In this document: positions 1-64,000 of the stretch, one piece after another
How the letters are laid out: each line of letters begins with the position of its first letter
Numbering within the stretch: position 1 is the stretch's first letter
From: Adineta vaga
Lineage: Eukaryota; Animalia; Rotifera
DNA length: 64,000 nt
Direction of reading: 5' to 3'
Assembly: GCA_021613535.1 (NCBI GenBank)
Contig: CP075496.1
Coordinates: 10,664,001 to 10,728,000 of the forward strand
Notes under the pieces: model-generated
Seen by the model: only the letters and a program-made list of their open reading frames with translations
Told to the model about the DNA's origin: nothing
Databases searched by the model: none
Position numbers and translations under genes: made by a program

Positions 1-984
1 ATATTGCACGAAATAACCATGATAAACCGACACATGTCATTATCCAAAAACTATTTTCTGTTAAAAACCATTGATAATATATTTTCGATTTATTCTCATA
101 CGTTAGGCAAGTACGTCGTTGACCACACAAAAGATCTTGTTGTTTTGGATCGTTAAATTGAAAATAAATCTGTCGTTGTATACGAGCAAATTTATTCATT
201 GAACTTACATCAGTATCTTGTTCATTGTTGGAATTTAATAGTTTAGTTTCAAGACGTTGAAATTCTTGTTGAATATCATCATGAACAATTCGAGCATCAC
301 GACCAATGATCGATAGTTCAAATGCAAAGAATATTTGACATAAATGATTTTCATTGATAATAAAATCAGGAATATTTATATGGTATTGACGAGTATGAAA
401 TGGTGTTTCGATTAAACGTATATCACGATACAAACATGATTGAATTCGTAACCATGATGATTTATCATAAAGCTAAACAAATGAAAATGAATTTTTGTAC
501 ATGTAAAATATTTTCCTACTTGATAATCGACATATTTTCGTCGTAAAGTATTATAATAATTCGTTGCTGTTACTGTCAAATAATTCAATAACTGTGGATG
601 TTTTTGTATGAAACCTAATTCTCTTTTAATCATATCAATTTGAATACGTTTTTTCAACAAAAGTTGCTCGGTACAACCTTTTGATTCAAATAAAATAAAT
701 ATATAACAAATAATAATAATAATAAACATCATCAAACCATAGATCATCTTTACAGTTGCACTTAATTCTTGTTTTCCAATTTGTAATACAATAATAGTAA
801 TTAAAAAGACAAGCCAAAGGAATATATTTGATACTAATGATGGTATACGTGCATGACGATTGAATGATGATTGTATTGGTGATTGAAAACTTCTCTCAAG
901 AAAAGATGTTAATGATATATCGTTTGATGAGGATGATGAAGATAATGCATTGGTATTATGAATAAGAATTGTAAAAGGGAACAT
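1..984 (-). CDS. TMEM151-like membrane protein, 3' end runs off the window
   Basis: Exon 1 984-520 has two TM helices. A GT-AG intron at 519-473 is followed by exon 2 from 472, open to the window edge (LYDKSSWLRIQSCLY...ENSFWIMTCVGLSWLFRAI). The FW...LSW.FR motif and layout recall TMEM151. Confidence 0.55.
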
Positions 985-3108
985 AGAGAAGAAAATTTGT
1001 TTAAGATGAACAGAAGTGAACGTAAAAGAAGGAGAATAAAACAGAAATGCGCGTGAAAAAAAATGGAAAAATAATGGTTTTAAATATTGATTTTCTACTG
1101 GCGCATTTTGAATTTCTTTTCATAAGTAATAAGAAATCTTAGTCTTTCTTAATGAAACTGCACAAGAGATTAAACTGGTAGGAATGTATACGCATAACAT
1201 CACAAAAACATTATATAGAGATTTATCGATAATTTATAATTACTAAAACATTGCTGTAATGTATTTAGCAAATGTAACAAGTTTTAAAAGAACAAAAAGT
1301 AGATATCTGATATGTAAAATAATAAGAACAATATTTACAACAATTGATGGTTGACCTACGTTTCGTATTATTCTTTTCGAACATCTGATGACATGTCCGG
1401 ATGTTCGTAAATATTTGTGTTTGTGTACAGGAGATCATAAACGGAAAAGCAAAAGGAACTAAACAAACGTGTTCCTACAACCTTCCGAACACATTTTTTC
1501 CTGAATAACCTTTTGATTTAAGTGAATTTCTATCGTTCGAAGTTCAGAATGACAAGGTAATACCTATTATTGATATAAAGAATTTGTTCATCTAATTAAA
1601 ATCCAATAAATTTTCTTTGGATTCAAAAAAAGAGAAAGAAAAACAATAATCATTAATTGTTAATTCAATACATGAACCTAACCTATGTTTTATTCATAAG
1701 TCATGTTTCAATACACTTGTTACTTTCATATCAATTCGAAAAGGTTTTTTTTCTTTCAAGCAATCATTCTTACATACTTAATGTGAATTAGTATAAGAAT
1801 GTATTATATTTAAAAACGTTCGTTATCACGCAATAGGATTGATTGAAAGGAATAAGTATTAAGACTCATTTCCGGTTTTTATTACGCCTCGATACATATA
1901 CTTTACATTTCAATGACTATTAAATAGTAATATATTGTATGACGACGATGTGATGTTGTCTTTTCTCGCTGTACTTTTTATTTGCTCGAATGTATAGTAC
2001 AACAAAGCTTTTGTTGCTTTTAAGCTCGTGTAGATGTTGTTCACCGGTGAAAAGACATATACTCACGTATTGGTTCGAACAAAAAAGAAAACTAGAGAAT
2101 AAACAAGAACGAAGACGGGTCATCTTGAACATTGAAAGAATAAGAGAACGAAAGAACAAAAAAAATCAGTCTCTTTCTTTTCGACTTAATCCGATAACTA
2201 ACACTTCGGTCACACAATGAGGGGCAATTAGAATGACTCTCTCTCTGTTATTCGACTAGCAAGCTGAGACTAATCCTTGGGGCGGACTACTACGTTACTT
2301 TTCTTATTTCTATTTAATTATCTAATTGAACGCGTGTTCGAGTCATCTGACCCTTTCGTATCTATGATTCATCTAATCGATTCAATTTTATATTGATCAC
2401 ATCTATATCTACTAACCTTGAATGTTCTACTTACTAATATTTACAAAAAGTCATATTCATTTCGCATATTTTCTTCACTAGACTAAAGCAAAAAGGTAAG
2501 TATCATATCTTTTCTGGGATTTTTCTTTCTTTACTATAGTACTTAGTTACAGAACTGTGATAGATAAGATGGTACTCTTATATTTTCTTTTTCTCTCTCT
2601 TTTTTCAAAAAATATATCCATCGAAATATTTGACGTCAGTCAAGACATGGCATCTCCAATTATGAGTTCACGATTTCATATACAAGATGAAAAAGAGAAT
2701 AAGAAGAACTGTCTGCACTTCTTTTCATACACATATATATATATTGACAATAATGTATCGATGTGTGAAATGGCGATGTTATATTTTTGTCGACATTTCA
2801 CTTATGAAGTCTTGTCACTTTCTCTTTGTGTATATGTAAGGTCTATTTAATAAAAGCTGCTGTATTTTATCACAAGAAGTGACGACGTATTTCTTTTAAA
2901 AAGAGAATGAAACAACACAATGTTTTCACTGACTGTGTTTTTTTTTCTTCTTTATCGCTTACAACTGATCGATATGCCTTTCGTTTCTCTTCTCTACTTA
3001 AATATATATATATATATATATTTGACAGCAGTTACTAGAAATAATAATTTTATTTTCTTTAAGACATTATGGTTTCTTATTAAATCATTCGAAAATAAAA
3101 TTAACAAA

Positions 3109-6100
3109 ATGTCTCGTGTTGCAAATAATCTCCCACCAATGCGTTATACAAATGGTGTTGGTCAACCAACAAAATCAATAATAAATCGTTCGGCAAGTAA
3201 TGCCAGTAGTATAACTAGTATTGATGGTATTGAAAAACGTGTTTTTAATGTCCGAAGTGCAGCATCACCATCAATACAAAAGGAAACAGTTCATGCTTGT
3301 CCATTATGTAATAATGAATATAAAGATCCACGTGTATTACCTTGCACACATACATATTGTTTTAATTGTATTCGAGATAAATTAATAAATAATAGTCGAC
3401 TTACATGTCCCAAATGTCATTATCAAGTAAGTTTTTGTTTATATATGTCTTAGAGAGATGAACAATAGATGAGTCTTTTATTGTAGTATAAGGCTTTTTA
3501 TTTTAAGAAAAGAAAAGTCCATGAAGATGTCCTTCATCCTTTAACAAACGAAAGATAAGAATATCTATAAGTATTATTGAAGTTTTTCAAACAAGTATAA
3601 TATAATAGATAATTTTAATTTACAAAAAGATGACGAATCTTTTATGTATCCATTCGAACAGATTGCTCTTTGTGATTCCATTCGATCAATATTTTTTTCT
3701 TTCATCTAGGTTCATCCATGTGATGAAACATATTTACAAGATTTACCTCCTAATCTTATCTTGAGTCAAGAATGGCGTATAGGTGCTCGTCCTACACCTA
3801 TGATTCCTCCAGTAAAAAGATCAATGACCTATCAACCATTTCCTTCCTCCACACTCTCCTCATCGCCATTACCATTATCGCACGTGGTCTTACGTCAATT
3901 ACCCTCAACACAAGAATCGGAACAACGACGATCAATTCTAATTGAATATAATCCACAGAATGTTTCATCTACAAATGATACAAATCTAAATGGTATTGCA
4001 TCTATTGTTAATGCATTCAATCGATCATCGGTAAATGGAGAGAATGGAAATCGAACATCACGTTCATCTAGTGTATCAAGTATACAACCACTTGTATCTA
4101 ATTTAATCAAAGTTTATTCTGAAGTTATACCAACAAAATCTCAACGGATTGAAAATGTTATATCAACAGATAAACATGATGAATTAATTAAAATCTTTGA
4201 GCAAGCAAGATCTGATAGTTTTCAACAACCACGAACATCTTCACCATTGAATAGCAAACAACCAGTGCAAGCACGTGAAGAACCTTGTGAAGAGATTACA
4301 TGGGATAGTCTTGTTCATGGGTAAGATTTTTGTACCAATTCTATTTCAGATCAACATAATAAATCAATATATATATATGTTTGTAGAACAACTCCAGTTG
4401 CTCCATCTTTACCAGATCAATTACAATCAGCAATCGAAAATCATCATCATCCACCAGAAGAACCAGAACGATTAGTATCTGTTTCATCATCAAATTTCGA
4501 GAATCTTCGTGAAATAATTACATCTATTCATCAACAAATACCGGAAAAAACTTCATCCCACCAACCAATTTCGGTCGTCGATACACAGCAGAACAATCGA
4601 TTGACAGCAGGTTATCAATTACATGATGCTGATGAGGATGATGAAGATGACGAAGATATTATTGCACAAATATCAAATAGAAATATATCACAACAACATA
4701 TTCGTCAAACTAGTAATACAGAAAGTATCCACAGTGGTGCTAGTGATTCAATGTCAAGACGATCACCAATTATCAATAATGTTCAATTAAGAACACATAC
4801 ATCACCTATACATGAACAAGAAGATGATAATATATCACCACTTACAAGTTTATCATCTCGACGTTCTCTAGATCGTTTTCCACCACCACCATCACAACAA
4901 CAGATGGAAATACAACAATCTCCATCACCAAATGATTTGATTAAACAACGAACAATATCTTCATTGTCATATCGTTCATCTATTAACGATGAACAACTTA
5001 ATACACATGAAGTTAGTGATAATTTCTATAAATAATATATCTTTAATAATTTCACAATTTTCACTCTTACTCTAGATAAACTTACAACGAACAGAACGTT
5101 TCAATCTGAATGATAATATTTCGCCAACATTTCATCGAAATAATTCTTCTCAACTAGGTAGCTATCCTTCAACTCCAATACTTCGTCCATCTTCAAAATC
5201 GAATGAACATGATGCACATGTATCTCATCAACAGGAGAATTATTTATCCTCAACATCATCATTATTAATTCCATCAGCTGTATCATCACGTGTTGAAACA
5301 TTATTATCAGATCAGAAACGTTTAGAACGTGAAATTGATGAACAAATCAGACATTTAAGATATGATTTCGATGATGTTCGCAAACAGATTAATCGTAAAC
5401 AATCTGCTATTCATACAGAAGTAAAAACTATAGCTGCACGCCTTGATGACGATATAACCGAACATTATCATCGAAAGCAAAAAATCTATGCTGATTTAGC
5501 TGCAGATACAAATACAGTTGGGACAGAATTAGAACGTTTAAAATCAAATACAAATAGAAATAAACAACAATTATGGGACAATCTTGAACAAATCGAATCA
5601 AATATACGTAATATTCGTCAAGCTGTTGAACAACACAAAGAACCTCATAGTGCTTTAACATTTGCTGAAGGACGTCGTGCTATAGGTATTGATACAATAG
5701 GACAAATAACATATAATGGATTTGAACCAGATCAAAATCAAACTTCATCAACAACATCAAAACCGCTTCAACTGTAGAACAACCAATAAATAGTCTAACA
5801 CCATATAAATATGTTAAAATTGATCATTTATCTAATTTAGAACCGGAAGCTATTGCTATAACAGAAAATAAGAAGAAAATTTTATTAGGTATTTGTAATA
5901 AATTATTTATTCTTAATGAATTTGGTGATATTTTAAAAACCATTTCATTAAAACCAAGTATACGTGGTATAGCTGTCTCAAAAAAACATCAAACATATAA
6001 TATTGCTTATGTATCACATGATGAAAGTGTTACTATGATTGATACTGATACTGGAAAAGAATTAGATTCTGTAAAAGGTATGAAAAAAAATCAAATTTTA

Positions 6101-6929
6101 TTCAAACATTATATTTATTTCACGTGTGTTTTTGTAGAAACTGATTCAATCGAAGATTCAGGAACATTTTTACCATTAGGTATCGATACTGATAATATAC
6201 TTGGTTGTGTTTATGTTTGTGATTATCGTAATTCATGTATAATTAAATTTGATGATAAATTAGAATTTATCACACAATGGAGAATATATAATCATTCAGA
6301 TCAATATGAAGAAGGTAAAGTTTTTATGAGATATTGAAGTCTTTTCTTTTTTGCATAATAAAATAAAGTATATTGAAATTGATTCCATGTTCTCATATGT
6401 TTAGCTCGACCAAAATTGATTTCTATTTATGGACAACGTTTATATATGATTGTTGAACATTCATGTAAACCTTATTATAATCAAGGTAGAATATTATTTT
6501 TTGTCATTTATTTTTAACTTTAAAACTATCTTCTCTATAGGTATTGCCTATACATTTTCTCTTCATATTTGTGATATTAATTCGGGTAATATAATCCGAA
6601 TAATCGATGCGGATATATTATCAACTCAACGTCTTCGTTGGCCATGTTCAGTTCATGCAATTCATAACGATCAATGTTATGTATTAGATACAATGACATC
6701 GGGAAAATATTTCAATGGTCAATGGCAAAAACATTGGTCACGTGTATTGGATATAAAATTAAATGATACGAATGTTGTAACAGAATTATTTCAATTAGAT
6801 AGTGAAGCTGCAACAATGGCATTAACAAAACAGACAATGATTATATCTGCAAATGGAGAAATACTTTTTGTTGATTTAGCATTTGTTCAACAGCAACAAT
6901 TACAACAAAATGGTCATGAACATCATTAA
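3109..6929 (+). CDS. TRIM-like protein: C3HC4 RING, long low-complexity linker, coiled coil, NHL-like beta-propeller
   Basis: RING CPLC..PRVLPCTHTYCFNC..TCPKC is followed by LPPN. Introns at 3427-3709, 4321-4386, ~5011-5076 and further short ones. Coiled coil ~5300-5640, and propeller motifs LEPEAIAI, PLGIDTD..VYVCDYRNSCIIKF, LRWPCSV. There is a frame break at ~5726-5777 (see findings). Confidence 0.75.
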
Positions 6930-7164
6930 CATAATTGATTTCGGCCTAATATACAATTTAATTTTCTTAAATAATTTCTCAATGATGACATGTTCTATTT
7001 TTAAAAAGAAAGAAACCAAACTTATTGTAGTGTATCAGACATACTTTCTTTCGATTACTCTGCTTTTCTTTTCTCTTCGCATAATGCAAATAAATAAGGG
7101 ATTTCTTGTTCGTTTCTTTTTCTCTCTCTCTCTTCTGTCTTGATTAGATTTGTTAACTCTTTAT

Positions 7165-7185
7165 TATATATATATATATATATAT
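7165..7185. repeat. (TA)n microsatellite
   Basis: Direct reading of the sequence. Confidence 0.85.
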
Positions 7186-8644
7186 GTTTGATTTTGAAAA
7201 AAGATCCTCTTAACTTTATTTCTTTGTTTATGAAAAGAATAAGTACTCGAATAAATTTCCATATCTTGATTAAATACCGAAAGATTTAGACATATTACTA
7301 ATATAATTACTATGATATTCTCTGTCTTTATCTACATTGTAGTAATATTGATTATATGAATTGAATTTATAATCTCAACTTTGAACAATCTACTTCATCT
7401 TATTTTGATATTGATTAAAAATGAACGAGATATATTAATGTAAATGAAATCATTTTGAAGATAAAAAATGTATCAATGCATTATTAATAAAGAGAAACTA
7501 TTTATGAGAATTTAACATGAAATGTATTTACATGAGATCAAAAGGTGGGATTAGTATAATACTCAATTGACGAAATAGCTCTGTACTAAAAAGAAACATA
7601 GGTTATAGTAGAGAAAAGATCAATTATTAAAAGGAGTACATAGAAAGAGAAAATTATCTGTTATTCGATTGATTAGTTATTGTTTGAATAAATTTTCGAA
7701 ACAATGAACAATATTCTTGTGTTTGTCACACTGTTTAATTTTGACAAGTATAATATAATTTAAAATTCAATTTATTTCTCTCTTGTCAACCCTCGATCAT
7801 TTGTCGAGAGTCTGTTAAATATTTAGAAATGGTTTTTCGAGGCAATACGACTTTTTTTTCTATGAATGAATTCAATAAATGACATTGAAAAATCGATTCA
7901 ATTTGTCCTTGTCTTTTCTCGTTGTATGAACAGCTGGATTTGATATTTGGATATTGTTGAATTAGTTAGAATAAAAACAAAACTATGATTAAATAAATAG
8001 ATTGGAATGTATATATCGTTATACATGCTCTTTTTTTTGTTCTTTTTCGTTCGATTCATATTCATACGTTGTGACTTGTCAATGTAAAATGAAGAAGAAA
8101 GATATATGAATGATATGATAGAATATTACTGTTCGAAAGACGATGTAAAGGTAAGAATGAGTGGATGTAGATTATTAAATAACACCTCCACATATAAAAA
8201 TGAATATAAGAGAAGAGAAACGAGAAACGAGAAAAAGAACAGAAGCCTATCGCAAGAACATCTCATTTACTATTTAACGACTAAGAATACGCGCAAGACG
8301 ACGAAGAAGAGAAAAAAGGTTCCCTTCATTTTTTTTCTGTCCCTTTCGTTTTCTTTTCGTTGAGGTGTGAGCGTGTATACGTCATTATTAATAGCAACTA
8401 TATTTTCACCTTCAACGTTTATGCATTCACTGTCATTATACATTTAATCAAAGTACGTATTCAGCTGATTCGACAATCTTCATATCTTTAAAAATCATCA
8501 AAATAGGAAGTCATCATTCTATCAGATAGATGACAATATCATCTTTTGAATACTCCCACTCGTGTTCAAAACGACCTCTATATATCCATTTATACATTCC
8601 AACTTATTCTGTCTGTCTGACCATGTTCATTATAAACATAAACT

Positions 8645-8776
8645 CGTTCGTTCGTTCGTTCGTTCGTCCTCTATTTGAATGCATCAGTTTGTCCACTCGT
8701 CTCGTCTCGTCTCTTCAGGTCATCAGTAAAAGAAAACAGAAAGAGGAGGACGAGAGGAGAAGAAGAAGAAGAAGAA
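8645..8776. repeat. Cluster of short simple repeats (TCGT)n, (CTCGT)n, (GAA)n upstream of the Rho gene
   Basis: tcgttcgttcgttcgttcgt, ctcgtctcgtctcgt and gaagaagaagaagaa read directly. Confidence 0.7.
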
Positions 8777-8959
8777 AAAACTTACTGTTCATTTTCTTTT
8801 TTCATCATCCTTTTGTGCATATCATTAAATCATCATCAACATCGTCAATGTTTATTAATAGGTAAACGCACACTCGATAGACTGCGTGCGACAAGATATT
8901 TAACTCATGAATAGATTGTTAAATATGTCGAAATATTCATATTGTCTTTCTTTTAGTAC

Positions 8960-10019
8960 ATGTCAAAATCGAAATCACATAACTATAGACCAGCAACAGT
9001 GACATCAGTAACTGAAGAGATAAAAGTGGTTGTTGTTGGTAAGTTCAATTGATTAAAAGTTTATTTGATAATTATTCTATTAATAGGTGATGGTTATACA
9101 GGCAAAGTAAGAAAATTATAATGATTTCATTGGAAATTTGTATATAATTCTTTGAAGACAACATTATGTATTGTGTATAAAGATGGAGAATATCCACAAG
9201 ACCCTTATGTACCGACAATTTTTGAGAATTATGCTGGTAAATAAATGAAAACGAAGAATGAATTTAGTTTATACATGTATATATATATTATTAAACTATC
9301 TCTTAGCTACGGTGACAATAAACAATAAAAAATATATTCTAAACTTATTCGATAGTGCTGGACAAGTAAAGAAATTTCTTTTCTTCTAAAAAAAAGGAAC
9401 CATTCTTCATTTTCAATATTATTCTATTCAAGGAAGAATATGATCAACTACGTATCATGGCTTATCCAAATACCAATATATTTATTCTTTGTTTTTCTGT
9501 TGTTGATCCTGATAGTTATTCAAATATATTAAGTAAATGGATACCTGAATTAAATCGTATGTATTAAAGCAAAAAACATTTAAGTTTTGAAAGAAATACT
9601 TGACAAATATCATTTAAGGGTATGCACCACGAATACCAATAGTACTTGTTGGAACTAAATTAGATTTACGTAATGATCCATCAACATTAGAACAATTAGC
9701 AGAAAAGAACCAACGACCAATAACTCAATCTCAAGGAGAATATTTAGCACGTATTTGTTCAGCAAAAGCTTATTTAGAATGTTCATCGATGCTGAATTTT
9801 AATGTAAGAAATGTTTTTGAACAAGCCGTTGAAATACATAATTTACAAAACCAACGACATCGACATAGAATAAATGGTGGACGAAGAATTCTATCATCGA
9901 AATTTCAATCATGTTCATGGTTTGGATCATTATTATGTTGTACAAATGGATCTCGAACGTCATCATCGAAACGACATAAACGAACAAAAAAAGATAATCA
10001 GAATCGTTTTACAATGTGA
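8960..10019 (+). CDS. Rho-family small GTPase (Rac/Rho-like, atypical C-terminus)
   Basis: The spliced product is KVVVVGDGYTGKTTL, YVPTIFENY, LFDSAGQEEYDQLR.MAYP.T..F..CFS, VLVGTKLDLR (Rho insert), YLECSS. It has five short GT-AG introns. Confidence 0.92.
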
Positions 10020-10733
10020 GCTTAGAAGTTTTTTTTCTATTAATTTGTGCAATTTGCACAGTTCAACTGTGATGCAAAAACAAAAATAATTATTTCCATT
10101 GTTCGACATTTCTTTTGCTTTTTATTTGATTGATTTCAAATGAAATGAATTGTATTTGTTTTTCTTTTCTTTCAAATATGAAATTTGTTCAAAATTGAAT
10201 GTCTCATATAGTCACACAAGATGTTTATAATTTGGATTTTTGGATATTGTTCTCAGAAAAAAAGTTCGAATATAAGAAGAGAAATTGACTATGTACGTAT
10301 CTTTATGAGTAAAGTGACCTTGAATAATTCTGGAAAATGTAACATAAATCATCTGACTTGTAAGATAGTTGCTGCATTTGATAAACACTTTCGATCAATG
10401 ACACCGTCCAATAGCGCTCTCTATTTCTGTTTATTTATCTCATCCTTCAAAGAAACGAACGAACAATGATGTTCAAAAGAGAATAGCTTTGTCTGTGTAT
10501 GGACTAATATCATCTGGGACAGACAGACACACATGAGTTTTTCTTAAGAAATCAAAGACCCAATCAAATTGTATTAGATTTGTGATAATTTCGTTTTGTA
10601 CGTACACTGTGTCAAATGAAAACATATGTATATACTAATATTTATATAGTTTATTGTATCTGAATATATACTTTTGATGTATGATAATCAAACGTTTGCT
10701 TTAGATATTGTAAGCTTTTAGAAGATATAGCAC

Positions 10734-12564
10734 ATGGCATCATCTTCATCACCAACAGTGAGTAAATTAATCGTGCTATAATAAAATGAGAAATTTTAAT
10801 AATAATAATAATACTATATAAAAAACTTCTACATATTAATTTGTTTCTATTCAAATTAAAGGTCGTCTCACCAGATCCAACTGTTGATAATAACAGTGAT
10901 GGTAGTAGTGAAGAAGAAGAAGATGTTCGCTCATCAAATAAAACACGAACAGCTTATTCATGTATTCAAATTATCAAAGTACACCTTCGATAGTCTAATA
11001 TAGCGTTTGAACTAATAGTTCTATTTTTCTCTCTATTTCTTCTGACATATAGGAAAGTCATCGACAACAGATTTATGCAGTTGAAGTTAATACTCAAGTA
11101 CAGTATCAAAATGGAATTCTATTTGCTAGTGTTGGTGCCAATTCTGTATGTATTTTGAATTGATTTCAATGATTTGTAAAAGTATTTATTTTCCAAATAG
11201 ATTCAAATATATAAATTCGATACGAATACAAATAAAACACAATTAGTGCATGCTTATCTAGATCCTGATGTAAATCATTGTTTAAATGAAGCGAACTGTA
11301 ATCGATTGAATTTCATATTTTTTTAAAGGCAAATGAAGAATATTTTGCATGTGCATGGACGACAATTGATGATAAAAGTGAAGATTCACCGAAAATTCTT
11401 CTTGCAGCTGGTGGAGAACGTGGTGTCATTCGTGTTCTGGATATTCATCGAAAGGCACAGCATACTGCGGTTAGAAAATACAAAATTTCTTATTATCTAT
11501 CTATGCTTATTCAATCTAACTTTTTAGCTTTTACAAACAGGGGCTATTAATCATATAACATTTGCCAAAGCCAAACCTAACCTTCTCTGTACAGCTAGTA
11601 AAAGTACGAAGATAGACGATGTTGATTCGTTTTCTTTTCTATTGTTATTCATATTCCAGATTTTACGATAACATTATGGGATGTTCTTTCATCCATGTGT
11701 CTTGCTGTCTTTCATGGACCCAATGGTCATACAGATCAAGTTCTTTGTGTGGTAAACAAATAAATTTCTAACATTATGTATATATACGAATGATTACTCA
11801 AAGGATATAAATGATTCATGCACAATGCTCGCTTCAGCTAGTATGGATCGATCTGTATTTGTATGGTCATTAACAAGTGATAAAATTCGTGAACAAATCG
11901 ATTTAGCTGAAAATCCGATTCATGAACAAAAACGTCGATTAATCAAAGCATATCCTGTCGCTTTTGCAGATATTGAAGCTAAAGCTAAAACACTTCATTC
12001 ACATTATGTTGATAATGTTCAATGGTATGGTGATGTATTACTTTCTCGAGTAAGTTCATCGTTTTTATTTTCGATAAATTTATCTAAATTCTAAGATCAT
12101 TCTTCTTTCTAGTCGGCTGATAATACATTTTGTTTATGGCAACCAATTCTTGGTAATACGACGAAAGCATCATCATTTAAATTACTTTTGAAATGGGTTG
12201 TCAATGAAAAGGAATATATTTGGTTTCTCAAATTTGATATTTGTCGTGCTAGTCAAGTAAAATTTGTAGAAATGAATGTTATTTGTTACTTGTTTTGTTC
12301 GTCTTTAGTTACTTGCTATTGGTACATTGGATGGTCAAATTCAAGTATGGGATCTTCGCCATCATATGCATAATCCATCTGTGGAGTAAATGAAACAGTT
12401 GTTGTTTGATTAGATAATCTTTGCAATATTTTATATTTAGTTTTGTAAAATTGAAAAATCAAAATTCAAAAGCAAAAATTAGTCGCGTGTCATTCAATTA
12501 TGATGGTTCAATCTTAGTAGCTTGTTCCGATGATAGTCGTATCTTTATTTGGAAACGAAAATAA
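10734..12564 (+). CDS. EED: Polycomb PRC2 WD40 subunit EED/ESC
   Basis: Motifs HRQQIYAV, DPDANEEYFACAW, LAAGGERGVIRV, GHTDQVL, SASMDRS..VW, HSHYVDNVQWYGD..LS, EYIWFLKF, SFNYDGSILVACSDD..I..W. Aromatic residues sit at the methyl-lysine cage positions. Many short introns, and the start codon is inferred. Confidence 0.9.
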
Positions 12565-12920
12565 ACAATGTATGACTTCTTTTTCTTCTTTTGTTATTTT
12601 GTTATAATTATGTTACTATTGTACAGATGATATTCAATATAAAGAAAAGATAAATGTGCTTTTTTTAAATACGAGTTTCAATTTCAATATTCGTAAAAAA
12701 GTATATTGACGAGAAAGATTTTATCGAATGTTATTTATGTTAGAAAGCAAGCGATGCTCAAATAGCCGCCCGATATTTTCTTGTTAAAATCTGTCCTATA
12801 TTTGATAATTTTATATTATGAAATACTGTGAGAAACCTATCAGATGCTTAATATTGTTAAATATAGTAACGATTGTTCCCCTCTCTCCACATTTACTCAG
12901 AAAACGAATATTAAACTAGA

Positions 12921-13811
12921 ATGGCATATATGATGATACTGATATTGTCGTTGTTGATGATTCTATCAATCTCTATCTATGCTAAAGTCTATCGTCCTGT
13001 TGTACTTATGCATGGTATCACATCAACAGCTAGAGACTTGGATCAATTTGCTGGTTGGATTAATCAAACGTATCCAGGTATTTACGTTATATCGGTAGAG
13101 ATTGGCAATGGATACGATGATTCTTTTCTTTTACCAATGAATCGTCAAGTTGAACTTTTTTGCAATACAGTACGATCTGATCCTCAACTTCAACATGGAT
13201 TTAACATGCTTGGTTTTTCACAGGGTAGTATAATTGTTCGAGCGGCTGTTGAACGTTGTTCATTACCTGTCTATAATCTTATTACATTGAGTGGTATTAA
13301 TCAAGGCGTTTTTGGTGTTCCTAATCTTCAAGAACTTCCTCGACAATTTCGAGAATTAATTAGTGAATTTGCTTATGAGGATGCAATTCAAGATATTATT
13401 AGTGTTGCAGGTTATTGGCGTGATCCATATCAATTGGATAAATATTATCGACGTTGTCGTTTTCTTCCAGACATTAACAATGAACTAGCTGTCAGAAATG
13501 AAACTTATAAGATGAATATGTTGAAATTAAATGCATTTGTCATGACTTACTCCGATGTGGATGAGATTGTCACACCTGGTCTTTCAGGTTGGTTTTTAGG
13601 TTTTAATCCAAAATCATTAGTAGTAGAATCCTGGAATCAATCTCGACAATTCACTGAAGATCTTATTGGTTTACGTACATTATGGGATGAAGGGAAAATA
13701 TATCGATTTACTTCGCACGTACCACATGGTAGTTCTGATCATACACCAAATAAAGATTTTATCTTTCAAAATATTATGCCATTTTTTAATAATACACTAC
13801 CTGATATGTAG
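12921..13811 (+). CDS. Palmitoyl-protein thioesterase (PPT1-family lysosomal thioesterase), intronless
   Basis: Signal peptide, RPVVLMHG, nucleophile elbow GFSQG, QGVFGVP, YWRDP, FLPDINNE, DEIVTP, EDLIGLRTL and a C-terminal His. Confidence 0.92.
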   Translation: MAYMMILILSLLMILSISIYAKVYRPVVLMHGITSTARDLDQFAGWINQTYPGIYVISVEIGNGYDDSFLLPMNRQVELFCNTVRSDPQLQHGFNMLGFSQGSIIVRAAVERCSLPVYNLITLSGINQGVFGVPNLQELPRQFRELISEFAYEDAIQDIISVAGYWRDPYQLDKYYRRCRFLPDINNELAVRNETYKMNMLKLNAFVMTYSDVDEIVTPGLSGWFLGFNPKSLVVESWNQSRQFTEDLIGLRTLWDEGKIYRFTSHVPHGSSDHTPNKDFIFQNIMPFFNNTLPDM

Positions 13812-14139
13812 TTTTCTGATTGTTATTCTTTTCGATTCATTATTTTTCAATATATAGAACATTATATGAGTATTCTGATCTCAAGATTTAAAAAAATAAT
13901 TTTATTTTAGTAGATGTCCGACTTAGTCGATAATATTATCAAATGAAAGTTGATTGGCTCTTTGTACCTGTCATCCACCAGCATAGATAATGAGTCAGTG
14001 TCTCTTATTTCTTGCCTTATAATCGCGCAAGTTCCCATTTCCAATTCCCATCTCATATAATATATATACCTTTACAAATATTATTCAACTTTATTCATTT
14101 CTATAGAAAGAAAATTTGTTAAAAAGAAAACATTGTCCT

Positions 14140-16685
14140 ATGGCATCTCCTCAAACTACTACAAATATAGAGGAATTTAGTGATAAAGAACTACTTGATC
14201 GTGTGCGTCCATTATTACAACGTGACAAAATTCGTCTCTGGGAACCACCTTATACAGATGCATCTACTAGTGCTGAAAACATTCCAGAGGCAAGATCGAA
14301 GATCTTTTTCTTTTCGTTTATCATTACCATACAAACGTATCTCATTATAGGATTTAGTTGAGAGTATTTGTGCAGAATTGGGTAATACTACGGAAGAGAT
14401 ACGTTCTGCTTTATCTTACCTACGTCGACATGCTTTAGAAAAACTAGCTGCAAAAAAGAATGTTGATTTAATAACACTTAAAATTCGTTCATCCGGTGCA
14501 TCAAATAATAAAGTTAGTCACAATCAATCATTTGCATATGTGATCTATTCTATTTTCCTATTTCTCAGAATAATAATAATGCGATCAGTATTAGTATATC
14601 ATCTCACAGTACCGGTTCTGAATTAGAAAAATTAATTCAAGAAAAACTTAATTTACACGATCAAAATATCAAGATGATTTGTTCTGGTCGAATGATTCAA
14701 TGTAATGAACAATTACAAACACAAAATATTCGCGTAAGAGAAATAATATGGATTTCAATTGATTTGATAGATGGTTTTTATTTTCACAGACAAATGCTAC
14801 AATCCTAGTTCTTGCTGTTCCAAAATCAGCTGTTGCTGCTGCATCTGCCGATGTACAAACTTCGAATTTAATTCAAGCCGTTAAAGAAGCAGCAAGGATC
14901 CTTCACGAGAATTCTCATCAAGCAGCCAATGCAAGTCGATATCAATTACGTATAACTGATCAACAAGGACGAGAATTAACAGCACTTTCCGATGATGAAA
15001 AACGTTCATTAACGATTGCAATGACTTTACACGAAAAGGGTCGTTCATTTCTACGACAACGTGATTACCTAAGTGCATTAGCATTATTTAGCGAAGCTGA
15101 TCATGAATTTCGGCAATGTTCATCACAAATGTTAAATTCTGTGGATAACTGGTAAGTTTGAAATCATTTTGATACTTAATCTATTTCTTTCTGTTGAGAG
15201 GGGGCTACTCAATTTGGATATTGTATGGTGTTATCTTTGTATGCAAAATGTTAATGATTTACAAGGTAAAATCACTTGTTTTTTTTTAATATCTGAAGTT
15301 TCATTTGACATTTAAAACTTGTATGATTCCATTTAGATGCTGCTGAAAGATTAATGAAATGTGATACATGTTTTGTTAAAGTTTATGGAAATTCTTTTCA
15401 ACGTTTGAAAGCTTTACAAAAAGATGGTACTGGTCACATGGTACTTTTCGTTCGATTGCATTTATTACAAGTAAGATTGAAACAAAAAACAGTTTGAATA
15501 GAAATTCAATATTGAAACATTGAATGATTAGGCCATCGTTGCTTACCATGCTGGTCGAAAGACGGATGCGAAAAATTTTCTTGGTATGGCTGAAGAGGAA
15601 GCACGAATGATGCGTGTTGATCCAGAAAAATTAACTCAAAGTTAGTGAAACTCTCCTTTGTTTAATAAGAATTATAAGATATTGTGTTTTTCTTCAGTTA
15701 TGCTGATGGGTTATACAGCAATAGAAGCTCGACGAGGTCTCAGAAGTTCTCAGGGTAATATCGATCAAGCCATTGAGTTTATCATTGAAGTATGAGGAGA
15801 GAAAATATTTTTCTGCGAATTTACTTTTTACTCGCATATAGAATCGGCGGTTACATGAAGAACGTCGTCGGGAAGAAGAAGCTCGAGATGAAGAAGAACG
15901 TTTACAAAATCGTTATGGACGTACACAAAATGGACAGAAGTATTGAATACACTTGTTCATTATTTGATTTCTTGAGAAGTGATTTATTTTAGAATTAATA
16001 TTACACATTTACATCAATTACAATCAATGGGATATCCACGTCGTGCTTGCGCTGAGGCGTTAAAACAGTCGAATAATCGTCTAGAAGAAGCTGGTGAAAT
16101 GTTATTAATAAATCTTGATACTCTCATAACAGCTAGTCAACCCGAAAGAGAAGATAAAGAAGATGAGAATAGTCTCGTAACTGAACTGATGGAAGATGCT
16201 ACTCATATACCTCAACTTCTATCATTAGGTGCTGAATATGAAGAAGCACGTGCACTATTAGAAATTCATGGAAATCGATTAGATAGTGCAGTAGAAGAAC
16301 TATTACAAAGAATTCAAAATCCAACACAAACAAATACGACGTTAGATTCAATGGAAGATCTTTTCAAACGAGCACGTACAATTGTTGAACAACGAGGTAA
16401 GTAAAGAATATTGATGTATTTGTGACTGATAAAATATTGACTTTTTCTCTAGCTGCTAAAAAAGCTCGCTTGGATGAAGAAAGTCTTGCTGCACAGCAAC
16501 GTCGTGAAACACTTCAAACGGTTATACCAGATCTACTACGTAATAATACGGATATCGAAGATATCACTAGTGATAACCAAACGAATACTGGTGGACCCGA
16601 TGATTATCTTGATTTATTACTAGATGAAGAAGAAACATTCATTCGGGAATATCGAAAAAGATTAGTTGACGATGGTTTTTGGTGA
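14140..16685 (+). CDS. NUB1: NEDD8 ultimate buster 1 (UBL + UBA domains)
   Basis: UBL (IKMICSGRMI), core AMTLHEKGR..L...DY..AL....EAD..F.QC...L.SVDNW.LLNLDIVWCY, YG...QRL, LFVRLHLLQ, UBA MGY...EARRGLR and MGYPRRACAEALKQSNN, and C-terminal DDYLDLLLDEEETFI.EY. Confidence 0.92.
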
Positions 16686-17135
16686 TAAAATTCTATTTAA
16701 ACAAACAAAATATACCAAAAAAGAATTTGAAAAGGAATCTTTTTTTGTCGTTTAAGAATATTGTTCATATAAAGATATTAATAAACTCGAAACAGTGTTT
16801 GCGTTATGAAGAAAAAAACTTTTTCCTAACAACTCAGATTGAATGAAATATTCTTCTTTTTATTTGAATCGGTATCATTCATAAGAAGCATTTGAAAATA
16901 TTTCACTATATCGAGACGATTGCTGGTGACATCTAATGCAAATTGAAATGTAATCATTCATAATCATCTAATACAAATTCATATTTGTAAATTTCGTTTT
17001 CTTTTCTAATTTATATTTATTAAAAATTAACAAAATAAAACTATCGTTTACCTCTATCTATCCATGGCTATGACATCTTAAATGGTATCAGAGACAGTCT
17101 AACAATCTCTAACTGTAAACCACTAATTCGTTGAA

Positions 17136-20100
17136 ATGGATGGTGAAACAGCGATAGTATCATCGACAAATATCGATCGAAAAAGTAATTCATCCTCTCC
17201 TCTCAATCCAAATTACTCTCCACAACAGTCTCGAATAACATCAGGACATGTACGTTCAAATACTAATGTTAGTATTTCAATACGAGGACCTACTACAGAA
17301 GAAAGACATACTCTACCAGAAATACCTCGTAATCCATTAACAGCTAGCGTCGCACATGTTGTTTCAAGAGAACTTGGGTAAGTAGATTTGTGAAAGTAAT
17401 ATTTTCGTTTTCTAAATTGTTTATTTTTAGAGAAAATTTTCTCAAAACTCCAATACGTCCAGAAACAGTGAAGAAACTTGTGGTATCAGGAAATGTTGAT
17501 GATGCATCTCATCGTTTATACGTACAACATCTGCGAGAAATTCAAGCTAAAAGAGAATATCAATTACAAAAAATTGGACATGATGAACAAGCATTTCTTC
17601 TAGCTGATATTCAAGCACATGAGAATAAAGATAGAGAAGACAGTAAGAATGCGAATTATATTTATGAATATTGAAGTTACATTTAAATTTTCTAGAAACA
17701 CATCTAGCAAGTTTATATATTGATGAAGATGTTTTAACGAGAGATCAAGTTATTTTACCACGAGATTTTCTTAGTTTTAATCTTCAAAAACAAATTAAAC
17801 AAGAAAATAAAATAAAAGACGCAGAAGAGAATGATCAAGAAATGCATGATATCGATAATAAATTGGTAAAGTCTTTTGTTGAAATCATGCTTTTTCTATT
17901 GGATAAAGAATATGATTTTATTTAGCCAAAACTTTTGCATCAAAATAGAAAGAAAACGTTTAATACATTATGGAAAGATCAAATCAGCGTTTCAGAAAGA
18001 GATTCAACTCGTGGACATTTACATATGATCGATAATTTAACAACCTATCATACTAATCCACGATTTGATGAAGCACGATCTAATCAATTGATAACTAGAC
18101 CGATATTACATAGGTAGAATTTTAATTCTAGAAAATCATCTTTATTTATAATTCTATTTCAGACCACCTAATCAATTACCTGTATTCGAAGCAATTCCAT
18201 CCGAAATTATTTTCACACGCTATCGTGTTGGTGATGTACATGAAACAACATTAAACTTACGAAATTTAAGTAGTGTTGCACATAGTTGTCGACTTATTCC
18301 ACCGAAGACACATCATTTTTGTATTAGTCTTTCTCAGTATCCATCTGGTCATTCACTTGTTGCAACTGGATTAAGTGTTGTTTACAATGTAAAATTTGCA
18401 CCGGATACTTTAGGTGTTTTTGAAGATGAAATTATTGTACAATGTTCAAATGGAACAGAATTTACAGTGAAATTATTAGCAAAAAGACCACCACCAGTAT
18501 TAACACGTAAGATATAGCTATTTCTGGAAGAAAACTAATGTACTTCATTGTTTATAGTTCCATCATTGGTTGATTGTGGTTATTGGTTAGCTGGTGGACG
18601 TAAAATATGTGAATTTAAAATACGAAATGATGGTGGTGAAGGACGTTTTGCCATTGTACCAGCAACATCATGGCCAGCAATTAATTTTAAAGTGAGACAT
18701 TTTAAAATGAAATGTTCTTCGGAACTGAGGAATAATGTTCTATATTACATAGACTGTCATTCGTAGTGATACTGTTCAATTATCACCTTTTGAATTATCT
18801 CCTCCAACACTTGAACTTCGTCCAGATGATACATTTCCATTACAAATAGCATTTACTCCACAAACACCTGGAGAATTTAGTGAAGATTTCATGATGATCT
18901 GTGATAATGGTGAAGTATCACGATATAAACTTAAAGGTATTTTTTTAATGTTTTTATAATTCTAATATTCTAATCGATGAGAAATATGTTTAGGTACTGC
19001 ACAAACAATTCAAGTTCGTCTTGAAGAAATTGAAGGTGGTGTTCTTGATTTGAATGAACTTGAAACACGTGATATTTCTGCACAATATTCAATTAGTTTT
19101 ATTTCTATAACTCCATTTTCATATTGTCAAAAGAAGATGATTATTAAGAATTTAACGTAAATTATAATTCATAGGATTACTTAGATTTAATTCGAATGTT
19201 TTTTCTTTCATAGAAATGTTGAATTACCATTTGTATGGACATCACTTGAACCAGTTCTTTATACTCGAGATGATTTTGCCAAACAAACTCAACCGATTGA
19301 AATCGAAAGAATTGTTAGTGAAACTTCACCATTTCATGTCGAACCAAGTCGAGGTACATTTCCACCAGCATCATCAGTTGAATTTCATGTAATATTTGCA
19401 CCGTCACTAGTAAGTCAATTTGATCTCTTCTGTTCATATATTATTCTCTTTTAATATATTACTTGCGACTATTAGCTCGGAGATTATCATACAGTCTTTC
19501 ATTTAATTATTCCGAATGCTCCAGTTTATCCAATTCCATCACTAAATGTTGATCATATGAGTGGAAAAAAGAATCAATCCAATGAACGAGTCTCATCATC
19601 AGAATCACTTTCTCGTCATTCGGCTAAACCTCCAAACAATCCACCACTTAGTCTTCAACTGGCTGATTATACAAGTACGCTTTGTTTTCTATTATAGATA
19701 CAGAAGTTTAATTGATAATGATTTCTTTCCAATAGTATTACGATTTGAAACGCGTGGTATTTGTGAAAATTTTAAATATATATTTGATCCATTTACTATT
19801 ATATTCATGGATAAACTTTCGAAAAATATCGCACATCGAAAAGATTTTCAAGTAAGGCACATGAACAAACGAATCAAATTGTCTAGAAAAAAATGTTTAT
19901 TTAGTTAACTAATACAAGTATTAGTCCATTAGTGATTAATTGGCTTAATATCGTTGGAGATGAAATCATTAATATTGAACCAGTTGCAGCAGAAATTCGT
20001 ATGAGAAAAATATTAAAATTGTTAATAAGTTTAAAATTTCATTTATTTAGTTCCGAATTCGACTTGTATATTTACATTAATATTAACTGGAACAAAAATT

Positions 20101-23100
20101 GGTCAAATCAAAGCTGAGATACCATATGAAATCGATGGTATCGATGAATGCGGATATTATCATGTTGAAGCAGAGATTACAGTGAGTTAGATTCTATTCG
20201 ATTAATTTCTTGAATTTAAAATGTTCAATTTCATTTAGGGTCCTGAAGTTGAAATTGATCCAACGCCACTGGATTTTGGTTTAATTGAATATGGAGAAAC
20301 AGTTGAAAGAATTATTAAAATTAAAAATTCAAGTCCAATTCTTGCCAAATGTCGAGTACAAGAAGTTAATCCAGTAAGAATGATATATATAGTGATATCT
20401 TAACAGTCTTTTTTGTTTTCTTTCCGTTAGAATGAATCACAACCTGTACTATCTTTACCGGATAATACAGAATTTATACTCAAGCCTATCGAAGTTTATG
20501 ATTTACATATTCATTTATTAGCAAACATAGAAGGTGCCTTATTACACCATATCGAAGTGATTATTGAAGATGGCAAAACGATGTAAATTTCATGATTTGT
20601 TCTTTTTCTTTCTCATGGAATTTTGTTTTATATTTTATGTTATGTTTAGACCGATTGAAATTACTGCAATCATTCAACGACCAAGTGCCTATATTTCTCC
20701 TGTTGAACTTGATATTGGTGAAGCATTTCTCAATGTACCCATCATTCGATATGTCGAAATTCATGCTATCAATGCATTACCTACACATTTTCAATGGGGA
20801 GAAGTATGTAAAATTTGTTGACTATCGAAAATAACAATCGAAGGATATTTGAACAGGTTTCATGTGCTGATAAAACTCAATGTTCAATTGAAATTAATCC
20901 TCGTCATGGTACAATTTATCAAGGTCGATCGAATATGATTGAAATTATCGTCATTCCACAACAAGAAGGTATATTAAATGATGATTGGAATATTCCTTGT
21001 TATATTCAAAATGCATCACAACCGATATTTCTTAAATTAAAAGCTTTAATGAAAGGCATGAATGTTGAATTTCGACGTGATGAAACGTATGTATCAATGA
21101 AGAATTTTGTATTTTATGAAAGTTTTCCTTTTTCCACGTTTTTAGTACATTTCAATTTGATGAACAATTTACACTCGATTTTAATCGTGTACCATTAGGA
21201 GAAAAAGCACGTTTAGAATTAATAATAACGAATTTAACAGATATTCAAAGTGGTATAAAAGCTAATATTGCAAAATTTAAAACCAAAGTAAGAGAATTTG
21301 ATTTAAAGAATAACAATAACTATTTATACTTGTAGATTATAGCAACAATGAATGAACAAAGTACGAGTAGATTTTGAAATGAAACAATTTATTATTATTA
21401 TTATTATGCTTTAGGAACGCAAAATTTTGAACCATTAGATCCGGAAATTGGAGTTGGATTTCATTTAGAAAAAGCAGAAACAGATGTGTATTCGTTACCA
21501 CCTCGTGGAACAGTGACTATACCTATATCAGTAATGAGTTCAATGTGGGGAACGTATACCGATCTTTTACAACTTCAAGTAAATCTTTTCATCAAGTCTC
21601 GTATGTTTCTTTTATTTATTTCTGTGTATTAGATTGATGGAATGGATACGCTTAAAGAAATTCCTATCCAAGCTCATATCACTGGACATCCTATAAAAAC
21701 ATATCTGTGTGCCAATAAAAATGATAATACATTATCATCTTCATCATTACCTGCTGTTCAATTTGGTTTAATGTTACATAATTCTCAGCCAGTTAAAAAG
21801 AAAGTTCATATGCAAAATATTTCTCATATACCTATATGTATTGATTGGGTTGTTTATGATACACCAGAAGAAATATCAGAAAAACAAAAACTTATTGAAT
21901 TAATACCTGTTATTGATAATAATCCATTCAATCATTTTGCAAGTGAAACAACAATTATGGAAAATAACGATGAAATTATGTCTCAAACAACTATATCAAC
22001 TAGTAAGGCACATACATCAAATATTGAAAATTATACAGATGACTCATTTTTATCGTAGAATCTCCAAGTTCCAGATCAGCTTCGCGTATATCTACTCAAT
22101 CTGCGATTAGTTCTATTGATACTAGACCAACACCTTTAATTAAACTCTATGTTGAACCTTATCGAGGTAAACGAGCGTCTGATATCAGTCCGATTTTTAC
22201 TACTTCACCAACAACTCAAGTAAATCATTTGATTTCTATCCAATTAATGATCGTAATCTATACATTTGTTTTTCTCTTCTCAGGTTATTAAACCAAGAGA
22301 ACATTTTTATCTTGAAGTAACTATGTTACCTCGAAATTGTCCAGTCAAAGATCGTCCAGTTAAATGTAATGCACGAGTAGTTGGTGTTCTAAGTGTTTCA
22401 GAAGATGTAAGTGTCAAGAATTCTATTACGTCATATCAATTACATGATTTATATTTCTAGAGACAAGGTTCACCAAATCAAGGTTTTGAGAGAAAGATTT
22501 TTTATGAACATGAAGAACAAATTGAATTTAAAATCAATGGTTCACTTGATATGCCAACATTACGTGTTGAACTTGATGATGATGATTGTGTTGTTAAGAA
22601 ACCAGATGCACTATCATTCGCTATTCCTGTTGGTAAGTTCGATTTTTATAAGAGGAAATTTTCCTCTATATACAGAATACAAAAACTGTACGTCTTGTCT
22701 TTTATCAGGTGATATTCTCTCATGTCAACCAAATCTTTATAATTGTACTGTACCATCAGCAAGAAAGTCTTCTTCGAAAGCATCATCATTATTAAGAGAA
22801 AATCGCCATGAAAAGATCTATACACAAACATTAAATCTCTTGAATACACGTCAATATACTATACCATTTGAACTGTCTGTTTCTGATCCATCATTTCTCT
22901 CTATTCAACCAACAACAATTACAACTTTAACGCCACAATCCAAAGTTAATGTTCAATGTGAATTTCATCTATCACAAGATTTTATTGATCAATTTTATAC
23001 GTCGAATTTAAATAATAATCAAGAATTATTATCGAAAATAAAACAAAGCATCACAACGGAACATGGACGTCGAATACAATGGCGAGAACAATTAACAGTA

Positions 23101-23589
23101 AAATATAATCAAAATGAAATGGAACAAACAATACCGATTGATATTCGTCTATATTTTCCAATTCTAACTGTAAATTGTGATAGAATAGATTTTGGAAAAT
23201 GTTTAATTGAACAAACAAGACAAAAAGAATTGATTATAAAGAATTTAACTTGTTCATCAGCAGCATGGTCAATACGAAAAGGTAAAGTTATCATCTTTCT
23301 TTCTTCAATTGATCCGATAAGAGCTATCTATATTTTAGTTCATGCAAATAATCCTGATGCCTATGAAGCATTTCGAATTGAACCAAAATCTGGTATATTA
23401 AAAACACAACTTAATTCAAAAGAAAAAATTGCTCAACAAGTGATATCAATTTATTTTACTGCTCGACATAATCATACATATGAATGTCAATTACTTGTCG
23501 AAGGTTTATTTGATGAACCACCTATTTCAATATATTTAACTGGAGAAGGTACTTTTGATGGAAAATATGAAGCAATTCTTGATATTTAA
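17136..23589 (+). CDS. DLEC1: Cilia central-apparatus protein DLEC1/CFAP81 (ASH/Ig-like repeats)
   Basis: IIFTRYRVGDVHE..LNLRNLS, FAPDTLG.FED, AKRPPPVLT..S.VDCGY..., GRFAIVP..SWP...FK, SSMWGTYTD.L, C-terminal LVEGLFDE....L.GEGTFDGKY. About 20 short introns, including a 25-nt exon at 21336-21360. Confidence 0.88.
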
Positions 23590-23904
23590 TGAACAAACAA
23601 ACTACTCGACTCTTTTTATATTTATTTTGAATCTACAATAAAAAGAAAAGGAAATCCTACTTTTCATTTGCCCTTCTCGTTGTGAATCAAATGGATTCAT
23701 TAGAGATCATAAAATTTCATTCGTCCTTTTCTTTTAGAATTCAAAACTCAATATAAAATAGTATTTCTTTTTGTGCGTCAATGACGAAAACTTTATTTAA
23801 TTAACAAACTACAATTATTTTTCATTCATTTTAATGAGATAATAAAAGTACAGAAAGATAGTATACGGTTTTAATAATTTGGTTCGACTAATTTTTTTTT
23901 ATTT

Positions 23905-24903
23905 TCATAGTTGTATTCCCTTTAATCGATGGCGTATTCCGTCGATGATTGCCAACTGATGACAAGATTTCTTTATTTCTTCATAAAAATTTTCTAAGAC
24001 TGTAAACTTCCAATAATCTTGTTTCCGAGACATCAGATGATAATTATGACCATAAGATAGATAAGTTAAGCGTTTGACTTTAACTTGCTTGTCAACTAGG
24101 AGCATTACGGCATGAGCACATCCATCACCAATATATTCTCGAAGCATGTAATCATCTTCAACGAGTTCACGAATAAAATGTTGTACTTGTTCGGATTCAT
24201 AGTACCATTTCAAACGAATAATAAAAAAATTATTGTAAATACAAGTGATAGTAAAAGGTTTACCAATGAATAAATGCTGTAGAAGTGGTTTTAAGGGTTC
24301 AATTGCTTCGTTATACAATGCTCGATAAGCATAATCGAGATTTTTTCGCTTCGTATATTCAAAAAGATCTTCTTGAGTATTGTCAGAAAAGTATGAATCA
24401 TCATCCATTCTCATCAAATAATCATAACCACCATTTCGAACTGTTGGATGATAAAATACATCATACGTCCAAAATCGACACATCAAACGATATTCCATTG
24501 ATTTGCCTAAGTCGGAAGTACTCAACGGCTTAACCGATGTTGTAAAATTGATGAGAACAAACGAAATGTTGAGTTGAGTGTTATTTCTTTGTACACATGA
24601 TAGTATGTATTGTTGCATTTGTGAAGTGAAGTTTTGATCATGAAAGATGAGAAATGGATAGGATGAATTTGTTTGAACTGAATGAAAATGCATGACAGAA
24701 TGAATCATATTGATAGTCAAAAGAATAGATCGATTGGTACTACGCATCAATGTCACAATTACACCACGTGCATCTACATACATGTGCGGGTGTAATAATG
24801 AATGATCCGTTGTATATATAGTATAATAAATCAAAATAACAGAAATAAGAAGTATGATCATTCCTTTTTTCAAAGATATATAGAGACTGAAGTTATTTGC
24901 CAT
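23905..24903 (-). CDS. GT15-like (KRE2/MNT1 family) alpha-1,2-mannosyltransferase, copy A, intronless
   Basis: Type II TM anchor, YPFLIFH, YRLMCRFW..DVFYHP....GYDYLMRMDDDS, DLF......LDY.YR, IYNNFFI..L.W, and a GD motif near the C-terminus. Confidence 0.8.
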   Translation of the reverse strand: MANNFSLYISLKKGMIILLISVILIYYTIYTTDHSLLHPHMYVDARGVIVTLMRSTNRSILLTINMIHSVMHFHSVQTNSSYPFLIFHDQNFTSQMQQYILSCVQRNNTQLNISFVLINFTTSVKPLSTSDLGKSMEYRLMCRFWTYDVFYHPTVRNGGYDYLMRMDDDSYFSDNTQEDLFEYTKRKNLDYAYRALYNEAIEPLKPLLQHLFIGKPFTITCIYNNFFIIRLKWYYESEQVQHFIRELVEDDYMLREYIGDGCAHAVMLLVDKQVKVKRLTYLSYGHNYHLMSRKQDYWKFTVLENFYEEIKKSCHQLAIIDGIRHRLKGIQL

Positions 24904-26235
24904 TTGAACGAGAAATTTTAAAAGAACATTTGTTTGATTTTAATTGAACAAAAACGTAATTTATTTTCTTTCTGGTCACATGTTTTGAAGGTCTCTTGTG
25001 CGAATATTTTGTCACTAGTTGGGTTGAACATTATGTCATCATTTATGAAAGATGATGCAATCCTATGAATAAAAAAAACGATTCATTCATTTCTATTATT
25101 ATACTATGAAAATGGTCAGGAAAAAAGATGTGATTATAAACGTTTCTATAATAGATTAAAATTTTGTTTAAATCAATGAAAAACGAAGTTTAGAGGGTGG
25201 ATGTCTTCATTATAAAACATAGGAATTAATTTCTTATTTCGACATACAATAAATAAGTAAAGTAATACTGAACAATCTAAAGATGTGATAAAAACATATT
25301 TATTCTTACTGAAAGAAAATTAAATCTTTTGAACAACATTAACTTGGAAAGAAAAGAATTTCGTCTATTGCCATGTGTTGATAGGCTGATTTTTCTTTTC
25401 TATTTGTTATATATTTGTGTGAGAGTAGGATGAATGAAAAAAACTACTGAATTTTATTTATTGTTCGATTGTGTGTGAGATGGTGATTGAGCATAGTTTT
25501 AATCTCAACTTTTAATCTATGAAGTTATAGGCTAGAATGCTATTATTCGTAACGAACCCTAAATTGTCCATCGATTAAAACACTAAGAGCTTGGAGATAC
25601 TTGCTTTGAATCAGACGTTCAGAAGGATACTCAACAGTGTGATGTAAACTCAAGTAGTTACTGTAGTAAAGGATTTTAAATTTTATTTGTTCTGACATTT
25701 TTAATCAGACAGAAAGATGAAAGGAATGGAAATGCGCGTTCTAACCTGTTAAAACGCATTAAGAATCCTTGTGCAAAACGAGATTTCAAAGTATTTATTC
25801 AGCGAAGTTTTTCTTCCATTCTACAAAAAAATAATATATCATGCTGAAATGTCTTGGATACCGACAACTTTTTTATTTTCTCTGCAGTAAATTTAAAATG
25901 AAAAGGGAAGATTTCCCCATTTAGCGCATTCAATTAGCGAACGATGTAGCAGACTGCATAAGTATCTTTAATCTCTTTCGCAGCAAGATTCTGTCATCAA
26001 TCTGACGATAGTCATGAAGATGAGTGGAAGAAAGACAAGCTTACACGCTTAAGGTGCTGAAAATTCATTAGTGGACATTGCTATGTTTAAAATTAAATTA
26101 AGATCATATTGTATTTATAAATTAAGTTCAAACATAATAATACATATTAACTAATACAAGTGTCAATCAAAAAGAGGAAAAATACTAAATTTGAAATCGA
26201 CAGTTTAGAAAAACAATCTGTTTTCGCCATAAGAA

Positions 26236-27243
26236 TTAGTGTGTCATATTTATTCGTGTTAAAATAGGTTTAGATTCACGAAGCACGGTCAACTGATAAC
26301 ACGATCTGTTAATTTCTTCATAAAAGTCTTTTACTAGAATAAACTTCCAATACTTTCGTTCTGCAGTCATTACATGATAATTATGACCATAAGATATATC
26401 GAAAATATGTTTCGATCTAACACTATTATCAATTTGAAGCATCTCTGCATGAACACATCCATCACCGATGTATTGTCGCAATATCAGATCATCTTGAATA
26501 AGCTCACGAATGAATCGTTGCACTTGTTCAGATTTATAGTACCATTCCAAACGAATAATGAAAAAGTTATTGTAAATACAAGGAGTATCATTTTCAGAGA
26601 TATTTACAAATCGTTTCAGGATATCTTGCATTTCCGCTTTCGATTCCCAATATGCTGCTCGATAAACATAATCTAGTTTTTGTGCATCAGTATAGGCAAA
26701 GAGATCATATTTAGTCATATTGGATATATATGAATCATCATCCATTCTCATCAAATAATCATAACCACCATTTCGAATTGCTGGATGATAAAATACATCA
26801 TATATCCAAAATCGGCACATTAAACGATATTGAATTGATTTTGCTGATTGTGAATTCTGGACAGATTGTACTGCTGTTGTAAAATTAAAAAGAGCAAACG
26901 AAATAGTTATATCTTTGTTGTTTCTAAGTACGCACGAGAATATGTGTTGTTGCATGTGAGAAGTAAAGTTCTGATCATGAAAAATAAGAAATGGATATGG
27001 CGAATTTTCATCAATTGTATGAAAACGAATGACAGAATTAATCATATTCATAGTAAGAAACATCGATTGATTAGTACTTCGCATTAAGGTCACAATTACT
27101 CCTCGTGGGCGCTTATTCGATGAAGTAGGGATAGAATTGAAGTTTGAATGTTGATTATAAGCATTGGTATATAGTTGATAGATAATAGTTAATACAATAA
27201 TGACTAAAAATATTTTAAAGTACCAATACCGTTTTAAACTCAT
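26236..27243 (-). CDS. GT15-like mannosyltransferase, copy B, intronless
   Basis: Same motif series as copy A (YRLMCRFW, YDYLMRMDDDS, CIYNNFF, YIGDGC) with an N-terminal TM helix. Confidence 0.8.
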   Translation of the reverse strand: MSLKRYWYFKIFLVIIVLTIIYQLYTNAYNQHSNFNSIPTSSNKRPRGVIVTLMRSTNQSMFLTMNMINSVIRFHTIDENSPYPFLIFHDQNFTSHMQQHIFSCVLRNNKDITISFALFNFTTAVQSVQNSQSAKSIQYRLMCRFWIYDVFYHPAIRNGGYDYLMRMDDDSYISNMTKYDLFAYTDAQKLDYVYRAAYWESKAEMQDILKRFVNISENDTPCIYNNFFIIRLEWYYKSEQVQRFIRELIQDDLILRQYIGDGCVHAEMLQIDNSVRSKHIFDISYGHNYHVMTAERKYWKFILVKDFYEEINRSCYQLTVLRESKPILTRINMTH

Positions 27244-28016
27244 CGTGTTTTAGATATAGTGAGATTGTTGCTCATTGTATAGATTATTGTTGATTTAATT
27301 CATGTTTTAAATTAAAATTTATGTACAAATATAATAGTCGCATTTGGTAAAAAGTGTTGCCGAAGGATCGATCAAAAATGTTTTTTAAATACTGCTCAGC
27401 TCATTGAAGAGAAAAAAAGTTGTTCTAATCTTGCTAGTATATGATACCGTTTTATGGTGTACAGAATTGTCATAGAATGTATCTGGAGTAAATTATTTTA
27501 TGACTGATAAAAAGAAAAGAACAATATAAAAGAAATTGTACGGTGAGCGATTGATGTGTTTATTAATTTTGATTTTGTGTTAAAATGTATTGTCAACGTA
27601 GTTTTGTTTTTCAAAACTAGGACGATATTGAGAAAAGTACAGTTGACATCGTTCGAACCATCAGTTGATTTCTTCATATAAGATTATACTGAAAAAAAAA
27701 ACAGTTGAGAAGTAATTATAAAAATACTTTTTATTATATCGTCGATGGTAAATGAAAGGAAATAGAAGATATTAGTTTCGAACAACATTCACGTTCTATA
27801 CTCGGCAGCGATCAGTCGCATTATCGAGGGCTCTCTTTTCGTCTTGTCTCTGAATCTGCGTATATTTTTACGTGATTCCAATCTTTCTTTCGTCTTTTTC
27901 TTTATTTCCTTTAAGTCTTGCGACTTAAAGATCTTATTCTTACTTTCGGTTTTCGAGAGTTTCTCCAAATCTTAACAACAGGAAGAAGTCTTCTAAAAAC
28001 TCTTGGTTTTTCGTCG

Positions 28017-29464
28017 ATGGCTCCGAAAGGAGGGGGTGGTGGTGCTGGCGCGAAGAAGCTAAACAATAGTTTCGACAGTCAACAGACATAATCATCCACA
28101 GTAACAAAAACACCAACAACAACGACCAGTTCACAAAGAACTGGCCTAGTCGGCAGCACGCCCATGCCAAAGAAAAACAACCAGCAGCCATTCAGCATCG
28201 CTCGTCTTGTGCTAGAGGGAGCCAAAATTACTAAATTGGCATTAAATGATATTTTGAAGCAACACTTTAGCGACATCCAAATTACTGACATTCAACTCTG
28301 ACGTTCAGGCAATTTTACCTTGTATGCTTATGATGTTAAATCGTTCAATCGTCTTCTCAACGAATTAACAACAACATTAGCTGCAAATGGTCAAACAGAC
28401 GTTAAAGTTTATGTTCCTCGATCTATTCAGCGGATCAAGGATACAGAAAAGGTTGCTTTCGCCAAACGGGTCGATCTTGAAATTCCTGATGATCGAATAA
28501 CAGAAGCACTAAAGGCCATTGGTTTTGATGTTACAAATGTTACTCGTCTCACCAGCAAAGATGGAAAGACCCCAACAAGAACAATCAAAATATCATTTAA
28601 TGATGTTCAAAACCGCAACGCCTTCGTGTATTCTGGTTTGCAGGTGGATTGTATGCACTTCACCGCCGAACCAGCATCACAAAACAACAAGCCGGTACAA
28701 TGCTTCATCTGCTTGCAATACAACCATGTGGCCAAATACTGCAAAACGAAGCAACAAGTATGTGCCAAATGTGGTGAAAACCACAAAATGGACCAATGTA
28801 CTGTTGCCAACGATGCAGCCAAATGCCACAACTGTAAAGGTAATCATTTAGCTACTTCTACTGATTGTCCACAATTCAAAGATCAGGAAAAAAGAATGCT
28901 AAACTTGATTAACCAATACTTAACAGAAAGCAGACCAACAACAACCACTTCCCACCATTACCAAACCTATTCCAACAACAACAAAATAGCTTCCAAAATG
29001 ACTTATTCGATCAAATGTTCAATGCATTTAGTAGTAAGATGGAAAAACTAATCGAAGAAACAACAAGCCGATTATTCCGCAAGCTACAGCAAAAGATCAA
29101 ATGTATCGAAAAGTCAATTGGATTATATGGAAATAGCCAAGATGATGCTTCAACGCACTCTGACTCTGATTCTCAGGAAGAAAGTCAAGTAGTTAAGCAC
29201 ATCAAAGCTAGTAAAATTAAAAATCAACAGAAAAATCAACCCGCAACAACCGATTCTTCGATTTCAACCTCTTCAAAGGTCAAAACAGCTTCAAACATCC
29301 GTTCTCCAAAACAACATCCAACACAAGATCAAACTGAAGCTGCAAATTCACACAAGAGACATCGTCCGTCGGACAGTCCACAAGACGAAACGACGAAGAA
29401 AAACAACAACAAAGACCTTAAAACGAGTGACATCGATGATTCGGATATGCCACATCAACATTAA
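28017..29464 (+). pseudogene. LINE ORF1, gag-like with three CCHC zinc knuckles (disrupted)
   Basis: Knuckles CFIC..YNHVAKYC, CAKCGENH...C, CHNCKGNH.A....C, then FPPLP. In-frame stops at ~28089 and ~28299 and a frameshift near 28950. Confidence 0.88.
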
Positions 29465-31947
29465 CACCATAACCAAACACAAAGATGAACTCTTAGCCCG
29501 ATTCTCCAAATACGGCGTTATTTCGATGAATGAAACTAATCTTAAGAGTGAACGTCAGTTATCTCTTTGGGGTTACAACGTTTTCAGAAATGATAGAGTA
29601 GGTAAATCTGGTGGTGGAGTTCTTCTTGCAATCCAGCGTCACATTAAATGTCGTGAAGTATACAACAAGACAACACAAGCAAATGAAGTGATAGCAGTAG
29701 AGATAGAAACTCAAGGTTTCAAATCAATACTTATATCCTCCATTTACGTCCCTCCAACAGCCAAAATTAATCTTAGCACCTTCGATGACCTATAAAATAT
29801 TAACAACAACTGTATCATCGTAGGTGATTTCAATGCAACATCGCAGGAAAAGGGATCATGAAAGATGAATTCAAAACGAAGACAGCTGCAAGAATTATTT
29901 AAAGAAGGTTTAATCGACTGTGTCGACGATGATTATACAACATTTGAAAGACATGATTACGAAGAAAAACTTGATTGGATACTAGCAAGCCAACCTCTCT
30001 ATCATTTATAACAAATATTGAAACACATGCATTAATCGGCACAGTTACTGGACACAAACCATTAACTTTCGATATTCCTCTGAGAGTGGAAGTCAAATTC
30101 CCCTCTCCAAGGATATCATTTAATTTCAACGCAGCAAAGTGGCCATTATTTAGAAGTAAATTAGACCAATAATTGATACTATGGAACATGGATCGTAGAT
30201 TAAATTCAACATTAGACTTAGAAGAATATTCATCGTTTATTACCAACAGCATTTTGGTAGCAACACGAGAAGCTATTTCACGTATTAAACAAAAGATTAC
30301 ATCGTATTCACCAAGTGAAGCTTCGAAAAGCTTGATTCTACTTAAGCATCGAGCGTATCGAAGATGGAAGAAGACTGGAGATGATATAGATAAACATCAA
30401 TTCTACACGTCGAAAGTCTTACTTACAAATTCACTTTGGAATGACAGAAGAAACAACTTTAACAAGTTAATGTCGTCATTATGTCAGAAGAAAATGTATT
30501 CGAATGCAGTTTGGCGAACGGTGCGCAAGTTCCACAACAAACGGATCAAGCAAACCTATGCGAACGTCATGAAATATAATAACACTACAGCAACGTCGGA
30601 CTAGAAGAAGGCAGATCTTTTTGCGGATTATTTCCAAAATGAGGTCTACTTCGAAGCGCCTGACTCGCTGCCGTTTCATGATAAAGTAACTCGTCGAACA
30701 GGATTCATAAGAAAAGGAATGGCAACTAATTCAAACACAACTAGGTGGAAATTAATCACTGTTAATGAAGTTAAATATCACCTTAAACAACTTCGAAACA
30801 GCGCCACAGGCTCTGATAACATCCATAATAGATGTTTGAAGAATTATTCAAAATAACTTGTTCAACATCTCACCAATTTGTACAATGTAGTTTTGAATCA
30901 AGGTTACATTCCTGATACGCGGAAACAAGCAAACATTATTCTTCTATTAAAGCCGATGAAAGACAGCTGACAGCTGAAAGCCCGAAGCGTCATTCGACTG
31001 TTGTTCTCTTCGATATCAAAGCTGCTTTTGACTCAGTATGGCATGGTGGACTAATTTACAAACTGAATGATCTACGTCTTCCTCGCTACATGGTCAGTTA
31101 CCTGATCTCTTTCCTGCACAATCGAACAGCCGCAATTGAAATTGAAAATGTGTTATCACGTTCATTCCAGCTCAAGAGCGGTACACCACAAGGATCTCCG
31201 TTATCACCATTATTATATATCATATACACGGCAGATTGGATGAATGGTATACCGTCTCATACTGAACATGGATTATTCGCCGACGATACAGCTCTATGGA
31301 CATCAACCATCACCACAACAGGTCTTAACGTAAGACTTCAACAGTCCGTAGATGCATTTGAAAGTTGGTGCTCTTCGTGGAAACTGAAGCTGCAGCCAAC
31401 AGAAACGGAGCTGATTCATTTCAGCATACGCCCAAGAAAGAAGTACAAACATCCAATGGAGGTGAAAGTGAAAAACAGGATCATTACTCCAGTGGAACAT
31501 ACAAAATACTTAGGCGTTATTATCGACAAACGTTTAAACTGGCGAAAACATCTCGATCATATAGAAAGTAAGATTGGTCCTCGCATCAGTCTGCTTCGCT
31601 ATCTATCGAGAAATTCGTACGAACCAAACATGAAGATAATGATAAACATTTTCAAATCAATTATGCGCACAATCATTATTTATGGTTATCCTGTTCTGCT
31701 TACTGCTGATCAACACATATGGAACCGACTGCAGATTATGCAAAACAAAGCACTACGCGCAGCTCTCGGTTTACGCATATATACATTCACAAAATATATT
31801 CATCAGATCAGCAACACACCAAAAATCAAAGAATATGCAACAGGATTACTTCAAAAAGCGATACAAACTGCTACCTTAAATAATGACACGACACTCCGGA
31901 ATCATTTACAAGACATTTTCGACCAGATCAAAAACAACACCTCCTGA
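29436..31947 (+). pseudogene. LINE ORF2, AP-endonuclease + reverse transcriptase (disrupted)
   Basis: ICHININ, SMNET, RNDR...GGGVLL, SIYVPP, IVGDFNA, LDWIL, GHKP, FDIKAAFDSVWH, GTPQGSPLSPLLY, LFADD, KYLGV..D..LNW. Multiple stops, frameshifts and an internal RT deletion. It overlaps ORF1 by 29 nt. Confidence 0.9.
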
Positions 31948-32837
31948 ATATCTATATAACTACTACAACGATATTCAAGACTATTCTTGTGCTGGCCGAA
32001 TCTGTACAAAAAATGTTATGTCGGAATCGTGTACTACGAGTTTGCTTCACATATATATCAAGAAATGAAGCAATGCTTTGGCTGAATCTTCCACAACATC
32101 CATTACATATGTTGCTCTGTCTCTCTTCATCATATTATTGTGTACGAAGTAAACAGACTATTACGCGTTCCACTCTTTCTTTTCTTTTTCTTCTCATAAC
32201 CAATATGTATCACTCTTCTCTATTCTTCATTGTATTGTAACACACACCCTTCCTTTGATGCTTTTCACTTGTTACTACTTCAACATTCACTAATTTAACT
32301 TGTAACTATCTTTTCTCTGCACGGACATACGACACTAGTCATGAGTCCGTTTTTCCTTTCTTCTTTTCTTTCAGCGTTCGTGTAATAACGTACACCCGTT
32401 GTTTTCTATCGACTTGTAACGTTATTATACTGAATAAAGCCTTGTTACCAAAAAAAAAAGTTTCGAACATCACTACATGGCTAGGTCGATCATCAAAAAT
32501 ATTCTGGAAATATGATGTCATCTTATAGGAGTTCACGAATGGAAATTACCGATAACTAATGTTATTACCAAAGAAATTATAGTTCTCGTTTTCAAATATT
32601 TAAATGAAAAGATCTTTTTGGATTCTTTCGAAAAATATGAAGTAATATTCATTAGATGCTGAAATATCAGATGAGAAAGATACCGTATGTTCAAAGTCGA
32701 ACAATATCGTATCAGGATCTCTATAACATAAAGAATTCGCAAGTGAAATTGATTTTTTAATGTTAATGAAAATCATGAATAGAGTATTTATGATTAGAAA
32801 TTTTCTACTAAACAAAAGCTATTTATTTATTTCGAAT

Positions 32838-35252
32838 TCATACATTTTTCTTTCCAAATTCTATATTTTTTAGTCTTCGATAGAAATCTTCGTTGATCAT
32901 TGAAAAATCTTCTTCTTGTTGTTTCATTTGATTACGTACATCTAAATATTGTGCCATACAATATGCAACAGAACGATCTCGTTGAAAAAAGATCTTATTT
33001 CCAAATAGATGAGGACTTGTTGCTAAATGCCAAAGATCTTCATAAATAAATATACATATACCACGAACAAAACCACCTCGACAAAGAACCGATTCTGGTC
33101 GATCTGCCCATATTTTATATCTTGTCATAAATGACATTTGATTAAGATCATGATCATATGGATAATAACCTGGTGTTTCTTTCCAACGATTAATCATCGA
33201 ATAATAATGTTCATCAGGTACTATAGTTCCGTTAAGAAAATTATATAAATCATTGACACGTTTACTCGTATGAATATATTCTAAAGTGACACGTGATAAT
33301 AAGACATGAAATTCACCTTTATAAAATGGTAATGTAAGAGATGATGGTAATGTTCGATTCAATGAACGAAATGGATTTTTTTGTCGTAATTGTGAATAAT
33401 ATGGTAATGAAGTAACATCGTTTTGATTATTATAGAGTTTTAAGATTTGAACTAATTCAGCATTTGTTTTTAAAGGAAAATCGGAATTAGCTAAATTAAA
33501 ATAATATTTCCATGATTTTGCTCGTTGAAGAAGTTCTTTTTGACATAAATGTTCTGCTTCTAATACTGAAAATTGACCCCATGTTACATTAATACGTTGT
33601 TGTAGTAGAAATATATTTGTTACGCATGACACACGTTCTTGAATTGCTTGATAAAGTGAGAGAGGTGTTTTAGAATCAACATGTATACAATAATAATTCG
33701 ATGTTCGATAGATTGTATGTAATAAAAATTCAAATTGATCGAGATTAGAATAGATAAGAATAGTAAAAGCTATTGGATGAAATAATTCTTCAGATGAAAC
33801 AAATGATCGATCTTTAAAAAAACTACAGTCCTTTGGAAATGATAAATATGTTGATGCTTCATGATTTAATTGTGATACTTCATCTGTAGTTAAGATTAGA
33901 TTTGGATAACGAATGAGACGACCACATACAGTTGATGTAAGAAATCTATCAAGTATTGTTGGAGATCTTGGCCATGAAGTTGATTGTAAGATGATAAGCC
34001 AAATCAGGAGATATATACAAATACCAATAAAAATAAAACGACGATGAAAGTCTAAAATAAAAGAATAATTGAATATAATCTTCTAACATTGTAGAATTTA
34101 GTTATCGAATGATATTTATTAAAGATAATCGATCTTTATGAAGTCGAAGAACTATCAACTGTTGACATGATTTCTGAGTTTCATTATAGAACGTCTTCAT
34201 AACTTTAAACTCCCAACTTTCTTCGCCCGAAGACATTATATGAAAATTATGACCATAGGATATGTTTTTCAGTTGTTCTGCTTTCACACTTTTATCAACA
34301 CTTAACATCGCTGCATGAACACATCCATCACCAATATATTCTCGAAGCATATAATCATCCTTTACAAGTGTATGAACCAAATGTTGTACTCGTTTCGATT
34401 CATAGTACCATTTCAAACGAATAATAAAAAAATTATTGTAGATACATTCAGAGTAGTCTGGTTTATCGTCGGCATATTGATCTCGAACTGCTTGTAAGGC
34501 TTGACACATTTCCACATACAATGCTCGATAAGCATAATCGAGATTTTTTCTCTTCGTATATTCAAAAAGATCTTCTTGAGTATTGTCAGAAAAGTATGAA
34601 TCATCATCCATTCTCATCAAATAATCATAACCACCATTTCGAACTGTTGGATGATAAAATACATCATATGTCCAAAATCGACACATCAAACGATATTCCA
34701 TTGATTTGCCTAAGTCGGAAGTACTCAACGGCTTAACCGATGTTGTAAAATTGATGAGAACAAACGAAATGTTGAGTTGAGTGTTATTTCTTTGTACACA
34801 TGATAGTATGTATTGTTGCATTTGTGAAGTGAAGTTTTGATCATGAAAGATGAGAAATGGATAGGATGAATTTGTTTGAATTGAATGAAAATGCATGACA
34901 GAATGAATCATATTGATAGTCAAAAGAATAGATCGATTGGTACTACGCATCAATGTCACAATAACACAACGCGTTTTAGTAGATTTATATTTTGATAGGA
35001 ACAGATGTTGATTTTGAAAAATATACAATTTTGTAATAACAGTAACAAGAATAAGAATCTTTATTATTATATATAAAGATAGAAACGATCGATAAGTACT
35101 TTTCATGTATAACTGAAAACGATGAATAAAATATTGAAATCTATATAGTTTCAGATGTTTCTTGTTTCTAAAATGTTAAAAATATGCAAGAATGAATCGA
35201 TTGGCTTACATGCTTTGAAAATACGTCTTCGATATGTTTTGATCAACCACAT
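32838..35252 (-). CDS. GT14 core-2/I-branching beta-1,6-N-acetylglucosaminyltransferase; 2 exons (35252-35210, 34051-32838)
   Basis: Exon 2 is open from the acceptor at 34053-34052 with a TM helix, EE.FHPIAF.I, IYR..NYYCIHVDSK, V.WG.FSVLEA, WKYYFNL...DFPLKTN.ELV.IL, PDEHYY, RGICIF..EDL. It has no ATG before the TM. Exon 1 MWLIKTYRRRIFKA|gtaag joins in phase. Upstream in-frame ATGs exist at 35285, 35306 and 35312. Confidence 0.85.
34102..35106 (-). CDS. GT15-like mannosyltransferase, copy C, intronless, nested in the GT14 intron
   Basis: 334-aa ORF with a TM anchor and the same motifs as copies A and B. It lies between the GT14 donor (35209) and acceptor (34052). Confidence 0.82.
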   Translation of the reverse strand: MKSTYRSFLSLYIIIKILILVTVITKLYIFQNQHLFLSKYKSTKTRCVIVTLMRSTNRSILLTINMIHSVMHFHSIQTNSSYPFLIFHDQNFTSQMQQYILSCVQRNNTQLNISFVLINFTTSVKPLSTSDLGKSMEYRLMCRFWTYDVFYHPTVRNGGYDYLMRMDDDSYFSDNTQEDLFEYTKRKNLDYAYRALYVEMCQALQAVRDQYADDKPDYSECIYNNFFIIRLKWYYESKRVQHLVHTLVKDDYMLREYIGDGCVHAAMLSVDKSVKAEQLKNISYGHNFHIMSSGEESWEFKVMKTFYNETQKSCQQLIVLRLHKDRLSLINIIR

Positions 35253-36630
35253 GATATCAGCAAGTAAAAGAACGTTATCGTTCATGTTCTGCTTGATTGA
35301 TTTCATCGTCATTTTTACCTTCTCTTAACATTTCGAAATAAAATATGACAGCAAGAAAAAGAACATCTTCATCAAAAATAACGATCGATCATAGATATAA
35401 TTTCTACTACAATCATATTTCCCTTTATCTCAAAACATATTGAAGAATATCTAACAGTACAGTGACAACCTAGGATCCATACATTTTTGTTTGTCATATT
35501 ATACAATCCTCTTTTTAAGCATATATAATACCATAAAATAAATATTTTCTTCGTTTCTTTTTTTCTAATAACTATCGTATTGATGAACTGCAAAAAAAAA
35601 ACGATTCATACATAAATATTTTACTAGAATTCATTCTGTGTAAAGAACTGTCTTTAGCATCTATATAACATGTGATGGGTGTTAGAGTAATCAAGATTAG
35701 TTTCCATGGTATATATGAAATTCATAGTGAGAAAATGTTAGTCCAATAATCAATGATAGGTAAATACTTGAAATTTATCAAATCTGTACTTTTCTTCCTC
35801 TCGTCCCGATCAATTATTTTTTTTTTTTGATGATTGTACTATTTGCTCTTGAGAAGATCAACTTTATTTGAAATCTGAATTACATTATGCAGACATCTTT
35901 GAACTGGTAACGATTACCACGTCAGTTATAATCACTATATCTTTATTTTAAATATGGATGACAAAGAAACGGTATTCGTAGGTTATTTTCTTTTATCACG
36001 ATTTGATTTGCATTTGAAACATTATTCATCGACTAGTTTCAGTAGTTAAAAATTTAGATCGTACAATAAAACATCTATGAAATTATCTATATGAAGAATT
36101 AAATACAGCATATAGTTGCATTTGAATTCCGTCATTCAAAAGACGACCAGGAGAGACTTTCTTCTCTATTTCAATAATTAATAAACAATTTGAATTTTTC
36201 GTAAGTAAAGATATCAACGTAGGGATTGACGAGAATGATTTACCAAGATTGTCATTGTATGCTCACTAGCTTAAAGGGCGATACCCAATAGACTTGTACT
36301 GAGTAAAGCAAGAGAGTGCAAATATTTTCCAACGATGAATGATTCATCAATTGATTTAATACATTGTCCTTCCTTCATAGATTGATCTTTCCTTGGGATA
36401 TGTTTCCGGAACTTTACATGATGAAAATATTTGATGAGTAAGACTGATTCATAGTGAATATTTTATTTCTTATGAAATTCAAGAAAAGAAAACAAATAAT
36501 CTAATAATTGCACATGATTTTAACCTAAATGTTGTTTTTTTCAATCTTACTAATTTATCTCAAACAGAGGAGAAGAAAAGAGACTTGATTCTATTATACA
36601 TTGAGATATTATATCTAAATTTTGGTTTTT

Positions 36631-37782
36631 TTAATCTTGTGATTCTGATTGTTGACTGGAATCAGATAGAGATCGTTTATTACGTAAACGTTTAGTTCTG
36701 AAAATTTCAAATCAAATAATTATCACTAGTGAACGAATTAATGAAACTTACTTTGCTCGTCTTTTACTCGATGTAGATGTATTTGTCATGGTACGAGAAG
36801 TGGGTTTTTCACTACTTGTTGTACTTTCATCTTCATCTTCAATATCTTCATCACCATCATCATTTAATGGTTGAGTTGACTGAGTATTATTTTCTGAAAC
36901 TAATCAAACATCGTTCGCTTTATTGGTCATAATCAGATAAAAACATACGATTACTATTTTTCTTATTGCCAGATAATTCTTGCATGATTTCACGATGCTT
37001 ACGATTAGTTTTTCGACCTAATGAGAATAAAATTTTCCATTTTTAATAAAGGAAATTAAGATAATCACATACGTTCTTTTTCTCGTTCACGTTTGAGACG
37101 ATCACGACCGAGCAACTAAATATATTCTAACTTTTTTTTTCTAAAAGATTTCAAGCGATTAAATACATACTGTATAGGATGTGGCAGATGAATATGAAAA
37201 CAATCGATCAGATTCACGAAATTTCGATGATTTATCGATCGAACTAATAAAAAAATATGATGATTTTTCTTATTGATCAAAATAAAAGAATATTCATTTC
37301 TCATGTGTGATAGATTAGATATCCCTGGAGACATCGGTCTATTTTCTTTTTATTCTACAAACAACGATCGATAATTTTAATGAAAAACTCACTTATTATT
37401 TCCACTACCACTCGTTAAACAATTGCTCCATCCTCGAATACAATTTCCTGTATCTTGTGTTTGTTTAAGATAACTGGTTTCAAATGCATAAATTTGCTCT
37501 TCAATATCTGATAAAGATTTCTATATAGAGTATATTAGAAGAAAAATAAAAGAACAATCCTCTTCAACAAACTTCAATTTCTTCTTTTTTCTTCAATAAT
37601 TGTGCTAATTCAGCACGCGTATCACGAAAAGGATTATTCGTTGTAGATTTCTCTTTTGTCGATGGACTTGATGGTGATGATGCTGTTACGGATGATGATG
37701 CTGGTGCTGCAGCAGCTGTAGAAGAATTTGTAGTGGTGTTGGTATTGGTGGTAGAAGTAGGAGTAGAAGATGAATCTTTCAT
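36631..37782 (-). CDS. MEAF6: NuA4/MYST complex subunit Eaf6/MEAF6
   Basis: DTRAELAQLLKKKEEIE.SL.DIEEQIYAFETSYL..TQ..GN.IRGW and KFRESDRLFSYSS.TS, followed by a basic/acidic tail across short introns. Confidence 0.9.
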
Positions 37783-38003
37783 TCTTTTTTTTCTTTTTTG
37801 AAACAAAACAAAAACAGAGACTAATTAATATAGATATTTATCTAAAGAAATAGTTGAAGAAGAATCTTTATTTCAATTGAAATTTTTATTTTATTCTTTC
37901 ATCATAAGAGTGCATTTGTCTTTTTTTAAAGATACAATAGAACAAGAAACAAAATAAGATGATTATTATTAATTGTCTATAGAATCTTGCTTTGTCAATT
38001 TGT

Positions 38004-39871
<1,868 letters not shown>

Positions 39872-40117
39872 TTAGAAGAAGAAGAAGAAAAAAGTGAATT
39901 TATCTTTTGTAAGTTACTAACGAAATCAAATAAAAGAAAAACATACTGAAGACTTTTTTTGGTTTTATTTAACGACGATAGTAGTTGCTTATTTGCTCTT
40001 GCACGTCTCTTTGTTGCGACTGACTGACAGAGTGAGCGAGTTAGGCTGAAATGTTATATAGAGAAACAGAAAAGGGAACGAGTGTGTAACGACGACGACG
40101 AATGAAAAAAAGAAAAC

Positions 40118-40132
40118 GAGAGAGAGAGAGAG
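40118..40132. repeat. (GA)n tract in the divergent tubulin/NCS intergenic region
   Basis: gagagagagagagag read directly. Any promoter role is untested. Confidence 0.7.
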
Positions 40133-40774
40133 GGAGAACAATTCGGGGCGACGGCAGCAGAATCACCCCAAGATGAATCATCATCTCTTTTTTAGCCCCA
40201 TAAAACGATGAGAGTGCAGTGTCGAGTTTCTATTGGAGACACTTGAATTGATGATGAAACAAATACAGCAAATACAAAAGAAAAAAGAACTCCTTAGAGA
40301 CCAAACTAATATTAACATCAACAGAGAAAGAGAATATCGCCATAATACTCGAGAGATCTTTCACTACTGAACAAAAAAGTCTAGAGAAAAAAAACGATCT
40401 TGTAAAGAAATCCATTTCTCGTCCGGATGAATCATCACATTTTCAAAGATAATTCTTCTTTATAATAAAAAAAATTCAAGGAAAAAAACAAAAAAAACTA
40501 ATAAATGTATTTGTGTTGCTACAAACGAAAACGTTGAAAAATTGGTTTTCTCTTTTTCTTTCTTCTTCTCTTCTACTATCGTCAAGAGCAGACGGTATGG
40601 CATGTATTATGGTAACAAAAAGGTAGACGATCACTTCAAGGTCTTTTACTCGTATAATAATCGAAAATTTGACATAATGATGTTGATAATTTTACTACCA
40701 ATTGTTGTGTTTAAATTCAAACGATAGAAATTTTTTCGTTTCTAGTGTATATATATATATGAATAAATTGAACG

Positions 40775-41810
40775 ATGGGTGCGAATAAAACCAAACTGCC
40801 TAAAACTGTACAACATCAATTAGCAGTTCGAACAAATCGTAAGAGAAGACAAGATGTAATTTAAAAAATGACTTCCTATTCTTATTGCTTTCTTTTTAAA
40901 ATTCATCAGGTTCAACGGCGGAAATAAAAGCTATGTGCGTAAGTTGTAATTAGGAATGATAACAGATTGATTAATTGAATTTTTTCTTTTAATTAGGCAT
41001 GGAATTTTTCGTCGACATTTTCCCAATGGAAAAATTGAATCTCCTCAAGTAGAATTTTTGTTATTCGAATGATTCGAAAAGAGGTAATCAATCGTCATTT
41101 AGGATCTTTGGCGATGTTTACAAAAATTTTTACTTCAACCAATGGTTTATGATGAATCAACTGCTGAACGACTTTATCGATTGTTCGATATACAAAGTCG
41201 AGTAAGAAATCATTTCTTTGTTTCCTTTGTTTTTCAAATTTATTTTATAGCAGCCAAAATCGATGGTACAATCGATTTTTTCAGTTTTATGATTGTATCA
41301 AATATTCTCGAGCGTGGTTCAGCTCATGACAAAATTCGTTGTAAATACACAAATGTTATTTTCACTATCGTCTTCTTATTTCATCTTTTTCAGTATATTT
41401 CGAATCTCTTGATGTAGATAATAATGGATTGATCGATCGAGAAGATCTGGAAAAATGTTTACCACATACCGTTGAATCTCAACAATTAATTCAACAACTA
41501 CTCAAACAATGGGATATGGTAAATCTTTTTTAAAAGAAATAAATTACATCTCGAAAAAACTAAACATTTATTTAAGAATAAAAATGGTACTGTTACTTTG
41601 AATGATTTCGAACGATACATCCATTCTAATCCACATTTATCACCAATGTTCATAGATGTGAGAGAACGTGTACGAATGAATAGTGTTACTCAAGAATCAA
41701 CAGTAGAAAGTAATTCATCCATACATAATCATCCAACAACAACAACAGATAACCATCCGTCTACATATAATTTTCCTGCTAATCGAAATTTGTTTATCAC
41801 ATCTAAATAA
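40775..41810 (+). CDS. Recoverin/neuronal calcium sensor-like EF-hand protein
   Basis: MG myristoylation-type start, EIKAMHGIFRRHFPNGKI, AERLYRLFD, DGTIDF, GSAHDKI, DVDNNGLIDREDL, WDMNKNGTVTLNDF. Short GT-AG introns. Confidence 0.8.
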
Positions 41811-42678
41811 ACTAAAAAAGAATTTCAGTTTTTCTTTTCTTCTTCTAATTTATCATTTTTATTGTTGATAATATTTTCGAATAGAATACAATCTTTTTTT
41901 GTATGAACATGTAAATTTTCAAACTGAATTCTACGATTCATTCAGATCTCGACGTTATCAGCGAAGACTGACAATTTTCGATTCATAAATTTTTCAATTC
42001 AATCTGATGTCAATTCTTCGAATACTCTTCTGGTCGACTATTTTCATACATTACAATATAACTCATGTTAGTATCTACTGTGAAAGATGATCCAATCAAA
42101 ATATTTCTAGTTAAGGTTTTTTCTTGTGTTCTGTTGACTTTTGATAAAGAACGAGTTCTGATATGCACAATTAATGTGTATTAATTTTTTAATAAATGAA
42201 ATATGCGCACACAAGAAATAAACAGGACAAACGTACGCATGTGAAAAAAAACGTTTGCCGCACACTATTCACATACATACGCCCGTTTGCTAGAGAATTA
42301 TTTAGAAGAAAAGACAAGAAGAAAACCGAACAGATAGTTCACTGTTTGTGCCAATGCGCAGCAGAAAGAAAAAGAAGGGAAAAAAAGGTAAAAAAGAAGA
42401 ATGATAATGCTTTGTCGATCAAAAAATGGACAAAATAGCATTATCATTGTGCAAGAATTAGATATAAGTATTTATATACATGTACAATTAGGATATTTTC
42501 GCATGCAAAAGAAAAAAAGTAAGAAAGAAACAGGATTTGTTGGTTTTTTTAGGAAAGAGTAACAACAATAATGACAAGAGAGAAATATGAGCCACAAAAA
42601 CACAAACACGCATTCCTGAAAACATTTGGTGGGATTAGGGAAATCAAAAGAAAAAGAAAAGAAAGAAATTGAAGATTT

Positions 42679-44508
42679 TTATTGAACAATGCCTGATGAC
42701 GGTATAGGAGGAGGTCGAGATAATTGATTATTTAAACGAAATAATTTAATAATTGATTTTTTTAATTGTCTAACATTATAATCAATAAGTGCTTGTTTTG
42801 TAAGTGCTTCTTCACGTAAAATACATATTAATGCTAGATGACGATTGATTTCTTTGAGATAAAGTGCACGACCACCTGTTAATTTAATTACACTTGATGA
42901 CATTGAATCAAAAACAGCTGACGCTGGTTCACTTGTTGTTTCAATTAAAGATGAATTTTGCTGATTTATCACTGGTGTCGTACCTAATGGACCTGAATCA
43001 AAATAAAAATAAAAAGTAAATCGTCAATACAAAGTTTTCTTTTGTTTTGAAGAAAACTTATACATACTATTTATATATGAATTACTTCTTAAATCATTTA
43101 AGTGAACATTATTCTCATCATAAACATCATTTTGGTCTTCAAGATTCCATTCATGTTGTTCATTTTCATCATCATTTAAAGTTTCTCGTTCATCTATATA
43201 TTCTTCATCATCATCGTCATCATCATGCACGATTCCGAGCTTATTATCATTTGGTTGTCCATATATTTCACTCATATTTATTAATAAATCAATCATGTCA
43301 CAACATAATTCATACATCTAAAAGAAGAAGTGATGAGAATCTTTGTGATTATTATCAAGAGGCTGTTCGTTGTTCACTTACCTGCATATCGGTAGGTGAT
43401 GAATCAGTTGCAATACTTATTTTCGTTTGGACATCAAACAGAAATGCTTGTTCAATATTCGATGTTGATAATAAATAATTGAGCAAACGTTCTAAATGGC
43501 CAAATTGTGGGATTAACTTTTGTATTACTTTTGAAAATGCTTCAAATATTGAATGATCATATATTGATGTTAAATGAAAATTTATTAGAATATCGTTAGG
43601 ATTTAAATTTGACGTAATGGACGTTGATGACCAAAGATCTATTCCACCAACATTATCAGCAGAACGATCTCGTACCTATTGTGAAAATTATACGAAATAT
43701 TAGGACAACAATACAGATATTTCTAGAAATGATAATAAGTTAAAGGGCTTTGAAGAAAAGAAGTGACCTGAAACATGAAGTCATTTCTATCTGCTGATTG
43801 TAATTAGGTTCATTAATACAGATTAATATATGAATTCGTTGATATTCTCTTCAGTTTCACAATCGATATTTTGAAAGCAATCATTCTTGCAGAACTTCAT
43901 AAGTATGTCAGTGCTAAAAAAATCATGCTTACCTGATTATGAATATCTCGCTGTGTTTCACTTTTTGTTTCCTCAGATAATTGATCAACTTTATGTATAA
44001 AGACTTCATAACGTATTCGAGGATTTAGTCGTCTTCCCATTTGTATAATTGTATTTAAACGTATAATTGATTCTGAATAGTCATCTTGAGCATCAATGAT
44101 ATATACAACAGCATTGCATCGTTTTAATAAACGTTCCATATCATAACCACCCGTGATCATACTTTGCATGGGATCGTCATCGTAAGATGAAGCTTGTCCG
44201 CTGTTTCCTCCACTTCCACTATTATGTCCTGATGGAAATACTTGTAACTGACCGGGTAGTTCTTGAACTTGGAAATTAATAAACGATCCACAGGAAAATT
44301 GATTTAATGTTAAATGTGGTGTTGATTCAAGAAATTGTGTTTGTGATGGTTGCATTTTAGTAAAAATAACACGTTGAATTGATGTTTTACCTGAACGACG
44401 TAAGCCCGTCAATAAAATTCGTGGTCGAAGAACTGGACTCGCATCCTTATTCGATGTATGGCCGTTGCCACCACCTGAATCATTGATTGTTGACGTTGAA
44501 TTAATCAT
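42679..44508 (-). CDS. RRAGC: Rag GTPase C/D (Gtr2)
   Basis: [110 protein letters not shown]...KQALIDYN. Confidence 0.95.
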
Positions 44509-44816
44509 GACTAAGACTATCTGAAAGAAAAAAGAGAAATCGAACAGAAATTCAGCATTTAGTTCTGGTGTTTTTTAAGATCTTGACGCACACAAACAAA
44601 TGAAGAACAATGTAGACTAGGTAAAAAAACAAAAGATTGAAGAGGGACAAAAAGAAAACAACATATACACAAAATTGTTTGTGCGTAACAAAAGAAGAAT
44701 GTTTTTATTTAACGACGTCGTGATTTATATTTTGAATTGGATGTGTTGTTTCCATTTTGATGATGGTGACTATGAGATTTAAAATAAGATATATGAAAAA
44801 GACGTCGACAGCAATC

Positions 44817-47800
44817 TTACGGAGATAATTTCTTTTTCTTTTTTGTACGTGATGATGATGAACGTGAAGAAGAGGAGGAACCTGATGAAGATGATGATGA
44901 TGAATTGCTCGAATCACTATGAGATGATGAACTTGAAGAGGATGAACGAGACACTAACCGATAAAAATAGATGAAAATAATTTCAGACTAATGAATCAAT
45001 TATTTCATGTTACCGGATCGACCTTTGGATGATTGTTTTTCCACACGTGTGTCAGTCGTTGAAATCACTACTGATGGAACTGTTATGGAATCACTACTTT
45101 GTTCCTAGAAAAGAAGATTAGAGACAACAACTCGGATAAGTTTTTAATCCAAAATGAAAAAACAATAATCTACTTGATTGTTGTTTGATGAAATGTTAAT
45201 CTTATTATCGACTTCATCAGTCTCATCATAAAGACTAGAAACAGGTAGTGGGGGTGGAGGCGATGGCATGGATGGTGCTGATGACTGAACAGTTAATTGC
45301 TGTTCAGAAAAAGTTGTTGACGAAGTTAAATCATCAGTTGACGTCGGTTCTGGTCCATCGAGATCATCAAGTTCCATATCTTCAGATTCACCGATACGAT
45401 CTTGTAAATGACATGCTATATTTGATGATTCCTCGTCTTCAGGTTCATAGAGTGGAGGAGGTGGTGGTGGTGGAGATGGACATGCTAAATAAGCAAAAAA
45501 AAAGTTTTTTCTCTCACATTCAAATCACTGTAAATTAATTTCACATGGTGGTGGTGCCGAAGGTGGTAAAGGTATAGATTTTGCTAGTTCGATTTTGATC
45601 TGTTTACGTTCAGGTGCTTCACGTGGTTTCACCGCGGGTAAAGTACCAAAAACAACTTCATCATCAGGATTTGGTGGTGTAGGTAATTTTTTACGTACTG
45701 GTGGCGTAGGAATACGTTCTTGAATTCGAGATGGAGATTTTCTATGTTCAAACAATTGTAATATATGTAGATTACAAAAGAGAAAATGTAAACTTACGAT
45801 TTCGACGAACTACTTGATGAAGAACCGGATGATGATGAATTGGATGAAGAAGAAGACGATGATGACGACGAAGATGATGAACGTGAACCAGATGAAGAAC
45901 TGGAACTTGATGATGAACTAGATGTACCTTTTCGATCTTTTGGACGTGTAGATATTTTAGCTTGGGATAAACCACTATTTTTATCACGAGATGAACGATA
46001 ATCACGACTATCATGTCCTCGTCGATCTCTATTATAATAATCACGATCTCGATCTAAAACAAAACAAATCTAAACATTGACTATTGCATAGATCAAAAAT
46101 AGTTTACCTCTATATCTATCATAATATCGATTTCGAGATGATACTGGTGGTGAATATCGACGATGACGACTGCTACTACCATATCGATCATTATAATGTC
46201 GTTGACGATAATGGTCATCTTTATCACGATATCGACTATGAGAAGATGAATAATGATTACGTCGTTCACGACTAGATGTACGACGATACCGATCACGTTC
46301 ACGATCTCGACTGGATGTTCGTCGTGCTCGACGATCTCGAGTAGATGATTCCTTTTCTTTTCGATTTCGACTGGATGAAGGTGAACGTTCGCTACGTGAA
46401 GTTGGTTTATCTTGTTCTTTATCTGTTGTTTGTACTGTATCATTCAATTTCTCGATAGAAGATGGAACTTCAACAGAATTATTTACTACTGGATTAACTG
46501 CTTTTTCTTTCAGTGAACTATAGAAATGAAAAAATTGTACAGTAAAAACAAAAATATGAACATTTCTATACGATAAGAGGAACTTACGCTTGTGATTGTA
46601 TTTTGTTTTGTTTTGTAGAGTCTGTATCCGGCTCTTCTTCATCATCATCATCATCCCATTTAGATTTACTTGACATTTGTGCTGTATCTGTTACTATTGG
46701 TTGTGGAATGTTATTCAATTGAATAGTTGGATTTGTGTTTTGTGTTTCTGTTTGTTGTCTATTTAATTCGTTATCATTCTCTGAACGATCAGTTCGTTTC
46801 ATAGATGATCGATCAGTATTTACAGTAGAACTGCTGTTCATACCATTTTGTAAGTCGTTTTTAGATTGTGAAGATGGTGAAGTCGAAGAACGACGACGAC
46901 GGCGATGACCAGATGATTCATTGTGATCACGTTTGTATCGTGATGGCGATGAATCATTTTGTGCTAAATAAACAAATGATTTATAAGAAAGTTAAGCATT
47001 AATTTAGTTTAGATGGTAGAGAGAATAAATGGCTAGTAACAGTGTTGATTGAACTTTTATCAAAGAGGTTCAAGTTAAAACTTACCATGTTTATCACGAT
47101 TTGATATTTCATTTTCGTCATATTTATTATGTATGGAACGTTGATGTTTCGATTCATTGCGTTGATCACGTTGTTTTGGTTCAATACGAACAACACTACT
47201 TTGTATAGCTGGTTGTGATTGTATTTCATTATTTTCGTCATCGTCACGTCGTTTTTCATGTCGACGTGATCTTTTATTTGATTCTTGTGTCACTTGCTCA
47301 TTACTATCATTCGTTATTGTCGGATTTTCTTCATTATCAATCACATCACCATTTTTGATAACAGAACGTATTCGTTTCGATTGTTCAGATGATTGTAATG
47401 ATGGATCTGTCGTTTCAGATTCATTCATCTCAACATAACGTTTCCGTTCTTCTGCTGCTGAACGCCAATGAGGTGGTGTACGTGATCTCGAGCGACTCTT
47501 TCCTGTATATCTCTAAAAACAACAAACCAAAAAAAGACATTCAAAAGAATTTTTAAAAACAAATTAACCTACCATTATACCACGACCTTTGACTGGACGA
47601 CCATTTGAATCAACTTTGTTCGATGCTCGAGAACTGTTCGATCTAGAAAAGAAAAGTCAAATCATGGTTCTATTAGCATTTTGAATCGATTCGATCATAC
47701 CGAGAACTTTGTTCATTCTCATTTAGTGATGATCGATTTGTTTTTGAGATTGAAACATTTTGAACTTCATCAGTATCAACAGTCACTTTATTATCTCGTA

Positions 47801-49255
47801 TTGAAATATCACTTGTATTATTTTCACTACCATTTCCATTTTCACTACTTTTTTTTGCTAAGCGTTTTGCTTCTTTTTTCTTTCGATGTTTTTCCTTTTT
47901 CTTTGCTTTTTTACTATGTTTCAATTTCTTCTTCTTTTCATCAGTATCTGACGACGAACTACTTTCACCATCATCATCATTAATGTTTTCTTCAATGTTT
48001 TCATTGTCATCTTCATCACCAGTAGATATCTTTCGTTTTTTCGATTTGTTACTTTCTAAAAATAAACGAAGATATTTCATTTCTTTTTCCATAGATTCTT
48101 CCACTTACTTGTGTTTGATTCAATTTGATCACAATGAGAGATAACTACATCTTTTGATGGACGATTTGTAGTTGGATCAACAGGAAGATTTTCAATCGTA
48201 TCAACAATATTTTGACCAGATACTACATGGCCAAAAACAACGTGTTTACTAAAAATAAATTTTGAAATTTGAGAAAGATCTAATTTAATTATTCTCTTGA
48301 ATCTTCTTTGTATTATTACTGCATTATCAATACTAATAAGAGTTAATCGAAAACTTTATATTTACCCATCAAGATGTGATGCTTCAGCTGTCGTTCTAGA
48401 ATAAAAATTCGGAAATACTTTTTTTCGATTCAAAATAATCAAATTTAAAACACGTACATAAAGAACTGTGAACCATTCGTATTCGGTCCTCGATTAGCCA
48501 TCGAGAGAAGATAAGGTCGATCGTGTTTCATTTGAAAGCTTTCATCTAAATTATCAATCATTCATTTTAAGTGATAAGGAAAACGTTTAGAAACATACCT
48601 TCAAATGAACTACCATAAATTGATTCACCGCCGATGCCGTTGCCTGGAATTGAAAGACCAGTTAGACAGAAAAATTTCGTTTATTTTAAACACACCCTCA
48701 TCATCTTATATATTTATCAACACTCGACTAAAAGAGATAAAATAGAATGCAAGTGATGGCCTCAGATAGATTTTTTGCCTGCCATCACTCGTCAGGATGA
48801 ACCGAAAGATGTCTTCAAAATCAATCTTGCTGATCAATGGAAATGAATATATATAATCAAATTTAAAATCAAAAATCAAAATCCTTTTGTTATAATCAAA
48901 TCAAACTTACCTTCAGTAAAATCACCAGCTTGTATCATAAAATCTTTTACAATACGATGAAATAAACTTCCTTTGTAGGATAATTTCTTATGATGCGTTA
49001 GACTACGACTTTTTTCTCCTAAGAAAAAACATTTTTACATCTCGTTATTGAAGAAAATATCTATACCTGTACATAAACATCGAAAATTCTCACATGTTCG
49101 TGGACATATATCATTGAAAAGTTCAAATATAATTCGACCAGCTAAAAAAGAAAACAGATTTGAATCAAATGAAAACGATTTCAATATATAAAAATGATCG
49201 AACCATCAATGTCACCAATTTTGATGTCGAAAAAACATCGGATTCTCGACGTCAT
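44817..49255 (-). CDS. PPIG: PPIG/NKTR-like SR-cyclophilin (PPIase + long RS/charged region)
   Basis: RCFFDI.IG...[68 protein letters not shown], the moca-type [20 protein letters not shown] motif, and RS-rich exons. Confidence 0.9.
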
Positions 49256-49610
49256 ATCTAGAAAAAAGAAAACTCGTGCGTATTTCCGACGTAATTTTTA
49301 CATAACCAATCGAATCCATACTAGAATAGCACAAGACAAAAGAAGAAAAACAAACAACGAGTTATGCTATTTCAACTTTTCATTGGTTAATTTATGTACC
49401 ACTCATAATATAGCTAAAGTTAAACTTTAATTAAATTTAAAAACAACAGTTTTTCATGTTTGAAAATGATTTTTTTTTAAAATAAAATCGTTAAGTTGAT
49501 TTTCTTCAAAATCGATTGTAGCGCTACCTTTGAAACAATAGAGCGCGATTATATCTTTGTGTTGATATACTCTAGTCATCTCGTCTGCTACAGTCATTTA
49601 AAAGAAGACG

Positions 49611-50093
49611 ATGGGCGCCGCAACAAGCTCGAATACAAAACACTATTCCGAAAAATTCAATTCAAATATTTATAGTACACCACCAAAAATAAATCATGCT
49701 GGAATTCATAATCGTCTTGTTCAACTTCAATGTGATCCACGATCGCCCACAGGTACGAAAAATTTGAAAATATTTCGTTTGTATTTTTTTCTTCATTCGT
49801 TTTCAGATGGAATTTCTCGAACACCAATTCAGATCGATAGTCAATTACCAATTCCACCTTTAAAATTGTATAATCATGTTATACCTCATATTGTAGGTCC
49901 CGATATACCTTTATCCGAAGTAACGGATGAAGATAATCAAGAAAATCAACTACGTTATCGTCAACAAAAACTTGGTATTAGTGAACACGATATCAAACGT
50001 GTAAGTGGTATTGATCCAACATTAGATCCAAGTAAAGTATTAACTACTTTAATGGCTAACCATGATGGACAATTACCACCATATCAATTGTAA
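49611..50093 (+). CDS. CDCA3/Tome-1-like protein
   Basis: After removing the in-frame 54-nt intron 49753-49806, the protein reads MG...HNRL...DPRSPTDGISRTPIQI. This matches the recalled CDCA3 motif DPRSP..GI.RTPI. Confidence 0.65.
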   Translation: MGAATSSNTKHYSEKFNSNIYSTPPKINHAGIHNRLVQLQCDPRSPTGTKNLKIFRLYFFLHSFSDGISRTPIQIDSQLPIPPLKLYNHVIPHIVGPDIPLSEVTDEDNQENQLRYRQQKLGISEHDIKRVSGIDPTLDPSKVLTTLMANHDGQLPPYQL

Positions 50094-50487
50094 TTTTCTT
50101 ATTCTCTGTGAATGATACAGTCATTGTTACATGTGTGTATTTATATGTAATCGATCTTTTTTTTTTGATCATTTCATTTATCATATTTTTTTCCTTTACA
50201 TATTATTATGTTATCTTCTTTTCTTTCTTTATGAATAATAAAATCACTATTATAGTAATGAAATGAATATCTTCGATAAGAAACAATAATAGATTGTTCA
50301 GAACATTGTCTAGATCAAAGATATGAGTATCATTTAGATAAAATAGCTCTCGATGATAATTCTATGAGAAGATGCGAATATAAATGAAACTATGATTTTT
50401 ATTTTGTTGATTGTTTCAAAACAAAATGACACTGACAGAAAAAGAAAATCGAAGGAATTTGAGCGAGATTAAAATATACAAAGTTTT

Positions 50488-51758
50488 CTATTGTCTAATT
50501 GAAGCATCACCATAATTATCGGTAAGAAAATCTTTGATTTTTTCGTAGGATATCAATGTTAATACTGCTGCTGGTACTGTACGTAATAGAGCAGGTATAA
50601 TACCACGATAAAATCCTCGTATACCTTCTTCTCGAGCTATTGTTTGCACTGCATCACGTACATTTTTATATTCACGAAACTGAGTCGTTACTTCGGGCGA
50701 TTGTTTCTGTAAACGTCGTGCATGGCCAGCAGCTTGAAGTCGACTGCGAACTATTTCATGAGGATACGCGACAAATGAAGCAATGAGTTTTGAAACACTT
50801 GATGCAAACATTAATTGTCCAGTTGATAGATGACGATCAGAAGGTGAATTAGCAGCACATTTCTTCTTAAGATATTCATACAATGGAAATTGAATACCAA
50901 CATGAATCTATCATGAAAGATAGAAAAAAATATAGTATTAAACTAACTGCACAAATTCTTTGCAAGAAAAAATCCGTATCTGTATGATATTATCAGTTTC
51001 AATGAACTTTCAATTAAAATTATCTATATATCTTGATTTCATCATATTTTTCGTAATAGAAACCATTTAGACTGAAGTTTATACTAACTATTCATTTCAT
51101 CTGTAATCTAAGAATAAATGTTTTTGTTTTGGAAAATGATAGGAAACAAAAATCATTACCAAACCCCACATTGATGGTACAACACCACGATATAAAGCAT
51201 AAAGTCCTTCTGTTTTATAAATTTTTTGTGCTGCATGAAAAGTATTTTTATAATCTTCATGATGTGATTGAGTCATCATTCGTGTACGAATAGTCCATAT
51301 TGGTGCAGTTAATGTATTCGATATCGCACCTGCTGTTACTGATGCAAGTAAATTAACTAACATATCATGTTCAGAATGTATAAATGATAATCCGGAAGCA
51401 TACTGTTTCTTTGACCATTGATATGTTCCAAAATAAACTGCCCAATTTGGTATATATCCCTAAAATCTTTGATCAAATTCTACATGTATACGAAAGAAAA
51501 TGTTTCTCTTACCAACATCGTTGTTCCTAAACCTTTATAAAAAGCTTGAAAACCTTCTCGTTGAGCTAATCTATACATTGTTATCAACAATGGTGTATCA
51601 GGTACACCTTTTGGTAAACGTTTCACTTGAATACGTGTTTTAACAACATCCAATGGACTGACAAGTATACTAACAAATGCACCGGATACTGCTCCAGCAA
51701 ATGTATTTATTTGTGATTCTGTCAATAATGGACGTGTTTTGTTTTGTTGTTTTGCCAT
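50488..51758 (-). CDS. SLC25 mitochondrial carrier, Ndt1/NDT-type NAD+ transporter-like
   Basis: Three carrier repeats PLDVVKTR, PIWTIRTR, PHEIVRSR, plus GYIPNWAVYF, HVGIQFPLYE and ASSVSKLIAS. Two introns. Confidence 0.85.
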
Positions 51759-51973
51759 TGAATTATTTCTGAAAAAGGGATTTGATTAGATCTTTTGATT
51801 TTTATTCTGTTTAACTCATGGTTCGCGACTAGATGTCAACATTTAATGAAATAAAAAAGACAGAACATAAGAGAATCGAACAATAATAATAATGAGAACA
51901 TTTGATCGATTCTTTAGAGAATATGTTTGTGAAAAAATAAATGAAACGAAAGAAAGAGAGAGTTCAATGTCAT

Positions 51974-52926
51974 TTAATGATCTGACAGAATTTCACGACG
52001 AATTGATTTTACATATTGTGATGGACACCAATACAACCAAATAATTGAATTCTCTCTACAAGTGAAAATAAATCAATCATCAACTTTTCGTAAACAAAAC
52101 TTACGTTGTACCAGTTTGAAAGCCAACAATAGAATAACCTTCATGACCTTCAATTGCTTCGTCAACAATGTTTCGTATATGAGTCATGGGAATTTTCTTC
52201 GTTGTTTCCGCTAATAAATAGACAATCAACAAGAAATTGACGATGAAAATCTTTTGTATTCATACCTGTATTAATCCATAATTCATCAAGTTCAAGTTTA
52301 AATGTTAATCGTGCTTTTTTTGCTGAATGATTTAACATTGACATATATAATCCATCGATTGACTGAGGTAATGGGTCATGTCGATTTCGAATACCTACTT
52401 GAACATTATCTGGTTTACCTAGGATGCAAAAAGATTTCATTACAAAAAAAGATTAATGGATATTTTCAATGAGTTTCTTACCTGCTTTCAAGACCTTTTC
52501 ATGCTTGGTTTGCTTACATAATGATTCTTTTTTATTTGTTGATGATGTATGATCATCCACAGAATCTTTATTTCCACTTGTATTAACATTACCTTGTGTT
52601 GTTGATAAAATTTCTGATCGTGTCGCACCGACTAATAATAATGTTTGACCATCAGTAATATTTAAATCTTTTAGTGTTGTTGTGATATCATCATGTTTTA
52701 CACTTGTAATTGATTTATTTACTAGTTTTTGTACTTGTGGATCAACATCTGTTATTTTATCAATTTTTTCTTTTAAATCTTTTAATGTATCAAATAAATC
52801 ACAATCAACTGGAAATGTTTGAGTTTTATAACGAATTGTTAATTTTATTGGTACCTTGGAAGTTGTTCGTTTTAATATTTGTTGATCACCATTATCATTT
52901 GTAATATTCGTTGTTATATCCTCCAT
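51974..52926 (-). CDS. UBFD1: Ubiquitin domain-containing protein UBFD1
   Basis: UBL domain, KESLCKQ.KH.KVL..GKPD, GLY.....KARLTFKLELDELWI.T.E.TKKIPM..I..IV.EAIEGH..YSI, WLYW.P.QYV..I. Confidence 0.92.
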
Positions 52927-53352
52927 TTCGATGAAAATTTTACAAAGAATTAACAAAGGATACTAAAACAAAAATCAGAAATAGATGGAAATAATCTTTT
53001 GTCTAGATATATATATATATATTCTCTTTCTGCTTCTTTTATTGACGTGAAAAAGTGTATATGTTTCTATCTTGATAAAAGAAACGGCAAACTATATCTT
53101 ATCTCTCAACTATCATCACTTCTGATAGTCTTTAGAAAGAATATGAATTAACCTATATAAGATATTGTCTCTATTTATTTCAATAGACCAATAAATTTTA
53201 TATTTGAATGATGAGAGTTCATTGATACAGATATCATGGTTGATGAATAAACCAATCAAATTCTTTGTTGGTCTCCTTGTAAGCAAACGAAGGAGAAACG
53301 TTCGAAATCATGTGGGTATACGTTAAATCACAAGCCTTGATCCTAATGATAG

Positions 53353-55373
<2,021 letters not shown>

Positions 55374-55965
55374 CCATGACGTACATCCTTTCTATTTTCA
55401 AAGTCACCTCTTTTCTCTTGTACAATTTTTGTTGAATTGAAGTTTTTTTCCTGTATAGATAGAGATACATTCCGCCGAGTTTCTCCTTTGTGTTTTTACT
55501 AGTTATTTGTGAAAAGATTTAGTGCAATTTATATCATTCTTCTTATTTTCCCAGTGTTACGTGACATTCATACTCATAGTGAAAATCTTCCACACTTTCT
55601 TGTTACTCTTATCTGAATTTTAGACAACATATAGTTGTGATTATATTAATGAACTGTTAAAGTTTAACATACTTTTCAATAAAGAAAAAGCTTTCTACGG
55701 TATGACTAGTTGATTGTATCGTTCCATTAAATTTATAATGCATCGTTCGAAAAACTCGTACTGTATTAACTAATCTGTTTGATTCTAAAGCTATACCAAT
55801 ATTTATTAACCAAATATCTGATAATGAATATATTCAATAACAAAAAAAAAACTTCACTTATTAAACTATTTCTACAACACACAAATCATATCTGACATAT
55901 AGAATAAACAAATAAACAAATTTTTTCTCTAAAGAAAATACAGATTTGTGCATGCATGAATTGAT

Positions 55966-57784
55966 TTATATAGAAGGAAAATATTTGCTCGTATTTCCAT
56001 TCATATTCTTCTGTGTCGCCATACGTTCGAATGGTAAATGTCGTTGAAGAGTTGAACTATGTGTTGATGTTCGTGGTGTTGTTTTTCGAGGTTCTGAATT
56101 GATCATTCGTTGCCGTTGAGTATTTTTTAATGTTGATATTGTTGCTAATTTCGGCGATGAGGGTGGTAACGTAGCATCATTCGATAATGTTTTACAGGTT
56201 GAACCAGCATTTTCTTTACAATTAACATGAGTTGATTGAGAACAATATGAACAACGATATGAAACTGAACCAAAATTGATTCGTTTGAGACACTAGAAAA
56301 TAAATAACGTAGAATTTTTAATTTCTAAAAAATAAATCCTTGTCTTACCACAAAACATGTTTCGGGTTTGAAAATTTTTCGTGAAACAAAACGATGTGCA
56401 ACAGTTGAGAATTTTGTTGGTGTCATTGGTAATGTTTGTTCCATAGAAGAAGATGATGCTGTTTTTGTACTGTTGAATGTTGTTGTTGTTGTTGTTGATG
56501 ATGATAATGTATCATTATTTTCTACAAAAAGAACATTCGAATTTTGTAAATAGATTGATATAATCACCATTATACCTATCGTTATTCGACTTTGTTGTTC
56601 ATTACATGAATTATCAATCATTTTGATATCTGTTGAAACTTTAAATGGTCGTGTTGTATTTTCTAATGATGTATAACATTGAAATGTTGTTTGAGCAATG
56701 ATACGTTGTGAAGAAGGATTTATCTATTGGAAATTATAGATTCAAAAGTAAAAGTCCAAAATTGTAGACTTTCTTTATTACCATTTGTCGTGATTCATCA
56801 TAACGAAGACGTTTTGACGGTGAAATACTTTTTTCATCATCTTGATCTATCAAACGTTTTCTTGTCGATGATTGTGGAAGAACAACACGAGGATGTATAA
56901 TTATACTTTCATTATTATTATCATCATCAATTGTACAATTCCGACTATCTAATTCATCTTCATCTTCATCTTCCGATGAAATAGCATCTCTAGAAAGGAT
57001 TTATTTTACAAACGAAAATCAATAATTTTTTTCAAGAAAGAAACCTTAATCTATCTTCACATTTCTTCTTTATATAATGTAATTGATCGATTGGTGATGT
57101 ATGATGACCATGATAATTTATAATACCATAGATTTCTTGAATTGTTTTATGCTAGAATAAAATATACGATGAAATGTGTCTTTTTATTATGAAGTAGAAT
57201 AAATTGTATTTCATTGATGATTTGCATAAACAAATTATGAAGTAAATTTGAGACATCTGATGACATTTATTCTCTAAAGACTTTCATAGTTTTAAGAAAA
57301 CTGAATTACAATTGATCTAAATTATGTGTCGAAATATTGTGCTTATTAATCGATGCATTCTATTTCTTGTAGAACTTAGACGTGTTTTTGCTTACTAATT
57401 TAGCAGCTCGATTTGTTGAGTTGAGACGACGTTGTCGTTGATCATGAATTTGTTGACTAAAGACAATAATAAGAATAGATATTCTTGTCAAATTCAAAAC
57501 AAAATTATCACCTTTGAGACTTCGTTTTCAATGTCGCACTTTTTAATTGACTTTCCAACCGTTTAACAATTTGTCTTTGTTCTAAATATTGCTTCAATAA
57601 AGCAAATAAATCTAAATGAATATATATATATATATATATTTCACTTCTATATCACATCATTAAAAACATCTCGAGGCAACAAACCATCTTCAGTTGTATT
57701 ATTGATAAGTAATCGTTGATTATAGGCTAATATACCAAGTGCATGTGTCGTTTGTTGAAGTTTGACTTTAAAACTATCACACAT
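55966..57784 (-). CDS. RacGAP1/CYK-4-like coiled-coil + C1 protein lacking the RhoGAP domain
   Basis: N-terminal coiled coil, IIAQTT motif, C1 HRFVSRKIFKPETCFVCLKRINFG...YRC..C....H..C......C, then ~75 aa of low complexity and a stop. The start is uncertain. Confidence 0.7.
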
Positions 57785-59314
57785 CTGAAAATATTCGTGA
57801 GAATGAATAAAGAAGTCTGTTTGAATTTTAGATAGTATTTTCTACTTTATTAGTACTATTACTTTCACTAAAATATATAGTTCATTCAATCGATAATCTA
57901 GCTATTTCATCGATACAACCTATTCAAAATGAGTATTAAATAAGATGTTCAAAGTGCGAACAAAGAGACAAGAAGGAAATATAATTATCTAATCCCTTTG
58001 TTGGTTAGTGAAAAGAAAACCAATTGACACTATTGAATAATAGATGTCGTTATTCATTATTGAAATTGTGATTGAGAACTAATACTAATAATAAGCTTAA
58101 GGAATAGATAAATGAACTATGCAATACTTAAGGCTATAATTTACATAGTCAGCATAACAATGAACCACGGTTTATATGAAGCAGACACGATCGATCGAGA
58201 GTCTCCTTCAAATTTAGTCATCGCTTAGCAAATGGCATATCCATGTTTTCATCTTGAAACGATCGGCAAATAATATGAAACATAGAAGAAAATCTTTGAT
58301 CTATATTTCATATTCATGGAAAGTGATTTTTATCTTCTCATAATCTTGCTGATAGACTTTGACTTGCAAGACAGACTATAGATATTAGAAGAGAAAATTT
58401 TTTATAAGAGGAGAGGAAAACGATGAACATAAATGAACTTTTTTTCAATGTATTGAACTGTACGAAGAGGAAATGAATTCATTCGTCGAAGAACACATGA
58501 GACTATTTTTTATATAATCATTTGAATATAAATATATAGATTTATCTATGAATCAAACAAAATATTGCACGGCATATCAAACGAATTACTTTTGATGATG
58601 AATGAACAAAAAATATGATCACTAGAGACTCGCTCAATTCATTTTGTTAAGATGAATGACAATAATGTGTTTTTATATGCATCTCATCTTTATTCTATAC
58701 AAAAAAATATCTGATAATTTCTATCTAACATCAGTGAAATTCATCGAAGTTTGATTTATTATTATTAATTATTTATTCTAAAATATCTCAATCAATAGAA
58801 TAACAAACGACACATTCTTTTATGAATAAATCTAAAGAAAAATATGATCTATTTTCATCTTCTAAAAAGATTATATTGAATCTATCTAGAAAAAGGAAAC
58901 ATTGGTCTCTCGTTCTATCGACTTTATTGCAATTAGATTTCTTTTGCATGATGAAAACATCGAAGGCATTATTGATATAAATGACTAAATGAGATTTAGA
59001 ACAAGTATTCTATCTCTAGTAAAAGAAATCTATTATTATTTATTAACAAATGCACGCATTTGGGTACTCCATTGCAATGCTGCAGATTTCGGTCTCCATT
59101 TTGCGAAACACAGAGAGAGGGAGAGAGCAACAAGTAATAGAGGAGGGAAGAAAACGATAAGAGAAGAAGAAAAAAAAGAATCTTCATTGACAACTTCGAG
59201 CAATGGAATGGAAACAACATACACACGCATATATATATATATATGACGAGAATAGAGAGAAAGAAATAGTTTCCGACAAAAACAGCTTGACTTTTAACTT
59301 GTCGTGAATAAACA

Positions 59315-59965
59315 ATGAGAGAACGAATAAAACTGGTTGATGAAATTAGTACCTGTTCGTTGGTGAAAATTTTAGTTGTATTTTTATTCAAATTTGATAT
59401 CGTTATTAGTATTCGAATTCGAAATCTATCAAATCATACAAGCAATCATTCATGTTATACTTGTATTGAACCATTAGTTGGTTATAGTAAGTCGTTTTAA
59501 TCATAATTATACCACTGACAGCTAGAATAACCGATTAGTTCTACTCATCAATATTTCATATGTATATATATAGATAGATGTTTTCTTCTTCTAGCTGATC
59601 ATCCCGATTCATGCAAATATTTAAATACAAGTTCTCCGTTGGCATCGTCTTTTATTAAAGATTGTAATGATGATCTTACCGGTGAATATGAATGTCGAAA
59701 AGTTGTTATTAGTTATCGTTCAATTGAAACTTATCTTCGACGTGATTGTGCACCGAAAGGTTTATGTTCATGGAAAGATAGAACAGGATCAATGATCAAT
59801 ACTCCTGTATCCAATTGTGTTTATACTGATGAACGTTTACAGAAACTTGAATGTATTTATTGTTGTGATACGCCATTGTGTAATCGATCGATATTGTATC
59901 GAATGACAATACAATTTATTGTTTATTTATTAGTAATTCAAAATTTAAATTTTTTATTAAATTAG
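59315..59965 (+). CDS. Ly6/uPAR three-finger (Sleepless/quiver-like) GPI-anchored protein
   Basis: Hydrophobic N-terminal segment, SCYTC, CRK, RRDC, CIYCCDTPLCN and a hydrophobic C-terminal tail. One intron at ~59487-59594. Confidence 0.8.
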
Positions 59966-61997
59966 AAGAAAAATTGTATAAATTTGGTTTTTGAAATCAA
60001 CGGAAAATGATTATGTTTGTAGCATTTTTCTGACTGCTAAGAGAAAAGTTTGAAATCTATGAAACCTTTCATAATAAGTCAATGTCATGTTGTCTAACGT
60101 TTAGAAAAACATGATGATGATGATGAAAAGTAAATTAAAGAAATAAGGAACAGACGATGTACGGCTTCTCTTTAAAAAAAAACATGCTGTACTTTATCAA
60201 ATGAAATTTCTTCTATTTGAAGATAGATTTCAGTTAAATCTGTTGATTTTATTTGAAAAATATTGATTAGTATTTTAAAATTCTTTTGATTAATATTTAA
60301 TATTTGCTGCCATTGTAGATGTTCTATGAAGCATAATTCTATTATACTGATTAGCTTTCTTCGTAAGTTAATGTAATGAAATATATATTGAGTGTATATC
60401 ATCATGTCTGACTTTCTGCATTAGATAGAACATTATGAAAACAATAGAATTATTTCTGTCGGATGTATTCAATTTTACTAAGTACTCTCTAGACAATCTA
60501 TAGTATGAGATAGGATGTTGAATACGATCTGATATTGATTATTTGTAATAAGCCTATGGATTCCATTTGAATATAATTTTTAACGAACTACAAATGTTGA
60601 TGATCAACAGCTGTATGTGAAAGTCTAGTATGAGATGTGTTTTGAGTATTGATAAGTAATGCATATCGTATAGGAAGAAGTTATAAGATATTCAGGAATA
60701 AATCCATAGATAGACTTTATACAGATGTTCTAAACCTAGTCTTCCTGAAAGTTAATTGTTTAGTAACAGTTATACTCGCTAGATATTATTCTCTGCTCAT
60801 GAGACAACAAACATATGATTTATTATGAGTAAAAGAATTGCATTGTTCAATATTTTGGACACTTCGTCGAAGGAGAACTAGCAAGTAACAAAGAGAAAAT
60901 AGCATAAACTGAAATGCAACGCTTTTGTTGAAGTGTCATATACTATTTTATTTGAGACAAGAATAGAGGTTTTTCTCGCACAATCTTCATTCTGGTATGA
61001 GTATGTTTTTTGTAAACACTTAAGAAACTAATGTAAAAGAATGATATGATTGTATGTCTTTTTTTGCTGTTTTGGTATGACAATTCTAAATCACTTTACT
61101 GGAAAACATGACTTGCTCGAAAGTCTATACGAGAAAAAAAGAATTTCTAAGGAAGTTCAATGTCGATTTGTCGGCCCATTTTTACTCTACTAACTAATTG
61201 TAATATCCGTTAGATACTGATTATCGTAGTTCATGATCGTATATAATTATTATTGTCAGTTGATGTCAAGAACAGAAAAATTTTCTGGAAAAATCGTTTA
61301 ATATTAACGAGAAACGAAAGTTTTGATAGCAATCTAAGATACGATTACAAATGTTTGTAAACATAAAAAATAGAACATTTTAGTTTTGACTAAACGACAA
61401 GATTATTTATCAGTAATTCAAGGAATTGAGTGTAAAGATAATCTAAAATAAATGATTCAATCTTGTTAGTTCAACTCATTTACAATTTTGTATGAATATC
61501 TTACTACACCGCCGTATGACTAGAAAGAACACGAATCATTATAGTTTGAAGGTGATGATCATGATGATGATGAATATATGATGCTTTCAAGTTGAGTGAA
61601 TCCATTTAATGAACCTTGATTAATAAATTTGGTCAAAGTTTATCAACGAAGAGAGAAGAATGTTGAAAGCGAGTTCAATCGAGTAAAAAAACGAGACAGT
61701 CCTTCGAATACTGATCGTATACATTATCTGATTATATGATATTAACATATGTTATTGATTCTAGTTTTCTAAAATTCTAATAGTATCTTCTCTTTTGCGT
61801 AGATCTGAATATCTATAAAGGATGTATTTAATATGAGTATATTTAATTAGTTTACAAAAGAAAAGGAAACATTGCACTGTTCAAAAAAATTATAAGGATA
61901 AGAAGACAAAGCGATGCCATGCTTGTAGCGGAGAAACAGGAGAAGAACACCACAACATATCACAAAAACAAAACAAAGGTTAAAATCAATCAATCAT

Positions 61998-64000
61998 TTA
62001 TGCATATAATCGTTTTTTATTATTAGATGACTCTTCTTCTTCTTCTTCCACTTCTTCCTCAGCATCAATAGGTAATATTGTTTGATCATCATTTTCAGTT
62101 TGACTTAAACGAAAATCGTTTAAACGTTCATAAGTTGGAGTAATACGACTATATCTATGATAATGATTGCCTTCGACTTCATCTTCATCGTCACCACTAT
62201 CAATATCCCAAAGACGTTGTGCTAATGAACGGTGATCTATAGGATATCGACGATATGTATATGGTTGACGATGAGATGATAGTACCTGGATTGCCATGTA
62301 TGACTACTTGCATAGGATGGTGCTACTCGATAAGGATCAACAACAAAATATTGTTGTTGTGTGGGCGATGAATAAAATGCTGGTGTTGCAGGTGGAAGTG
62401 GTAGACGAGAATTACGTACACGTGGATATGGATATTGTATGTATCGATGATCTTGACCGGAACGAATACGACGAGTTTTTGGTAAAGATAAAGGTGGTGA
62501 TTTAACGAGTATACGCATTTTAACGGGTGTTGTTTGGTAATTTTGTGAACTACATAAGATTGGTATAATCGATTCATCGGGACGTGATGGTACATAGGAT
62601 GAATAATATATTGAAGAAGTTGATGGTGGATGTACACTTGAATGATATCGATGAGAATAATTAGATCTTAATGTTGGATTTAGTAATGTAGATGATGTAC
62701 TGCTTGAAGTTGACTAGAAAAAAACAAACAAATAATTCGTGATTTTGTTGATAATTCAAATAAATAAATAGAAAGATTCATACCTGGCGTTTTAATGATA
62801 GTGATGGTACTTGTAGACGTTGTTCAGATTGATGAATGGATGTATTCATCTTAATTTCATTCTTCATTGAATCATTTGGTGGATTATTTGATTTATACAT
62901 TGTATTAGAATGTTCGTTATCAACTAAAATATCGATGATTTCAGTTGGAGTTGTTTTGTCTATATTTCTGACTTTAAATGGACCTCGAGGTGTTCGTGTA
63001 ATAGGTAGAAATGTTCCACTCGCACCTAGTTCATACGATACTTCACTATCATTTGATAACGTTTGTAATTTATTCGTGTCCATTCTATCTTTATATTTGT
63101 CATGAAGAAGAGAATCTTCATCTCTAGCATCTTCATTGGCTACTAATTTATTACTAAATAAAGTTGTTTGAGTAATATTAATATTATTCAAATCAATTTT
63201 TGAATAGAAATAAATTTGTGGAATTAATATGAAAAATAGACATATTGTACCGATTGTAAACATACCAACAATAATTACAGGAAATACCAATGATGAATGT
63301 GTATAATGATACATAAATGTCCATAATAACCACGCAATATCAATTAATATAAAAGCAAACATATTAAAACATGTCAAAGATGTTTTGGTCTTATATATTC
63401 TTGATGATTGTTCTTTTTGAATTTTACTTCGATGATGACAACGACGACAAAGAAATAGACATATTGCTATTAACGTACATACTAATAATTCTATCATTGC
63501 ATAGGTGTATGTCCCATAAAATCGATAATCAACAATACATTGAAGTGAACATGATTTCATCGATGATGTTGATACACTATGTTTTTGAAATGATAGGTCT
63601 AATTTTGGATATTCATCAATTGTTTGATATGGACAAGCACGTGGAAATGTAAAATACCACCAAAGTATTCCAATTGGTATTTGTACAAATACAAGTAATA
63701 AATAAATCAATAAAGCTGTCATTTGTTTTGTTCGATTGGATAGAATTCTTGCAGCTAACCATTGCATGATATAACGACATAATAATGCTGAATAAAGTAA
63801 TGCATATGCTAATTGAGAAAGAAATTCTCTTAAACTACAAAATAATTCATTGCCACGTATTAGAAAAAAGATGACAATAAGATAGATAAAACAAACACTG
63901 AAACAAATAAATACATTAGTTAATATCAGATGATTATTTAAATAACGAATTGAAATACATAGAAATATGAATAGAATGATTATTGTAATTAAAATTCCTA
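61998..64000 (-). CDS. Class C (7tm_3) GPCR, C-terminal part; 5' end outside the window
   Basis: TM array with CSLREFLSQLAYALLYSALL, LVFVQI.I..LW, C..D..FY..YTY, I.W..W, LFFILIPQIY, then a long Ser/Pro-rich tail after intron ~62784-62714. The end is either 62237 or 61998. Confidence 0.75.

What the first reader, a model, noticed from the sequence alone, without database searches (positions are those of the whole stretch)
32838..35312. Two glycosyltransferases in one transcription unit: a foreign-type GT15 gene nested, same strand, inside the only intron of a GT14 gene
Seen: GT14 exon 2 (34051-32838) has a clean acceptor (ttttattttAG) but no ATG before its TM helix. The fitting first exon is 35252-35210 (MWLIKTYRRRIFKA-t|GTAAG), which joins in phase (t+ac=Tyr) to give a typical type II basic tail plus TM. 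The 1158-nt intron is about 20 times the usual size here and is almost entirely filled by the intact 334-aa GT15 ORF. GT15-C has its own acceptor (ttcatcgttttcAG, 35114-35113) 6 nt before its ATG. It also has an AATAAA (34120-34115) positioned so cleavage would fall near its stop and before the GT14 acceptor ~50 nt downstream. Cis-splicing exon 1 to 35113 is out of frame with GT15. Inference: one pre-mRNA gives either GT14 (long-intron splicing) or GT15 (proximal acceptor, possibly SL trans-splicing, plus intronic polyadenylation). That would be a mutually exclusive glycosylation switch and a route for an acquired gene to borrow a host promoter.
Basis: partly seen in the sequence, partly recalled or inferred. 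Interest (0 to 1): 0.88.

Follow-up and report, generated by a model that had tools for sequence, protein, structure and literature searches.

The report
GT15 gene nested inside GT14 intron

Summary
The GT14 body (34051-32838, minus strand; Pfam Branch, E 1.4e-30) has no in-frame ATG for 140 codons. The proposed first exon (35252-35210, MWLIKTYRRRIFKA plus one base, then GTAAG) is real by comparison. The same 14-codon, phase-1 exon lies upstream of a GT15-like gene, and the GT14 body lies downstream behind a TTTTAG acceptor. This holds at 9 loci: A. vaga, A. ricciae (two copies), A. steineri, Rotaria sordida and four metagenomic bdelloids, several in the same gene neighbourhood. In A. steineri the GT15 has decayed to debris in a 715-nt intron while exon 1 and the GT14 body stay intact. 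Two public gene models (A. ricciae, A. steineri) already use this exon. Both genes are under purifying selection.

The mechanism is untested. Indirect signs fit a shared 5' region with internal processing:
- only 46-103 ATG-poor bases separate the donor from the GT15 start;
- an AG abuts that start in 5 of 9 loci;
- AATAAA sits in GT15's last codons.

A regulated switch is not shown. This scan has noted similar same-strand nested genes elsewhere in this genome. Interest is moderate.

The parts
35278..35303 (-). Conserved non-coding motif AAATCAATCAAGCAGAACATGAACGA, ending about 25 nt before the exon 1 ATG. Likely part of the 5' leader or core promoter of the unit.
   Evidence: It is present upstream of exon 1 in A. 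ricciae (two copies), A. steineri, R. sordida, L009, L015 and L018. The spacing from AAGCAGAAC to the ATG is 32-33 nt at most of these loci. The reading frame is not kept: 1-nt gap in A. steineri, in-frame stop in L015. It is not a common motif in this genome and is not next to other GT15 copies.
35210..35252 (-). GT14 exon 1, coding part: MWLIKTYRRRIFKA plus the first base (T) of a Tyr codon. This is the basic cytoplasmic tail of a type II membrane protein.
   Evidence: The same 14 codons and the same phase occur at 9 loci. Public models P0003 (A. ricciae) and P0004 (A. steineri) start with it.
34052..35209 (-). Phase-1 intron of GT14, 1158 nt, with donor GTAAGC and acceptor ttttattttAG. It is almost filled by GT15-C.
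   Evidence: The orthologous introns are 1001-1154 nt, and 715 nt where GT15 has decayed.
35168..35181 (-). Conserved TTTTAACATTTTAG, 42 nt after the donor. It looks like a branch point plus acceptor. Splicing exon 1 to it would give T+AA, a stop.
   Evidence: It is conserved in A. vaga and both A. ricciae copies. The AG is lost in A. steineri, where GT15 is dead. Its function is inferred only.
35113..35114 (-). AG of ttcatcgttttcAG, 6 nt before the GT15-C ATG. Candidate (trans-)splice acceptor.
   Evidence: An AG lies 0-6 nt before the GT15 ATG in A. vaga, L006, L007, L015 and L018, but not in L014, L008 or L009; L016 was not scored. Use of this acceptor was not tested.
34102..35106 (-). GT15-C: intact, intronless 334-aa ORF for a GT15-like (Kre2/Ktr-type) glycosyltransferase with an N-terminal membrane anchor.
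   Evidence: dN/dS is 0.25-0.33 against the nested copies of other species.
34115..34120 (-). AATAAA inside the last codons of GT15-C, 13 nt before its stop codon and 69 nt before the first base of GT14 exon 2.
   Evidence: It sits at the same place in A. ricciae (two copies), and nearby in R. sordida and L018. It is also in non-nested GT15-B. It is absent in L009 and L015. Use as a poly(A) signal was not tested.
32838..34051 (-). GT14 exon 2: last two bases of the Tyr codon, membrane helix, stem and Branch (core-2/I-branching) catalytic domain, with the stop at 32840-32838.
   Evidence: dN/dS is 0.16-0.20 against the Adineta and L009 orthologues.
32822..32831 (-). Two overlapping AATAAA copies just after the GT14 stop codon. 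Likely the GT14 poly(A) signal.
   Evidence: Read from the sequence. Not tested.

Best explanation
This is an old, conserved, same-strand nested gene pair of bdelloid rotifers.

Shown by comparison:
- The animal-type GT14 gene has a 14-codon first exon (35252-35210), a 1158-nt phase-1 intron and a 1214-nt second exon.
- The intron holds a complete, selected, intronless GT15-like gene.

Inferred:
- Both genes are read from the one conserved 5' region upstream of exon 1.
- GT14 mRNA forms when the exon 1 donor is cis-spliced to the far acceptor at 34053-34052, which discards GT15 in the lariat.
- GT15 mRNA forms when the transcript is instead processed inside the intron. The likely route is spliced-leader (SL) trans-splicing at the AG next to its ATG, then cleavage after the AATAAA in its last codons, roughly 30-60 nt before the GT14 acceptor.
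- One transcript can then give only one of the two mRNAs. That follows from the layout. A regulated switch is not implied.
For: Structure:
- There is no in-frame ATG in exon 2.
- Exon 1, the phase-1 donor, the GT15 and the phase-1 acceptor occur in the same order at 9 loci. These are Adineta (three species), Rotaria and four metagenomic bdelloids. L006, L009 and L015, and L007 in part, keep the tubulin / NuA4 / carbonic anhydrase neighbourhood.
- The junction codon is Tyr at 7 of the 9 loci.
- The A. ricciae and A. steineri public models start MWLIK.../MWSTK....
- In A. steineri the GT15 is a stop-ridden remnant, while exon 1, both splice sites and the 420-aa GT14 are intact.
- Both genes are under purifying selection.

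Shared 5' region and internal processing:
- Only 46-103 nt separate the donor from the GT15 ATG.
- That interval holds 1 ATG against 5.7 expected, P about 0.015. Equal-length stretches upstream of exon 1 hold 10.
- The only strongly conserved non-coding block lies upstream of exon 1.
- An AG abuts the GT15 ATG in 5 of the 9 loci.
- AATAAA is embedded 69-73 nt before the GT14 acceptor in Adineta and Rotaria.
- Read unspliced, the exon 1 frame always stops 5-58 nt before the GT15 ATG.

Lead only, not support: an earlier follow-up in this genome reports a same-strand nested gene released by SL trans-splicing.
Against: - There is no RNA evidence of any kind. None of the 14 runs that hold the stretch is on record as RNA.
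- ATG depletion of the interval fits a mature 5' leader better than a discarded outron, so it also fits an own start site.
- The AG next to the ATG is missing in L014, L008 and L009.
- AATAAA is missing in L009 and L015, and it is also present in non-nested GT15-B, so it is no adaptation to nesting.
- In nematodes an acceptor downstream of a donor is normally cis-spliced (my knowledge). Here that would give an upstream ORF overlapping the GT15 start.
- The held literature reports SL trans-splicing in rotifers but no polycistronic transcripts (PMC7986045).
Confidence: 0.5

Rival explanations
1. Classic nested gene with its own promoter. The exon/intron structure is as described, but GT15-C is transcribed from its own start site, in or just after exon 1. 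It may or may not be SL trans-spliced, and it is otherwise uncoupled from GT14. The only interaction is that GT14 transcription must read through GT15's poly(A) signal.
For: - The donor-to-ATG interval is ATG-poor, as a mature 5' leader would be.
- A conserved block (TTTTAACATTYTAG) and, in A. vaga only, a TATATAG about 40 nt before the ATG lie in that interval.
- Paralogues GT15-A and GT15-B stand alone and must have their own promoters.
- Most known nested genes have their own promoters (my knowledge).
Against: - The interval is only 46 nt in L009, so a promoter there would have to overlap exon 1.
- No TATA-like element is conserved across species.
- The strongest conserved non-coding block lies upstream of exon 1, not inside the intron.
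Confidence: 0.3
2. Shared start site without trans-splicing. GT15 is translated from a transcript that keeps the start of the intron and is polyadenylated after GT15. Ribosomes first read the short exon 1 frame as an upstream ORF of 24-33 codons (or 14 codons after removal of the 42-nt mini-intron, whose junction makes a stop), then re-initiate at the GT15 ATG.
For: - Read unspliced, the exon 1 frame stops 5-58 nt before the GT15 ATG at all 6 loci examined.
- The interval is ATG-poor.
- Splicing to the conserved TTTTAG at +42 gives T+AA or T+AG, a stop, in A. vaga and both A. ricciae copies. An AG at +32 in R. sordida does the same.
Against: - Stops are frequent in AT-rich sequence, so early termination is expected by chance.
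- The mini-intron acceptor is not conserved outside Adineta.
- Re-initiation is inefficient, and the exon 1 ATG has A at -3, a good context.
- It does not explain the AG next to the GT15 ATG.
Confidence: 0.12
3. The two-exon model is wrong for A. vaga. Either GT14 is made as a GT15-GT14 fusion, as in the NCBI model I4U23_020578 (635 aa, donor inside GT15 spliced to 34051), or it starts at ATG 34089 through an assembly indel, or it is a 5'-truncated dead gene.
For: - Public annotations give fused models in A. vaga (P0001), A. ricciae (P0002) and R. sordida (P0018).
- Some metagenomic bdelloids have an in-frame ATG in the last codons of the intron.
Against: - The three fused models use three different junctions and drop either the GT15 anchor or the GT14 membrane helix. 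That is what a gene predictor forced to find an ATG would produce.
- ATG 34089 is out of frame.
- In A. vaga, both A. ricciae copies, L007, L009 and L015 there is no in-frame ATG between the upstream stop and the acceptor.
- The in-intron ATGs are not kept between close relatives (P0007 against L018).
- GT14 has an intact 404-codon frame with dN/dS 0.16-0.20.
- Exon 1 is conserved at 9 loci.
Confidence: 0.05

Closest known systems
Cholinergic gene locus (VAChT/unc-17 inside the first intron of ChAT/cha-1; nematodes to mammals; my knowledge)
   Same: A complete gene sits on the same strand inside the first intron of another gene with a related function. The two share a common upstream region, and alternative processing of a common 5' exon gives one product or the other.
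   Different: In the cholinergic locus the shared exon is non-coding and the shared transcript is shown by experiment. Here exon 1 carries the host's start codon and tail, the guest belongs to a family otherwise seen in fungi and algae, and no RNA data were obtained.
Ordinary nested (intronic) genes of animals, for example Drosophila Pcp in Gart or human OMG/EVI2A/EVI2B in NF1 (my knowledge)
   Same: A whole gene lies inside an intron of a host gene.
   Different: Those guests mostly lie on the opposite strand, in long introns, with their own promoters. Here the guest is on the same strand and fills the intron almost end to end (103 nt before it, 48 nt after it). Neighbouring introns in this genome are tens of bases long (tubulin ORF pieces).
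Spliced-leader-resolved operons (nematodes, tunicates, chaetognaths: PMC12460157) and the operon candidates this scan noted in the same genome
   Same: The genes run head to tail with gaps of tens of bases. The upstream gene's poly(A) signal sits just before the downstream gene's splice acceptor. An AG lies next to the internal gene's ATG.
   Different: The downstream unit (GT14 exon 2) has no start codon of its own. It needs an exon that lies upstream of the other cistron, so SL trans-splicing alone cannot resolve it. The held literature reports no polycistronic transcripts for rotifers (PMC7986045).
MAK16 nested in a COA1 intron, same genome (scan note s1-498382)
   Same: A same-strand nested gene in A. 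vaga. That follow-up reports release of the guest by SL trans-splicing and no evidence of a switch.
   Different: The genes are different, and I did not check that note. Here the guest is a non-metazoan-type gene and conservation was traced across 9 loci.

Membership tests
GT14 / Pfam Branch PF02485 (core-2/I-branching enzymes) | Match to the family profile above the curated cut-off | tested here: met
   107.2 bits against a cut-off of 23.4, E 1.4e-30. The best non-rotifer relatives are mollusc and hemichordate GCNT-like proteins at 35-40% identity.
GT14 / Pfam Branch PF02485 (core-2/I-branching enzymes) | Type II topology: short basic tail, then one membrane helix, before the catalytic domain | tested here: met
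   Read from the sequence. Exon 1 gives MWLIKTYRRRIFKA. Exon 2 starts FHRRFIFIGICIYLLIWLIIL. No topology predictor was run.
GT15 / Pfam Glyco_transf_15 PF01793 (Kre2/Mnt1/Ktr mannosyltransferases) | Match of the protein itself to the family profile above the curated cut-off | tested here: not met
   GT15-C has no hit at E below 0.1. Paralogue GT15-A scores 23.6 bits against a cut-off of 25.
GT15 / Pfam Glyco_transf_15 PF01793 (Kre2/Mnt1/Ktr mannosyltransferases) | Homology shown by profile or through intermediate sequences | tested here: met
   A 30-sequence bdelloid profile hits solved Ktr4 (7boo, E 1.8e-8; 5a07, E 6.6e-7) and Kre2/Mnt1 (1s4n, E 1.1e-4). Of 10 more distant profile hits tested, 9 are PF01793 above the cut-off. 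All 30 atlas look-alike clusters are PF01793.
GT15 / Pfam Glyco_transf_15 PF01793 (Kre2/Mnt1/Ktr mannosyltransferases) | Catalytic and metal-binding residues of the fungal enzymes are kept | tested here: inconclusive
   The Y-x-x-M-C-R-(F)-W block and the G-D-x-x-V-H block align with Ktr4. The fungal S-N-F-E block aligns with N-N-F-F in the bdelloid family, but only in a weak second stretch. No structure was predicted and no activity is known.
Same-strand nested (intronic) gene | Host exons flank the guest gene on the same strand | tested here: met
   Comparative evidence from 9 loci with the same order, phase and splice sites, plus one locus with a decayed guest.
Same-strand nested (intronic) gene | A spliced host mRNA that skips the guest | not testable with these tools
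No transcript-derived protein with the joined N-terminus is in the protein collection.
Cholinergic-locus-type shared first exon / SL-resolved polycistron | Both mRNAs start from one transcription start; a spliced leader on the internal cistron | not testable with these tools
   No reads. Only indirect sequence signs are available.

The most novel reading that the evidence does not exclude
One conserved promoter drives a single primary transcript. That transcript is either cis-spliced across 1.1 kb to make the animal-type GT14 mRNA, or cut up inside the intron (spliced-leader addition next to the GT15 ATG, then polyadenylation at the AATAAA in GT15's last codons) to make the GT15 mRNA. This would be a cholinergic-locus-like arrangement, kept since before the Adineta/Rotaria split, through which a gene of a non-metazoan family gained expression by sitting inside a host gene. 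The ratio of the two glycosyltransferases would then be set by splice-site competition.
Probability: 0.35. Interest if true: 0.7.

Novelty: new member of a known kind. Interest (0 to 1): 0.5.

Why it matters
- Annotation. The A. vaga (UJR33121.1), A. ricciae (CAF1158633.1) and R. sordida (P0018) models at this locus are chimeras. The nested GT15 of A. vaga is not called as a gene of its own.
- Domestication of a foreign-family gene. This is a clean, deeply conserved example of how a gene from a family otherwise seen in fungi and algae can be housed and kept functional inside an animal gene. It comes with a natural control: in A. steineri the guest has died and the host lives on.
- A test case for RNA processing. 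If the shared-transcript reading holds, the locus would show competition between cis- and trans-splicing in rotifers, where the held literature reports no polycistronic transcripts.
- Limits. Same-strand nested genes are a known kind, this scan has noted others in this genome, and no RNA evidence was obtained. The finding is solid as anatomy and open as mechanism.

Tried and rejected
1. Read evidence. The look-up of sequencing runs listed 14 holders, none on record as RNA. Later work stayed at or below 37700.
2. Exact look-up of GT15-C in public assemblies: not on record.
3. Cluster members of the spliced A. ricciae and A. steineri models: all are genome annotations, none transcript-derived.
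4. Long-range RNA pairing between the exon 1 region and the far acceptor, which would loop out GT15. A 15-nt pair exists in A. vaga, but duplex energies are unremarkable at the 5 other loci (z from -1.1 to +0.2). Rejected.
5. The upstream motif as a general promoter element or a GT15-linked element. It is specific to this locus and is not next to any other GT15 copy. Rejected.
6. A GT15 tree to show one origin of nesting. The nested copies group with same-species neighbours, which fits the A/C conversion tract. It is not informative, so orthology rests on position.
7. An ohnologous or allelic GT14 copy with a short empty intron. None exists in this assembly: the best paralogue is 35% identical. 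None of the 9 loci has an empty intron. The nearest Didymodactylos GT14 (48% identity) is a single exon with its own ATG and no GT15 upstream, but its orthology is unsure.
8. In-frame ATGs at the 3' end of the intron as the true start. They are sporadic and not kept between close relatives. Rejected.
9. Metagenome scan for more loci: only 2 found.
10. Rfam scan of 32000-37700: nothing.
The exons were handled by reference, and only the junction codon and reading-frame ends were computed in scripts.
Full report
**What is there**

On the minus strand the window holds, in order:
- a conserved non-coding block (35303-35278);
- an ATG at 35252, followed by 13 codons and one extra base (MWLIKTYRRRIFKA + T), ending at a GTAAGC donor at 35209;
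- 103 bases without an ATG;
- an intact 334-codon ORF (35106-34102);
- 48 bases ending in ttttattttAG (34053-34052);
- a 404-codon open frame down to the stop at 32840-32838.

The last frame is a GT14 enzyme (Pfam Branch, E 1.4e-30). It has a basic stretch and a membrane helix at its start. It has no in-frame ATG for 140 codons, and an in-frame stop lies just before the acceptor. T+AC across the 1158-nt gap gives Tyr.

**Which organism**

The window is part of a 100.8-Mb assembly in 6 pieces. The 100% protein hit is 'hypothetical protein I4U23_020578 [Adineta vaga]'.

**Is exon 1 real?**

I had no reads (see below), so I tested it by comparison. Two public gene models already begin with this exon:
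- A. ricciae CAF0942509.1 starts MWLIKNDRTRFSTA|YLSRR...
- A. steineri CAF1442255.1 starts MWSTKNYKKFTFKQ|YFNRR...

I then fetched the DNA of the relatives. At 9 loci I found the same parts in the same order:
- an exon of ATG + 13 codons + 1 base + GTAAG;
- a GT15 homologue on the same strand;
- a pyrimidine-rich AG;
- the GT14 body in phase 1.

The loci are A. vaga, A. ricciae L006 and L014, A. steineri L007, Rotaria sordida L008, and metagenomic bdelloids L009(-11), L015, L016 and L018.

The details agree:
- The exon 1 peptides are MWLIKTYRRRIFKA, MWLIKNDRTRFSTA (twice), MWSTKNYKKFTFKQ, MSLLNKNRRQYIQI, MWFSNSYRRYFFKK, MWLTNIRRRHPFRA, MRLVTGYRNYRFQR and MWLISNYRRHILKA.
- The junction codon is Tyr at 7 of the 9 loci.
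- The introns are 1001-1158 nt.
- L006, L009 and L015, and L007 in part, keep the neighbourhood tubulin / NuA4-like / carbonic anhydrase, then the unit. A. vaga has the tubulin and the NuA4-like gene.
- Exon 1 is 72-84% identical to A. vaga's, against 53-73% for the flanks, although synonymous sites between A. vaga and A. ricciae are near saturation (dS 0.9-1.0).

The A. steineri locus is the most telling. Its intron is only 715 nt. The GT15 in it is a remnant with internal stops and deletions (tblastn E 5e-20). Exon 1, the donor, the acceptor and a 420-aa GT14 remain intact. So exon 1 belongs to GT14, not to GT15.

**The guest gene**

GT15-C has no Pfam hit of its own, and paralogue GT15-A falls just under the cut-off. 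The wider evidence places it in GT15:
- A profile of 30 bdelloid relatives matches solved fungal GT15 enzymes: Ktr4 at E 1.8e-8 and Kre2/Mnt1 at E 1.1e-4.
- An exhaustive profile search finds 1386 relatives. Of 10 of the more distant ones tested, 9 are true PF01793 proteins.
- The atlas look-alike clusters are from green algae, diatoms and ascomycetes.
- Every close hit is a bdelloid or an unnamed environmental contig.

So 'GT15-like, of a family not otherwise seen in animals here' is fair. A donor was not sought.

The nested copies are under purifying selection (dN/dS 0.25-0.33), as is GT14 (0.16-0.20 for most pairs). GT15-C and GT15-A share a long identical stretch, which fits the conversion tract noted by the scan. 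Perhaps for that reason, a family tree groups nested copies with same-species neighbours and cannot show a single origin.

**How the two mRNAs are made**

This is inference only. The following points bear on it.
- The donor-to-ATG interval is short: 46-103 nt.
- That interval is ATG-poor. It holds 1 ATG at six loci against 5.7 expected, P about 0.015. Equal-length stretches upstream of exon 1 hold 10.
- The best-conserved non-coding block lies upstream of exon 1, with a fixed spacing of about 33 nt to the ATG. It is not coding, because the frame is broken in A. steineri and L015. It is specific to this locus.
- An AG lies 0-6 nt before the GT15 ATG in 5 of the 9 loci.
- AATAAA lies in GT15's last codons, 69-73 nt before the GT14 acceptor, in Adineta and Rotaria, with a similar one in L018. 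Non-nested GT15-B has it too, and L009 and L015 lack it.
- If exon 1 is left unspliced, its frame stops 5-58 nt before the GT15 ATG at every locus examined.

These points fit a shared 5' region with processing inside the intron. They also fit an own start site in or just after exon 1.

Background:
- The held literature reports SL trans-splicing in rotifers but no polycistronic transcripts (PMC7986045).
- Notes of this scan report operon-like clusters, and one same-strand nested gene (MAK16 in COA1) released by SL trans-splicing, elsewhere in this genome. I could not check these here and use them as leads only.
- If the promoter is shared, each transcript can give only one product. That follows from the layout, and nothing points to a regulated or desiccation-linked switch.

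**Annotation errors**

Three public models join part of GT15 to GT14: A. vaga (635 aa), one A. ricciae copy (679 aa) and R. sordida (652 aa). Each uses a different junction and drops a membrane anchor. I read them as gene-predictor artefacts.

**What I could not do**

I sent nothing from those places to any tool afterwards.
- None of the runs that hold the stretch is on record as RNA.

**Verdict**

- The anatomy is confirmed and is old, at least as old as the Adineta/Rotaria split.
- The nested-gene reading is supported.
- The 'one pre-mRNA, two exclusive products' reading is plausible but untested.
- The closest known analogue is the cholinergic locus.
- Same-strand nested genes are a known kind, and this scan has noted others in this genome.
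- I rate the finding a new member of a known kind, of moderate interest.

Noticed in passing
window 35278-35303 (-): A 26-nt block (AAATCAATCAAGCAGAACATGAACGA) upstream of exon 1 is better conserved across bdelloids than the exon itself, with about 33 nt from AAGCAGAAC to the ATG. It is not coding and not a common motif in this genome. Its function is unknown (start site, leader element or factor binding site).
   Followed up: partly
window 34102-35106 and 32838-34051 (-); proteins P0001, P0002, P0018: Public gene models in A. vaga (UJR33121.1, 635 aa), A. ricciae (CAF1158633.1, 679 aa) and Rotaria sordida (P0018, 652 aa) fuse part of GT15 to GT14, each at a different junction. They look like annotation chimeras. 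GT15-C of A. vaga is not called as a separate protein.
   Followed up: partly
L007:6044-6758 and 9053-13797: In A. steineri the nested GT15 is a decayed remnant. Two further GT14 copies follow in tandem; the sequence shown for a 403-aa copy of that cluster (P0009) starts with its own ATG at the point where exon 2 begins (MLACNRRILY...), so it needs no exon 1.
   Followed up: partly
window 35400-37500: Other bdelloids have a carbonic anhydrase gene between the NuA4-like gene and exon 1. In A. vaga this roughly 2-kb stretch has no long ORF, and tblastx against the A. ricciae stretch finds nothing. The gene seems lost or moved.
   Followed up: partly
window 26249-26254 (-) and 23905-24903 / 26236-27243 (-): Non-nested GT15-B also carries AATAAA in its last codons, at the same place as GT15-C. 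GT15-A has AATAAA right after its stop. This family seems to have almost no 3' UTR.
   Followed up: partly
window 23905-24903 vs 34102-35106 (-): GT15-A and GT15-C are 72% identical overall but share a long run of identical residues (about residues 47-210). This fits the recent gene conversion noted by the scan.
   Followed up: partly
window 28320-31947 (+): ORFs with zinc-knuckle and reverse-transcriptase-like sequence lie between GT14 and GT15-B. They probably belong to a non-LTR retrotransposon that is absent from the A. ricciae locus.
   Followed up: no
L002 and L003 (G000:C4:14.49 Mb and 14.55 Mb): Two near-identical GT14 paralogues (35% identical to this one) lie about 50 kb apart in opposite orientation, with the same neighbour genes. 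This looks like an inverted duplication. L003 seems to have a short first exon and an intron of about 120 nt just before the membrane helix.
   Followed up: no
window 37772-37815: These places tripped the read tool's filter, which by the tool's own words also trips by chance. I did not examine them and sent them to no tool afterwards.
   Followed up: no
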